From NCBI GenBank assembly GCA_045863295.1, contig BTWA01000003.1, forward strand, positions 160,001 through 224,000: a DNA stretch of 64,000 nucleotides, given 5' to 3'. This document shows, one piece after another, positions 1 through 64,000 of the stretch. Positions within the stretch are counted from its first letter, which is position 1. Each line of letters opens with the position of its first letter. The stretch is from Candidatus Hydrogenedentota bacterium (lineage in GTDB: Bacteria; Hydrogenedentota; Hydrogenedentia; Hydrogenedentales; SLHB01). The notes beneath the pieces were generated by a model that made no database searches, had not been told where the DNA came from, and saw only the letters and a list, made by a program, of their open reading frames with translations. The translations under genes were made by a program, and so were the position numbers.

Positions 1-106
1 TACAAGAAACAGTCCTGCCCTTCACTTCCATGCATTCATTGGACGCAGGAAACCAAGTAAAGGTTTGGAAAATTTTGGAGTGATTGCCACAAACACGTGT
101 GGATAG

Positions 107-982
107 TCAGTCGCCGATGCCAACAAGCGTGAGCGCTCTGGATATGGCTTCAAACCGGGCCGGCAGATATCCGGCCGGGTCCCCGTCCACCTGCATGGGG
201 ACGGGGCTGTTCGATGCGCTGCTCAGTTCGACCACCGCGCCCTTTATGTAAGTTATCGACCGCAATGATGTGAAACCGGGGAAAAACGCGCGAAGCGCGA
301 GCCAGGCGAGTCGCAGCGGTCGCGGCTCACGAATGATGCAAACATCCAGCAGGCCGTCATCAGTAACGGCCGCGGGCGTGAACGGGATGATTCCGGCCGT
401 GTACCTGCAGTTGCCGATGATGACATAGCCCGCATTTGATTCAATCTCCATTCCATCCACGACAACACGAATAGGAGCGGGCTCGAATGTGAATGCCGTC
501 TTCAGCGTGGGCAGAATCCATGCGAGCAGTCCGAGTTTCTTGCCCCGGTGTGCATGAATTACATTCACCACGGCGGCATCGAATCCAGCGCCGGCTCCCA
601 TCAAGAAGCGATGTCCGTTGGCGGATCCCAAATCCAGAACGCGGCGCTTTCCGGACACAATCCTCTCCGCCAGGACAGCGGGATCGCGCGAAAGCCCATA
701 CTCCCGTGCAACGACGTTCGCGGTACCCAATGGCAGTATGGCGAGCGGCACGGCGGTCCCCGTGAAGCCGTTTACGACTTCGTTGGCCGTGCCGTCTCCG
801 CCAACGGATGCCACGCAGTCGTAGCCATGGGCGGCAGCCGCGGACCGCGCATCGCCCTGGGCTCGGGTAATCACCGTGTGCGTATCCGCACCGCGACTCC
901 GAAGCTCGCGAGCAAGCTGGTTTGCCGTGAATTCGCCTTTGCCGCCGCCGGCGATGGGATTGGCAATAATCAGTACGTTCAC
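107..982 (-). CDS. Diacylglycerol/lipid kinase family protein (YegS/DAGK-like)
   Basis: NPIAGGG, GGDGTANEVVNG, PLGTANV, GAGFDA and QVDGD motifs. Confidence 0.9.
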   Translation of the reverse strand: MNVLIIANPIAGGGKGEFTANQLARELRSRGADTHTVITRAQGDARSAAAAHGYDCVASVGGDGTANEVVNGFTGTAVPLAILPLGTANVVAREYGLSRDPAVLAERIVSGKRRVLDLGSANGHRFLMGAGAGFDAAVVNVIHAHRGKKLGLLAWILPTLKTAFTFEPAPIRVVVDGMEIESNAGYVIIGNCRYTAGIIPFTPAAVTDDGLLDVCIIREPRPLRLAWLALRAFFPGFTSLRSITYIKGAVVELSSASNSPVPMQVDGDPAGYLPARFEAISRALTLVGIGD

Positions 983-1109
983 GTCAGCGAATTGCCCCTG
1001 TTCGCCAGGTGTGGCGGACTGCCGCTTTGCCAGCCGGATCGTTCATGGCCACATGGAACTTTACTCACAGGCAAGTCCCCAACGGCCGTGCCAATCTTCA
1101 TTCTCATCT

Positions 1110-1934
1110 CTAACGATCCAGCTTGGCCAATTCCTGAAAGAACCAATCCTGTGCTGGAAATCTCGTATTCATTTTCAAGTAAGCGGTGTGGCCGTCCAGA
1201 TACACTACATGGATGCCTGTTGAATGATTCCCCGGCCGCTCTATCAACACGGGGATTTCCGCAGGCGTGGAATCACCCTCGGGCTCCAACCGCAATCGGC
1301 GCACGGTTGCGCTGCCGCCCCGCGCGCCAAACTGCGATATCAGGTCGCCGTGAAACGACTCGCCCACGGATATCTGTTTTCGGTACGCCTGAAAAAAGGC
1401 GCGCGCCTGTTGCGGATTGGCAATTTCATACCCAAAGTAAAAATACGACCGATCATGACATTGGACAGGAGGTATGCGTTGGCCGTCCCGGTGCGGTTCG
1501 TTCGGACAGGAAAACACCGTCCTGTTGCCATCAAGGCCGGACATCTCCACGGCGGGGTCGAGTGTAAAATCACCGGCAAAAGACGAAACCGGGGGCAATA
1601 GGCCGCCGTTTGCATCCGCCCACTGGGTACAGGCAAGGGCGATGAGAATCATGTTGTTTTGGCAGGTCGATCGCCGAGCAGGCTCAAGATTAGAGGAAAA
1701 GGACGACGTTAAGAGCACCGTGCCAATGATCATGCCCAGGATAATGAAACCCGCGGAATAAACAAACGCTTGGCGATCGGCCCATGCGGATTGACCGTTC
1801 ACGGATTCCGCCGGCGCCGGGCGCCTTGCAATGCGACCTTCTCGCGGTGTTTGACGGTTCAAGCCACGTTCGCTCGCTTTTCGGAACCCGCACAAACGGT
1901 TCGGTACGCCACATACCCCAGTTGGCCGAAACAA
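1110..1934 (-). CDS. DUF1559-like / H-X9-DG motif membrane-anchored protein (start uncertain)
   Basis: TM helix, then ARRSTCQNNM..IALA, FSCP and C-terminal HSTGIHVVYLDGH (H-X9-DG). Confidence 0.65.
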   Translation of the reverse strand: MFRPTGVCGVPNRLCGFRKASERGLNRQTPREGRIARRPAPAESVNGQSAWADRQAFVYSAGFIILGMIIGTVLLTSSFSSNLEPARRSTCQNNMILIALACTQWADANGGLLPPVSSFAGDFTLDPAVEMSGLDGNRTVFSCPNEPHRDGQRIPPVQCHDRSYFYFGYEIANPQQARAFFQAYRKQISVGESFHGDLISQFGARGGSATVRRLRLEPEGDSTPAEIPVLIERPGNHSTGIHVVYLDGHTAYLKMNTRFPAQDWFFQELAKLDR

Positions 1935-1939
1935 CGCGT

Positions 1940-2323
1940 TTAATTCAATGCGTGGGGAAACAACAACTCGAACGCGCCAATATCCACCTCAAATTCCGCG
2001 CCATCGTCCCGGCGCATTGTATACGCACCTTCCATGGTGCCATACGATGTATGGAGCGGACAGGCGCTCATGTACTCGAAGTGGCGGCCGGGCTCGATGT
2101 AGGGCTGTTCTCCAACAACACCTTCGCCTTTGACTTCCTTTTCTTCGCCCAGGGCGTCCGTGATCACCCAATGGCGTCGCACAAGCTTTGCCGGTTCGTC
2201 ACCCTCGTTGATTATCTGTATCCGATAGGCAAAAAAGAACCGGTGCTCCGAGGGATTGGACCGGTCTGGAACGTAGAAGCTCTCAGTGATAACCCGAATG
2301 CTTTGTGTGACTGTATCTGACAT
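1940..2323 (-). CDS. apaG: ApaG protein
   Basis: FFAYRIQI, RRHWVITD, VKGEGVVGEQP, YMSACPL, GTMEGAY; start taken at MSDTVT. Confidence 0.93.
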   Translation of the reverse strand: MSDTVTQSIRVITESFYVPDRSNPSEHRFFFAYRIQIINEGDEPAKLVRRHWVITDALGEEKEVKGEGVVGEQPYIEPGRHFEYMSACPLHTSYGTMEGAYTMRRDDGAEFEVDIGAFELLFPHALN

Positions 2324-2406
2324 TTCTTGCCTGCAACCCAATGGAGTATGTCTCTACACCATATTCTATCAGAAGGGGTTGGGGGAGGCACAAGCGGAAG
2401 GGCGGG

Positions 2407-2994
2407 TCAGATCGTGCCGCGCCGCCGGAAACCGGGATCGCGGTAGGCGGCCCGTAACGCGTTGGAAACGCTTTCAATCTGTGCTTCCAGGTCGGTTACG
2501 TCCTTGGATTCAGGATCCACTTTGCGGGCGGCCTCGGCCTGTTCCTTGCACTTTTGCACTAATGCTTCAATGAGCGTGAACGGATTGAGCCCTGACGGTG
2601 CGCCGTTGTCGAGTATGAACAACAACTGACGCAGATGAACTTTCGCAATGTCGATGTGGCAAATGAGTTCAAAGTATTGGCTGGAAAACCGGGGTATAGG
2701 GCTGGGGCCGCCCGTTCGCTTATAAATCGCCAGCGCGGTCTCAAGCTCGCCTTGAGCCACCATCAGCCAGCGGTTGTCCGAAGAACTCAAGTAACACCAG
2801 CCAAGGTAATAGTGGCCCCCAGCGTGGTGAGGCTGTTCCAGGAGTAGTTGTTTCAGAATTGGGATGGCTTCGTCGAAACGTGTTTCAAGGCACAGGTATT
2901 CCGCTTCAGCCAGCAGATCCCGTTTCGGTTGTGACTGACAAGCGGCGGCCCCAATCGCTATCAGGACCGCCGCCGTAACTCTCTTAATTGCCAT
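2407..2994 (-). CDS. TPR-like putative lipoprotein
   Basis: Signal peptide ending AAAC, helical TPR-like segments (GHYYLGWCY); start overlaps upstream gene by 11 bp. Confidence 0.65.
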   Translation of the reverse strand: MAIKRVTAAVLIAIGAAACQSQPKRDLLAEAEYLCLETRFDEAIPILKQLLLEQPHHAGGHYYLGWCYLSSSDNRWLMVAQGELETALAIYKRTGGPSPIPRFSSQYFELICHIDIAKVHLRQLLFILDNGAPSGLNPFTLIEALVQKCKEQAEAARKVDPESKDVTDLEAQIESVSNALRAAYRDPGFRRRGTI

Positions 2995-4372
2995 TGTTCC
3001 AACGAGGCTGGATACGGAAGAATCCGGTGCGTGGCCCAAACCGGCAGAATACCGTGATCTCCGTGGGCTTCGCTTCGGTCACTTTCGCGAGCGCTGCCTC
3101 GAACTCTTCAATCGTGGTAACCGGATGCCCCCCGAAATTCATGATAATCATGCCCGCGCGCAATCCGGCAAGCTGGCCATAACTGCCGGACTCAACCCGC
3201 CGGATAATGACGCCTTGAACATCGTTGCTCAAATTGAGCATGAGCCTGACATCCGTCGTCAGTTCCCGCACAGTCAGCCCAAATACTGTGTCTTCGAATT
3301 CCACGGCGTCTCGCGAGGACTTGGGCCGTTCGGTTAACGTCACCGACACGTCCATCGGCGCACCTTCGCGAAGCAGCTTCACGGGAACAGCTTTGCCGAT
3401 TCCCGCGTCGCGTATTACCTTGGTAAAGGCCAGGATCTCCCGATCCAGTTTTGCACGTACAGGAATCTCATTAAATGTCGTGATAACGTCGCCTGCCTGA
3501 AGCCCGGCCACGGCGGCCGGCGAGTCGGCAATGACGGTGCTGACCACCACGCCTCCTTCTTTGGGCAGGTTCCAGTATTCAGCCATGTCATCCGTTAAAG
3601 GCTGTGTAAACACGCCGAGAAACGCGTCGTCTTCCTGCGCATCCAGTGTTTCCTTGCCGGGAGGATTGTCGATGTAGTGTTGAAACAAAGCCGACTGATA
3701 GACAAGGGGATGGCCGCTGCGGATGTACAAATCGCCGCCCTCGTTCGTGGAAAGGTCAAACCCAACCACGCCGACAACATTGCCGGATGCGTTCACCACA
3801 GGCCCCCCGACGTAACCGAACACAATCCGTTCGTCGAGGCAATAGGTGCGGCGCGGCTTTTCAAGCACGGCCGTCACCCGGCGTTCGACAATCGAAGTGG
3901 TGTAATCAAGGCTTTCGCCCATCAAACCGATGATCAAGAGCGGTTCGCCCAGATCGAGGCCGCCCGGCGCAAATCGAACATGCGGCAGATTCAAGGCTTC
4001 GTTGGAAACAATCCGAAGAAAGCAGACGTTAATATCCTCCGGTTTCCGAAGCGCCTCTGCGTCGTATTCGCGCTCGCTTTCCCCTTGCCCTACAACTACC
4101 TTGATATTGAACGGCTGGGAATTCTCGAGTTGCATGTGGCCATGCGCCATGACCAGCCCATCCGCGCTCACGATGAGTCCCGCGGCTCGCGTGTTGCGCT
4201 TGCTGACCTGGCCCGACGCCGGATTCGTCACTTCCGACGAATACGTGATCATGCACACAGACGGCGCAACTTTGTCGTAACTCGACGCAACAAACTCCTG
4301 GGAAAACACTTGCGCACCGCTCACTGCCGCGAGGGCAAGGCATAGGGTCAGTCCGACGATGCTACTTCTCAT
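2984..4372 (-). CDS. HtrA-like trypsin-fold + 2 PDZ protein with degenerate catalytic triad
   Basis: Signal peptide; GLIVSADG-LVMAHGH; GYVGGPVVN in place of GNSGGP; two PDZ domains (SPAAVAGLQAGDVI, LAGLRAGMII). Confidence 0.85.
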   Translation of the reverse strand: MRSSIVGLTLCLALAAVSGAQVFSQEFVASSYDKVAPSVCMITYSSEVTNPASGQVSKRNTRAAGLIVSADGLVMAHGHMQLENSQPFNIKVVVGQGESEREYDAEALRKPEDINVCFLRIVSNEALNLPHVRFAPGGLDLGEPLLIIGLMGESLDYTTSIVERRVTAVLEKPRRTYCLDERIVFGYVGGPVVNASGNVVGVVGFDLSTNEGGDLYIRSGHPLVYQSALFQHYIDNPPGKETLDAQEDDAFLGVFTQPLTDDMAEYWNLPKEGGVVVSTVIADSPAAVAGLQAGDVITTFNEIPVRAKLDREILAFTKVIRDAGIGKAVPVKLLREGAPMDVSVTLTERPKSSRDAVEFEDTVFGLTVRELTTDVRLMLNLSNDVQGVIIRRVESGSYGQLAGLRAGMIIMNFGGHPVTTIEEFEAALAKVTEAKPTEITVFCRFGPRTGFFRIQPRWNNGN

Positions 4373-5762
4373 TCAATTGATCTCCCGGCACAGTCGCTGG
4401 CACTTCCGCTTGATCCGCGGCGTCCGCCTCGGCTTCTTCTTCGCCTTCTGCCACCTGCTTCACGAGCACAAATCGAATCAGCGATCCGCGCTTGACCGTC
4501 AGCATTGTCAGTTTTGTCTTCTGTTCGACCCGTTGGGTATACATCTCTTTGAAACCGCTGAGCGAGGGTACTTCCACCCCGTCTACCGTGAGAATGATGT
4601 CGCCTTCGCGTAGACCGGCATTGGCCGCCAGCCCGCCCACCTGCACGCCGGACACATAAACGCCCTGTCGTGTCGGCAACTGTGCACGCCGCACCATTTC
4701 CGGTGTAAGCTCCGCAAGTGTAAACGCCCACTCGCCCAACTCTTCTTCATCGCCACGCATGTCGCTGCGTTCGATGGTCGTCGCGGGGATATCCACTTCT
4801 TCGCCGGCGCGCCGGACTCGAACTTGAGCTTCCGCGCCTACCGGCAAATCCGCGATGGCCTTTTCAACCGCCGGCAACGCTTCCTCAAATCGGGCGTGTA
4901 CGGGTGCCCCGTTTAACGCGACAAGGATGTCGCCCGGGCGAATACCCGCATCGGCCGCCGGCGATAGCGGATCGACGTCGGCAATCACCACACCCTGCAC
5001 TTTGGGATCGTCCGTAACGCTGGTCATTGGCTGCAACATCAAGCCCAGCCAACTCCGTATCACCCGCCCGTCCGCGATGATCTCTTCCACCACTTCGCGT
5101 GCGATATCCACGGGAATGGCAAACCCAATGTTGTCCGCGCCGCCCAGTTTGCGTGTATTGACGCCAACCACCTCGCCGCGCAAGTTGACCAGCGGCCCTC
5201 CACTATTGCCCTGGTTGATGGCCGCGTCGGTCTGAATCCACGTGTTGTACGGGGAAATCGTCTCCCCGCTTTCGCCCAGATACCGATCGGTCACACTCAC
5301 AATGCCGCTCGACACGGACCGCGCAAGACCATGGGGACTACCCAGCGCCAGCACTGTCTGGCCCGTTTGAAGTGACGACGATTTGCCAAACGGCACGGTC
5401 GGGAGGTTATTCCGCTCCGACTCGATCTTGAGCACGGCTATATCCGTATAGCGATCGGTGCCGACAACTTGTGCGTCCACTTCTTCCCGGTTGGACAACA
5501 CGCATCGGACAAGGTTGCTATCACCGGCAACGTGCTCGTTGGTAACCACGTAACCGTCACTCGAAATGATAAATCCGCTGCCAAGCACAACCATGCCCTC
5601 GCGGCGCCCGCCGGAAAACACTTCCTTCACCGGACGAATATGTACGATGGCTGGAAGAACGTTATCTTTTGCGCGAATGACCGCGCGTTCCGACGACGAC
5701 CCCACGGTGGCGCATCCTGCGCCTAGCACGCATAGGGCGAGTACGACCGCTGTTTGTTTCAA
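4362..5762 (-). CDS. HtrA/DegP-family serine protease, 2 PDZ, probable lipoprotein
   Basis: GSGFII, TNEHV, TDIAVLK, QTDAAINQGNSGGPL; TTG start after AAGGAG; LGAGC lipobox-like. Confidence 0.92.
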   Translation of the reverse strand: MKQTAVVLALCVLGAGCATVGSSSERAVIRAKDNVLPAIVHIRPVKEVFSGGRREGMVVLGSGFIISSDGYVVTNEHVAGDSNLVRCVLSNREEVDAQVVGTDRYTDIAVLKIESERNNLPTVPFGKSSSLQTGQTVLALGSPHGLARSVSSGIVSVTDRYLGESGETISPYNTWIQTDAAINQGNSGGPLVNLRGEVVGVNTRKLGGADNIGFAIPVDIAREVVEEIIADGRVIRSWLGLMLQPMTSVTDDPKVQGVVIADVDPLSPAADAGIRPGDILVALNGAPVHARFEEALPAVEKAIADLPVGAEAQVRVRRAGEEVDIPATTIERSDMRGDEEELGEWAFTLAELTPEMVRRAQLPTRQGVYVSGVQVGGLAANAGLREGDIILTVDGVEVPSLSGFKEMYTQRVEQKTKLTMLTVKRGSLIRFVLVKQVAEGEEEAEADAADQAEVPATVPGDQLNEK

Positions 5763-6001
5763 ACCAATGCTCCTTGCCGTGTGGCGACCGGTTGGCCCCA
5801 CGCACTCCTGACCAGGCGAAACCATGACCGTCATGGAAGACGCGCCATTATACAGACGCGCCCGCACCGGACAAACCATGCCGGGCGGGGTGCTATTCCA
5901 TTCGTCCAAGCGCTAAAATCATGTCACGGCGAGGCCGGGTCACGCGCGACCCCTGCCCCGGCCGCAAACCGCCACAGGATACCTTACAACCGGAGCGCAC
6001 A

Positions 6002-6583
6002 ATGCCTAAGTCCAGCCCAAAACCTGTTTCACGGTGCGAATGGCCGAAGTCCGAGCTTGATATTCTGTATCACGACACCGAATGGGGCGTCCCCGTGCAC
6101 GACGACACTCGCCTTTTCGAGGCCTTCACACTCGGTGGCGCGCAGGCAGGCTTGAGTTGGTCCACCATTCTCAAGCGGCGGGAAGGATATCGCGAAGCGT
6201 TCCATCGGTTCGACATCGCCAAAGTCGCCCGCATGGGGCCAAAAGACGTCGAACGCCTCATGCTCGACACACGAATCATACGAAACCGGTTAAAAATTGA
6301 ATCCACCTTGACCAACGCCCGTGCGGCCATCAAGGTTATCGAGTCTCACGGATCGCTCGATCAATATCTGTGGTCGTTTGTCGAAGGGCGACCCATTGTG
6401 AACCAATGGAAGTCCTTGAGCGAATTGCCGCCGACTTCGCCCGCCTCCGATGCCATGAGCAAAGACATGAAAGCGAAGGGGTTTCGGTTTGTGGGGTCCA
6501 CCATTTGCTACGCGACCATGCAAGGAATCGGCATGATCAACGATCATGTAACGTCGTGCTTCCGGTACAAAGAACTCCGATGA
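6002..6583 (+). CDS. tag: DNA-3-methyladenine glycosylase I
   Basis: RCEW, YHDTEWGVP, QAGLSWSTIL, IIRNRLKI, FRFVGSTICY, NDHVTSC. Confidence 0.93.
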   Translation: MPKSSPKPVSRCEWPKSELDILYHDTEWGVPVHDDTRLFEAFTLGGAQAGLSWSTILKRREGYREAFHRFDIAKVARMGPKDVERLMLDTRIIRNRLKIESTLTNARAAIKVIESHGSLDQYLWSFVEGRPIVNQWKSLSELPPTSPASDAMSKDMKAKGFRFVGSTICYATMQGIGMINDHVTSCFRYKELR

Positions 6584-7326
6584 ACACGGGTTTTCTGAAT
6601 CAAGCGGATCATCGCCCATGGCCCATGCCGGATCACCGGTGGGTAATGCGAATGCGCTGGCACCATCTCCTGTTTATGCATTGGCCTCTTGAGCCCGCGG
6701 CTATCCGCGAACGAGTGCCGGCCTGCCTTGAAGTCGATTGTTTCGAAGGGCACGCATGGATCGGCGTCGTGCCGTTTGGCATGAGCGACGTGGCATTGCG
6801 AAGTCTGCCGCCTTTCCCGGGAGCGGGGACATTTCCCGAAATCAACGTGCGAACCTATGTCAAAGTGAACGGAAAACCCGGCGTATACTTCTTTAGCTTG
6901 GACGCCGCATCATGGCTTGCAGTGAAGATGGCCCGAGTCACATTCAGACTGCCCTATTTTCACGCATCCATCGATCAGCGGAACGAAGCAGGGTCCGTCC
7001 GGTACCGGTCGCGCCGATGGAATCCACGAAATCCCAAGGCGAGTTTCGATGCACGGTATGGTCCCTCCGGCCCCGTTTACCGAAGCCGGCCTGGTAACCT
7101 GGACTACTGGCTGACAGAACGGTATTGCCTCTACACCGTAGACAAGGCAGGACGGGCTTTTCGGGGCGACATCCATCACATTCCCTGGCCCATTCAGACG
7201 GCGCATGCCACGGTGAAGGACAATACCATGCTTGCCCCCCTCGGCCTGCGGGTACCGGACCTCCCACCCTTGTTGCATTACGCGCACCAACTGGATGTGG
7301 TCGCATGGGCCATTCGTCCAGCGTAA
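6580..7326 (+). CDS. YqjF / DUF2071 family protein
   Basis: WHHLLFMHW, FPEINVRTYV, GVYFFSLDA, WLTERYCLY; ATGA overlap with tag. Confidence 0.9.
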   Translation: MNTGFLNQADHRPWPMPDHRWVMRMRWHHLLFMHWPLEPAAIRERVPACLEVDCFEGHAWIGVVPFGMSDVALRSLPPFPGAGTFPEINVRTYVKVNGKPGVYFFSLDAASWLAVKMARVTFRLPYFHASIDQRNEAGSVRYRSRRWNPRNPKASFDARYGPSGPVYRSRPGNLDYWLTERYCLYTVDKAGRAFRGDIHHIPWPIQTAHATVKDNTMLAPLGLRVPDLPPLLHYAHQLDVVAWAIRPA

Positions 7327-7414
7327 ACCAAAACCTTGCACCGCGCACGGCGCTTCTCTAGGATAAGCAAACAGTTCGAACGCACGGCGCGTGCGTGACT
7401 TGGGAGTCTATACC

Positions 7415-8404
7415 ATGCAGTCGATGAGAACCGGGGCTTTTCTTGCGTTGACATGTGCCTCCATCGTGCTTTCCTCGTGCAGTGATCCCAACAAAAACAA
7501 ACTGTATTTCCGGCCCGCAAAGGGCGATTCACGCACGGTGGTCACCGAGTCGAAGATGAACATGAAAATGAATCTCATGGGCCAGAGCATGAACGTAACT
7601 CACGACCAGTCGCAGCGGCTGGTATTTGACGTCGAAGACGTCTCTCCGGAAGGAATGGTTACCATCAAGGCCACTTTCGAACGTGGCAAGGTCGCTACGA
7701 CCAACTCTCTGATGAGCCAGTTGGGGGCGATGACCGGAGGCATGCTTCCCGTGGACGGCGGCACGGCGGAAGCCAACAAGCTGATTCAGAAGCTGGAAGG
7801 CAAGAGCTTTACGGTCAAAGTCGGCCGTGACGGTAAAATGTCCGAAATTTCGGGGCTGGAGGCGTTAAGCACTGAAATGTTGGCGGGTATGGACACCGCC
7901 AGCCCTGCCCAAGCACAGGCCGTGGGATTGGCAAGCGGCATGGTAGATCGCGATACGTTGCAGCTCGTGCTCCAGAATCTCTTTATCCAGGCACCCGATC
8001 TGCCGCTCAAAAACGGAGACACGTTTACCGTCACCGGCTCAAGAGAAGTCGCCGCGATGCGAGTCCCGGTGCAATATACCGAGAACTACACTGTCACGGG
8101 CTGGGACGACCAGAAGGCGGCCATGTCGGTTACAACCGATACCTCCATCGCCATCTCCGGCGCCGATGTGGCCAATGCCATGGGGATGGGCGACTCGCCC
8201 GCGGGGGGCATGCTGAACATGAGCATGAACCTGAAAGGTACTGCAACGGGCACGCTGACAGCGGACCGCGCCACCGGATGGATGACCGTGCGCGACGAGA
8301 AAATGAAACTCACCGGCTCGATGGACATCGCCGTGGGCGGACAGAAGATGAATTTGCCCGTGGACACTGATGTAAACGTACGCGTGGAGACGTTTTCGAA
8401 ATAG
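7415..8404 (+). CDS. Lipoprotein, DUF6263-like beta-rich
   Basis: LSSC lipobox; beta-strand-rich, GKSFTVKV..DGK..EISGLE pattern. Confidence 0.6.
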   Translation: MQSMRTGAFLALTCASIVLSSCSDPNKNKLYFRPAKGDSRTVVTESKMNMKMNLMGQSMNVTHDQSQRLVFDVEDVSPEGMVTIKATFERGKVATTNSLMSQLGAMTGGMLPVDGGTAEANKLIQKLEGKSFTVKVGRDGKMSEISGLEALSTEMLAGMDTASPAQAQAVGLASGMVDRDTLQLVLQNLFIQAPDLPLKNGDTFTVTGSREVAAMRVPVQYTENYTVTGWDDQKAAMSVTTDTSIAISGADVANAMGMGDSPAGGMLNMSMNLKGTATGTLTADRATGWMTVRDEKMKLTGSMDIAVGGQKMNLPVDTDVNVRVETFSK

Positions 8405-8407
8405 CCG

Positions 8408-9448
8408 TTACTTGTCAGGCGACGCCAACATGCCCACGAACACGCGAAAGATGTTCTGATCGATTTCGTGGCTCATTTCGTCGCGCATAATCGTGAGCGC
8501 CTTGTACGTCTGCATGGCCTCTTTATAGGATCGTTTCGTCGTCAGGGCGTCGAACACGTCGCAAATCGTGGAAATGCGCACCCATTCCGATATCTTCTTG
8601 CCCTGAAGTCCGTCCGGGTATCCATTGCCGTTCAGTTTTTCGTGATGATGCCGCACCACATCCAGTGCCATCGGCCCCAATTTCTTTTCGTGCATCAGGA
8701 TGTCGTATCCATGCACAGGATGCAATCGCATATGCTTCCATTGATCGTCCGTCAGACGGCCCTTCGAATTCACGATTTCAGGATCGATACGGCTTTTGCC
8801 GATGTCATGCAACAACAACCCTTCGCCAAATTCTCGTAGGAGGGCAGGATCCGTAAGGCCCATCTTTTGAGCAAGACAGACGCTGTACACATACACGTTT
8901 ACGCTGTGCGTATACGTGTAATAATCATAGGAAACCAATCCCATCAAATGATGAAAAGCCCGATTCTCGCTGGCCAAAAACTTGGTCATCTTACCGGCCA
9001 ATTCCTGGCTCCGTGTCACCAATTCACCCGACCCCGGATTCTCGAATATCCGGCGCATTAATCCGGTTGCCGACGAATACAAGACCTTTGATTTGGCCGT
9101 AATCGGTACACCTGAATCGCCGAGAATGCTTTCCAGATGCTTTTCGACGTACTGCTGGTAGACGTCGTGTTCGTCGTCTCGCACCCACATGTGGGAATGG
9201 TTCAGCTCCGCCAAACGACCCAATACATCCTGGGTAAAAGGCAGGTGCTTTTCGCGAAACAATACCGGGGGCAAATCTTCCTGGGTGCGAAGATACAGAT
9301 CGAAGTTTGTCACCGAATCGACGCGCAGACTCGATATCGGTATTTCGATGTATTTGCCGCCGGAAATGTGCACTACCCGTGCCACTTCTCCCGTCGGCGC
9401 CACTATCACTCGGTCACCCATCGAACTTCCTTCTGCAAAAAGTGACAA
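8408..9448 (-). CDS. HD-GYP domain phosphodiesterase
   Basis: YTYTHSVNV, LLHDIGK, HHEKLNGNGYPDGL, DVFDALT. Confidence 0.92.
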   Translation of the reverse strand: MSLFAEGSSMGDRVIVAPTGEVARVVHISGGKYIEIPISSLRVDSVTNFDLYLRTQEDLPPVLFREKHLPFTQDVLGRLAELNHSHMWVRDDEHDVYQQYVEKHLESILGDSGVPITAKSKVLYSSATGLMRRIFENPGSGELVTRSQELAGKMTKFLASENRAFHHLMGLVSYDYYTYTHSVNVYVYSVCLAQKMGLTDPALLREFGEGLLLHDIGKSRIDPEIVNSKGRLTDDQWKHMRLHPVHGYDILMHEKKLGPMALDVVRHHHEKLNGNGYPDGLQGKKISEWVRISTICDVFDALTTKRSYKEAMQTYKALTIMRDEMSHEIDQNIFRVFVGMLASPDK

Positions 9449-9522
9449 TGCTTTGGGGGCAGAATTCGTTTCCAGATCCAGGGAGACCCCTGTTCTTGCA
9501 CCCGCGCATTAGAATACTGTCT

Positions 9523-10632
9523 TTATGTCGGTTTGGCAACCTTGTCAAAGACCGTCGACAAGATCGCTTCCACGATCAGATCGGCGGCGTTTGGGTGGGC
9601 GATTTGCCGGGCGCAATGCCCCATCAAATGCAGCGACTCCTGATTTCCAAGCAGTCGGCGGATGGCTGTCTGCAATGCCTCCGCGCTGCATTCGCTTTCC
9701 AGCATCAGCATCGCGGCTCCCGCGCGTTCCAACGCGCGCGCATTGTGCTCCTGATGATTGTCCGTCGCATGCGGGTAGGGAATAAGGATGGATGGTTTAC
9801 CCAAACACGCCAATTCCGCCGTGCCTGACGCACCGGAACGGCATACCACCAAATCCGCTGCCGAGCATGCAACGGCCATGGTATCGATAAAGGCAAAGAC
9901 ATGCACCGGCACAGGCGCGGAATCGGCCGCCTGTCGCGCTACGGCGGCATCCTGCGTGCCTGTGCCCCATACTATCTGCAACTCATCCCTTTTGAATCGA
10001 GGCAGGCATTCCATGATGACACGGTTGATCGACCCCGCACCCTGGCTGCCACCATACACGAGCAGTACCGGCACGTCTTGCCGCAAACCCAGCGCGTCAC
10101 GAGCCTCTGCCATCGAGGGAGGGGATATAAAATCGGACCGGACCGGATTACCCGTCACTTCGGAACGCTCTGCGGGAAATTGGCCCATGGTGTTTGTAAA
10201 GCTTAAGAAAATGCGGCTTGCCCGTCGCGCGAGCAATTGATTAGCTACACCCAAACGCAAGTTCTGTTCGTGCAGAAACGTCGGAAGGCCCATTCGCTGC
10301 GCGGCATACACCACCGGCAGCGAAACATAGCCGCCTACACCTAGTACCGCATCCGGTTGAAAAGTACGAATGTACAAAATGGCTTTACACAGTGACCAGG
10401 CCATTTTCACCGTTACCCACAGCTTGCGCAATCCCATGCGGCGGGGCCATCCCTCCACCGGCAACGAACGGAACGCAATCGATCGCGCTTTGCAGATGCG
10501 CTCCTCGATCGCACCCGCGCGGCCCACCCACTGCACCGACAGACGTGGATCGCGCCGCTGTAGTTCTTCTATGACCGCCACCGCGGGAAAGGCATGTCCC
10601 CCGGTGCCGCCGCCCGTCACCATAATTCGCAT
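9523..10632 (-). CDS. murG: Lipid II GlcNAc transferase MurG
   Basis: GGGTGGH, HEQN, GNPVR, GGSQGA, RSGA, HQEHNA. Confidence 0.96.
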   Translation of the reverse strand: MRIMVTGGGTGGHAFPAVAVIEELQRRDPRLSVQWVGRAGAIEERICKARSIAFRSLPVEGWPRRMGLRKLWVTVKMAWSLCKAILYIRTFQPDAVLGVGGYVSLPVVYAAQRMGLPTFLHEQNLRLGVANQLLARRASRIFLSFTNTMGQFPAERSEVTGNPVRSDFISPPSMAEARDALGLRQDVPVLLVYGGSQGAGSINRVIMECLPRFKRDELQIVWGTGTQDAAVARQAADSAPVPVHVFAFIDTMAVACSAADLVVCRSGASGTAELACLGKPSILIPYPHATDNHQEHNARALERAGAAMLMLESECSAEALQTAIRRLLGNQESLHLMGHCARQIAHPNAADLIVEAILSTVFDKVAKPT

Positions 10633-10649
10633 GGCTGGTTTGCTTTGTG

Positions 10650-11783
10650 TTATGCGGCAACCGGGCGCCGCGCACTCTCATGCACTTCGCACTGAACCGC
10701 AATATTAAACAGTACGCCAACAGACAACATATTGGCTAGCAAGGAAGACCCGCCCTCGCTGATGAACGGCAGGGCCAAACCCTTGGTGGGAAGTAAACCG
10801 GTGACCACCCCCATGTTCAATCCGGCCTGAAGAGTGACCAAAAATACAATACCCGCCGCCAGCAGAGTGCCGAATGTATCCGGCGCACTCAGTGCAATTC
10901 TGCGACCCACCACAAGCAGCGTGACAAATAAAAATACCAGAATGATCGAACCGGCCAACCCCATTTCCTCCCCCCAGACCGAAAAAATGAAGTCTGAATG
11001 CGCATCCGGAAGAAAATTGAGTTTCTGTTCGCCAGCCCCAAGCCCTTTGCCCCACATTGATCCCCGCGCAAACCCGGAGATGGACTCAATCAGTTGCATA
11101 CCCCCCTCGGACGAACGATATGCCCACGGATCGAACAGAGCTCGCACGCGTTCCAGGCGATACGGTTCTTGAATAATGGCTGCAATAAATCCCACGATGC
11201 CAGGCGTCACTATTAGGCCCAATTGCCAAAGAGGCGCGCCGGCCACAAACAACAGTATCATCATGCACGCACCCATAACCACGGGGGTTCCAAGGTCTTG
11301 TTGCATGAACACGAGTCCCCCAAACAGTGCGGTCCACAGCACGGCCGGAATAAACATCGTAAAGAACCGCACCCCCTTTTCCGAGGAATGCGCCAGCTTG
11401 GCCGATAACACGATAATCAATACCAGCTTGGCGAGTTCGGACGCCTGCAACGTGAACCCGCCCAAATTGATCCATCTGCGCCCGCCGCGGATTTCTTCGG
11501 AAATGAACAGCGTCAATACTAGAAGTCCGATGATCCCGATCACGAGCATGCCTCGAACGCCCAAGCGCAAATAATTGTGATAGTCGAACCTCGCGGCAAG
11601 TATCATCACGGCGAATCCAACCACCACCTTGATGAGTTGCTCGATCAAGTAGTGCGGCGACACCGTGCCGTCGAATTCCTTGTTGTCGTACACGTTTACG
11701 GAATTCGCGCTGTATACCATCAATGTGCCCAGCAGGATCAAAATGAGCACGACGTTGAGCAGGATCGTCGTTTCCCGGTTCAT
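10650..11783 (-). CDS. ftsW: Cell division protein FtsW
   Basis: RRWI..QASELAK, QQDLGT, GEEMG, LPTKGLALPFISEGGSS; dcw position. Confidence 0.95.
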   Translation of the reverse strand: MNRETTILLNVVLILILLGTLMVYSANSVNVYDNKEFDGTVSPHYLIEQLIKVVVGFAVMILAARFDYHNYLRLGVRGMLVIGIIGLLVLTLFISEEIRGGRRWINLGGFTLQASELAKLVLIIVLSAKLAHSSEKGVRFFTMFIPAVLWTALFGGLVFMQQDLGTPVVMGACMMILLFVAGAPLWQLGLIVTPGIVGFIAAIIQEPYRLERVRALFDPWAYRSSEGGMQLIESISGFARGSMWGKGLGAGEQKLNFLPDAHSDFIFSVWGEEMGLAGSIILVFLFVTLLVVGRRIALSAPDTFGTLLAAGIVFLVTLQAGLNMGVVTGLLPTKGLALPFISEGGSSLLANMLSVGVLFNIAVQCEVHESARRPVAA

Positions 11784-13138
11784 GATGCCACCCCTAGACG
11801 TTGCATCCGTGCCACGCACTCCTTGAAGACGCGGCCGCGATGTTCAAAATTCTCAAACATGTCAAAACTCGCACAAGCGGGCGACAACAACACGGAGTCT
11901 CCCGCGGACGCGGCGGCGGCCGCCTTACGCACGGCCTCGTCCATGGACCCCGCATGGGTCAACGAAACCGCCGCGCCAAACGCCTTTTCCATCTGGAACG
12001 CATCGGCACCAATCAGTACAAGGTGCTTGACACGCTCCCGCACGAGATCGGTCAAAACGCCGTAATCGGCGCCTTTGCCTTCGCCGCCCGCAATCAGCAC
12101 GACCGGTTCTTCGAAACTCTCCAATGCCACGCGCAGGCTGTCAATGTTGGTCGATTTCGAATCGTTGTAGTACTTCACGCCATCCAACACCGCGACATAC
12201 TCAATGCGATGTTCGACACCGCGAAACGAACGTAACCCCTTGAGCACATCGTCCCAGGCGAATCCGCCCGCATACATGCACGTTAGCGCGGCCAGCACAT
12301 TGGACAAATTGTGACGGCCCTTCAGTTGAGTGTCCGTGTGATGGGCCATCGGCTCGTCGCCAAAAAATATCGTGCCCGCCTTGCTTACCCAGAATCCCGC
12401 GTGCAACCGGTTATTGATGCTGAACGACCACTTTATCGACCGGGTTCGGCAGGCCATCGCGGCCACGCGCGGATCGTCATAGTTGAACACGGCCGAATCT
12501 CCGCTGTGCTGTTTCTCGAAAATGCGCGCCTTGACCGCCGCGTAGGCATCAACGCTGCCGTGCCGCGCGAGATGGTCGGGAGTCACGTTCAAGACGGAGG
12601 CAATCCACGGCCTGAAGGTTTGAACCAATTCCAATTGGTAACTGCTGACCTCCAACACCACCATCTCGGGAGCCGGATCCAGCAGCACGGCATCGGAAAA
12701 CGGCATCTCATTGTTGCCGGCCAATGCAACACGGTATCCGCATGCGGCTACCAGCGATCGCAGTAACTCAGTCGTGGTTGTTTTTCCATTCGTGCCCGTA
12801 ACGGCAATGATCTTCGGACGGCAAAATGGAAACGCCAACTCCAACTCGCTCAGCACAAGAGCCCCCGACTGCTTCGCCTGTGCAATCAAAGGCAACGCGG
12901 GTGGAACACCTGGGCTGGGTATCACGGCAAAGGCATTCTCCGTCGCGCGCGGCGTGTGCCCGCCGCATTCAAATGCCACCCCGGTTGCGCGCAACGCCTC
13001 TTTGAAAGGCTGTAACTTAGCGTCATCCCGGCTTTCCGTGACAAAGGGTTCCGCACCCTCTCGCAACAAAAGACGTACGGCGGCAAGGGCAGTCCTGCCC
13101 AAGCCGACAACGGTCACTCTTTTGCCGCGCAAATTCAT
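11780..13138 (-). CDS. murD: UDP-MurNAc-L-Ala:D-Glu ligase
   Basis: SPGVP, TGTNGKTTT, EVSSYQL, NDSKSTN, SPACASFDMF. Confidence 0.96.
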   Translation of the reverse strand: MNLRGKRVTVVGLGRTALAAVRLLLREGAEPFVTESRDDAKLQPFKEALRATGVAFECGGHTPRATENAFAVIPSPGVPPALPLIAQAKQSGALVLSELELAFPFCRPKIIAVTGTNGKTTTTELLRSLVAACGYRVALAGNNEMPFSDAVLLDPAPEMVVLEVSSYQLELVQTFRPWIASVLNVTPDHLARHGSVDAYAAVKARIFEKQHSGDSAVFNYDDPRVAAMACRTRSIKWSFSINNRLHAGFWVSKAGTIFFGDEPMAHHTDTQLKGRHNLSNVLAALTCMYAGGFAWDDVLKGLRSFRGVEHRIEYVAVLDGVKYYNDSKSTNIDSLRVALESFEEPVVLIAGGEGKGADYGVLTDLVRERVKHLVLIGADAFQMEKAFGAAVSLTHAGSMDEAVRKAAAAASAGDSVLLSPACASFDMFENFEHRGRVFKECVARMQRLGVAS

Positions 13139-13140
13139 GC

Positions 13141-14670
13141 CTACCTCAATTTCAATGTCGCAAGACTCATCAACGCAAACAATACCGCCAGAATCCAGAA
13201 GCGGATGGTCACTTTGGTTTCGGACCAACCCAAAAGTTCAAAATGGTGATGAAGAGGCGCCATACGGAAAATCCGTTTCTTGCGCAATTTGTACGATGCC
13301 ACCTGCAGTATCACGCTCCCAGCTTCCATCACAAACAACCCACCCACGACAATCAGCAGCAACTCCTGCTTCGTCAAAATCGCCATCGTGCCGATGGCGC
13401 CGCCCAGCGCCAGCGAACCCGTATCGCCCATGAACACTTCCGCCGGGTGTGAATTGAACCAGAGAAAACCCAGCCCGGCGCCCAGCAGCGCCGCGCCAAA
13501 CACGGTGAGTTCGGTGGCTTCGGGCACATGGATCAAAAACAAATAGGAGGACCAATCCGCGCGGCTGACGACATAGGCAATGGCCGTGTATGCCATGATG
13601 GATACCAGAGACGCCCCAATGGCCAGCCCATCCAAGCCGTCCGTCAAATTCACGGCATTCGATGACCCCACCACAATCACCATGACAAACAGGGCGTAGC
13701 CAATGCTCAACGGAATCAAAACCATCTTAAGGCCCGGAATCTCCAGCTTCGTGTGCAGACCCGGATCGAATGGCAGGATTATCGACGGAAACACGTCTTC
13801 CATCAGAATGCGATTGATCTGAACCCGCCGCCAGGCCGGCAAATCATCGCCTCCAGCCACCAACTCGGACACGGCTTGGGCATCGGTCGTGATGCCCGAC
13901 CATGACTCTTCGCTGTAAAACGCGGGGGAACTCAATGCGTTGTTCACTGCACGCAACACGTCTTCACGATTGGTATTGTATTCTTCCGCGACGGCGGCCG
14001 CGGTATGAACCGTTGACGCTCCCGAGTCCGAATTGGGTTCAAGCGCCGGCTCCGCCCCTTGTGAGGGTCTCACGTAGTTGTCATGAACCAATGCAGCGAT
14101 GTGCGATTGAGCGCCGTTCGAGGGCTGCGACAGGGCCTCGGTAAATTCGCGCCAATCCGAGACATCCCTGAGTGAAAGGTGACCCTGGCCATTGGTTATC
14201 GGCTCGGAAAAGGTAAGGTACAATCCGAGCGCGAGGCCAATTACGATCTGTCCGGCGAACTTGCCTTTGGCGGTCAACCCCAAATTCCGTTTCTTCCGCA
14301 AGGCCAGATAGTCGTCCAAGAACCCAATCAACCCCAGGGCGCTCAGCATCAACACGGATATGATGAGCAACCGGTTGGAAAAGCGGCCCCACAAAAACAG
14401 CGCAAATACCGTCGATGTTATAATCAGCGCGCCGCCCATGGTGGGTGTACCGGCCTTGCCCTTGTGCAATGCATGCAAGTCGGCCACGTGTTCCTGACGG
14501 ATAAATTGTCCGAATTTTACCGCACGCAGCCACCGGATCATCGCGGGTCCGGCCAAAAGCGAAATCAAAAAAGCCGTCACAGCCGCCCCGCCGGATCGCA
14601 CGGTCAAATACGTAAACAAATTGAGTATCGCAAGATCAGGGGTCAGCCATTCCGACAAATAATAAAACAT
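13141..14670 (-). CDS. mraY: Phospho-MurNAc-pentapeptide transferase with ~150-aa insertion
   Basis: KAGTPTMGG, GFLDDY, NAVNLTDGLDGLA, FMGDTGSL, MAPLHHHFE; 509 aa. Confidence 0.96.
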   Translation of the reverse strand: MFYYLSEWLTPDLAILNLFTYLTVRSGGAAVTAFLISLLAGPAMIRWLRAVKFGQFIRQEHVADLHALHKGKAGTPTMGGALIITSTVFALFLWGRFSNRLLIISVLMLSALGLIGFLDDYLALRKKRNLGLTAKGKFAGQIVIGLALGLYLTFSEPITNGQGHLSLRDVSDWREFTEALSQPSNGAQSHIAALVHDNYVRPSQGAEPALEPNSDSGASTVHTAAAVAEEYNTNREDVLRAVNNALSSPAFYSEESWSGITTDAQAVSELVAGGDDLPAWRRVQINRILMEDVFPSIILPFDPGLHTKLEIPGLKMVLIPLSIGYALFVMVIVVGSSNAVNLTDGLDGLAIGASLVSIMAYTAIAYVVSRADWSSYLFLIHVPEATELTVFGAALLGAGLGFLWFNSHPAEVFMGDTGSLALGGAIGTMAILTKQELLLIVVGGLFVMEAGSVILQVASYKLRKKRIFRMAPLHHHFELLGWSETKVTIRFWILAVLFALMSLATLKLR

Positions 14671-14696
14671 GGTCTCTCAAATTGGGTTGAGTGCGA

Positions 14697-16046
14697 TTAT
14701 GTCCGTGAAATCCGGGCGCGCAATGCCTCGATAACGCGCTCCATTCGCATCCCTCGCGACCCTTTTACCAGCAGTCGGTCGCCAGGTTTCAAAACATCAT
14801 GAAGGGCATCGGCCAGGGCTTCGTGAGTGTCGAAGGTTTGAGCGTGGGGACATCCCGCCACACGGGCACCCTCGATCGTAGCATACGCAAACGGACCATA
14901 CGCAAATAGACACATCACGCCGGAACGGCCCGCTTTTTCGCCGATTTGGCGGTGCATGGCCTCCGCGTCGGGTCCCAGTTCGAGCATATCTCCAAGCGCC
15001 GCCAGCCGCTGGCCACCACCTGGACGCGCCGCCAATCCATCCAGCGCCGCCGCCACGCTCAGCGGGCTCGCGTTGTAAGTGTCGTCGATGACTTCTATAC
15101 CGCCGATATCGAGCCGCTTGAATCGCGCGGGATCGCTTGTGGCTTTCTCCAGTGCCTCCTGGAACTCGGTCACGCCATGCCGCAACCCCACCGCGACTGC
15201 AAGCAGTACGTTGGAGATATGCGAAGGGCTCGGTAGCATCAACTCCAATTCGCCGATAGGGTCGACCGTCAGTCGAAGTGCCCCCGCGTCCGTGTATTCC
15301 CACGATGTCGCGTTGACCGCGCCCCCCGGTCCAAATCCTATCTTCTCTCCCGAGAACCGTTCAGCGATTTGCACACACCAAGGGTCGCCTGTGTTCACGT
15401 AGAACACGCCGTCTGGAGGCAACGCCTCGGCTATTTCCCCTTTGGTGCGGGCAATGTTTTCGATGGAACCAAACCCGGCGAGATGCACGGGAGCCACCAA
15501 CGTGACGGCGGACTCCGTGGGCCTCGAAAGCGCGCATAGCTCCGCGATATTTCCCGTATTGGCGGCGCCCATCTCAATGATCGCCGCATCGGTCGCGGCG
15601 TCAATTTGCAGTAACGATAATGGACACCCCACTTCGTTATTCAGATTGCCCTGAGTTTTGACAACCGTCAGGCGAGTACCCAACACCGCGGAAACCAAAT
15701 CCTTGGATGTCGTTTTTCCGCACGATCCGGTCAGGCCAAACACGAGAGGGTGATGGCGCATCCGGTGACAGTGAGCAAATCGCTGCAAGGCGGCCTGAGC
15801 ATTGTCTACAATCACGCACGGACCGCCGCTGAGCCTGGAACTCGCCACCACGGCAACGGCACCCTTGGAGAACGCCTCCGCGGCAAAGGCTTCGCCGTCG
15901 AAGTTCGGGCCCCGCAACGCAAAGAATACTTGCCCGGACTGCAACTTTCGGGTATCTGTGGAAACAGACGAAAAAGTCGCAATGGATCCGGTGGAAACTC
16001 CTCCCGCCATCGCGGCCAATTCATCGACTGTATACGACCAACCCAA
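14697..16046 (-). CDS. murF: UDP-MurNAc-tripeptide:D-Ala-D-Ala ligase
   Basis: TGSCGKTTSK, GNLNNEVG, IDDTYNASP, LGDMLELG, VKGSRG. Confidence 0.95.
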   Translation of the reverse strand: MGWSYTVDELAAMAGGVSTGSIATFSSVSTDTRKLQSGQVFFALRGPNFDGEAFAAEAFSKGAVAVVASSRLSGGPCVIVDNAQAALQRFAHCHRMRHHPLVFGLTGSCGKTTSKDLVSAVLGTRLTVVKTQGNLNNEVGCPLSLLQIDAATDAAIIEMGAANTGNIAELCALSRPTESAVTLVAPVHLAGFGSIENIARTKGEIAEALPPDGVFYVNTGDPWCVQIAERFSGEKIGFGPGGAVNATSWEYTDAGALRLTVDPIGELELMLPSPSHISNVLLAVAVGLRHGVTEFQEALEKATSDPARFKRLDIGGIEVIDDTYNASPLSVAAALDGLAARPGGGQRLAALGDMLELGPDAEAMHRQIGEKAGRSGVMCLFAYGPFAYATIEGARVAGCPHAQTFDTHEALADALHDVLKPGDRLLVKGSRGMRMERVIEALRARISRT

Positions 16047-16048
16047 TG

Positions 16049-17515
16049 TCAGTGTCCCTGTATCACCGCGATCGCTTCCTCGCGATCGTCGAAGTGCAAC
16101 TTGGTAGAACCCAAAATCTGGTAATTCTCATGACCTTTGCCCGCAATCAAAACGAGATCGCCCGGCCGCGCGCGCGCAATCGCCTCGCGAATCGCTTCGC
16201 GCCGATCCACGATCGTCAGGTACTCCTGGTATTTGCTCTTGCCGCTTTGCTGCATGCCCACTTCTATATCGAGTACGATGGTTTCCGGATCCTCGGTGCG
16301 CGGATTGTCCGAAGTGATGATGGCAAAATCGGAAAGCTCACCGGCGACCTTGCCCATCTTGGGGCGCTTGCCCTTGTCCCGGTCACCCCCGCAGCCAAAC
16401 ACAACAATGACCCGGCCGCGACACACGCCGCGGGCCGCAAGCAAAACGTTGCGAAGTCCGTCGTCGGTATGGGCGTAGTCCACCACAATCTTGAACGGCT
16501 GACCGGCATTCACCGCGTCAAATCGGCCAGGCACCCGATCAAATGTTCGAATGCCGTTCTCCACCTGCTCCAAGCCAACACCTTGACCCAGACTGAGCGC
16601 AATAGCGCACAAAGCGTTGGATACGTTATGTTGACCAAGCAATCGAAGCTCGATTGAGGCCTGACCCCAAGGCGACTCCAGCATAAAACGGGTGGCATCT
16701 TCGCCATATTTCACATTGACAGCCCGGCAATCGCCGCCCGCCCCGTACGTGTAACAGGGCACGCGCGACGCGCGAATAAACACATCGGCGCTGGGGTCTT
16801 CGCGGTTCACCACCGTAAACCGGTCCCCGCCTTCCATTCCTTCAAATAGAAGTAGTTTGGCCTTCAAATACGCTTCCATGTTGCCATGATAGTCAAGGTG
16901 ATCCTGGGTCAGATTGGTAAAAGCAGCGGCGGAAAAATGAATACCCGCCACGCGATGTTGCTCCAAAGCGATCGAACTCACTTCCATCACCGCATGCGTG
17001 ACGCCAGCCGCTCGGGCTTCCGCGAAAAATGCCGCCAGGTCCTCGCCCATGGGCGTCGTGAGCAGAGCCTCCCGGCGTTCCCCCGCGATCTCCTGCCAGA
17101 CGGTTCCGGCGAACGCCGTCGAGTAACCCGCCGCACCCAGCACATGCTGTGCCATGAGCGCGGTGCTGGTCTTCCCGTTGGTGCCCGTGATGCCCGAAAC
17201 CCGAACAGCCTGCGTAGGATGAGAAACGATCGCGTGCGCCAACAAGCCCAGCGCCTGCCGGGGATGCGGGTGAAAGAAATAGGGAAGGCCACAAAACTCG
17301 GCCAACCCCGATCGCGCGCCCAGGATTGCCACCGCGCCACGTTGAGCGGCGTCCGCCGCAAATTCGTGCCCATCCACCCGGGTTCCTTGCGCCGCGACAA
17401 ACACCGTACCCGGACGGACACGGTCCGACCGCTCCGTCACGCCGGTTACTTCGGCGTCGGATCCACAAACGCCTTCACAGCGTAGAAGCAGGGGCAACTG
17501 GCGCAGGGTTATCAT
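16049..17515 (-). CDS. murE: UDP-MurNAc-dipeptide:meso-DAP ligase
   Basis: TGTNGKT, MEVSS, TNLTQDHLDYH, DYAHT, DNPR (mDAP-type), AGKGHE. Confidence 0.96.
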   Translation of the reverse strand: MITLRQLPLLLRCEGVCGSDAEVTGVTERSDRVRPGTVFVAAQGTRVDGHEFAADAAQRGAVAILGARSGLAEFCGLPYFFHPHPRQALGLLAHAIVSHPTQAVRVSGITGTNGKTSTALMAQHVLGAAGYSTAFAGTVWQEIAGERREALLTTPMGEDLAAFFAEARAAGVTHAVMEVSSIALEQHRVAGIHFSAAAFTNLTQDHLDYHGNMEAYLKAKLLLFEGMEGGDRFTVVNREDPSADVFIRASRVPCYTYGAGGDCRAVNVKYGEDATRFMLESPWGQASIELRLLGQHNVSNALCAIALSLGQGVGLEQVENGIRTFDRVPGRFDAVNAGQPFKIVVDYAHTDDGLRNVLLAARGVCRGRVIVVFGCGGDRDKGKRPKMGKVAGELSDFAIITSDNPRTEDPETIVLDIEVGMQQSGKSKYQEYLTIVDRREAIREAIARARPGDLVLIAGKGHENYQILGSTKLHFDDREEAIAVIQGH

Positions 17516-19730
17516 GATGTTCCGTACGCTTGCTCGAAAATATCAACCGGCACAGGCGCACATCCTTCAACGGCGCTCCGGCGGGGGGATCCTGGGCAAT
17601 AAGCCAACCCGTTCCTTGCACATCCCAGCGCAGGCCGGTGGGCACAAGCCGTTCCCACACCTGCTGCTTGGTCAGGCCGCGCAGATCCGGCATCACGCCC
17701 ACCTCTGCGCGCTGCAACTCTTCGGCCACTTCGGGGGAAAGGAATGCCAGACTGTCGTTTAACGTCGATTCCAGCAACTCCTCCTCCATCCGGGCAACCA
17801 TCGCATCCGGATCCTCGATCGCGGGTTCGGCGGGCACTTGCACCTCTGCAGGCACGGTCGGCGCATTGGGAAGTGAAGCCAACTGCACAGGCGCGGGCGC
17901 TTCCTTTTCCTGAAATTCTTCTTCCATCGGATCTTCAGGCACCGCCAACCGGATAAGTGCCTCGCGGACAACCTCTTTAAATATCGGCCCGCAAACATAA
18001 CCGCCGTAATGGCTCTTACCTTGCGGATTGTGCACCACGATGACGGTCGCAATTCGAGGCGACGTCACCGGAGCGAAGCCGGCAAACACCGAGTTATACC
18101 GGTCGCGGTAATAGCCGCCCGTTTCCAGGTTCGCTATCTGCGCCGTACCCGTCTTGCCGCCTACGCGGTATTCCGGAATCCGCGCGTATTTGCCCGTGCC
18201 GTGAGTAACCACCTGATAACACAATTCCCGCATGGTGTCGGAAGTTTCCTGCGACATGATCCGGGTAAATTCTTTCGACTCGCGTTGAAATGTAATCTGG
18301 CCGTCCTTGTTCACCGCGCGCGTCACCAGATGCGGCTCGACCAGATATCCGCCGTTGGCAATCGCGCTGAACGCGCGTCCCAGTTGGAGCATTGTCACCG
18401 CTATCTCCTGCCCTATCGGTAACGAAATCGGAGACAGTTTGGACCATTGTTTCTTTGGCCGGTAAATACCAGGGCTTTCCGCCGGAAGATCTTTACAGGT
18501 GCGCTGGCCGAAGCCAAACCGCTGGATCCACTCATTCAACACTTCCGGACCCAGGCGATCAGCCACTTTGATAATGCCAATGTTGCTGGATTCCGCAAAG
18601 CATTCGGCAAACGTGACCACATTCATCTTGTGTACGTCTTTAATCAACCGGCGGCCGGCAAACACATATTGGCCGCCTTCGCAGTTTACCGTGGAGTCCA
18701 GGGTTACCGCGCCGGTTTCCAAAGCTGCCGCCGCCGTCACGATCTTGAACGCCGATCCCGGCTCAAATACATCCGTGATCGCGCGGTTTTTTCGTAACTC
18801 CGGTGTATATTCGTTAAACACATTTGGGTCGAAGGCGGGAAGACTGGCCAACGCCAGAATTGCTCCGGTGTGGACATCCATGATGATGCCCATGGCACGC
18901 GTCGCTTCGTTCTCTTCCATGGCCTTCTCAAGGGATCGCTCCAGCCCATGCTGAATCGCCTTGTCCAGCGTCAAATGAATGTCGTCGCCGCCTTCGGGCG
19001 CCACGTATTCGAGTGTTTGTGAATTCAAAAGATTGCGATCGCGATCAACCCGCGCTTTGTGGCGTCCGTCCACGCTGTGGAGGTATTTGTGATAAACCGC
19101 CTCCACGCCTTCCACGCCCACCTGTTCCCGGTTCACATAGCCAAGCACATGCGAAGCCAGTTTGCGTTCGGGGTAAAAACGCACCGGTTCGTGCTTCACA
19201 CGCAATCCCGGGCCGATCAACTCGTCCAACGGTCCCAGCGCCTTGAACTCTTCTTCACTAAGCCATCGTTTAATCGGTACATCCTGCATCAGACGGCCAT
19301 TGGCCGAACGCGCATTCAACCGTGTAAACAACTGCTTTTCGTCGATCGAGAGTTTCAGACTCAATACCTGCGCTGCACGCGCGATATCGTCCATCGCACT
19401 GGGATCGCCCCACAGGGAAGGAGCTTCCCGGTCCAGCGCCATAACGCGGCCTTCCCGATCGAAGATCTTTCCGCGCGGCGCCTGGATAGTTACTTCGGCA
19501 ACGTGAAGCTTGCCGTTTTGTTCTTTGATAATCCGTTCGTCGGGAGTCAAATGAAGTTGAGTCAAGCGCGCCGATACGGCAAAAAATCCAAAAAGAAAGA
19601 ACCAGAAAACCCACCGCATGCGGCTTTTCTGGAAATTGGAAACCGGTAACATGTCGGTGTCGGTTCTTCGCATGGTCAAAAGTGGCTCCTGGCCTCCCTT
19701 TCCAAACCGCGCCTTATAGTCACGGCTCAA
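17475..19730 (-). CDS. ftsI: Class B PBP FtsI with C-terminal PASTA-like domain
   Basis: RGKIFDR, EPGSAFK (SxxK), SSN, KTGTAQ; C-terminal MPDLRGL..QDPPAG. Confidence 0.92.
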   Translation of the reverse strand: MSRDYKARFGKGGQEPLLTMRRTDTDMLPVSNFQKSRMRWVFWFFLFGFFAVSARLTQLHLTPDERIIKEQNGKLHVAEVTIQAPRGKIFDREGRVMALDREAPSLWGDPSAMDDIARAAQVLSLKLSIDEKQLFTRLNARSANGRLMQDVPIKRWLSEEEFKALGPLDELIGPGLRVKHEPVRFYPERKLASHVLGYVNREQVGVEGVEAVYHKYLHSVDGRHKARVDRDRNLLNSQTLEYVAPEGGDDIHLTLDKAIQHGLERSLEKAMEENEATRAMGIIMDVHTGAILALASLPAFDPNVFNEYTPELRKNRAITDVFEPGSAFKIVTAAAALETGAVTLDSTVNCEGGQYVFAGRRLIKDVHKMNVVTFAECFAESSNIGIIKVADRLGPEVLNEWIQRFGFGQRTCKDLPAESPGIYRPKKQWSKLSPISLPIGQEIAVTMLQLGRAFSAIANGGYLVEPHLVTRAVNKDGQITFQRESKEFTRIMSQETSDTMRELCYQVVTHGTGKYARIPEYRVGGKTGTAQIANLETGGYYRDRYNSVFAGFAPVTSPRIATVIVVHNPQGKSHYGGYVCGPIFKEVVREALIRLAVPEDPMEEEFQEKEAPAPVQLASLPNAPTVPAEVQVPAEPAIEDPDAMVARMEEELLESTLNDSLAFLSPEVAEELQRAEVGVMPDLRGLTKQQVWERLVPTGLRWDVQGTGWLIAQDPPAGAPLKDVRLCRLIFSSKRTEHHDNPAPVAPASTL

Positions 19731-20124
19731 GGCCGGCGGCGCCGGTCACTTCAGGTGTTTGGCCTTCGAGACTGGCAAACGTTATGGTCTTGGATGATCC
19801 GATGCCTTCGGGTTCCGCCGCGTACACCAGTTCCACTTGATTTGGACGCGGCGGCACCAAACCCAGATCGGGGCCGTTGGCCGCAATGCGCTCCATCGTC
19901 TTAAGTTCCGCTTCCTGCTTCTCGTAGTTCTCAATACGCTCGTTCACCTGGCGCAACGCAGTCCGAAGCCGGCTCGTGTAGTAGTCGTTGCCATAGATCT
20001 GAAGTTGTATCCACGCCTCGGTCAGAAAAACGGAAAAGGGAATCACCCAAACCGGCATCCAGAATATGATGGCCAGTAAGAGCCGGTTGGCAGTCCGTTT
20101 CTTCTTCTCGCGTTCTCGATTCAT
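19720..20124 (-). CDS. ftsL: FtsL-like cell division protein
   Basis: Basic N-terminus, single TM, coiled coil, ERIA...LGLVPP; lies between rsmH and ftsI. Confidence 0.75.
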   Translation of the reverse strand: MNREREKKKRTANRLLLAIIFWMPVWVIPFSVFLTEAWIQLQIYGNDYYTSRLRTALRQVNERIENYEKQEAELKTMERIAANGPDLGLVPPRPNQVELVYAAEPEGIGSSKTITFASLEGQTPEVTGAAGLEP

Positions 20125-20141
20125 ACCAGACTACTCCAATT

Positions 20142-21056
20142 TCACAACCGTTCAGCCGCCCGGAGTCTCGCGCTGCAGGACCGAGGGTTTCTGCGCTTCT
20201 CGGCCTCCTCTGGCTCGACAGGTTTCCGGGTCAACACCCGAATCCGCTCCGGTACCACGTGCTTCACGCGGCCGTCGGGCCAGAGAACCCGATTAGGACG
20301 TGAGGCGTCTTTGAATACGTTCTTGACCACCCGGTCTTCACCGGAATGAAATGAAATCACTACGATCCGGCCGCCCGGCCGGAGATTGTCAATGGCCGAA
20401 TGCAACGCCGTCTCTAAATGCAGCAACTCGCGGTTTACTGCCATACGAATCGCCTGAAACACAGTCCGCGTTTCCTCGGGCGTGCCCTTCACAAAAGGAA
20501 GTCCATCCCGAACCGCTTCCGCCAAATCGCGGGTGGTTTTCAGTTCGCCGGCATCGCGTCGATGGATGATGGCGTCTGCTATTCGCTTCGCCGGCTTCAC
20601 ATCCCCAAAATCCCGCAACAAGGCCGCCAACTCGTCCGTCCGGATCCGGTCCAACAAAATGGCCGCCGTTTCGGACGAACTCGTGTCCATGCGCATGTCC
20701 AACGGACCATCCGACTGAAACGAGAATCCGCGTCCAGGGTCATCCAGTTGCATGCTCGACAATCCCGCGTCAATCAAGACGCCGTCGGCACCGGTCAGAC
20801 CCTGTTCCGACAGAACCCCGGCCAGATCGCCGTAGTTCCGGTGGAACACCTCGGCAAATTCAAATGGAGCCAGCCGCGTGCGTGCGGCCAAAACTGCAAC
20901 CGGATCCCGATCCAGTGCAATAAGGCGGCCGGATTTCATTCGCTCGGCAATCAGCGTGGAATGCCCGCCGCCACCCGCAGTGCCGTCCACGTACGTTCCG
21001 CCTTCCCGGATGTTCAGCCATTCCAATACGGCCTCGGGCAAGACTGGAACGTGCAC
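20142..21056 (-). CDS. rsmH: 16S rRNA m4C1402 methyltransferase
   Basis: HVPVL, DGTAGGGGHS, RGFSF..DGPLDMRMD, FQAIRMAVN, ISFHSGEDR. Confidence 0.96.
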   Translation of the reverse strand: MHVPVLPEAVLEWLNIREGGTYVDGTAGGGGHSTLIAERMKSGRLIALDRDPVAVLAARTRLAPFEFAEVFHRNYGDLAGVLSEQGLTGADGVLIDAGLSSMQLDDPGRGFSFQSDGPLDMRMDTSSSETAAILLDRIRTDELAALLRDFGDVKPAKRIADAIIHRRDAGELKTTRDLAEAVRDGLPFVKGTPEETRTVFQAIRMAVNRELLHLETALHSAIDNLRPGGRIVVISFHSGEDRVVKNVFKDASRPNRVLWPDGRVKHVVPERIRVLTRKPVEPEEAEKRRNPRSCSARLRAAERL

Positions 21057-21060
21057 GGAC

Positions 21061-21405
21061 TTAGGCCGCGGCCTGAAACACGTTTACGGCCTGTTGCTCG
21101 CCTTCGTGAATCTCGAACAGATTCGACACCCCGACCATGCGAAACAGACGCTCGGAATACAAATTGATGCCGGCAAGCTTGATGTCGCCGTTGTACGAAC
21201 GAATCTTGCGCAAGCGCTCCACCATGACGCCGACACCCATGTAACTGATGTAGCGGACGTCCGTCATGTTCAGCACAATCTTAAATCGTCCACCCGTGAT
21301 GCAGTCGTACAACTGCGTCCGAAGCGCATCCACCCCGCGCTCGTCGATATCGCCGGACAGCCGAAGCACTGTCACGGCCCCCATGTCGATCCGCTCTGCT
21401 TTCAT
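21061..21405 (-). CDS. STAS-domain protein (anti-sigma antagonist-like)
   Basis: VLRLSGDID, IVLNMTDVRYISYMGVG, LFRMVG..NLFEI; 114 aa. Confidence 0.88.
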   Translation of the reverse strand: MKAERIDMGAVTVLRLSGDIDERGVDALRTQLYDCITGGRFKIVLNMTDVRYISYMGVGVMVERLRKIRSYNGDIKLAGINLYSERLFRMVGVSNLFEIHEGEQQAVNVFQAAA

Positions 21406-21407
21406 GT

Positions 21408-21878
21408 TCAGGCCACCCTTTCCGGTTGCGACGTCTCATCCCGATACGAAAATATCGGGGACGCCTGCTCTTTGTACCCTTCGCGATTCCGCTCCTGGAA
21501 CTCCTTCCAACGTGCCGTGCTCCAGAGTTCCAAGTGATCGTCCACCCCAATCAAAACCGCCTCGGAATCGAGGCCGGCATAATCGCGCAGATGCGGCGCA
21601 AGCGGGATACGTCCCTGGTTGTCCGGACGAACTTCCGCCACGCTGCTGAAAAACATCCGGCGAAAATCCACGGTGTCCGCGTCCATCGAACTGTGGCGCC
21701 CCACAAATTGCCGGATTTTGTTAAACTCATCCCGATGAAAAAGGAAAATGCAATGGTCATAACCGCGCGCCATGTACCAGATCGCGTGACCAAGGGTCTC
21801 CATGGTCTCCCGAATCTTCCGGGGAACCGTGATACGGCCCTTGTCGTCAATTTTGGTTATGGCCTCGCCGAAGTACAC
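21408..21878 (-). CDS. mraZ: Transcriptional regulator MraZ
   Basis: IDDKGRITVP and DNQGRIPL duplicated motifs, IGVDDHLELW. Confidence 0.95.
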   Translation of the reverse strand: MYFGEAITKIDDKGRITVPRKIRETMETLGHAIWYMARGYDHCIFLFHRDEFNKIRQFVGRHSSMDADTVDFRRMFFSSVAEVRPDNQGRIPLAPHLRDYAGLDSEAVLIGVDDHLELWSTARWKEFQERNREGYKEQASPIFSYRDETSQPERVA

Positions 21879-21906
21879 AGGAGCTACCCAGGTTAACCCT
21901 TTTCAA

Positions 21907-21960
21907 CCACTTTACCCCACGAACCAACCCCAATTTACCACTGAGCCCCACGTCTGTCAA
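21907..21960 (-). promoter_or_regulatory. sigma70-type dcw promoter overlapped by MraZ-box repeats
   Basis: Minus strand TTGACA(21960-21955)-17 bp-TAAATT(21937-21932); GTGG/TGGG repeats at ~10-bp spacing across 21907-21951. Confidence 0.85.
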
Positions 21961-22317
21961 GAGAAAATCACAGGCCGTCCAGGTCCTTTGTCCTTCTCCC
22001 ATAAGGAGTTACGACATTCAGTCGATACTATATCCTGTACAGAAGTGGCATTTTGATTAAATGGACCACAAGATATAGATATGAGCAAAGTGCCAACTTG
22101 TCTATTATCTGTACATAATTTCAGGGGTTTAACCTGAAAAACTCTTATTATCGTATTCAACCACTCCGACCCATTCCTCAAAAGAACAGGAAGATTTGGC
22201 CCCAGGACAGCCGTTACAAGGGGAAGTACGCCATTTGCAGGCTGAGCGGGTCTCAACCCATAATGACGCCGTTTTGCAGCTCGATTAGGGTGAACGCAGG
22301 CGGGGAGAACCATTGAC

Positions 22318-23253
22318 ATGGAAAAATTGCGTGCGATTCGGGTTTGGCATTGGATCTGGGCTGTACTGGTGGCATGTACCGCCTCCGTGTCCTATGCCGA
22401 CGGCTACGGCCCAATTCCCCTGACCGAAGATGCGTACAAGATCCTGAAAGCCACCTACGACTACGACCCTGAAATCCCCTTGGACGCTCGACTCGTGGAA
22501 GTGAAAGAAACCGAGTCCACTACCCTTCGCAAGATTGTCTTCCGAGGCGTCCGAGGCTTCTTGGTGCCCGCCCGGCTCGAAATCCCAAAAGGCACGCCGA
22601 CGCCCGTACCTTGTGTTGTACTGACCCACGGTTGGTCCGGTTCCAAGGAAAACTGGTGGGAAGACGACAACTACATCAGCGGTGGCAACATGCGCAAGGC
22701 GCTCCTCGAAAAAGGATTTGCCGTGTTTGCCATTGACGCCCAGGGGCACGGAGAGCGTATGGCCGAAAACGGCTACGGTATGGTCAATGCCTACGACGGT
22801 CCAGAGGCGCCCAAGCGAAAGAACCTGTTCACTCTTCGCGAAATCATCACGCAAACCGCGCTCGACGTACGTCGTGGTCTCGATTACCTGGATTCGCGAG
22901 ACGACATTGACATGGACCGGATCGGCATCTCCGGATACAGCATGGGCGGGTTCCACGCAGTTGTAATCACCGCGATGGATCCCCGTATCAAGGTTTCTGT
23001 CGGGTGCGTGATTCCCGTCACCTGGCGCGAAGACCCAATACTCGATCCAGGATTCTACGCCAAGGGCATCGGCACCCGGCCGTTCTTTATGGCCTTTGGC
23101 AGTGAAGACACCATGTGTGACGGCACCGACGCCAAGGCACTCTTTGGAATGTTGGAAGGCACCGACAACAGACTCGTGGTGATAGACGCGGGTCACCGCC
23201 TTCCCGCCACTTATGTGCCTGATGCAGTGGATTTCATTGCCAGCCGGATTTAG
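22318..23253 (+). CDS. Secreted alpha/beta hydrolase
   Basis: Signal peptide, HGWSG, IDAQGHGER, GYSMGG nucleophile elbow, AGH. Confidence 0.85.
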   Translation: MEKLRAIRVWHWIWAVLVACTASVSYADGYGPIPLTEDAYKILKATYDYDPEIPLDARLVEVKETESTTLRKIVFRGVRGFLVPARLEIPKGTPTPVPCVVLTHGWSGSKENWWEDDNYISGGNMRKALLEKGFAVFAIDAQGHGERMAENGYGMVNAYDGPEAPKRKNLFTLREIITQTALDVRRGLDYLDSRDDIDMDRIGISGYSMGGFHAVVITAMDPRIKVSVGCVIPVTWREDPILDPGFYAKGIGTRPFFMAFGSEDTMCDGTDAKALFGMLEGTDNRLVVIDAGHRLPATYVPDAVDFIASRI

Positions 23254-23340
23254 CGCGCTCGCGCGACCGGCCGCGCCCCAAGTGGGATCGTGCAGTGCGG
23301 TCCGGCAAGAAGTGAATGCAGTAGCAGTGAGGACAATTCA

Positions 23341-24381
23341 ATGGTGCATTTCCGGAATTTCATGGTGCTGGCCTGCATCGCCACAACCGCAGCCGCGCAG
23401 AATCAGGCACCGGCTGCGAAAGTCGTGGTCCAGGAGGTTGCCAGAGGGACTCTGCAGCAAACGACCACCAAGGTGGGCAACGCGTTCTTCAAGGAAGTGG
23501 CCTCGCTCGCCACGGAAGTCAGCGGCAAAGTCATTTCGGTTCAGTTTGAAGAGGGCGATCGCATCGGAAAAGGCACGGTGCTGGTAGAGTTGGACCATAC
23601 ATTGCTGGACGCCAACCTGCGCGCCGCGGAAGCCGCCGTGAAGGAAAATAAGACACGCCTTGAACAGGAACAGGTCCGCCTGGCGCGGGCAGAAACGCTC
23701 CTCCAGGATCAAGTCACAACGCAGCAGGATTACGACGATATTCGATTCACCGTCGACTCCTTGGCGCACCGCGTTGAAGCCTTTCAAGCGGAGGCCGAAC
23801 GCATTCGCGAGGAAATCACCAAGAAAAACATCGTCGCCCCGTTTGATGGCATCGTGCTGCAGCGCGAAACCGAAATCGGCGAATGGAAGAATATCGGCGA
23901 CACCATCGCCGTATTTGCGCGCTCAGGCGTTTTCGATGTCGTCGTAAACGTCCCCGAGACTACCGTGCCGTTTGTGCGCCCGGAAGCCACTGCACCGGTA
24001 CGCGTCGCAGGCGCCACCCTGGTCGGCAATATTGTGGCCGTAATTCCAAAGGGAGATACCGTGTCCAGAACGTTTCCCGTAAAGATCCGCCTCGACCATC
24101 CTGGCGACGTGCTCATGGAAGGTATGAGCGTCGAGGTCGATCTCCCGGTCGGATCGACGATCGAATGCGCCACCGTACCGCGGGACGCCGTCTTGCTGGA
24201 AGGCAGGGACAATGCTGTGTATGCCGTGGTGGACTCAAAGGCGAAACGCATACCTGTAAAGGTGCTTGGATACGAAGGCCTGACTGCTGGAGTGGAAGGA
24301 GCCGGACTGGCCCCGGGACTTAAGGTCATTGTCAAAGGGCACGAACGGATCAAGGACGGCCAGCCCGTCGAAGCGGAATAA
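23341..24381 (+). CDS. RND efflux periplasmic adaptor (MFP)
   Basis: EVSGKV, coiled coil, IVAPFDGIV, SRTFPVK, VPRDAV. Confidence 0.92.
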   Translation: MVHFRNFMVLACIATTAAAQNQAPAAKVVVQEVARGTLQQTTTKVGNAFFKEVASLATEVSGKVISVQFEEGDRIGKGTVLVELDHTLLDANLRAAEAAVKENKTRLEQEQVRLARAETLLQDQVTTQQDYDDIRFTVDSLAHRVEAFQAEAERIREEITKKNIVAPFDGIVLQRETEIGEWKNIGDTIAVFARSGVFDVVVNVPETTVPFVRPEATAPVRVAGATLVGNIVAVIPKGDTVSRTFPVKIRLDHPGDVLMEGMSVEVDLPVGSTIECATVPRDAVLLEGRDNAVYAVVDSKAKRIPVKVLGYEGLTAGVEGAGLAPGLKVIVKGHERIKDGQPVEAE

Positions 24382-24405
24382 CGGCGCGCGAGGTAGTACC
24401 CAACA

Positions 24406-27400
24406 ATGAACATCATTCAATTCTCCATCGAAAAACCGGTCACGGTAATTGTCGGTGTGCTGTTCGTCGTCATGTTTGGGATCCTCGCCCTACTGAAGAT
24501 CCCCTACCAACTCAGTCCAAACGTCGAAGAGCCCGTCATATCGGTGCGCACTGTGTGGCCCGGCGCCACCCCCTATGAAATCGAGCGCGATATCATCGAA
24601 GAACAGGAAAAGGTGCTCAAGGGAGTACCCGGCCTGTACGAAATGGAAAGTCAATCCTCCAATGGCAACGGCCAGATTACCTTGCGATTTCGAATTGGCT
24701 CCGACGTGAATGAGGCCTTGCTGCGCGTTTCGAATAAGCTCGACGAAGTGCCGTCGTATCCCGAAAATGTCGACAAACCCGTCATCAATGCCTCGGGCGC
24801 GGAGAGTTCCCCCGTCGTTTGGGTCGTTCTCAAAACATTGGAAGGAAACGACCGCGATATCTACACCTACCGAACCTTTCTCGAGAACGAGGTACGCCAA
24901 TATTTTGACCGCATACCGGGCGTCGCGGATCTCATGATCAACGGCGGCTCCGAAAGCCAGATGCATGTAATGGTCAACCCCGAACGCCTCGCCGCCTACG
25001 GGCTCACTATCGAACAAGTCATACAGGCATTGCGTAGCGAAAACGCGAATGTTTCCGCCGGCCTTTTGGGCGTCGGACGAAGGGATTACCGGATTCGTAC
25101 CGTCGCCGAATATCGTTCCACCGAGGATATCTTGAACGTCGTCGTTCACGCGGACGGAATGCGCGAAGTGACCGTAGGCGACGTTGCCACGGTTGAATTC
25201 GGATTCGCGAAGCTGGAAATCCCAACACTTAACAAAGGCGATAAGGGATTGACCTTCGGTGTCAAGCCCGAACCCAATACAAACGTCCTGGAACTCACCG
25301 ATCACGTGGAGCAGGTTGTCCATGAACTGAACGCGGGCTTGTTGAAGGAAAACGGCGTCTATTTCGACTGGGTGAACGATCAGCGCCCCTACATTCGCGG
25401 TGCAATTGCGCTCTTAAAGGAAAACATCGCCATCGGCGGTTTTCTTGCCGTAATCGTGCTGCTGTTGTTCCTGCGCAAAATTGCGCCCACCGTGGTGATT
25501 TTCGTCGCCATCCCCATCAGTGTGATCGGCACGTTTATCTTCATGTCCGCTTTGGGAAGCACACTCAACGTTGTAAGTCTCGCTGGCATTGCCTTCGCCG
25601 TCGGCATGCTCGTGGACAACGCCATCGTCGTGCTCGAAAATATCGACCGGCACAAGCACATGGGCAAAACCGCGGCTAAGGCCGCGTACGATGGCACCGC
25701 CGAGGTGTGGGGCGCCGTGCTGGCTTCTTCCCTCACCAATATCGCCGTTTTCCTGCCCGTCATTTTCCTGGAAGAAGAAGCGGGCCAGCTCTTTCGCGAT
25801 ATTGCGCTCGCCGTCGCATGCTCCATGTCCCTGAGCCTCATCGTTTCCATTACGGTCGTGCCCATGCTGGCCAATAGGCTCTATGGCATGGGCAGGGACA
25901 TTGGATTCGACGAGGGCGCCAGCACCAGAGGCATCCTGGGCCTGATCGGCGCGGGATTCAGCAAAGTAACCATGACCGTGCTCGGGGTGATACTGCGAAA
26001 TCGCGTCACGCAACTGGCTACCATCGTTCTCCTCACAAGTTCGGCCGTCGGCGCAACCTATGCCCTCATGCCCAAGATGGAATATCTCCCCCAAGGCAAT
26101 CGCGACCTCATCATGAACATCATCGTGCCCCCGCCCGGACTCTCCTTTGATGAGCGCATGGCCATCGGCAAAAAACTTATGGACTTCTTTGAACCCTACT
26201 ATGAACCCGGATACGAGGGGTATCCCGGAATTCGAAACACGTTTTTCAGCGGTCGTGACCAAACCATCGTGCTCGGCATAGTCAGCGCGGACCAGATGCG
26301 CACCCCGGAACTTCTACCTCTCTGCCGCAAAGCCATCGCCACCATACCCGGCGTGTTTGGAGTCAGCAACCAGGCCAGCATCTTCTCGCGGGGCATAGGA
26401 CGCGGCAGGACAATCGACGTTAATCTGAGCGGCAATGACATCGACCAGTTGGTCGCCGATGCCAAATCCATGTTCGGCATGGCCATGCAGTCCATGCCCG
26501 GCACCCAGATACGACCACAACCCAGCCTCGAACTCGCATTTCCCGAAAGCATCTTTGTACCCGATCGCGAACGGCTTCGCGCTGTCGGTATGACTGCACA
26601 ACAACTCGGCACCGGCATCGATGTTCTCATGGACGGACGCGACATCGGCGATTTCAAGCAAGAAGGCGACAAGAAAATCGATCTGGTCGTGAAAGTGGCG
26701 GACACGCAAATCGAAACCCCCGAACAACTCAACAATGCCTTGTTGGCCACCCCCAAAGGAGGCACTGTCCCCGTCTCCTCGCTCGCAAACATGGTGGAAT
26801 CCGCCGGACTCACCGAAATCCGGCACTTGGAACGAAACCGAACCATCACGTTGCAAGTAACGCCGCCCTACGAGATAACGCTGCAGGAGGCAATGGAAAC
26901 GTTTACCGGTACCATCGTGCCCGAGATGAAATCCAAGGGCATGTTGGAGGGCGTCGTAGTGGAACTTTCAGGGAACGCGGACAAACTCACCGATACCCGG
27001 AAGGCGCTTCAATGGAATTTCGTCGTAGCCGCGCTAATCTGTTACCTACTGATGTCGGCGCTACTGAGCAACTTTGTCTATCCCCTGATAATCATGCTCA
27101 CCGTGCCGCTCGCAAGCGCCGGCGGCTTCATCGGATTGAGACTCCTGAATGTGCTTATCGTGCCCCAGCAACTCGATATTCTGACCATGCTTGGGTTCAT
27201 CATTCTTGTGGGCGTCGTGGTGAATAATCCCATCTTAATCGTCTATCAGGCGCTGAATCTGGTTCGCTTTGAAGGAATGGATCACAAGGCCGCCGTGATG
27301 GAATCCACCCGCACGCGTCTGCGGCCGATCTACATGAGCGCCACCACCAGCATCATCGGCCTTCTTCCACTCGTGCTGTGGCCGGGGCCAGGCTCTGAAC

Positions 27401-27579
27401 TGTATCGCGGCCTTGGTAGCGTGATGTTGGGCGGTATGGCCCTTTCCACCGTGTTCACTGTATTCTTGATTCCCCCCCTGCTCATGTTCTGCATCTGGAT
27501 GGAAAGACCCGCGGCCGCAATAGAATCCGCGGCCATCCCAGTCTCAGCGAGGCCTGTGGCGGAACCCGTAGGTAAATAA
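24406..27579 (+). CDS. RND efflux permease (AcrB-like)
   Basis: 1057 aa; GMLVDNAIVVLENI, GVVVNNPILI, RLRPIYM. Confidence 0.95.
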   Translation: MNIIQFSIEKPVTVIVGVLFVVMFGILALLKIPYQLSPNVEEPVISVRTVWPGATPYEIERDIIEEQEKVLKGVPGLYEMESQSSNGNGQITLRFRIGSDVNEALLRVSNKLDEVPSYPENVDKPVINASGAESSPVVWVVLKTLEGNDRDIYTYRTFLENEVRQYFDRIPGVADLMINGGSESQMHVMVNPERLAAYGLTIEQVIQALRSENANVSAGLLGVGRRDYRIRTVAEYRSTEDILNVVVHADGMREVTVGDVATVEFGFAKLEIPTLNKGDKGLTFGVKPEPNTNVLELTDHVEQVVHELNAGLLKENGVYFDWVNDQRPYIRGAIALLKENIAIGGFLAVIVLLLFLRKIAPTVVIFVAIPISVIGTFIFMSALGSTLNVVSLAGIAFAVGMLVDNAIVVLENIDRHKHMGKTAAKAAYDGTAEVWGAVLASSLTNIAVFLPVIFLEEEAGQLFRDIALAVACSMSLSLIVSITVVPMLANRLYGMGRDIGFDEGASTRGILGLIGAGFSKVTMTVLGVILRNRVTQLATIVLLTSSAVGATYALMPKMEYLPQGNRDLIMNIIVPPPGLSFDERMAIGKKLMDFFEPYYEPGYEGYPGIRNTFFSGRDQTIVLGIVSADQMRTPELLPLCRKAIATIPGVFGVSNQASIFSRGIGRGRTIDVNLSGNDIDQLVADAKSMFGMAMQSMPGTQIRPQPSLELAFPESIFVPDRERLRAVGMTAQQLGTGIDVLMDGRDIGDFKQEGDKKIDLVVKVADTQIETPEQLNNALLATPKGGTVPVSSLANMVESAGLTEIRHLERNRTITLQVTPPYEITLQEAMETFTGTIVPEMKSKGMLEGVVVELSGNADKLTDTRKALQWNFVVAALICYLLMSALLSNFVYPLIIMLTVPLASAGGFIGLRLLNVLIVPQQLDILTMLGFIILVGVVVNNPILIVYQALNLVRFEGMDHKAAVMESTRTRLRPIYMSATTSIIGLLPLVLWPGPGSELYRGLGSVMLGGMALSTVFTVFLIPPLLMFCIWMERPAAAIESAAIPVSARPVAEPVGK

Positions 27580-27667
27580 CCAGGCACTGAACATGGCGAA
27601 TCAACCGGGCAACGTGATATAAACGCGAAGCGAACACGCTTCCAAAGCGCCACGGGGTACACGCAAC

Positions 27668-28606
27668 GTGAAAATGAAACGGCGATCTTTTCTCCAATGG
27701 TCCAGTGTCATGGCCGCATCCACCGCCTTGGCCCAACCCGCGTCCGCCAAAACAGTGAACGGCGTTCCCTACCGCGTGCTGGGCAAGACCGGAGTGGAAG
27801 TGTCTCTGCTTGGCGTTGGCGGCTCGCATATCGGCGAAGATTCCCTGACGGATGAACAGGCTATCTCATTGATGCGCACGGCCGTTGACGAAGGCATCAA
27901 CTTCTTCGATAACGCATGGGAATACAAGGGCGGCCGAAGCGAAGAACGCATGGGCAAGGCACTCAAGAGCGGGTATCGCGAAAAAGTGTTTCTCATGACC
28001 AAGACGCTCACCCGTGATAGCAAATACGCCCAACAACAACTCGAGGCTAGCCTGCGGCGCCTCGACGTGGACGCCATAGACCTGTGGCAGGTCCACGCCA
28101 TCGGAAACTTCCCGACTGACACGAAAGCCGTGTTTGAACGGGGTGTCTTGGAAGTCGCGGTGAAAGCCCGCGAACAGGGAAAGATCAAATACATCGGATT
28201 CACCGGCCATCGAGATCCGGCTATCCACCTCGCCGTCTTGAACGGACCGTTTGAATGGGACACCATTCAAATGCCCATGAACTGTTTCGATGTACACAAT
28301 AAAAGTTTTGTGAAAGACGTCGCTCCCGCAGCCAGAGACAAAGGGCTCGGAATAATCGCCATGAAAACTCTTGCCTCGGGCGCAATTCCCCGCTCAGGTT
28401 CGGCCACCCCCGAAGAAGCCCTGCGATATGCAATGTCTCTGCCCGTATCCGTCGTCGTGTCCGGCATGGATTCGATGGAGAAACTGCGCGCAAACCTCGC
28501 AGTCGCGAAAGCGTTCAAACCTATGTCAGAAACGGAAGTCGCCGCGTTACTGGACCGCACAAAAGCCAAAGCCTCGGAAAAAGACGCGGAATGGTACAAG
28601 GCATGA
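27668..28606 (+). CDS. Aldo/keto reductase with twin-arginine signal
   Basis: KRRSFL Tat motif; RVLGKTG, FFDNAWEY, IDLWQVH, IGFTGH, IAMK. Confidence 0.88.
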   Translation: MKMKRRSFLQWSSVMAASTALAQPASAKTVNGVPYRVLGKTGVEVSLLGVGGSHIGEDSLTDEQAISLMRTAVDEGINFFDNAWEYKGGRSEERMGKALKSGYREKVFLMTKTLTRDSKYAQQQLEASLRRLDVDAIDLWQVHAIGNFPTDTKAVFERGVLEVAVKAREQGKIKYIGFTGHRDPAIHLAVLNGPFEWDTIQMPMNCFDVHNKSFVKDVAPAARDKGLGIIAMKTLASGAIPRSGSATPEEALRYAMSLPVSVVVSGMDSMEKLRANLAVAKAFKPMSETEVAALLDRTKAKASEKDAEWYKA

Positions 28607-28643
28607 AGCCGCCCGGAAGAAGGCGTAAGCACAGCTGTCGCAC

Positions 28644-29762
28644 GTGATTCAGAAAAACCAAAAAGAACTTGCCTTTCAATCAAACCGTGTCGTATCCATG
28701 GATCAATTCCGCGGCTACACGGTGGCCGGAATGTTTCTCGTCAATGGTATCGGCCACTACAGGGCCATACCCGGCATCCTCGGCCACCACAATACCTATT
28801 GCAGCTACGCAGACGTCATTATGCCCCAGTTCTTCTTTGCGGTCGGATTCGCCCTTCGGCTGGCTCTGTTACGACACATCGAGAAATCAGGAAAGCCTGA
28901 GGCATACAAAAAAGCGGTCTGGCGTTGTCTCGCGCTCATGTTGATAGGTTTTGTGGTCTACGGGCTGAATGGCTCCTACCAACGATGGGACGAATTGAAA
29001 GATTTGGGCCTCTGGGGATTCTTGACCACCAGTTTTCACCGCAGCTATTTCCAGGCACTCGTACACATCGGCGTCACCAGCCTCTGGATCCTTCCCGTCA
29101 TTGCGGCAGGCATCCCCGCGCGAATCGTGTTCATGACTCTGTCCGCGGCATTGCAACTGTCACTGTGTGCCTGGTTTTATTTCGATTGGGGCTTCGCCGT
29201 CCGTGTGGTGGACGGAGGACCCATCGGATTCCTGACCTGGTGCATCCCTGCGCTGTTTGGGTCGATCGCCTACGATGTCGTCACTGGGCAAACGCCGCCG
29301 AGAGCCATTCGCACTGTGGCGGTTTGGTCGGGCACCCTCATGGTCATCGGCTACGCATTGTCATGCCTCGCTGCGATAAAGCAGCCCGGCACGGGCCTCG
29401 GGCAATTCCTTGTCGAACCTCCCTTCATCGACACGTGGCGAGACATCAATCTATGGACCATGTCGCAGAGGGTCGCAAGTGTCTCGTATCTCGTTTTTGC
29501 GGCCGGTTTTTCCGGCATCTCATACGTGTTCTTTATCTGGTGGTCGGATATCAAGGGATACTCCTCGGAGTTGTTTCGCGTCTTTGGACAAAATGCCCTC
29601 GTCGGGTACATTATCCACCTCTACGTCGAAGAGTCCGTGAACAACTTCATCCCGCACGATGCCCCGCTTTGGTGGGTCATCTTTGGGTTCTCCATCTTCT
29701 TTGGCATCACGTGGCTGCTCATGCGAGGCCTCGATCGACAGGGGATTCACCTCCGCCTGTAA
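28644..29762 (+). CDS. Membrane acyltransferase, heparan-alpha-glucosaminide N-acetyltransferase-like
   Basis: RVVSMDQFRGYTVAGMFLVN, ADVIMPQFFFAVG, FGQNAL; multi-TM. Confidence 0.8.
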   Translation: MIQKNQKELAFQSNRVVSMDQFRGYTVAGMFLVNGIGHYRAIPGILGHHNTYCSYADVIMPQFFFAVGFALRLALLRHIEKSGKPEAYKKAVWRCLALMLIGFVVYGLNGSYQRWDELKDLGLWGFLTTSFHRSYFQALVHIGVTSLWILPVIAAGIPARIVFMTLSAALQLSLCAWFYFDWGFAVRVVDGGPIGFLTWCIPALFGSIAYDVVTGQTPPRAIRTVAVWSGTLMVIGYALSCLAAIKQPGTGLGQFLVEPPFIDTWRDINLWTMSQRVASVSYLVFAAGFSGISYVFFIWWSDIKGYSSELFRVFGQNALVGYIIHLYVEESVNNFIPHDAPLWWVIFGFSIFFGITWLLMRGLDRQGIHLRL

Positions 29763-29770
29763 GCGGCCAC

Positions 29771-32548
29771 TCACCCGGTGGGCCTCGGACCGTGACCAGG
29801 TTCACCGCTGTGGCCGTAGGGATCCACGTTCAGAAAACTCTGATTGTCCAGCGACTCGTATTCGTTCACGGCCTTCCAATTGAACTCCACGTCAAAAGGA
29901 TCGAAGGCCTTTTGTGGATCGAATATCTCCGGATGAACCGGCAGCGCATTATAAGGTTCCAGATTTTCCGCGTCCTGGGTAAACATGTCCGACAGATCGC
30001 TCGCAAATCCGTCGTATTGGTTTAGCGACGGCATTCCGTGGATCAGAAACAGCGTCTTTAGGATGCTGGCAATGCTGGAATGCGTGTGTGAAATATGATC
30101 CCGTTTCGCATACGGTCCAATCACCATGCAAATCGATCGGTGTGCGTCCACGGTATCCCTATAACCCTGCGCGTCGTCTTCTGTCACAAAGATGACCGTG
30201 TTGGGCCAGAACGGACTGTGACTGATCATTTCAACGAGCCGCCCAAGGGCCAAATCATTGTCGCTCATGTACGAACCCCAGAACGGATACCCATCGTCAG
30301 GCCGCTCGGATGCGCCATGATCATTGGGCAACATCATCGTGATCACTTTCGGAAATGGCTCATGCCCTGACAGCCACCGCTCCTTAAATTCCTTCTCAAA
30401 CTGGTCCATCCGGAATTGGTCCGGTATGTTGGTGTTGTACGTCGCAAACGTGCGCGACGTGTTCTCGAACAGTGCCTGGGGCATTGGATAATTCACGTTC
30501 AGACGGATTCCCGTATACCGATCCTGCTGCTCCTCTTCCTGGGGTTTGAACTCAAACCCAAGACCAAAATTGCGGAACGGTATGGCATTCCGATCGAAGT
30601 GTTCCCAGATCGCCCCGCCCTCGTTGTAGTCTTCCGGATAAATCGCACCGGAGGAACCGATAAACGAATGATTCCCTGGGCCATCGCCTTTGGCGGATTC
30701 CCCGATGCGTGCCTCCATAAACTCGTTCGGATACGTCCCCACCAGCCACCGGTGACCGTCCACGGAATGATCGGAGTCGCAATAGAAATTGTCATTGATC
30801 GCGAAGCGCTTGGCCAGCGCAATGTGATTGGGCATCAATACGACGTCTTTTACCGTCCGCGTGCCTTCCTTGTTCGACACATCGATCGGCTTGCCCAGAC
30901 GGCACCACTCCGGATCGCCCTTGCCCCCCTGCATTGCCCCAAAGACCTCGTCATAAGTGCGGTTCTCTTTCGTCACGTAGATGACATGCTTAATGGGGCT
31001 GGGCCAGGCTCCGGGAATGGGAGGTACCGGAAAACCCTCTTTGCGGCCATCGTCCCCCAGGGATCGGATCGCCACATTGTTCTCGATAACCTTCTGTGTC
31101 AATGCATCCAAGGCTTCAGGCGACTCAGGAACATCAATGATGTTTATGTATCCCCGCATCAATGCGCCTATGCCCGTGGGCTCACCTTCAGGGAAATTCG
31201 CCCCCGCATTCGGCCCTGAACCAATCCCCTTCGCACAGGACACGATAATCCGCTTACCATCGGAGGTCACGGCAATCTTGCTTGGAAACCATGCCGTCGG
31301 TATGTGCCCCAACACGGTATTGTCTCGAACACGAACAACCGCCACCGCATTGACCCCTGCCTCGCACACATAAAGCAACTGCCGATCAGGAGATAGCGTC
31401 ATTCCAAACGGAATCATGCCTTTCAGATGGTCAACACGTGGGTCCAGACTCAGATCGAGATCGGCCACGCGCTCACCCTTGCGCGCGTCAATTACGGTCA
31501 AGCTGTCGTTGCTCCCGTTCGACACATACACGAAATCGTCGGTCGCTGCCATCGAATTCGGGCTGCTGCCGCCCACGGCGGGGAAGTCCTCCAATGGCTC
31601 GCCCACGAGATGTCCTGTCTTCGTCTTTGCCACAACCTGCTCGCCGCCCGGCTGACTCACATCCACAGTCCAGACGGACATGCCACGGATATCGTTGGGA
31701 TCGCCGAGCCCGGGAGCCGTGACGCCGTTGCGCACCACTCCCTCTTCCGCCTCCTGGGAGGGAACGCCAAAGGCGGGGAAATCAATCATGGTGACAGCGC
31801 CTTTTTCGTCGCGGTAGTAGTCATACTCGTAGATCCCCACGTTGGCCACGTATGCCTTACTCCCGTCGGGTGACAATGCGATTCCAAACGGATACCGGCC
31901 AACCCCGATACTCCGCGACACTTTACTTTCGGTAACGTCTACCACGATGAGGCGAAAATTGGATTGATCGACCACGTACAGATGTCGTCCGTCGATGGAA
32001 AGGTGCATATCCCCCGTATAGCCATGTTGGTACCGCTTCCCATCGGCTTCGTGATCGCAATCAATGCGCACGACACGCTCCCTCGTCTCCAGATTGAATA
32101 CCAACACGCTGTAGTCGCCGCCGCCCGCGACATAAAGCGTCTTGCTGTCCGGCGAAAAGGCGAGCCCCATGAACACTGCATCCAGCACACCTTCATGGGC
32201 AGTGCCTTCCTCGGGTATCCGATAAACCAGAGGCTCGCTCGGCGCCGCCATATCCAATACAGTAAGTTCTGGACCGTCGGAACTCGCAGCCACCACCCAT
32301 CGGCCATCAGGACTTTGCGCTAGACCGTAAGGATGCGGTTGCACCCGAATCATCCGGCCCATAGGCGTGATCATGCGGCCATTGGGAAGAATCGACGTAC
32401 CTGAAACCCGCGTCTCGACATACCGGTCGCCGGATGGCGCGCCGGAAACAAGTCCGGTCCCACGCCGGCCAATCCGCTCCTGGGCAACGGCCACGGAAAT
32501 CGCACAAATGCAAGACACCACAATCAGAACCCGGCGAACGTACCGCAT
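29771..32548 (-). CDS. YVTN/YncE beta-propeller + phosphoesterase (alkaline-phosphatase superfamily)
   Basis: Propeller repeats (VGRYPFGIALSPDG), IKHVIYVTKENRTYDEVFG, DNFY..SVDGHRW, EDDAQ..DAHRS. Confidence 0.88.
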   Translation of the reverse strand: MRYVRRVLIVVSCICAISVAVAQERIGRRGTGLVSGAPSGDRYVETRVSGTSILPNGRMITPMGRMIRVQPHPYGLAQSPDGRWVVAASSDGPELTVLDMAAPSEPLVYRIPEEGTAHEGVLDAVFMGLAFSPDSKTLYVAGGGDYSVLVFNLETRERVVRIDCDHEADGKRYQHGYTGDMHLSIDGRHLYVVDQSNFRLIVVDVTESKVSRSIGVGRYPFGIALSPDGSKAYVANVGIYEYDYYRDEKGAVTMIDFPAFGVPSQEAEEGVVRNGVTAPGLGDPNDIRGMSVWTVDVSQPGGEQVVAKTKTGHLVGEPLEDFPAVGGSSPNSMAATDDFVYVSNGSNDSLTVIDARKGERVADLDLSLDPRVDHLKGMIPFGMTLSPDRQLLYVCEAGVNAVAVVRVRDNTVLGHIPTAWFPSKIAVTSDGKRIIVSCAKGIGSGPNAGANFPEGEPTGIGALMRGYINIIDVPESPEALDALTQKVIENNVAIRSLGDDGRKEGFPVPPIPGAWPSPIKHVIYVTKENRTYDEVFGAMQGGKGDPEWCRLGKPIDVSNKEGTRTVKDVVLMPNHIALAKRFAINDNFYCDSDHSVDGHRWLVGTYPNEFMEARIGESAKGDGPGNHSFIGSSGAIYPEDYNEGGAIWEHFDRNAIPFRNFGLGFEFKPQEEEQQDRYTGIRLNVNYPMPQALFENTSRTFATYNTNIPDQFRMDQFEKEFKERWLSGHEPFPKVITMMLPNDHGASERPDDGYPFWGSYMSDNDLALGRLVEMISHSPFWPNTVIFVTEDDAQGYRDTVDAHRSICMVIGPYAKRDHISHTHSSIASILKTLFLIHGMPSLNQYDGFASDLSDMFTQDAENLEPYNALPVHPEIFDPQKAFDPFDVEFNWKAVNEYESLDNQSFLNVDPYGHSGEPGHGPRPTG

Positions 32549-32591
32549 GACAATTCCCCCAAAATTGATGAATCCGCAGGCAAATCGGCCG

Positions 32592-33905
32592 CTAGGCCTC
32601 CCATGCCTTCAATGTCTTTTCATAGCGGAACACTTCGTGCGCGTTACCACGCATGATACGGTTTACGGTATCCGAAACCGTGTCCGCGTCCAACCATCCT
32701 TCGTCCACAAGCTCGCTGATGGCTTGCGCAATACCCTTCCGCGCTATCGCCGCGTGACCCGGCACCATCTCCACCGGAAGGTAATCGCCCCCAAATGTAA
32801 ACAACTTGGTGGCCGGCGCCGCCAGCAAAAACTCCTTCACAAACCGGACGCTGGCCATCGGATTAATAATCCAAGCCCAGCACATGTCGACATACGCATT
32901 TGGATAGTGCTTCGCCAGTGCCACCGCTTCATCCTGGTACGGATACGATATGTGCATGATGACAAACCGCGCATCCGGGTGTTGCTTCAAAATCGGGCAC
33001 AGGTCGCCCGCATTCGCTCGCACCCGATGCAATGGCATGCCACCGTGCCCGGCGAAATAGCCCGTATGCAGTTTCACCGGCAAGTCGTATTCCACTGCCT
33101 TTCGGATGCAGTAATGAAACAGGTGATCCTGCACAGCCTTCTGCTCATGTTCCGCAAGCGCATTCTTGTCCCGAACGTACCGTTCAAAAATCGCCGCCGC
33201 GTCATCCGCCGGCACGTCGTCGTAGTCCAGGCGGCGCCCATAGGCACTCTGATTCTTGACCGCGATCGCCTTGGGTCCATAGGTCGCAAACACCCAGTCC
33301 ACAACTTCATGCCAGTCTTTCAGAGTGACAACCTCGCGGTTCATACGTTCCGCATAGGGCGTCACGTTCAAGCCGCTGCTCAAGCCGACGAAACTCAAGT
33401 CTTGGCACAACAGATCGGGATACTGTGTCAGGTTAAAAACCGGATCCTCGAAGTTGTTGACTTGCGCGTGCTCAATTCGCGAAACCTCGCGCAAAATCCG
33501 GTTGTAATATCCGGGTTGGATCTGAGCCTTCACTTGCTCCGATATGCGTTCGTAATTGTCCTCGCGCAAATCGTCTTCCCCGTAGAGCATGCGAACCGAC
33601 TCACGCACATTCTGCAAATAACCGGTATTGCCCGCGCGCGAGTAATAGGGCGCGACCAGCTTCCACTTCTCATGCACTTCCACCGAAGGATCCACCAGCC
33701 GCTTGTGATCGTCCGGCGGCATGCCGGCCACAATCAAATCGGAGTTGGTATAGTGCATGAACAAGATGCTGAAATCGGGAGGCTGCGGAAATCCTCCGGG
33801 ATGCTCCAACGCCGCAAGGCGCGTGCGTTCCTCCCACAGGTGTTCGTGCGTATCCACGAACGCCGTATCCTGAACCAGTTCGCGAATCTCGTTGCTCACA
33901 CTCAT
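32592..33905 (-). CDS. Amidohydrolase family protein
   Basis: DTHEH, KLHTG, MHISYPY, DMCWAW, FGGDY. Confidence 0.88.
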   Translation of the reverse strand: MSVSNEIRELVQDTAFVDTHEHLWEERTRLAALEHPGGFPQPPDFSILFMHYTNSDLIVAGMPPDDHKRLVDPSVEVHEKWKLVAPYYSRAGNTGYLQNVRESVRMLYGEDDLREDNYERISEQVKAQIQPGYYNRILREVSRIEHAQVNNFEDPVFNLTQYPDLLCQDLSFVGLSSGLNVTPYAERMNREVVTLKDWHEVVDWVFATYGPKAIAVKNQSAYGRRLDYDDVPADDAAAIFERYVRDKNALAEHEQKAVQDHLFHYCIRKAVEYDLPVKLHTGYFAGHGGMPLHRVRANAGDLCPILKQHPDARFVIMHISYPYQDEAVALAKHYPNAYVDMCWAWIINPMASVRFVKEFLLAAPATKLFTFGGDYLPVEMVPGHAAIARKGIAQAISELVDEGWLDADTVSDTVNRIMRGNAHEVFRYEKTLKAWEA

Positions 33906-34031
33906 GAACCACCTCCCCTCGTGCCCATACGGTGAACGGCACGTACAATACGTCCCATGAAACGAAGGCCATTCCCCTATCCGGTAGACAAGACATCTTC
34001 ATCGCAGGCGCTCACGGCCCTTGCAGTCCTG

Positions 34032-35114
34032 CTAAGGCAGACCGTCATACAGACGCCGAAAGGCGTCTGTCACCTTATCGTCCCCGCGAAGGCCGACACG
34101 CTCCCTCACCGGCTCCGCAGACGCTTCGAGCATCCCCACGGCCTCCAACGCGCGAATGGATTCAATCGCCAACTCGGCTGCTTCTCTTTCGATCACGTCT
34201 AACAAAAACGCAATACCCTCTTCGGTCCGCGTCAGTGCTATCGGCAACAGGAGTCCAAAGCGCTCGGCACTGCGCGGCAAAGTCGACCAGAAATCGGACA
34301 ACATAGCCACGGCTTCCGGCGATCGCGTCTCGCCCAACGCCAGCGCCGCGCCCGGCCACACGTCACGATTGCCTCCATGAAGTATCCGCCGCAAGAATGG
34401 AAGTGTCTCGTCCGAATCAAATGTGGACAGCGCACTCAGGCATTCCGCAATAACCTCCGGTTCATCCCCGCCCTGCAACACTTTCAAGCGCAGCACCAAT
34501 TCACACTCGTGCCGGCCAAGGTGTGCCAGCGCACGCGCAGCACCCATGCGCGCTTCTGGCTGAGGATCAACCAACAGATCGGTCAGCAGAAACGATACGC
34601 CCGGATAATTCAGCCGAATCAAGCCGCCCGCGCATTTCACGCGAAGGCCCCCGGCCGTGTCCACCGATTTGCCCCAAACCGGCTCCAGTTGTACGTAGCG
34701 GATCCCTTTCAGAAAGAGATCGGCCGCGTCATAGTCCAAATCGTTCAGCGCATCCACTACCGCCATCTTCGCAACGCAACCGGGGTCCTGCTCCGGCGCG
34801 TCGCAACAACGAAAAAAAACCGATTCCAGATCAAGACGAAAACCTGCAATCCGGTTCGACGAAATGATGCGGGCGGCACGTGCAGCCAAAGCCCCGTGTT
34901 TGCTTTTGAGGCACAACCGCAAATACGCAGACGCCGATTCATCCATCCCGATGCCCATCGACTCCAGTTCGGCCAATCGGGATAACCCTTCTTTCACAGG
35001 ATCGCGCTTCGCCAAAACATCCCCTCCGGCGCCGCCGTCAGACCGCATCGCGCATGAGCTCAGAAGAAGTAGCACACAACATACACCCTTCGGCCTTTCG
35101 CTTTCACTCGCCAC
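34032..35114 (-). CDS. HEAT/PBS-lyase-like repeat protein (start uncertain)
   Basis: Helical repeats LLVDPQPEARMGAARALAHLG, AALALGETRSPEAV. Confidence 0.75.
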   Translation of the reverse strand: MASESERPKGVCCVLLLLSSCAMRSDGGAGGDVLAKRDPVKEGLSRLAELESMGIGMDESASAYLRLCLKSKHGALAARAARIISSNRIAGFRLDLESVFFRCCDAPEQDPGCVAKMAVVDALNDLDYDAADLFLKGIRYVQLEPVWGKSVDTAGGLRVKCAGGLIRLNYPGVSFLLTDLLVDPQPEARMGAARALAHLGRHECELVLRLKVLQGGDEPEVIAECLSALSTFDSDETLPFLRRILHGGNRDVWPGAALALGETRSPEAVAMLSDFWSTLPRSAERFGLLLPIALTRTEEGIAFLLDVIEREAAELAIESIRALEAVGMLEASAEPVRERVGLRGDDKVTDAFRRLYDGLP

Positions 35115-35484
35115 CTGCTTCCTCGGGTCGCACGGTAAAACATCGGGGTGGGCTCGACTGTGCGATCGAGCGTAGCTTCAATAGCGAACGCTTCACACCG
35201 CGCAGCGCCGACGTCGGATTGGTACCGGTCCGTTCACTGATCTCGCGATAAGTCAGGCCCTCGAAATAGTAGAGTGTGAGGTATTCGCGCTGACGGGCGG
35301 AAAGATGCTCATCCATCTGCCCCTGAATCCACGCAAGCATGTGCCGCTTTTCTTCTCCCCATACCAACCCCGCCTCCACCTCGTCCGGAGACTCGTACCA
35401 CGGTCCGCTCTCCTGCGCAAAGTAGCTCAGCAACTCCGGGCACATGGACACCGCAAATCGATCCGCGCCTCGCTTTTTCTCCAT
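35104..35484 (-). CDS. Stand-alone sigma70 region-4 HTH protein
   Basis: LSARQREYLTLYYFEGLTYREISERTG; GGGAGG RBS before MEKKRG; no region 2. Confidence 0.78.
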   Translation of the reverse strand: MEKKRGADRFAVSMCPELLSYFAQESGPWYESPDEVEAGLVWGEEKRHMLAWIQGQMDEHLSARQREYLTLYYFEGLTYREISERTGTNPTSALRGVKRSLLKLRSIAQSSPPRCFTVRPEEAGGE

Positions 35485-35718
35485 ATCGGCCTCCCGTTGC
35501 CGGAGAAAATGTGCGCGGCGAAATTGCAGCACCTTCTCTGCCTCCGGCTTTAGGAGGCCGAAGTTAAGACGCAGCCGGTGAAAAAATACTGCACAAACGA
35601 GGTGTAAATTCTTAGATTGTCGCGGAGGCGCTCCGGAAATTACCGGTGAGGGTGGAAAGAAATCGTAAAGAAATAACCATCGGAAGAAATGGGCTGAAAG
35701 TATGCCAATGCTGCGACT

Positions 35719-35952
35719 TCAGCCAGGGAGACGATGGACTTCAACCGCTTCCGTCAACACACGTAGCCGCTTCTGTACTACTTGAAGCGATCGGGATATG
35801 CCGCGAAGCCTGGACAAGTCCATGTCTTCGCCCGGCTTCGACGCTCGTTCCATCTCATCATGCAAATCGGCCAAGGCGTCCTCAAGCGCCTGCAGCGTGA
35901 GAACCGCATCTGCCTTAAAATAGTGTATGCTGCCCATGAGCAATTCGCGCAA
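35719..35952 (-). CDS. Small helical/coiled-coil hypothetical protein
   Basis: Amphipathic heptads (LQALEDALADLHDEM; LQVVQKRLRVL) in an otherwise empty gap. Confidence 0.5.
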   Translation of the reverse strand: MRELLMGSIHYFKADAVLTLQALEDALADLHDEMERASKPGEDMDLSRLRGISRSLQVVQKRLRVLTEAVEVHRLPG

Positions 35953-36211
35953 TTCTCGTTAACTGCTTTGAGACGACTCAGGGGACGGACACATTTGAGC
36001 CCAAGACGCATGTCGTCCCACTCGGTACGCGCAAGTTTGATACCAAGGCTTGGGCACCGGACTAACATTCTGCTAACCTTGTACTTAGCCCGGAACGGCC
36101 CGCATTCGTGCTAGGACAGACCAAGGGCATAAGACAGTAAACTATTGTCAAAACTGACCAACTCTTGGCCCCCGGTATCGTCCCGTGGAGTCAAACCGGC
36201 AAGGAGGATTC

Positions 36212-36655
36212 ATGTCGATTCGCGCCACCATTCAGGACGCCATTAAAACCGCTATGAAGGACAAACAAAAAATCCGGCTCGAATGTCTCCGAATGGTTAA
36301 GGGCGCTCTTTTACTCAAGGAAAAAGAAACCGGATCCGGTGAAGTCAGCGATGAAGATGCGACTGCCGTCCTTCGCAGAGAGGCCAAAAAGCGCCGTGAA
36401 ACCGCTGAGTTGCTCCGCAGCCTCGGCAAAACCGACGAAGCTGCAGTCGCGGAAGAAGAAGTGACCATCATTGAAGAGTTTCTCCCACGCCAGTTGTCAG
36501 CCGAGGCCTTGGAAGCGAAAGTGCGCGCCTACCTCTTGGAACACCCCGAGGTGAATCACGCCGGTAAGCTCACAGGGGCCATGAAAAAGGAACTGGGCGA
36601 TCTGGCGGAAGGCAAAATGTTGAACGAGATCTGTCAAAAAGTGCTCGCCGGATGA
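36212..36655 (+). CDS. GatB/YqeY domain protein
   Basis: IKTAMK..LRMVK, KKRRE, FLPRQLS; AGGAGG RBS. Confidence 0.9.
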   Translation: MSIRATIQDAIKTAMKDKQKIRLECLRMVKGALLLKEKETGSGEVSDEDATAVLRREAKKRRETAELLRSLGKTDEAAVAEEEVTIIEEFLPRQLSAEALEAKVRAYLLEHPEVNHAGKLTGAMKKELGDLAEGKMLNEICQKVLAG

Positions 36656-37416
36656 ACAACGAAACCGGTGTGGAGACACCCCCGCCAGCCGCGGTCGCTC
36701 CGCACAAGCGATACACGCGAAATTCCCTGGCACTTATGCTCGGCGCGGGGCTCGTGTTGGGGTATGTCGGCGCATGCGGCACCACGGGGACGTGGCTGAA
36801 CGGACCAACACCCAACGGCCAACCTACGCCAGCGCCTTCGGAAACAGGTTGGATAAACTTGCTCGACAAAGAAAATGCAAAGAATTGGAAAAACGTCACT
36901 GACGACGCTGAAATCTTCGAGATCGCCAACAACGAATTGCATATATTCGGAAAGACCCTGTTTCCCTTGCGCTATGTGGCCTACGGGGATCAGACGTTTT
37001 CGGATTTCGATCTGCACATCGAGTACAAAGTCGAAAGGAAAGCGAATAGCGGGGTGTTCCTCCGAGCCCATCCGGACGATCCGGTGGTTCGCGGATTCGA
37101 AGTACAAGTGCTGGACGATTTCGGACGTCCTCCCAATCGCCACACCAGCGGAGCCATCTACGATGTCGTTTCTCCCATGCATAACATGTCGAGGCCACGC
37201 GGTCAGTGGAACTCCTTTGACATTTCGGTGGTCAATAAAGAAATCTCGGTGCGTATGAATGGGTGGCTAGTGGTTACCTCGGACTTCGGACAAATGACCG
37301 AACCCCTGGGTAAATTCAAAGTGCCTTACACAGAACTGCCCCTGGAGGGACTGCTCGCCCTGCAAGACCATGGCGGCGAGGTCTGGTACCGCAACATCTG
37401 GATTCGCAAACGGTAG
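36652..37416 (+). CDS. DUF1080 (3-keto-disaccharide hydrolase-like) protein
   Basis: ANSGVFLR, FEVQVLDD, GAIYD, GQWN, LQDHG..VWYRNI. Confidence 0.88.
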   Translation: MNNETGVETPPPAAVAPHKRYTRNSLALMLGAGLVLGYVGACGTTGTWLNGPTPNGQPTPAPSETGWINLLDKENAKNWKNVTDDAEIFEIANNELHIFGKTLFPLRYVAYGDQTFSDFDLHIEYKVERKANSGVFLRAHPDDPVVRGFEVQVLDDFGRPPNRHTSGAIYDVVSPMHNMSRPRGQWNSFDISVVNKEISVRMNGWLVVTSDFGQMTEPLGKFKVPYTELPLEGLLALQDHGGEVWYRNIWIRKR

Positions 37417-37519
37417 TGGATACCAAAATGAACTTTTTGCCACACGATACAATGCCGCTTCTAATTCGCACCCAATATATGGTATGTATAAGGCGTTCCA
37501 TCACGAATCGGGGGATCCA

Positions 37520-38026
37520 ATGGGGAACACACAAGTAGCCCTCTTGCGCACCATGCTGGATATGTCCACGCTGGAAACTGTACAAGTCGCCGAGTCCGTG
37601 CCCGAAAATGCGCGGTTTCTGCAGATTCGGCAAGGCAAGGCCCACCCGGCGTGGCTCCTAGGGCATTTGGCCAATACCCTGAATGTCGTCGTACTTCAAT
37701 GGGTATTGGAAAAGGAATCCGTGACCCCCAAGGGGTTCAATCGACGTTTTGCACCGGATTTCGCAGGCGGCCTGCCCATTACTGGAGAGGCCGGCGACTA
37801 CCCGGCATGGAGTGAAATCCTGGACACGTATAACGGGGTGCGCACGCAAGTTATGGGGTCGATGCTCGATTTGCAGGATGAAGAACTGCCTAATCCCTTG
37901 AAAGGACGCGTCCCGGATCCGCTGCGGTCCTTCTTTGACACCAACATTTCCACGCTTATGCGAATGATTCGGCATGACAGCTATCACCGGGGGCAGATGG
38001 CCCTGTTGGGAAAGAGCCTCAGTTGA
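37520..38026 (+). CDS. DinB family protein
   Basis: HPAWLLGHLA and HDSYHRGQM motifs. Confidence 0.85.
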   Translation: MGNTQVALLRTMLDMSTLETVQVAESVPENARFLQIRQGKAHPAWLLGHLANTLNVVVLQWVLEKESVTPKGFNRRFAPDFAGGLPITGEAGDYPAWSEILDTYNGVRTQVMGSMLDLQDEELPNPLKGRVPDPLRSFFDTNISTLMRMIRHDSYHRGQMALLGKSLS

Positions 38027-38159
38027 TGGCCGGTAACCGTCAATTTTTGTCGCAACGGGACAGTCCACGTCACGCATCGCCACATCGCAGTGCGAAATCA
38101 TTTTTTTCTGGAATTTCTAACCGGTTTCGGATAAGGATGTTAGACAATTCCGTTCCCAC

Positions 38160-38174
38160 TGGCATGCCGATTGC
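38160..38174 (+). promoter_or_regulatory. sigma54 (-24/-12) promoter of pilin gene
   Basis: TGGCATG-CCGA-TTGC, near-consensus GG-N10-GC, ~115 bp upstream of the pilin start. Confidence 0.75.
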
Positions 38175-38287
38175 CATGGAGTGAATGTCACGGCGTGATC
38201 AAGGCCGGGCTCCGGTAGGCCTGGTTTTCGAAGGTAGCTTGAACTAGGGAATCAGCTTGGGTTCCAACGCAGCAGGAGGAAGGTTCG

Positions 38288-38785
38288 ATGAAAGGTTCCA
38301 GTAAAAAGACAGGTTTCACGTTGATTGAGTTGATGATCGTGGTGGCCATTATCGCGATTATCGCGGCGATCGCCATCCCCAACCTGCTTCGCTCGCGGAT
38401 GAGCGCGAACGAAGCGGGTGCGGCAGGCGCCATGCGCACCATCTCCACGGGCGAAGTGTCGTTTCAAACGGCCGGTTTCGTGGATGCGGACAGCGACGGC
38501 GTAGGCGACTACGGCACCTTGGCGCAGTTGGCCAACCCCGACGGCGCGGGCGCGACGCCTCCGTTCATTGACTCGGTGCTCGGCCTTGGCCGCAAGCACG
38601 GGTATGTGTTCACCGTGGCCGTGACCAACGGTTCCAACACGGCGCTGCCGGCCTACACCTGCACCGCCACCCCGGCTTCCGCGGGCCGCACCGGCTACCG
38701 CCAGTACTTCGTGGACGAGTCCGGCGTGATTCGCTTCACCGCCGACGGCTCCGCAGTCAGCGTCAGCTCGCCCCCGATGAACTAA
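38288..38785 (+). CDS. Type IV pilin-like protein
   Basis: KKTG|FTLIELMIVVAII class III signal; IPNLLRSRMSANE; strong RBS. Confidence 0.92.
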   Translation: MKGSSKKTGFTLIELMIVVAIIAIIAAIAIPNLLRSRMSANEAGAAGAMRTISTGEVSFQTAGFVDADSDGVGDYGTLAQLANPDGAGATPPFIDSVLGLGRKHGYVFTVAVTNGSNTALPAYTCTATPASAGRTGYRQYFVDESGVIRFTADGSAVSVSSPPMN

Positions 38786-38813
38786 GCGGTTCGCACAGTA
38801 CTGATCCCGAATG

Positions 38814-38857
38814 GGCAGGCGGCCCGGGTAAGATTCCCGGGCCGCTTGCCGTATTTT
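38814..38857 (+). terminator. Rho-independent terminator after pilin
   Basis: GGCAGGCGGCCCGGG-loop-CCCGGGCCGCTTGCC followed by GTATTTT. Confidence 0.75.
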
Positions 38858-39165
38858 GCGGCAAAAGTTGGGTACAATGAATACGAGGGATGCGTGATTC
38901 GTCACCTCCATGACATGGTGGCGCCGAATACATGTCTCGTGCCACTTGTTAGAGAAACGTTAGCACAGCTATCGGGTATACATAGTACTGAGCGTGCCAA
39001 AGCCGCTGAAATTCGGCGAATGACATACCTGTTCCATTATGGACCCACAGGGTAAGAATTTAATGGACATTTCGGTTGACGCCGAGTAAGCTTAGGACCT
39101 TGACGTGCCGTCTCGGGAGTCAGCATGACGGCACAGCAACAGCAGTAACGTTGTGAAAGAAGGGT

Positions 39166-39519
39166 TTGGCAATGTCGGATGGCCATGCCATATCAATGAC
39201 CCAATCGTGCAAACTCACGCGGGCGGAAAAGTCCGCGGTAGAAATGCACCGCCGCGAAATGGAAGCCGCTACCGGTTGTCCATGCGATCAGGACACCGCC
39301 CTCGAAGATTGGCTGAAACACCACGCTGTTAAGTGGCGCGAACGTTGGCAGGCGGAGTATCTGGCCGCGCAACGTGCCGAAATCGAGCGCTACAAGTGGA
39401 TTGAATCCGAAAAGGCCTGTTGCGATTTGGGCCGTGGCGCGGTGCTCAACTGGATCCAGAACCATGCCGCCGCATGGCGCATGTGGTACGAACAGGAACA
39501 CGGCGAACTCGCCGACTGA
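39166..39519 (+). CDS. Small DUF4032-like protein with two internal repeats
   Basis: EIERYKWIESEKACCDLG..AVLNWIQNHAAAWR, preceded by a similar unit ending ALEDWLKHHAVKWR. Confidence 0.7.
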   Translation: MAMSDGHAISMTQSCKLTRAEKSAVEMHRREMEAATGCPCDQDTALEDWLKHHAVKWRERWQAEYLAAQRAEIERYKWIESEKACCDLGRGAVLNWIQNHAAAWRMWYEQEHGELAD

Positions 39520-39703
39520 CCCGCCCCATTTCCCGCCTCAAACTCGATTAATGGATATCCCCAAGTCTGGAACCATTCCCGTTTGCCCCGCTGTCCTGCT
39601 TGCATGTTCAAATACGAATTCTGTACCGTTGTGCACAGTTGGCATTTGCCATGCGGGGTGGGGTTGGTTAAGGGTCCTTCGAACCATATCCGGAATCTGA
39701 ACT

Positions 39704-42058
39704 GTGCACGTTCCCGTGTCCCCGGAAATTAATCGACTGCTCGACGATGCCGCTGAGGCAAGCGTCAGACGCGGCCGGTTTTACGTCGGCGTCGAATTTG
39801 TTTACGAATCCCTGTTGGCCAACGCGGACGCCCTGCCTAAACCGTTCCGCTCGCAATACGAAAGTACCCTAAAGGCCGCGCTCCCCGAGATGGGCCGCGA
39901 GGCCTGGCGCGGCTCGATGCCCACGGCGAATCCGGAGGTGTTCTACACTCCCCGCTGCGCCGCGCTGACGTCGCAGGCCGCACGCCTGGCCGCACGGTTG
40001 GGCAACGAGCAACCTTCCGCCGGACATCTCCTGTTAGCCATTCTGGCCGATGCTCAGGCCGCACCGAGCCGCGCTATCGACAGACTTGGCAAGAATCGCG
40101 GAGAAATGATTCAAGCCCTCCGAAACGAATTGCTGAAGAAGAGCGGTGGAACTATCGTTGAACAGGAGAACAGAACCTCCGCGACTCGCTCGGATAGTGC
40201 GTCCCAAGCGGCCGGACCGGAGGAAGCGGAACCGGCGGCGCCCAAACAGGGCGTGTTGGAGAAGCTAACCCGCGATCTCACAAAGATGGCGGTCAACGGA
40301 AAACTAGAACCAGCCATCGGCCGCGACCAGGACATCATGACCATGGTAGAGATCCTGGCTCGCAAGACGAAAAACAACGTCATGCTCGTGGGCGAAGCCG
40401 GTGTCGGCAAGACGCGCGTGGTGGAAGGGCTGGCGGCCTCCATTGTAACAGGAGGCATGGGCGGCATCCTGCCAAACTACCGCATTCTGGAATTGAGCCT
40501 CGCGGCGCTTACCGCCGGCACGCAGTACCGCGGTCAGTTTGAAGAGAAGTTGCTCAAGCTTCTGGAGAAACTGAAAAGCGATGACAAGACGGTGCTGTTC
40601 ATCGACGAAGCGCACCTCATCATGGGCAGCGGAAGCGTGGAAGGCGGCACAATGGATCTCGCCAACATGCTCAAGCCGGCCCTTGCCCGCGGCGAGATTC
40701 GTTGCATTGGCGCTACAACCATGGCGGAATACCGCAAATTCATCGAAAAAGATCCCGCCATGGAACGGCGGTTTCAACTTGTGCGCATCGAACCGCTCTC
40801 GACCGCGGCTACATATGACGTATTGAAGAAGATGCGCCCGTCGCTCGAAAAGCACCATCAGTGCAAGATCAGCAAGACCGCCCTAAAGGCCGCCATCGAG
40901 TTGACCGAACGATACATGCCCAACCGGCAACTGCCGGACAAGGCCATCGACGTGCTGGATCAGGCCTGCTCGCGGTACCGGTTAAAGCAGGTCGCCGCGA
41001 AGAGCAACCCGAAGCTGTTCGAAAGTTCGCAATCGGGAGACGACGAAGACAAGGTCCGGCCGCATGACGTGCGTAAAGTCGTGAGCCGCGCCACGGGCAT
41101 TCCCATCGAAGATATCACCGCCGAGGAACGCGTCCGCCTGAGCGATCTCGAGCGCAAACTGAACCGCCGCATCATCGGCCAGGAAGAGGCCGTCGCGAAA
41201 GTGGTGGCGGCCGTAAAAAAATCGCGCGCAGGACTCGGCGCGCGCAACCGCCCCGAATCCGTCATGATGTTTCTCGGACCGACCGGCGTGGGCAAGACCC
41301 AACTCGCCAAGGAACTCTCGAAGTTCCTCTTCGGTTCCACAAACCACCTGATCACGTTCGACATGTCCGAGTATCTCGAAGAACATTCGGTCTCCCGCTT
41401 GCTCGGCGCCCCGCCCGGATACGTCGGCAGCGACGAGGAAGGCCGCCTGACCGCCGCCGTGCGCAATGCCCCGTTTTCCGTGTTGCTTTTCGACGAAGTG
41501 GAAAAGGCGCATCGGCGCATCTTTGATATCTTTCTGCCCATACTCGACGAGGGCCGCCTGAAGGATTCGCGCGGACGGATGGTGGATTTCCGCCATTGCA
41601 TCATCCTGTTTACGTCCAACATCGGTGCTGAATTCGCCAAGCGCGGCGGAGATACGGAGGACCGGCACGTGCTGCTCGACGCGCTGCACAAACACTTCCG
41701 GCCCGAGTTCATCAACCGCATCGACGAAATCGTGCCGTTCTATCCGCTCGTTTTCGAAGACATCCGCAAGGTCCTGCAGGTCTCCCTGCGCGACGCGCAG
41801 AAACGCCTGATGGACAAAGGCATGAAATTGCGCGTCTACCAACGTGCCTACGAATTCCTTGCGGAGCAGGGGTACGACGCCAAATTCGGAGCGCGCGAAC
41901 TGAACCGCACCGTAGAGCGCCTCGTCGTGCAACCCGTCAGCGAAGCCATTATCGACGGCCGCTTTGCAAACGGCGACGTGATCGAAGTGCTCATGGAAAA
42001 CGGCCATCTCGCCTTCCAGAAGGGTGAACACCGGGCCGAAGCGGAGGCCGTCCGATGA
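39704..42058 (+). CDS. Two-NBD Clp/Hsp100 AAA+ ATPase (ClpA/C-like, atypical)
   Basis: Clp N-domain; [48 protein letters not shown]. Confidence 0.93.
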
Positions 42059-42648
42059 TGCCCCACAGCCCCGGACTCTCCGATTCGCTCGTCGTCATCA
42101 ACGGCCCGGAAGACGGCGCGGAATTCCCCGTGGTGCGCGCGCCGCTCGTTATCGGCGAGGATCCCCACTGCGACATCTGCGTCCGTCTCGATCGCGCCGT
42201 CGAAGAACGGCACGCCATGATCTCCGTTGTTTCCGAAGGCTACCGCGTGCGCAAGCTGGGCCGCACCCCCGTGTTCGTCAATGGCAAAAAGGCCGGGGCG
42301 CTTAAATCGCGCATTGCCCACAACGGCAGCACCATCCAGGTTGGCCACACGCTGTTCTCCGTCGAATGCGTGCCCGATGGCCTTGCCAACCGCAGCCGAG
42401 GTATGGTCGCCGAAAGCGATTTCGGCTGGGCCGTCCGCCAATCCGGCAGCGCCCTGATCTCGTTCGTCCGCGGCTTTTTCGATTTCCTCTTCCGCCTCTT
42501 CGGCCGCATGACCTCAAGCTGGCTCCTCATCGTAGCCATCCTGATCATCGTCATGGCCATCTCCCCCACCGTCCGCGCCTGGGCGGGCTACTTTATCCGC
42601 TACGCCTTGTACTACGCGAACCTGATCGTCAGCCGGGTGTTTTCGTAA
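42055..42648 (+). CDS. FHA-domain protein with C-terminal membrane anchor
   Basis: LVVINGPEDG, IGEDPHCDI, ERHAMI, VFVNG, IQVGHTLF; hydrophobic C-terminus; ATGA overlap with the Clp gene. Confidence 0.8.
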   Translation: MMPHSPGLSDSLVVINGPEDGAEFPVVRAPLVIGEDPHCDICVRLDRAVEERHAMISVVSEGYRVRKLGRTPVFVNGKKAGALKSRIAHNGSTIQVGHTLFSVECVPDGLANRSRGMVAESDFGWAVRQSGSALISFVRGFFDFLFRLFGRMTSSWLLIVAILIIVMAISPTVRAWAGYFIRYALYYANLIVSRVFS

Positions 42649-42872
42649 AACGGACTTATTGCCAACTCTGAATGCCGCTCGTCGCCTACGACAGGCATCT
42701 CGTCCGCCTATTTCGATTCGCTCCGATTGCCCACAGATCCACAGATTCAATCGAATCCTTTTGTGAAATATCCTCAGCGATTCAAGCCCAGACTTTTCTG
42801 CGTGAGCATCTTGCACCACGGAGACTGTACTTCAGTCTTCCACGCACGCTAAAAGCGCGATGTAAAATGCGG

Positions 42873-43018
42873 GTCATCCCCGCGAAGGCGGGGATCCATC
42901 TTCCAATGTCGCAAGTAGCTTTGCACTCACATGGATTCCCGCCTGCGCGGGAATGACGAGTTCGGTGCCCGCCTGCAAGGGAATGACGAATTCGGTGCCC
43001 GCCTGCGCGTGAATGACG
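42873..43018. repeat. REP doublet plus tandem 30-bp copies (GTCATCCCCGCGAAGGCGGGGATCCA family)
   Basis: 42873-42898 is inverted to TGGATTCCCGCCTGCGCGGGAATGAC (42932-42957); two more CCCGCCTGC..GAATGACG units at 30-bp period. Confidence 0.88.
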
Positions 43019-43129
43019 GAATGCGTGTACCGCACCGCAAATTTCGCTATGATTCTCCTCTCTGAGTGTTGGGCCGGGTTGCGCTTGGCTCCAATGCCTG
43101 CATGCAACGGAAACAGGAGTCTTCGCATC

Positions 43130-44086
43130 GTGAAGTTTGTCTTGAAAGCCCTTGCCGTACTCCTCATCGTGGCCGCCATCTCGGCCGCGGCGGTGCTTTT
43201 TTATGCCGATTCGAAGTATCACGCCCTGCGGGCGGCCCGAGAGGCGTCGTTTTCCGAGGTGGCCGACGAGTCGGTGAGCATGGTGCTGGTGATGAAGCCC
43301 GCACTGGCGGAGGCGCTCATCCTCGAGAAGGCCTCGGCGCTGAGCGAAAACATCCGCCCCTGGATGATCAATTTTGCGTTGCCTTACGAGGCGGCCCTGC
43401 TTATGCGGCCGGACCTTGCCAACAAGCGCCTTGACACCACAATGTTTCTCAATGAAAGGCGGTTCGGGCCGATGATTGTGCAGCAGGCCAACGCCTACGG
43501 CATGGGCGCCGTGATGCCGCAAGTGCAATGGGCGCCGGACGGATTCGTGCAAAAAGAACGGGGCGTCATTACCGTCGACGGAAGCTTGCCGATCAATCCA
43601 GCCATCGCCGCCTTGGCCGAACAGAAATGGGGCATCGTGACGCCGGCGGGCTATCCCGAACCGGAAGGCGGCCACCTGGCCGAACTTATCGTGGACAACC
43701 GCAACGGCGGCCTGTTCCTTCTGCTGGGTACACTGCAATCCAGCGGCATCGTGTCCATGAATCTGCCGCCGGACGAACTGGCAACGAATCTATTGCCCGT
43801 GGGCATCTTCCGGCTGAACGCGGATTTGGTGTCGCCTGAGGTGGCCAATATCACACTGCGCATCGAAGCCGCCATCAACGCCACGGAAGGCGAGTTTGGA
43901 GCATTCGACTTCACACTGAGCCTGCTCTACGGCGCGCTGGCCAAGGGCCTGCGCGACAACGGCGGCATCGAGTTGGAAGGATCGAAGAAGCGCGAAGGCA
44001 CGGTCATCACCGGGCAATATACGTTGACCGGCGTAAGCAAATTGTTCGAGCCGCCGCAACCACAAGGCATGGCCAGGCCGAATTGA
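43130..44086 (+). CDS. Membrane-anchored hypothetical protein
   Basis: AGGAG RBS, GTG start, N-terminal TM, long ORF with host-like codon use. Confidence 0.75.
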   Translation: MKFVLKALAVLLIVAAISAAAVLFYADSKYHALRAAREASFSEVADESVSMVLVMKPALAEALILEKASALSENIRPWMINFALPYEAALLMRPDLANKRLDTTMFLNERRFGPMIVQQANAYGMGAVMPQVQWAPDGFVQKERGVITVDGSLPINPAIAALAEQKWGIVTPAGYPEPEGGHLAELIVDNRNGGLFLLLGTLQSSGIVSMNLPPDELATNLLPVGIFRLNADLVSPEVANITLRIEAAINATEGEFGAFDFTLSLLYGALAKGLRDNGGIELEGSKKREGTVITGQYTLTGVSKLFEPPQPQGMARPN

Positions 44087-44164
44087 TCGCGCAAACGCCG
44101 GCCGCGCGCCGCAGGGGGACCCGGAGCCGCAACGCGCTCCGGCGGAAGAAACGGGGGAACTGCA

Positions 44165-45595
44165 ATGTCAACGAATTCCGCGGTAGCCAATTCCAAGCCA
44201 GTGTCCGCATGGCAACCCATACTCTTTTCCGCGTTGGCCGGCGGCATGGCCTGGGGCATACGCGGACAATACGGCCATGAAACCGGGGCGATGCTGGCGG
44301 GCCTCCTGGTGAGCCTCGTGGTGTCGGTGTTCCTGTGCCCCAACGCGGGTTCGCTGTCCGTGGCGCGCGCCGTGGCCATGGGCACTATCGCGATGGGATT
44401 CGGCGGCACCATGACCTACGGCCAGACCCTCGGCCTCACGCAAAACCCGGAGGTCATCGGCAATGGGGCCGCGCTGTGTTGGGGCTTGATTGGCTGCGCA
44501 ATCAAGGGCGGCATCTGGATCGCCTTCGCGGGCGCCTTTCTCGGCATGGGGCTGAGCGGCGTGCGCTACCGGTCACGCGATCTGCTGTTTCTCATGCTCG
44601 CGGCGCTCGGCGCCTATTACATCGGGTTTGAAGTGCTTAACCAGCCCTTCAACCCGCGCCGGCACGAACTCCCATGGCTCTATTTCTCCTCCACGTGGGA
44701 ACTGTATCCCAACAAGGATCCGGAACCGCGCATGGAATATTGGGGCGGACTGCTGTTCGCCTTGGCCACGGTATTGATTTACGCAGGCTGGCATCGCAAG
44801 GACCGGCTGGCCCTGTGCCTGGGCCTGTGGGGACTCCTGGGCGGCGCAATCGGCTTTCCGCTGGGCCAATGTCTGCAAGCCTACCACGCCTGGAATCCCG
44901 AAGTATTTCAACAGGGCATCTGGGTGAATCTCGACCCTCACATGAACTGGTGGAACTGGATGGAAACCACGTTCGGCTTTACCATGGGCGCAACACTCGG
45001 ACTCGGCGCATGGATCCATCGCGCGCGTATCAAACCGGAAGACGGCGGCGAATACCTTCCCCTGCCCGTGGAATGGATCCTAGTGGCCGCGCACGTGTCG
45101 CTGCTGGTCGGCGCCGAATTCCTGCCTTGGCGCAAAGTGGCGACCCTGTACGACCTCGGCCTCATTCTCGGAACCCTCCCGTTGATGGCCGTCGCGGGTG
45201 GACGCTGGTGGCCGTTCCTGATGGCCTTGCCGATCACACTGATCCCGTACTCTGGCAAAACGCTGCTCGAACTTTCCTACGAAAAAGCAGAGGTGAATCC
45301 CACGACCGGATGGATCCTGTACGTGACCATCCCCATTTTCATCGCTACGGCAGCCGCCTTCTGGTTCGCGACCCGGGCCAACAGCAAACCCGCTGCCATC
45401 ACCTTCGCCGCACCGGCGCTGTTGCTTTGCACCTGGACCTACTTTCTCCTGAACTGGTTCTACTTCCGTTTCCCCTGGCCTTGGGCCGAATGGAGCAACC
45501 GCACGCCCAACGGCATGTTCTTCACGGTGTGCGCCATCGGGTTAACTGTCCTGGCCATTGCGAAATGGCCCAGAAAACAGACCGTTACCCTGTGA
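44165..45595 (+). CDS. Polytopic membrane protein of unknown function
   Basis: Many TM segments; GGMAWGIRGQYGHETGA, FGGTMTYGQ, NWWNWME motifs. Confidence 0.8.
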   Translation: MSTNSAVANSKPVSAWQPILFSALAGGMAWGIRGQYGHETGAMLAGLLVSLVVSVFLCPNAGSLSVARAVAMGTIAMGFGGTMTYGQTLGLTQNPEVIGNGAALCWGLIGCAIKGGIWIAFAGAFLGMGLSGVRYRSRDLLFLMLAALGAYYIGFEVLNQPFNPRRHELPWLYFSSTWELYPNKDPEPRMEYWGGLLFALATVLIYAGWHRKDRLALCLGLWGLLGGAIGFPLGQCLQAYHAWNPEVFQQGIWVNLDPHMNWWNWMETTFGFTMGATLGLGAWIHRARIKPEDGGEYLPLPVEWILVAAHVSLLVGAEFLPWRKVATLYDLGLILGTLPLMAVAGGRWWPFLMALPITLIPYSGKTLLELSYEKAEVNPTTGWILYVTIPIFIATAAAFWFATRANSKPAAITFAAPALLLCTWTYFLLNWFYFRFPWPWAEWSNRTPNGMFFTVCAIGLTVLAIAKWPRKQTVTL

Positions 45596-46018
45596 GCAGT
45601 CTTTGGCTTCGAAGGCAAAATGCTGTGGGTGTCTTCATCTATTTGTGTCAGCGTGTTGCACCGACGGAAAAAAACAAAACAAGGGTTATTTAGGGTTAAA
45701 TTTGTTTTAATCGAAGTATCTGCGGTATTTTTGGGATAGTCTCTATAAACATCGAATTCGGCAAACGAATACCCAGTCTACTATTGAAATTCACCAGTAG
45801 TCACGCAAACCAGAAATGCCGCTTTCATTGAAACATCTTTTGAATCCCAAATTCGGGGACCTCAGTACGAAACGCTATTGACTTAATGGCGGCTCTTCCG
45901 TGTGGCCGTGGTTGAATCGGACCATGTTGCGTTCTGGGTAGGGGTGAGGGCCAAAATTGGCCGCGGGTTCGTCGCACGGCTCTCATGCCTTTTCAAGGTT
46001 TTGCTGGAGGACGGCAAC

Positions 46019-46444
46019 GTGAATCGTAAACATCTACTTGTGCTGCTGTTCGTCGCATGCATTCCGCTTGTGGTCAAGAACATGGCCGACGAGATGTATA
46101 TGCTAAGCATTCAAGGCGCACTAGTCTTCAGCGCCATCTGGCTCCTGTTGCCTTTCCTTTTTCTACTTGAGGCCAGGTGGACCAAGAAAGACCATGTGTT
46201 CATCGCTAATACGGTCTACCTACTTATCAGCCTTCTGTTTTTCGCACTCTATGCCTTCAACGGATCGACATTCGACGGGACGAACGAAGGCGGGCAACAT
46301 ATGCACGTCATAATGTTTCCCATCTACCAAGTCGTCATCGCCATTTTGGTACGAGCCACGTTTACCCTCGCACATCTGGTCAGCTACGCGGTCAATCGCA
46401 AGAAGAAGGCACCGGCAGAGACTCTCACAGATACTGCCACTTGA
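46019..46444 (+). CDS. Small 4-TM hypothetical protein
   Basis: GGAGG RBS + GTG; four hydrophobic stretches; lower-GC region. Confidence 0.6.
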   Translation: MNRKHLLVLLFVACIPLVVKNMADEMYMLSIQGALVFSAIWLLLPFLFLLEARWTKKDHVFIANTVYLLISLLFFALYAFNGSTFDGTNEGGQHMHVIMFPIYQVVIAILVRATFTLAHLVSYAVNRKKKAPAETLTDTAT

Positions 46445-46532
46445 CCTATTGCAGCGGACAGCATACAACCTTGTACGCGATGGATATTCATGAGACTGTT
46501 CGGTTGTGGCGCGCGACCTTTAGGAACTGGAT

Positions 46533-46760
46533 ATGCCCAAGACACACACAACGAAATACGATGTGGCGGAACATCTGCTCTGTATTGGAAAAGCTGGGCT
46601 TCACGTCAAGACCGCTAAAGGCGACCAGCCATCGACGATTTGTTCATGCCGAAGAACAACGGTACCTGTGCACCAAGGGCAAGATATTGGACGCGGCCTG
46701 TTGCGCAAAATCCTTCGTGAAATCGAGATCACCCCGGAAGAGTTTGCCCGCCTACTTTAA
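46533..46760 (+). pseudogene. Toxin-antitoxin remnant: antidote-like N-terminus joined to frameshifted HicA-like toxin
   Basis: MPKTHTTKYDVAEHL; VLEKLGF..SH..FVHA in one frame and RTTVPVH..DIGRGLLRKILREI in another. Confidence 0.7.
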
Positions 46761-46789
46761 TCTGAAGGTAATCGTTATCAATCCTCACC

Positions 46790-47263
46790 CTACCTCGGCG
46801 GTTCTTCCGTGTGGTCGTGGTTGAAGCGGACCATGATGCGTTCGGGGTAGGGATGGTCGCCCCAGCCAAACTGGCGGTAGAGGCTGTGGGAGTCGCGGGT
46901 GGTGAGGTGGAATTGTTTTACGTCCGCGCAATCGGGATGTTCGATCACGCATTGCACGAGGAATTTCCCGACGCCCTTGTTGCGGTGTTCGGGCGCGACG
47001 AACACGTCGGCCAGCCAGGCAAAGCTGACGCCGTCGGTGAGCACGCGCGCGAAGCCAATCAACTCGCCGTTCTTGGACGTGTCATATACGCCGAAATGCA
47101 CGTCGGACCATTCCCAGGCCTTGCGAATCATTTCCGGCGTGCGGTCCTTCGCCCAGTACGTTGTTTTCAAATTCGCGATAACGCGATCCATGTCGATGCG
47201 TTCGCTGTCGGTATCGACCTCGTATTGATTCCATTGCCAATGCATCGGCAAGTCTGGTTCCAT
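46790..47263 (-). CDS. GNAT family N-acetyltransferase
   Basis: IGFARVLTDG..FAWLADVFVAPEHRNKGVGK, LYRQFGW. Confidence 0.9.
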   Translation of the reverse strand: MEPDLPMHWQWNQYEVDTDSERIDMDRVIANLKTTYWAKDRTPEMIRKAWEWSDVHFGVYDTSKNGELIGFARVLTDGVSFAWLADVFVAPEHRNKGVGKFLVQCVIEHPDCADVKQFHLTTRDSHSLYRQFGWGDHPYPERIMVRFNHDHTEEPPR

Positions 47264-47324
47264 TCCCACCTCACTCGCAACCGTCGTTCGTTCTATCTCA
47301 AGCGTGCAGACATTCATCGTGTTT

Positions 47325-47413
47325 CGCCCTTTCAGGGCTGAAGAGGTTTGTAAGAACCGCTTCTACCCAGGGCGTTGCCCTGGGCTGGTATGTTTCGGCC
47401 TTTCAGGCCTGAA
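47325..47413. repeat. REP cluster (GCCCTTTCAGGGC / CCCAGGGCGTTGCCCTGGG family)
   Basis: Three short palindromes in 90 bp: GCCCTTTCAGGGC, CCCAGGGCGTTGCCCTGGG, GGCCTTTCAGGCC. Confidence 0.82.
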
Positions 47414-47573
47414 TACAAGATCGATTCATTCGACGGCGCCGCTCGATAGTCATCCAGTTTCACAGCGTCGTGCAAGCAAAACGCCTCTCCTACGGAAGCG
47501 AAGTTTACTGCAAGGCCTTTCAAAAAACGGTTGGACAAGCCTGGCGCCAAACCTGGATGTCCAAGCCCATGGG

Positions 47574-49310
<1,737 letters not shown>

Positions 49311-49495
49311 TCCCAAAAAGCTCCCACGAATTAGGTACGGGGTCAGTCTGTAACGGGCGCCATACCCAGCCCCCCGCATGCAATCACCCGGGAGTATACC
49401 CGTCAATGGATGAAAAACTAAAGACCTGAGCCGAGGGTGGGTTCGGTTACTGGCCGGTGATACTATGTGGGCAATGTATGCGCACCCGTTGGAAT

Positions 49496-49948
49496 TCATT
49501 CGTCTTTCTGAAAGGCCCGCAGCCGGTCAACATCCAACAAGTCCACGGGGCGGCCACTGGCAAGTTTCGACGAAATCAGGCCTTCACGGCTAATGTAATG
49601 GGCCGGAACACCGGCAAAAACATCCAACTCCCGTCGCTGCCACGCCGCATCGAAATCCAATCCAGGCAACGCCAGCAATATGTTCACACGAAATGGTTCT
49701 CGTCCCATCTGATAAACGTAATCGCCTGCCCTGAAGTCCGCTTGCGTTAGTCCTGTCAACGGCGCGCCAAAGTCGCGAAGCGCTTGATATACCGACTCGG
49801 AACCCGCAACGTCGCCTGCCACCCAAAGGTCCACATCTTTGGTATATCGCGGTTCCGAGTAACGCATGACGGCGTGACCCCCGACGATTAGATACCGGAC
49901 TTCATATTTTGCGAAATGATGCAAGAGTTCGATCAAGTCGGAATTCAC
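49496..49948 (-). CDS. Nucleotidyltransferase-fold protein
   Basis: [34 protein letters not shown]. Confidence 0.82.
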
Positions 49949-50114
49949 CGGTGTTTCCCTTATGGTAAAATTCGTAGTCTTTGACCATTTGCAGCGCAGC
50001 AAGCATTATTGCGTTGGTGCCTTGCGCTTGCCAGAACTCCACGTCGAAACTGCGATCTGCATCGCCAATCTTGCGATAGGCTTCCCAGATCGGCGCTTTG
50101 TCTCTTTGCTCCAT
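49902..50114 (-). CDS. Small partner protein upstream of the nucleotidyltransferase
   Basis: DRSFDVEFWQ...RLDRT; overlaps the NTase start. Confidence 0.65.
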   Translation of the reverse strand: MEQRDKAPIWEAYRKIGDADRSFDVEFWQAQGTNAIMLAALQMVKDYEFYHKGNTGEFRLDRTLASFRKI

Positions 50115-50264
50115 TGCATATTTCCTGACAAGTCCGGTCTAAGCTATTGTCCCGGAGTCAACTTAATCCATGCCGTAGCCGATTGTGCACATGGTACCAT
50201 ATACGGCATATTCTGCCTTGACTACATTGCACCCATGGCCGACCCTCATAAGGATACCAAGACC

Positions 50265-51686
50265 ATGTTAATGTGGCGCACTGCTTGCTGCATGGCCGCT
50301 ATCACTGGCCATATGTTGCTGACACCGTTGCTGTATGCCCAAGACACTGCCTACCGCGTCTCGGCGGCCAAGGGACCCTACTTTCTGATCGATTCCCGGG
50401 TTGTCGAAGACCGGTGGATGATTGATCGATTTGTCGTTCCGCTGAAGCGTCACTCGGCCGATCCGTTGATCGTGAAGACCGGCGAATGGGAAGGATCCGG
50501 CCCGCACATGGGAGGCTCTGTCCTTTACGATGCGGAGGCCAGACTCTTTCGCTTATGGTATACCGTGTTCAGTCGCCACAATTACGACAACAAACTCCCG
50601 TTTTCGTACAACGTGTGTTACGCGGAATCAGACGATGGCTACACGTGGCGAAAACCCGCGCTGGGGGTGTTCAAGCACGAGGCCGATCCCGCCAACAACT
50701 ACATCAATCTCGGCACGGACAAGACGCAGAACATCGACGTCATGCTGAACCCAATCCCCGGCCGGTATCCCGGAAAGTTCATCGCCCTGCACAATCAAAA
50801 AGGCGGCCTGTTCGTCTCGCATTCCGACGACGGTAAGTCGTTTGTTTTCGATCTGGACGCGCCCGCTCTCTCGTATCACAGCGACACCCACAACAACCTC
50901 GTGTATGACGAGGGTCGCGATAACTGGTTCCTGTTCTGCCGTCCCCGCGCCTACGCAGGCGATCACAAGCGCCGTGTTTCGCTGCAACAAAGCTCTGACC
51001 TCAAATCATGGACGCATGATCGCGTGATTCTTATCCCGTCGGAAGACGAACGCCCCGAGTATTACGGCATGACAGTATTCCGGCAGAATGACCTCTTCTT
51101 TGGCATGCGCCAAAGTTACGATCGAGCGGATCAACTCCTCTATCCTGAACTTGTTTGGAGCGGCGACGGCGTCCATTGGGAAAGCTTGCCCGATCACGGA
51201 AAGTTTCTGGATTTCGGCCCGCCCGGCGCATGGGATGCCGGCATGATCTTGCTTGCGGAAAGTCCCGTGCCCGTGGGTGACGAACTTCGCTTCTATTACG
51301 GCGGCTTTGCCAAGCCCCACAACGAAGCCGATAACCCTTGTGGCATCGGGCTTGCCACGGCGGAACGCGATCGCCTCGCCGGAGTGCGCCCCTCCGGCGA
51401 CGAACCCGGATATGTGTTGACACGGCCGTTCATCGTGACCGCGCAGGATACCGTGCGCCTCAATGCTATAGTCGGCGAGGAGGGCTCCATCCTCGCGGAG
51501 TTGCGAACCGACCACAACAAGCCTATCGAAGGCTATTCGCTCGCGGATTGCGACACCGTCGAATCGTCGGGCTTTGCAGTGCCGCTCACATGGAAAGGGA
51601 AAACGCTGGACACACTCGAGGGACAGGAGGTCCGCATTCGCTTCGAGCTGCGCCGTGCATCGCTCTTCACGTACGCGTTGAAATAG
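50265..51686 (+). CDS. Secreted glycoside-hydrolase-like beta-propeller protein
   Basis: CYAESDDGYTWRKP, SSDLKSWT, SGDGVHW repeats, GAWDAG, YYGG; signal peptide. Confidence 0.75.
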   Translation: MLMWRTACCMAAITGHMLLTPLLYAQDTAYRVSAAKGPYFLIDSRVVEDRWMIDRFVVPLKRHSADPLIVKTGEWEGSGPHMGGSVLYDAEARLFRLWYTVFSRHNYDNKLPFSYNVCYAESDDGYTWRKPALGVFKHEADPANNYINLGTDKTQNIDVMLNPIPGRYPGKFIALHNQKGGLFVSHSDDGKSFVFDLDAPALSYHSDTHNNLVYDEGRDNWFLFCRPRAYAGDHKRRVSLQQSSDLKSWTHDRVILIPSEDERPEYYGMTVFRQNDLFFGMRQSYDRADQLLYPELVWSGDGVHWESLPDHGKFLDFGPPGAWDAGMILLAESPVPVGDELRFYYGGFAKPHNEADNPCGIGLATAERDRLAGVRPSGDEPGYVLTRPFIVTAQDTVRLNAIVGEEGSILAELRTDHNKPIEGYSLADCDTVESSGFAVPLTWKGKTLDTLEGQEVRIRFELRRASLFTYALK

Positions 51687-51699
51687 GTCGTTAATGCAA

Positions 51700-51729
51700 A
51701 ACAGGCCACCGGAGTTCCGGTGGCCTGTT
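51700..51729. terminator. Hairpin terminator between convergent genes
   Basis: AACAGGCCACCGGA-GT-TCCGGTGGCCTGTT perfect inverted repeat. Confidence 0.8.
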
Positions 51730-51745
51730 CAAATCCACATGTACC

Positions 51746-52312
51746 TTACGCGCTTGGCTCTTCTTTTTTGGCAGGCTTGTACTTTTCAATGGCTTCGTCC
51801 AGACCGGTCATCGGATGACCGTGCCAGACGATTGACCCTTCGTGATCCACAATGAAGGCATGCGGTATCCCGCCCTGCCCGAATGCCTTCATGTAATTCG
51901 CCGTCGACTTGCCGTCCTTGTCATATGCCACGGCATAGGACATGCCATCGCCTTGCTGCTTTACATAGTCCTTCACCGTCGCCGCATCTTCGTCGAGCGA
52001 AATACCGATGATCTTCACTCCTTGGTCCTTGTACTTGTCATACAACTCGTCCAAGTGGGGAATGCTCGCCCGGCACGGCCCGCACCACGTCGCCCAAAAC
52101 TCAACCACGGTAATATATTTGCCCTCGGATTTGGTCGGGCAGAAGGCATCGCCCTGCACCCATTCCATCTCGCCAAACGGCTTTGCCTTGTCGCCCAGCT
52201 TGGCCTTCTCGACCTTGCCTTCTTCTTGAGCCGACACCGCAGACACAATGCCCGCAATCGACAACACGCCGCCCAACGCAATTAGAATCAATCGCTTATG
52301 CATCTTGTTCAT
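51746..52312 (-). CDS. TlpA-family thiol-disulfide oxidoreductase
   Basis: EFWATWCGPC, GIPHAFIVD; signal peptide. Confidence 0.92.
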   Translation of the reverse strand: MNKMHKRLILIALGGVLSIAGIVSAVSAQEEGKVEKAKLGDKAKPFGEMEWVQGDAFCPTKSEGKYITVVEFWATWCGPCRASIPHLDELYDKYKDQGVKIIGISLDEDAATVKDYVKQQGDGMSYAVAYDKDGKSTANYMKAFGQGGIPHAFIVDHEGSIVWHGHPMTGLDEAIEKYKPAKKEEPSA

Positions 52313-52524
52313 GGGGTATTCCTTTTGGGTAAACGATAAGCCCGCGTCGAAAGTAACACGGCCGGCGATCCGGAAAGTCCCGGCCGCGACTCAAAATAGG
52401 ACACGCCAACACCTTCACACACACAGTTATATTCAGCAACGTCTCGCAAAATGTCAACAGAGGTTGTCTCTGGTATGATGTGCCTCGTTCAGTCAGCGAT
52501 TCCGTACGAAAGGGGGAACAGAGT

Positions 52525-53280
52525 ATGCGCTGGATTCCGGTCTGTGTCATGGCATGGCTGCTGGGACAACCTTCACAACCGGCGGATCTGTCAATACTCG
52601 ATCAGGCAGACCCCGGCAAGATCCGCGTGTTGATTATCACCGGCGGTCACGACTTCGAACGCGACGCATTTTTCGACATGTTCAATGCAAACGAGGAAAT
52701 CGTCTGGGTCGAAGCCATACACCCGGAAGCCAACGTGCTCTATACCCCGGAGGCCTCGGCCCGCTTTGACGTCATTGTGCTCTACGACATGGTGCAGGCA
52801 ATTGGCGACGAACAAAAAGCGAACCTGGTCCGGTTGCTCAAAGACGACGGAAAGGGCCTGGTGGCATTGCATCATTCCATCGCAAACTACCAGGACTGGC
52901 CCGAATACGCTGCTATCGTGGGCGGCCGCTACTTCCTGGAAGATCGAACCGTCGATGGCGTCGCCTACAAGAAGTCCACGTGGGATCACGATCAACATTT
53001 CCGCGTCACCGTCGCGGATCCCGCGCACCCCATTGCCAAAGGCGTTTCCGATTTCGACATCGAGGACGAAACCTACAACCTCTTCTTCCCTGTACCCGAA
53101 GCCACACCGCTGCTCACGGTTGATCACCCGTTGAGCGCGAAGGTCATCGGTTGGACCCATACCTACGGCAAAGCCCGTTGCGCCTACATCCAACTCGGCC
53201 ATGGGCCCACCGCATACGCGAACCCCAATTTTCGCGCGCTCGTCGGCAACGCCATACGCTGGGCAAGCGCAAAAGACTAG
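52525..53280 (+). CDS. ThuA-like domain protein
   Basis: VLIITGGH, GLVALHHS, HPI, DETY, YGKAR..QLGH. Confidence 0.85.
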   Translation: MRWIPVCVMAWLLGQPSQPADLSILDQADPGKIRVLIITGGHDFERDAFFDMFNANEEIVWVEAIHPEANVLYTPEASARFDVIVLYDMVQAIGDEQKANLVRLLKDDGKGLVALHHSIANYQDWPEYAAIVGGRYFLEDRTVDGVAYKKSTWDHDQHFRVTVADPAHPIAKGVSDFDIEDETYNLFFPVPEATPLLTVDHPLSAKVIGWTHTYGKARCAYIQLGHGPTAYANPNFRALVGNAIRWASAKD

Positions 53281-53283
53281 CCG

Positions 53284-55308
53284 TTACTTCACCCCCTCCG
53301 TCATGCCCGGCCAAGTATCTGTGCGGAACGGAGACGCCGGCAATCCCTCTGCATTAAACAGATTGCAGTCCGGATTCGCGGCCCACGCGTAACGCACGGC
53401 AGCCGGTTCCGCAACAGAATCGCTCCAAACCACCACGCTGTCGCCTTCGATGAGCGCGTTGGCCCAAACGAATTTCTTGTCCGCGCCCGCAATGCTAAAT
53501 CCGGTTAAAGAATCGCCCTTGGCGACAAGGCCGCCGCCTACGTGATCGAATTTCACGCGCACCTTGTTGCCCTCAATCGCGCTCTCGCGATACATCGGGC
53601 CGGAATAAATCAGATCCTCGCCATAGGCCACCTTGCGCGCCGCCAACGCCAGCCGCTTCCCCACGTCCTGCTTGTTCAACGGATGAATGTTCGCCGCATC
53701 GCCAATGTCAATGGTCACCGCCATGCCTGTATTCGGCTCGCGCAACGTCATCACTTGCGCTTCGCGCAATTCGGCCCACGCGTCCTCCGCCGGTTCGGGT
53801 TTGCGCTCGGTAAACGCAGCCAACTGCACAATCAAGAATGGGAAATCGCCCTGCCCCCAGCGCGCGCGCCAGTCGCGAATCATCAGGGGAAACAACGTTT
53901 GATATTGTTTCGCGCGGCCCGCGTTGCTCTCGCCCTGATACCAGATTGCTCCCTTCAATGTGTAGGGCGCAACCGCCGCGATCATGCCGTTATACAACAC
54001 GCCCGGCAGCCGGAAATTTTGCGCATTCAACTCCGGCGCCTGCGGACGCGGCTCGATCGAACTCAATTCCAACCCCGGCTTGCATTGCCACGGACCCGCC
54101 AGGCTGATGGGCATCGAGATCTCGTCCATCTTCAACCACATGTCCGTCGCTACGCCGCAAATGCCGCCGTTGTTCCCCATGTCATATACGCGCACCGCAA
54201 TTACGTTGCGCCCCGGCTTCACCACGGTTCCCGGCACGTCGTACACACGCGGCGCCGTCCAGCCGTCCGGCCTCTCGAATACGCCCACGAGTTCGCCGTT
54301 GAACCAGACGCGATCCATTTCATTGATCGTACCCAAGCCCACCTTCAACGGCTTGCCAGCCCATGAAGCCGGCACATCCACCACCTTGCGAAACCACATG
54401 AACCCGTCGAGATTGGGATACCCCGCCGTCTCCCAGTGGCACGGCAAATCCATCGGCGACCAATCGGCCGTGTCGAGCGTTTCCGCCGCCCACGCCGGTT
54501 TGCCGTCCACATAGCCCGCATCGTGGCTGTCCAACGACGCATACCAGTTTGTGATGCGCTCTTCGTATGCCTTCTGCTCCTGATCCGCGTTCGCGATGCG
54601 CGCGTCAAACGTCCGCATATACTCGGCGTAATCGGGGTGGGTCGCGATCGCCTCCTCGCTGACCCACGCTTCCGCCGGCGAAGCGCCTTTCGACGCATTA
54701 ATCAACCCGATCGGTACATCCAGATGCTCGTGCAATGCACGCCCAAAGAAATACCCCACCGCGGAAAACGGCAAGATGGTCTCCGGCGTGCACTCAACCC
54801 ATTCGCCTTTCGCCAATTCCGGCAACGGCTCAAAGCTTGTCCTGTACGGCGTCTGAAACAACCGGATGTTCGGGTACTTCGCCGCCGCCACTTCCGTTTC
54901 CGCGTTCAACACTCCCAGCGGACCCGGCCGCATGTTCATTTCCATGTTCGACTGCCCGGAACAGATCCACACATCACCCACAAGGACATTCTTGAACGTG
55001 GCCGTCTGCCCGCTCGTCACCGTCATCGTGTGCGGTCCGCCCGCCGGCATCGGCGCAAGTTCCGTAGACCACGATCCGTCGGCGTCCGCGTGCAACGTCA
55101 TTTCCTGCCCGTCCAGCGCCACCACCACTTTTGCCCCCGGCGTCGCCCACCCCCACACCTTGATCGGCATGTCCCGTTGCAAAACCATGTTGTCGGAAAA
55201 AACGCGCGGCATCCGGAGTTCGCCCGCAGCCGGCTCGCCCCCGTGCTGGCACCCAACGAACCCCAGACATACCATCAAAACAATGCTGACCGCCGATGAT
55301 CGATTCAT
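53284..55308 (-). CDS. Sialate O-acetylesterase family protein
   Basis: DNMVLQR, CSGQSNM, WYQGESN, IHPLNKQDVGKRL, VRYAW. Confidence 0.92.
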   Translation of the reverse strand: MNRSSAVSIVLMVCLGFVGCQHGGEPAAGELRMPRVFSDNMVLQRDMPIKVWGWATPGAKVVVALDGQEMTLHADADGSWSTELAPMPAGGPHTMTVTSGQTATFKNVLVGDVWICSGQSNMEMNMRPGPLGVLNAETEVAAAKYPNIRLFQTPYRTSFEPLPELAKGEWVECTPETILPFSAVGYFFGRALHEHLDVPIGLINASKGASPAEAWVSEEAIATHPDYAEYMRTFDARIANADQEQKAYEERITNWYASLDSHDAGYVDGKPAWAAETLDTADWSPMDLPCHWETAGYPNLDGFMWFRKVVDVPASWAGKPLKVGLGTINEMDRVWFNGELVGVFERPDGWTAPRVYDVPGTVVKPGRNVIAVRVYDMGNNGGICGVATDMWLKMDEISMPISLAGPWQCKPGLELSSIEPRPQAPELNAQNFRLPGVLYNGMIAAVAPYTLKGAIWYQGESNAGRAKQYQTLFPLMIRDWRARWGQGDFPFLIVQLAAFTERKPEPAEDAWAELREAQVMTLREPNTGMAVTIDIGDAANIHPLNKQDVGKRLALAARKVAYGEDLIYSGPMYRESAIEGNKVRVKFDHVGGGLVAKGDSLTGFSIAGADKKFVWANALIEGDSVVVWSDSVAEPAAVRYAWAANPDCNLFNAEGLPASPFRTDTWPGMTEGVK

Positions 55309-55419
55309 GATTCCACCCCCAACTGCATATACGCGGTTCAATAAACCACATGATAGTTGACGCAACCCAATGCGACAAGATTATTGGACAAAGCTCCAAC
55401 GTACTTTGGCCTGCCATTC

Positions 55420-55635
55420 TGGACTGCTGAAGCTTGCTTCAGCCTTGCCTGAGGGAGCTTGCTCCCGCGCGCATACCAAATACCGCACGTCAGAAAGGCC
55501 CCAAGCCGACAGTGCGCACACGCGTCGACCGACGCTGTAACCCACAGCCCAAGGCGTGCACGGAATGCGACGCCAGCAAGCTGGCTTATCCAAAGCGGAA
55601 GCAAGCTTCCGCACTCCACGGAGCTTGCTCCCGCG
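55420..55635. repeat. REP cluster with AGC(TT/AA)GCT-core palindromes
   Basis: GCTGAAGCTTGCTTCAGC, GGGAGCTTGCTCCC, GCCAGCAAGCTGGC, GCGGAAGCAAGCTTCCGCACTCCA, GGAGCTTGCTCC. Confidence 0.82.
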
Positions 55636-55700
55636 TGCTCACCAAAGGCAGCCACGTTCGCGAAAATGCATCGGGCCAAAAACGCGCACGCGCCCCTTGC

Positions 55701-57161
55701 TCACTTTCCCTCCGCCGCCCACGCTTTCATCTGGGCAATGTTGCGTTCCAACACTGCCAGGTATTCCGCCTGTTTCTTCTGCGAGTCCTTGTACACCGCC
55801 ATGTCGGCATCGTATACCGCTTCGCTTTCCGCCGTCTGTCCGCGATCGTTGGTTTCCGCAATCCACGTGTCCAGAATCGTGCGCAATGCCAACAGTGTAT
55901 CCGCATGTTCAGAATTACCGGCGAGATTGTCCAACTCCCAGGGATCGGCTTCCCGATCGTACAATTCCTCTTCAGGGCGCGGCACTTGAAACAATCGTTC
56001 CGAAGGATGTCCCGCCAGCACGCCTTCCGCATGCAATTCCCGCAACCGGATCAGGATCGCCTTCGCATCCTTATACGCGTTTGGCTGCAAATGCGGTCGC
56101 CCCGGATAAAAGTTCCTGATGTATGTAAATCGCCCTTTCCGCACGCTGCGAATTCGCTCCACGGTCTCGTCGCACCGGTCCCGCGCCGAAATTACATACT
56201 CCCGCGCGCGCGCTTCCGGACCAAACAACGGACGGCTCTCCATGGACTGCGGAATCGGTATGCCCGCGAAATACATCGAGGTCGCCGCCATGTCGATATG
56301 TGCCACAAACTCGTCGCGCACCTCGCCCGAGGGAACCCGCCCCGGCCCCCACACCACAAACGGAATTCGCGCCCCCTCTTCATACAAGAACTGTTTGCCG
56401 CGCGCATGGCTGATACCGTGATCGGTAATGAATATCACTATGGTGTTCGCCGCATGACCCGATGCCTCAAGCCCCTGCAGGATCGCGCCCACTTCCGAAT
56501 CCACCTGTTGCACGGCATTCAAATACTCTGCCCAATCCTGTCGCATCACGGGATCGTCGGGGTAATACGGCGGCAGCACCACCGTTGCCGGCTCCACCGG
56601 ATGCTCCGGCTTCGCCGCGCGAAATTTGCCTCCGCGCAACTGAAACTGTGCGAAGAACGGTTGCCCCGGCGCGGCCCCCGCGTAATGCGTCCCATCGTAC
56701 AAATCATCGGGATACGTGAAATTGTAATCCGTCTTGCCCGCACCCTTGCCGTCCGGCCCGCTCCCATTGCACACGTAATACCCGGCATCCTTGAAATACG
56801 CCGGCACAGTGCGGACCGGCGCAGGCAAATCGTGCGTGATCGCTCCGCGAAAACTCCGGTGGTTGTGCGCCCCAATCGATGTCTGATACATCCCCGTGAT
56901 CATCGCCGAACGGCTCGGCGAGCACACCGGACACGTCGTGTACGCCGCGCGGAACGCCGTCCCCTCCCGCGCCAACCGATCCACGTGCGGCGTTTGGATC
57001 AACGTCTCCCCCTGATACCCAAAGTGGCAGGACATGTCCTCCGCCACGATCCAGACGATATTCGGCCGTGCATTCTCCTCCGCGACGCCCCGCGCCCCCG
57101 CCAGCATCAGCGAAACCGCGCCCGCCCCGCCCGCCTTCAAAAATGCCCGTCTGCGCATCAT
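55701..57161 (-). CDS. Formylglycine-dependent sulfatase, Tat-exported
   Basis: [23 protein letters not shown] (CxPxR); TDHG; EELYD..DPWE. Confidence 0.93.
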
Positions 57162-57378
57162 CGATAACGCTCCCTCGCAATAAGGCCCCATCCCGCTGGA
57201 ATGTGACTCAACATCCCTTACTAAACCCAGTCCAATCGCGTGAACCAACGATACTGCACCCCAACCGCAATACCAAAACCGCGGCCGGACCTCCGGTTGC
57301 CCCGGTCCCCGGTTTTCCCTATGATGTCCTGCTTACCGGTTTGGCTGTGGATCGGGCAAAATCAACACCAGGGGAATC

Positions 57379-60300
57379 ATGGGCATGGGCAAGGGATTGT
57401 TTCGTCTTGGGTGGGTGTGGATGCTGGCGGTGTGCGCCCTGGGCGCGAACGCCGCGGATGAAGGTTACACGCCGCTGTTCAACGGCAAGGACCTGACCGG
57501 CTGGTCGGGGGACCCGAAATTGTGGTCTGTGAAGGACGGCGCCATTGTCGGTTCCACTGACGGCGTCAAGATAGAACACAACACGTTTCTGTCCCACGAG
57601 AAGAAGTTTGCCGACTTCATCCTGCGTGCGAAAGTGAAGCTGCGCAATCACAACAGCGGAATCCAGTTCCGCAGCGAGCAGCACCCGGACTACGTCGTGG
57701 CGGGATATCAGGCCGACGTGGCGGAACAGACCTATTTCGGCCTGCTCTACGAGGAAAAGAAGCGGGGCATCCTCCCCTACTGGAACGAGAAGACGCAGGA
57801 AGAGCGCGACGCCATCCAGGCCCTCGTCCACAAGGGCGATTGGAACGACTACGAGATCCGGTGCGAAGGCGATCACGTCGTCATGACGCTGAACGGCACC
57901 GTGGTCTGCGATCTCATCGACCCCGAAGGTGCGAAGGAAGGCATCATCGCGCTGCAACTGCACGCCGGCCCGGAAATGCAGGTGGCCTACAAGGACATCG
58001 AAATCATGGAATTGCCCAAAAAGGACAACGCCCTCGTCCTCCCCGATTTCGACGCCACCCGATCGGAACGCCTTGAAGTGGCGGGCGCGAAGATTCGCGT
58101 GCCTCAGGGGTTTTCCGTGGAAGAAGTCGCCACCCATGAGTTGATTGGTTCGGTTATCAACATGACGTTTGATCACCTCGGCCGCCCGGTGGTCGCGGCG
58201 GAAGGCCAGGGCATCCGCATTTTGCTGGACGAAAACAACGACGGCGTGTATGACGCCCAGAAAAGCTTCACCGAACGGGTATCCACCGCGATGGGGCTCT
58301 GCTTCATCGCCCCGGGCGATCTGCTCGTGCAGGCGCGCATCGCGAAAGGCGATCCGCTCGTCGCCACGATGGGCGGCGAGGAAGTCTCCGGCTTGTACCG
58401 GCTGCGAGATACAAACGGCGACGATGAGGCCGACGAAGTAACGTTGCTCGTACCCTCGAACGGCGGCATGGGTGAACATGGCCCGCACGCCATCAACATC
58501 GGCCCCGACGGCTCCTATTACATCATCTACGGCAACCACGCGCATCCCGCCAAGGAACTCGACCCGGAATCCCCGCTGCGCAACACCCAGGAAGACCACC
58601 TGTTGCCGCTGTACGTCGATCCGCGCGGACACGCCACCACCATCAAGGCCCCAGGCGGCACCATTCATCGCCTCTCGCCCGATTTCAAATCGATGAGCCA
58701 GCTGCTCGGCGGGTTCCGCAATGCCTACGACTTCTCCATGGACGCCATGGGCGAAATGTTCACCTTTGATTCCGATATGGAATGGGATATTGGACAGCCG
58801 TGGTTCCGCCCTGTTCGTGTCATTCACGCCGTACCCTCGGCGGACTACGGCTGGCGCACCGGCTCCAGCAAAATGCCGCCCTACTACATCGACACCCTGC
58901 CCGCCATGGACGACGTCGGTCGAGGGTCGCCCGTGGGCACGGTCATCTACGACCACCACGTATACCCCGGAGCCTTCCGGGGTGCTTTTTTTATGGGCGA
59001 CTGGTCGCGCGGCCGCATCCGCGTGGTCTTCCCTAAACGCGCCGGCGCCACGTATGAAGGCAAGGCGCAGGATTTCGTGTTGGGAGAACCGCTCAACGTG
59101 ACCGACGTGGATGTCGCGCCCGACGGCTTCTTGTATTACACGGTCGGCGGACGCCAAACCCACGGCGGGCTGTTCCGCGTGCGGTACAACGGCGCGGCCA
59201 CCGGTCTGCACGGCGCCGGCGTCTCGCAGCCCATGCCACGCTCGGCGTGGGGCCGCTACGCCATCGAACAGGACAAGGCCAAGCAGGGCGACGCGTGGGG
59301 CGGTAATCTCGCGGCCTTCGCGAAAAATACGCAAACCGATGGCGCGTTGCGGGCACGCGCGCTGGAGTTGCTCCACGTGCACAACGCAGGCACGAAAGAA
59401 GACCGGATTGAATTACTGACCGCCGCAGCCGCCGATCCCTCGGCCGAGGTGCGTGCCATGGCCGTGTTTCTGCTCGGCGCGTACGATTCCGAAAGCGTCA
59501 AGCCCGCGTTGATTTCTGCGCTGAAGGATTCGGATCCGTTCGTGGCGCGACGGGCGTGCGACGCGATCATGCGCGTGGGCGCGGAAACGGGCGCCGTGGA
59601 CCCGCTGATGGCGCTGATGAATCACGAAGACCGCTTCCTACGGTACGCCGCGCGCCAGACGTTGGCCCGCGCACCGAGGGAAGCGTGGGCCAGCGCCGTG
59701 TTGAACGCCGCGGAACCGGACAAACAACAATTCCTGCTCGAAGGGCTGCTCGCGCTGATTCACACGGCGCAGACGCCCGCCGATTTCGACGCTATCTTCG
59801 CCAAATTGGAGTCGCTCGCGTCAACCACGATGAGCGATCCGGCCAGACTCGATTATTTGCGACTCATTCAACTCGCGTTCCTGCGCGATGCTTCGCAAGC
59901 CCCGCGCGATTCATTCAAGCAGGCCGTCGGCACGGCGCTGCTGGCTACGTTTCCTGCTTCAGGCGTGAACGTTAATCGCGAACTGCAGGTCGTGTTGGCC
60001 CACATGCAAACGCCCGGCGCGGCGGAAAAAATGCTCGCCTATCTCACACCGGACAAGTCGCAACAGGAACAGATTCACACCGTCTATTGCCTGCGCGCGA
60101 TTAAATCGGGGTGGACCCGCGAACAGCGCGATCAACTCGTCGCCTGGTTCGATCGCGGCCGCACCATGACTGGCGGCGCGAGCTTCGAAGGCTTCATCAA
60201 CAACCTTTGGAATTCCTCCCTGGAACTCCTCCCGGAAGACGAAAAACAACTCGCGGAAGCGCGCAAGGCCGAAGCCCTGCAAAAACAGGCCGAAGCGAAC

Positions 60301-60858
60301 ATCGCGCTGATGGCCGCCCTCGAAAACGAAGCCCCGGCCGGCCGAACCGACCTCGCGCAAATGAGCTACGACGAAATGGCGGAGTACCTCGAGTACGATC
60401 CCATGGCCTATAGAAATCCCAATCTGGAAAAAGGCCAGCGCGTGTTCATGCGGGCCCGTTGCATGAACTGCCACGTGTTCGGGACCATCGGCAAAGGCGG
60501 CGGCCCCGATCTCTCCACGGTCGTGAGCCGTTTCCGCCGCCGCGACATCCTCGAAGCCATCATGTATCCGTCCAAGGTCGTCTCGGATCAATACACGGGC
60601 GTGGAATTGGATCTCGACGATTTCTCCACGGTCACCGGTATGGTGCTCACGGAAAATGACGATACTCTTACGGTGATTACGGTGGACGGCGTGCGGCAGG
60701 ACATCCCCAAGAAAAGCATCGCCGAACGGCGCGCCGCTACGCAATCCGTCATGCCCGAAGGATTGCTCAACACCATGAGCATGGACGACCTCGTGTCGCT
60801 CGTGAATTTCCTGGAAAAAGGCGCTGACATGCCGCCGGCCCAAACCGCCGCAAAATAA
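57379..60858 (+). CDS. DUF1080 + PVC-type dehydrogenase-like propeller + HEAT + c-type heme protein
   Basis: LFNGKDLTGW..NSGIQFRS; GEHGPHA, GFRNAYD, DSDMEWD; HEAT repeats; CMNCH..GPDLS. Confidence 0.9.
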   Translation: MGMGKGLFRLGWVWMLAVCALGANAADEGYTPLFNGKDLTGWSGDPKLWSVKDGAIVGSTDGVKIEHNTFLSHEKKFADFILRAKVKLRNHNSGIQFRSEQHPDYVVAGYQADVAEQTYFGLLYEEKKRGILPYWNEKTQEERDAIQALVHKGDWNDYEIRCEGDHVVMTLNGTVVCDLIDPEGAKEGIIALQLHAGPEMQVAYKDIEIMELPKKDNALVLPDFDATRSERLEVAGAKIRVPQGFSVEEVATHELIGSVINMTFDHLGRPVVAAEGQGIRILLDENNDGVYDAQKSFTERVSTAMGLCFIAPGDLLVQARIAKGDPLVATMGGEEVSGLYRLRDTNGDDEADEVTLLVPSNGGMGEHGPHAINIGPDGSYYIIYGNHAHPAKELDPESPLRNTQEDHLLPLYVDPRGHATTIKAPGGTIHRLSPDFKSMSQLLGGFRNAYDFSMDAMGEMFTFDSDMEWDIGQPWFRPVRVIHAVPSADYGWRTGSSKMPPYYIDTLPAMDDVGRGSPVGTVIYDHHVYPGAFRGAFFMGDWSRGRIRVVFPKRAGATYEGKAQDFVLGEPLNVTDVDVAPDGFLYYTVGGRQTHGGLFRVRYNGAATGLHGAGVSQPMPRSAWGRYAIEQDKAKQGDAWGGNLAAFAKNTQTDGALRARALELLHVHNAGTKEDRIELLTAAAADPSAEVRAMAVFLLGAYDSESVKPALISALKDSDPFVARRACDAIMRVGAETGAVDPLMALMNHEDRFLRYAARQTLARAPREAWASAVLNAAEPDKQQFLLEGLLALIHTAQTPADFDAIFAKLESLASTTMSDPARLDYLRLIQLAFLRDASQAPRDSFKQAVGTALLATFPASGVNVNRELQVVLAHMQTPGAAEKMLAYLTPDKSQQEQIHTVYCLRAIKSGWTREQRDQLVAWFDRGRTMTGGASFEGFINNLWNSSLELLPEDEKQLAEARKAEALQKQAEANIALMAALENEAPAGRTDLAQMSYDEMAEYLEYDPMAYRNPNLEKGQRVFMRARCMNCHVFGTIGKGGGPDLSTVVSRFRRRDILEAIMYPSKVVSDQYTGVELDLDDFSTVTGMVLTENDDTLTVITVDGVRQDIPKKSIAERRAATQSVMPEGLLNTMSMDDLVSLVNFLEKGADMPPAQTAAK

Positions 60859-60880
60859 ATGCGGCACAGTGCGGCACGCG

Positions 60881-61399
60881 TTAACGCGCGGCGGGTACGT
60901 CCGCGGGGATGGGCATGAGATCCTTCGCCATGCTGACTTCCAGCGTGGCGTAGCCGAGCTTGGCATACAACGCCAGCGCCGCCCGGTTGTAGCCGGATAC
61001 GTGAAACGCAACGCGATCGAGTCCCAGCTCGTGCGCGCGCGCCTCAAACGCCTGCAACGCGTGCGTGGCATAACTCTGCCGCCGGTACGGCTCGTAGATC
61101 AGCAGGTAATGAAGACGAGCCTCGGGCGTGGGTTTCATTTCCTGTGACTCGAACCAGATACCGCCAATCCGGGATCCGGTAATCTCGTCCAGCACGGAAA
61201 GGAGATGATGGTTTGGCGTGTCCAGCCCCATCGGAAGGAGATCGCGAAAACTCTGAACAGCCAGATAAACCGCTTCACACGGATGCCACAACCCCGCGCG
61301 CACCTTCTCGCGAGCATGAGAAGAAACGACTTGGTCGCGGAATTGAGCAAACTCCTCCTGAAGCATCGGCGCCAATTCGACCACGACGGATTCCTTCAC
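60881..61399 (-). CDS. GNAT family N-acetyltransferase (start uncertain)
   Basis: IYEPYRRQSYA, HVSGYNRAALALYAKLGY. Confidence 0.85.
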   Translation of the reverse strand: MKESVVVELAPMLQEEFAQFRDQVVSSHAREKVRAGLWHPCEAVYLAVQSFRDLLPMGLDTPNHHLLSVLDEITGSRIGGIWFESQEMKPTPEARLHYLLIYEPYRRQSYATHALQAFEARAHELGLDRVAFHVSGYNRAALALYAKLGYATLEVSMAKDLMPIPADVPAAR

Positions 61400-61619
61400 C
61401 AGAGCGCGACCGCGAGCCAACCACGGCGGCAAGACCGTGACCTCCCATCGCCCCGATTTCGGCGCGGTGAAAACAGAATCCTCGCCCCGAGGAGGTCTGG
61501 TTCACCGCAAACTGAGCAACCTTATCAATTATACCCATTTTCCACCCGAAATGCGCAATATATGAGCAATGCAGAAACAAAATTCTGCAAACCATTGAAT
61601 TTAAACCGGTTACAAACAA

Positions 61620-61647
61620 GGCGGGCCATCGCACGCGATGGCCCGCC
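61620..61647 (-). terminator. Rho-independent terminator after Gfo/Idh/MocA gene
   Basis: GGCGGGCCATC..GATGGCCCGCC stem followed by TTGTTTGT on the minus strand. Confidence 0.75.
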
Positions 61648-61679
61648 CAAAGATATCAACAGCAGATTGTTGACAAAAA

Positions 61680-62822
61680 CTACGCGTGAACCTTCTCCCA
61701 AGACCCCGTTTCAGCGGACTTCAACACCGCGTCGCACACATACTGCGTCTCCAACGCATCCCGGAACGTGGGAGACGTGGATTGACCCTTCGCGGCGTTC
61801 TCCAGAAAGTCCGCCACCTGATGCACAAAGGTATGTTCGTAACCGATTTGCAGCCCCGGTACCCACCACTTTCCCATATACGGGTGATCGCCATCGGTGA
61901 TGTGAATGGACCGCCAACCGCGGACCTTGGACTCGTCCCGGTGGTCGAACCAATTGAGCCGGTGCAGGTCGTGCAGGTCCCATTGAATGGAAGCATGTTC
62001 GCCGTTGATCTCGAACGTGTACAGCGCCTTGTGTCCCCGCGCATAGCGCGTCGATTCAAAGGTCGCCAACGAACCGTTCTTGAAGTGAGCCAGAAACGCG
62101 CATGCATCGTCGATCTTGACGGCCTGGCTTTTGCCGGTCGCGGTGTGAACCCGTTCCTTGATAAACGTTTCCGTCATGGCCGTCACGTCCGCCATGGATC
62201 CGTTCAGCCAGAGGGCCGTGTCGATGCAGTGCGCCAGCAAGTCGCCGGTTACGCCGCTGCCCGCGGCCGCCGCATCCAGACGCCACAGGCCTTGGCCGCC
62301 TTGCGGCAACTCGGCGGAAATGGTCCAGTCCTGCAGGAACACCGCGCGGTAGTGGAAGATGCGGCCAAGCCGGCCCTCGTCGATGAGTTGCTTGGCCATG
62401 GTGACAGCCGGTACGCGGCGGTAGTTGTACCACACCGTGTTGAGCACCCCGGCCTTCTCCACGGCGGCGCACATTGCCTCGCCTTCGGCAGCGTTCATGG
62501 CGAGCGGCTTTTCGCACAGGATCATCTTGCCCGCTTCGGCGGCGGCAATGGCAATTTCCTTGTGCAAGTTGTTGGGCACGCAGATATCAACCGCATCGAT
62601 ATCCTTGCGCGCAATCAATTTGCGCCAGTCGGTTTCCGTGGTTTCATAGCCCCACGTATCCGCGAATGCCTTGAGTTGTTCTTCATTGCGCGCGCAAGCC
62701 GCTTTCAAGACCGGCTGGTATTCCAGGTCAAAAAAGTTGCTCACCTTTCGAAAGCCGTTCGAATGCGCCCGGCCCATGAAGCCGTAGCCAATCATGCCGA
62801 TATTCAATTTCTTCTTCGCCAT
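61680..62822 (-). CDS. Gfo/Idh/MocA family oxidoreductase
   Basis: [30 protein letters not shown]. Confidence 0.93.
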
Positions 62823-62835
62823 ATCCCCTCCTTAG

Positions 62836-63326
62836 TTAACCGCAGATGTCGCAGATGAGCGCAGATATCCGGATCAGTAATTCAGTACGACCCGCTTGAA
62901 CTCAAGACGATCCTTTCCAAAATTCAATATTAGGCCTCGCCTCAAGCCGGTCGATCGCAGGTAGTTGATCACTTGCGCCATATGCTCAGGCAGAATTGCC
63001 TTGCAGACTTTGAGTTCAACTACGACCGCTTCAAAACAGACAAAATCTGCTACATAGTGTTTCTTTAGAGGAACACCTTTGTATTGCAGGCGAATCTCAT
63101 TTTCGCGCAAATACGGAATGCCTTGCATCGTCAACTCGATTTCGAAGCACTCCTGATACACTGGCTCCAGAAATCCCATCCCCTTTTCGTTGTGGACTTC
63201 CATCCCCGCGCCTATGAGCCGGTGCGTTTCTGGATCTCGTTCATCGTCCACTTGGCAATCTCCCCATGCCACGAAAAGTATTTTTGGTTTCCTTCATCTG
63301 CGTCCATCTGCGACATCTGCGGCTAA
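62836..63326. mobile_element. Candidate inverted-repeat-bounded GxxExxY cassette
   Basis: 31-bp inverted repeats at 62836-62866 and 63296-63326 (28/31 match) enclosing one ORF. Confidence 0.55.
62874..63251 (-). CDS. GxxExxY protein (PD-(D/E)XK nuclease-like)
   Basis: GFLEPVY (GxxExxY), ADF..VVVELK, AQVINYL, GLILNFG; GGGGAG RBS before GTG. Confidence 0.92.
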   Translation of the reverse strand: MDDERDPETHRLIGAGMEVHNEKGMGFLEPVYQECFEIELTMQGIPYLRENEIRLQYKGVPLKKHYVADFVCFEAVVVELKVCKAILPEHMAQVINYLRSTGLRRGLILNFGKDRLEFKRVVLNY

Positions 63327-63336
63327 GCTTGATTTT

Positions 63337-64000
63337 CTACCAGCCGTGGGCGTTGCGGACTTTCACCATGACGCCCAGGATATCGTTCCAAGTTTGCTGT
63401 TTCATCATGGTTGCGTTGGGGAACATGCAGCCGTCCCAGCAAATGTGCTGGAAAGCCTTGGTCGGTTGACCGTCCGCGCCGCGCATCCAGAAGCCCGCGT
63501 GTTTCACGATGTCGAGTTTGCCGTTGGGATCGTTGGGCAGGCAGTGCCGGCCCGTCTTGTCGTGCGATCCCGACCCGAACACGGTTGCGTCGTTTTGCGC
63601 GATGTGGAAATCGATGGTCCACGGCCGCAACGCATCCGTGAGCGTTTTCAACGCGGCATCGAGCACGCCTTGATCTTTCCAGTCGTATCCCGCAGGCAGG
63701 ATGGCGTCTTTCTCCGCGTTGGCACCCAGCGTGTAGAGCAGCGTATGCGCCATATCGGCCTGGAACCCCAACGTCTTGGGCCGATCCACCAACTCAAGAA
63801 GCTTGATCATCTCCTTCCACGAATGCATGCCGCCCCAACAAATCTCGCCTTCCGCGGCCAGCCGCTCGCCATAGCCTTCGGCCACGTCGCACGCTTCGCG
63901 GAACGTGTTGGCGATCGTGCGCGTGCCTTCCGCCGGGTTCGCATCCCAGTCACCCACGCCACAGGCGGAGTCGATGCGGATCACGCCGTAGGGACGCGCG
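63337..64000 (-). CDS. Sugar-phosphate isomerase/epimerase TIM-barrel protein (5' end outside window)
   Basis: [36 protein letters not shown]. Confidence 0.8.

Follow-up and report, generated by a model that had tools for sequence, protein, structure and literature searches.

The GxxExxY gene described here and the inverted repeats (arms) that enclose it are best interpreted as a cognate nuclease-repeat system, a reading to which we give a probability of about 0.55. An inverted arm pair was found between the own flanks of 130 of 161 GxxExxY genes, compared with 33 of 1000 non-cognate flank pairs and 1 of 500 random sites. Each of nine or more arm types stays with a single protein clade across phyla, and gene-less arms are abundant. 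The stretch of DNA analysed, 64,000 nucleotides of a contig from a Candidatus Hydrogenedentota bacterium and referred to as the window, carries one such gene between a TIM-barrel gene and a Gfo/Idh/MocA oxidoreductase gene (Table 1).

The element and its protein

An earlier note on this DNA had described inverted repeats of 31 bp around the GxxExxY gene, matching at 28 of 31 positions and holding three units each. This was borne out, with CGCAGAT as the unit, as were the gap of 10 nt to the TIM-barrel stop codon, the 2 nt to the ribosome-binding site AAGGAGGGG and the residual junction of 23 nt. The arms (62836-62866 and 63296-63326) are separated by 429 nt and are present in exactly two copies in the 6.3-Mb genome when searched at up to three mismatches. 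Inside one arm the units form a direct triplet, and an inverted pair of 12 nt or more is absent. On the transcript-sense strand the two arms are predicted to pair into a single long stem (z -5.8, equalled by none of 100 shuffles), and two of their three mismatches are G-U on that strand. The impression that the ORF is more AT-rich than its neighbours also held, the GC content being 48.5% for the element, 59.1% for the Gfo gene and 61.7% for the TIM-barrel gene. Rfam gave no match at gathering level.

Table 1. Positions of the element and of neighbouring features in the window
Feature	Position	Strand	Remarks
5' arm (gene sense)	63296..63326	-	outer leader and three CGCAGAT units; starts 10 nt past the TIM-barrel stop
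Probable Shine-Dalgarno GGGGAG of the GxxExxY gene	63260..63265	-	inferred from spacing and homologue starts
GxxExxY / PDDEXK_3 nuclease gene	62874..63251	-	125 aa from GTG 63251
Longest GxxExxY frame	from 63272	-	132 aa; residue numbering follows these 132 aa
3' arm	62836..62866	+	inverted copy of the 5' arm; stops 2 nt short of the Gfo ribosome-binding site
Gfo/Idh/MocA ribosome-binding site AAGGAGGGG (host)	62825..62833	-	
Gfo/Idh/MocA oxidoreductase, downstream host gene	61680..62822	-	380 aa
Xylose-isomerase-like TIM barrel, upstream host gene	63337..64000	-	348 aa; extends past the window
Terminator-like hairpin 3' of Gfo	61619..61648	-	

A search of 61400-64000 gave no promoter-like site, and the nuclease gene therefore likely rides on the operon transcript. 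Translation likely starts at GTG 63251 rather than at the longest frame, since the probable Shine-Dalgarno sequence lies 8 nt upstream and homologues start at the equivalent position. As the window copy is promoterless, co-oriented with the operon and placed between a stop codon and a ribosome-binding site, the host genes stay whole.

Other repeats were observed elsewhere in the window. Positions 42870-43020 hold a cluster of GTCATCCCCGCG...GGGAATGAC-type palindromic repeats, which we take to resemble the repeat class tied to GIY-YIG/Ssn genes, and a two-unit CACAGAT remnant lies at position 42732. A second intergenic inverted repeat of the AGCAAGCT type (55420-55463 and 55575-55618; 44 nt, 80%) was also seen, and other contigs of the genome show related motifs next to solo arms.

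In two profile searches (Pfam PF13366 and NCBIfam TIGR04256) the ORF scored above cut-off, with 128 bits against 22 and 134 against 35. PF13366 was the sole Pfam match of the window protein, GIY-YIG cd10448 being absent, and domain searches of the element found neither an HUH-Y1 domain nor an encoded transposase. In an alignment of 39 rows, nine residues do not vary (G33, E36, Y39, D76, E86, K88, Q100, Y104, and F118). None of the cysteines is invariant or near-invariant, in contrast to the four conserved Fe-S cysteines of Cas4. The catalytic-type residues E36, D76, E86, K88, Q100, and Y104 are intact in the window protein, and 144 of the 161 genes keep all six and have no stop. They form the core pattern E-D-ExK-QxxxY, in which QxxxY is a signature of RecB/Cas4-type nucleases that act on single strands. 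The predicted structure is confident (pLDDT 92), and its top fold match was Cas4 SSO0001 (Foldseek E 9e-5), which aligned over 100 residues with Z 8.5 and rmsd 3.4; the BpuSI nuclease domain tied with it, and lambda-type exonucleases and MGME1 followed. On this model the protein has both the fold and the catalytic E, D, and ExK residues of the PD-(D/E)XK superfamily; the Z values speak for the fold, not for a function. A sequence search of the Protein Data Bank returned T7 endonuclease I alone (E 1.4), which was not counted as evidence.

All 16 pairs compared had a dN/dS of 0.17 or lower, same-site orthologues included, with dS saturated in four of them. By this measure the catalytic-type residues are under purifying selection, and the selection on the gene is similar to that on the flanking host genes. 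For resident copies this suggests partial domestication, as proposed for the Ssn and RAYT enzymes discussed below. An attempt to read replacement from the synonymous divergence of gene versus flank was dropped, the value for the gene lying below that of the flanks in some pairs and above it in others.

Arms and protein clades across the family

TIGR04256 gave 266 matches in 55 of 61 related genomes. The 161 genes comprised 30 loci from these matches, 100 regions among the best 150 listed matches, 34 further loci from named phyla, and loci at Gfo junctions, after removal of 16 rows (six short, four at contig edges, four duplicates, and two without the motif); the set is biased toward intact genes. 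No scoring arm pair was present at 31 genes. Among loci of other phyla, including Bacteroidota, Planctomycetota, Acidobacteriota, and Nitrospirota, 26 of 30 scored, two of these with short palindromes and not triplets. Strict triplets were found close to 112 of the 161 genes, on both sides in 69, and close to 1 of 30 Y1 transposases. All three GxxExxY genes of the window genome are armed, and the same genome holds five gene-less hairpins, two of them by other GxxExxY copies, as well as many solo arms. The co-location of triplet repeats with GxxExxY genes, which the earlier note had suggested testing, was thus found across the family.

Most copies have an enclosing arm order with defined outer ends. 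Direct arm copies are also present at 71 of the 161 genes, and the notion that arms always point inward was dropped because outward-facing and alternating arrays exist. Among 102 called cases (28 of the 130 elements were uncalled), the gene shares its orientation with the upstream gene in 92 and with the downstream gene in 82, figures for which the available control, 144 of 256, is poor. Forty-five of 88 arms begin within 11 nt of a stop codon, and in several elements (L295, L298, and L098) the upstream stop codon itself (TAA, TAG, or TGA) is supplied by the outer leader of the arm. A stop-codon-proximal effect on translation is known for REPs. There was no match in 50,697 phage records, 8 of 72,556 plasmid records matched, and no relative of the single protein searched was found in viral contigs. 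In the window genome, the copy on contig C8 and extra arms (L348, G000:C8:77500-81200) cluster with an HEPN_Swt1/DUF499 gene, possibly in a defence island, and the copy on contig C5 lies near DUF2283 and a Schlafen helicase.

Nine unit types were distinguished by analyst-defined patterns, with 28 of the 161 genes untyped. On protein trees built from 119 columns (quick and FastTree), arm type required 21 changes, compared with a mean of 85 and a minimum of 76 after shuffling, and the division between GAG/AAG units and all others required a single change. Host genome required 81 changes versus 80 when shuffled, and the copies of one genome do not cluster. Judged by these trees, arm type follows protein clade and not host genome. 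Mismatches between paired arms fell on 90 of 1645 unit positions and 136 of 363 spacer positions, with a period of 8-10 nt; the units being pattern-defined, this count is biased toward low unit mismatch. Such a concentration in the spacers is as expected of sequence read-out.

In the 61 genomes, triplet-pattern hits numbered 2873 versus 266 gene matches (rho 0.53, from kin genomes that are not independent and from hits that can overlap). The three arm-free genomes all lack the gene, and one genome (G029) has 54 arm hits and zero GxxExxY genes. High counts were seen in G051, with 377 triplet-pattern hits and 7 nuclease matches, and in G057, with 315 and 5. When gene-less arms were compared by type with the presence of the cognate clade, the association was not significant (p 0.19 and 0.13; 48 genomes, incomplete gene set), so linkage alone may explain the matching of clade and arm.

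History of the junction and spread of the element

GxxExxY lies immediately upstream of Gfo in 15 of 48 orthologous loci; a further 23 show a TIM gene upstream but no GxxExxY, and 10 were uncallable. Two distinct TIM genes occur upstream of Gfo. The sequence of the junction arms varies among genomes, and their complementarity is kept within each. Eight of nine junction proteins tested may share a single origin (AU p 0.48), and the ninth (L007) belongs to another clade and has another arm type (AU p 1.2e-5); a further junction protein (L267) also has its best match in the clade of L007. The Gfo junction, as read from these comparisons, has been occupied by two clades with different arms. Ten of 16 junction copies look intact, one of them cut by a contig end, and six are disrupted, whether through a frameshift, a stop, an altered catalytic residue, or decay; some of this may reflect assembly errors. 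One apparently empty junction (L265) is an eroded remnant in which the last codons and the 3' arm remain; none of 200 shuffles was as good when it was compared with three of four filled copies, and 10 of 200 were as good against the window copy. At another junction (G119) a single worn arm is left.

Several of the 23 GxxExxY-free junctions hold other inserts. In G034 the junction reads hairpin-gene-hairpin-arm and includes, between the element and Gfo, a membrane-protein cargo with a weak PMT_2 match (L099:2474-4711), and in L306 (G119) a membrane-protein gene with a likewise weak PMT_2 match lies between the remnant arm and Gfo, so that the junction also gathers cargo. It appears to be an insertion hotspot, with other inserts at L257, L259, L261, L010, L013, L019, L022, L028, and L030; the gaps are 339-1185 nt where measured, and some inserts look by eye like toxin-antitoxin remnants.

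The earlier note had read the element as a self-mobilising unit. Its core, a nuclease with cognate repeat ends in the manner of REP/RAYT, is upheld by the family-wide results, but a recent, precisely excisable insertion at this site is not. The site is common to several genera and families, and the 23-nt empty allele is absent from the TIM-Gfo junctions of relatives, with no precise empty allele in any of the 48 orthologous loci; loss proceeds by erosion. In three sludge DNA runs, contigs near-identical to the window span the element. No precise excision joint was listed in the contigs of four runs, where joints across the element belong to other organisms. Given the wide sharing of the site, the clade swap, the broken copies, and the eroded remnant, the window copy is an old, intact resident and not a fresh insertion.

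Empty sites were found for other copies, as orthologous junctions without arms. Two elements of G118 lie at junctions that are arm-free in four relatives, the window genome included, and in three, respectively. An element of G051 is common to two congeners and absent, together with its arms, from G110. For a third site of G118, the counterpart in G011 shows the same upstream gene followed by a gene-less hairpin and a different downstream gene. Close paralogues at unrelated junctions within one genome were found in G010 and G027. From these comparisons, whole units have been gained at arm-free junctions elsewhere. The flanks of one G118 element (L298) correspond to two separate places in G011 (L326 and L330), where the arms may mark a rearrangement breakpoint. 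The absence of a target-site duplication, remarked on for the window element, agrees with a survey of 81 elements that showed little excess over non-cognate flanks.

An expansion of a different kind was seen in G003, which has 41 matches, many of them in broken genes. Twelve near-full units of ~580 bp that include a GxxExxY element are 87-94% identical to the reference copy (e.g. L198:1375-1957); further unit loci are L199, L200, L203, and L205, and there are dozens of decaying copies. A 17-bp outer repeat occurs 41 times in G003 and not at all in its congener G031, and 4 of the 10 copies inspected showed a 6-of-6 duplication when offsets of one base were tolerated. This expansion looks like MITE hitchhiking, and it was set aside as proof of self-mobility on account of the separate outer repeats, the duplications, and the decayed genes.

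Proposed mechanism, rival readings, and related systems

In the preferred reading of a cognate nuclease-repeat system, the heptamer triplets of the arms are likely read by their cognate protein, a minimal nuclease predicted to be Cas4/RecB-like. The DNA would probably be single-stranded or extruded as a hairpin, and the enzyme would cleave it next to the triplets. Host repair would then likely spread the arms and, less often, copy or swap a whole arm-gene-arm unit at operon junctions, where old copies would decay and be replaced. No PD-(D/E)XK domain is known to perform strand transfer; insertion would hence need other enzymes. A bolder version of this proposal is that GxxExxY is a second, independently evolved nuclease family specific for its own repeats, with at least nine orthogonal specificities that can be read off the flanks, which drives its own unit into new junctions and over residents without a transposase as a minimal homing-like mobile element. 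We offer this version only tentatively.

The arms might instead be a MITE- or REP-like repeat moved in trans, with GxxExxY as a hitchhiking defence or repair nuclease whose function is unrelated to them. The G003 gene, inside a unit with outer repeats and duplications of its own, fits such a passenger, as do the other cargo at the Gfo junction, the neighbours of the C8 and C5 copies, the host-like selection, and weak PADLOC matches to Cas4 (13 of 39) and PDC-M36A (5 of 39; none for the window protein). However, each of the at least nine arm types stays with one clade across phyla, the obvious candidate for action in trans, Y1/RAYT, is not arm-associated, and ordinary copies have no target-site duplication, and we consider this explanation unlikely. 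At the other extreme, the nuclease alone could precisely excise and reinsert the arm-gene-arm unit as an autonomous, transposase-free transposon, which would account for the defined outer ends, the enclosing arm order, the gains at arm-free junctions, and the paralogues at unrelated sites. It would sit poorly with ordinary copies that lack a duplication, with the lack of a precise empty allele among the junctions compared, with loss by erosion, with same-genome copies that are unclustered on the tree, and with the near absence of matches from phage and plasmid records; we regard it as highly improbable.

A role at the RNA level, also raised in the earlier note, would have the arms pair into a stem in the mRNA and loop out the gene, as in an rRNA intervening sequence. 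RNase III or the protein itself would cut the stem, and the nuclease mRNA would thereby be released or the relative expression of the two flanking genes set. The strong predicted stem, the two G-U mismatches in the window, the co-orientation, and the arms close to stop codons are in its favour. Across 130 elements, however, there was no G-U strand bias (G-U versus A-C pairs on the sense strand, 111 versus 133 and 16 versus 21), which gives the intervening-sequence reading no support. A duplex is weakened by the 37% mismatch in the spacers, many arms stand alone or alternate in direction, and promoterless inserts in general would be expected to be co-oriented. Units that are conserved between spacers free to vary are a better fit to sequence read-out than to selection for an RNA duplex. 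From one RNA run came a single contig of 260 nt and depth 3 inside the gene, which may be DNA, and no same-strain contigs from the flanks. An RNA-level role is on balance improbable, and the nuclease-repeat reading is retained.

The homing endonuclease cycle and rRNA intervening sequences served as comparison systems. As in the former, intact, broken, eroded, and re-occupied states are found at one site, and as in the latter a stem-bounded ORF lies in a transcript. Unlike both, GxxExxY is not in an intron, intein, or rRNA and has no RNA-strand pairing bias, and the unit carries the conserved motif itself instead of lacking it. Terminal inverted repeats are shared with IS elements and MITEs, but there is neither a target-site duplication, the G003 composite excepted, nor an encoded transposase.

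Closer parallels are found in Ssn/SRM (NTS-ssnA-NTS), in which, according to the main text of Chenal et al. 2025 (PMC11893778), a small GIY-YIG (cd10448) nuclease with its own flanking repeats cuts cognate ssDNA. As described there, Ssn likewise has a small nuclease gene of one domain with its own repeat on the flanks, many gene-less repeat copies, nuclease-repeat pairs that vary by lineage, a wide, patchy distribution, and a proposed domestication; the flanking rates are 71% and 42% for Ssn (PMC11893778), to be set beside 112 and 69 of the 161 GxxExxY genes. The two differ in superfamily, GIY-YIG versus PD-(D/E)XK, and in the repeat, the SRM being a hairpin on its own of 20-50 nt, whereas the GxxExxY arm consists of three 7-mers in direct order and needs a second arm to pair with. 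A single arm thus forms no hairpin, unlike Ssn and REP targets. Cleavage by Ssn, which is site-specific and confined to ssDNA, has been demonstrated, whereas for GxxExxY it is predicted.

In the REPtron, RAYT/TnpA-REP with REP/REPIN/BIME, the accessible parts of PMC5581495, PMC8266576, PMC6006769, and PMC3733652 likewise describe cognate intergenic repeats that flank an enzyme gene and lie close to gene ends, pairs that co-evolve, arrays of alternating repeats, rarity on plasmids, and housekeeping-like selection. GxxExxY, in contrast, is without HUH/Y1, hence without known strand-transfer chemistry, and without a GTAG tag; its gene-bearing units appear at new sites, and several clades occur per genome. 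With the Cas4/RecB-family nucleases (SSO0001, lambda exonuclease, and MGME1; accessible part of PMC5704561) it shares the predicted fold and the E-D-ExK and QxxxY core, but it has ~125 aa, lacks conserved Fe-S cysteines, is not by CRISPR genes here, and is tied to triplet repeats. Ssn/SRM is the nearest described system, and GxxExxY would likely be an unrelated-superfamily counterpart of the Ssn repeat-specific ssDNases. Having neither GIY-YIG nor HUH, GxxExxY belongs to neither Ssn nor RAYT but plausibly works like both. The main text of PMC11893778 does not mention GxxExxY or PDDEXK, and no publication linking GxxExxY to repeats was found among the mostly open-access main texts searched, in which GxxExxY appears only as an annotation.

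PF13366 occurs in several other phyla as well as in 55 of the 61 related genomes, yet the accessible part of PMC3424549 gives it as 'function unknown', with multiple transfers. The flanks hand each GxxExxY protein a candidate substrate, which makes its function testable with oligonucleotides. If the proposal is true, systems made of a nuclease gene plus a cognate repeat would have arisen in three unrelated folds (HUH, GIY-YIG, and PD-(D/E)XK), a widespread, unannotated class of intergenic repeats would be explained, and the family would offer a panel of very small nucleases with differing specificities.
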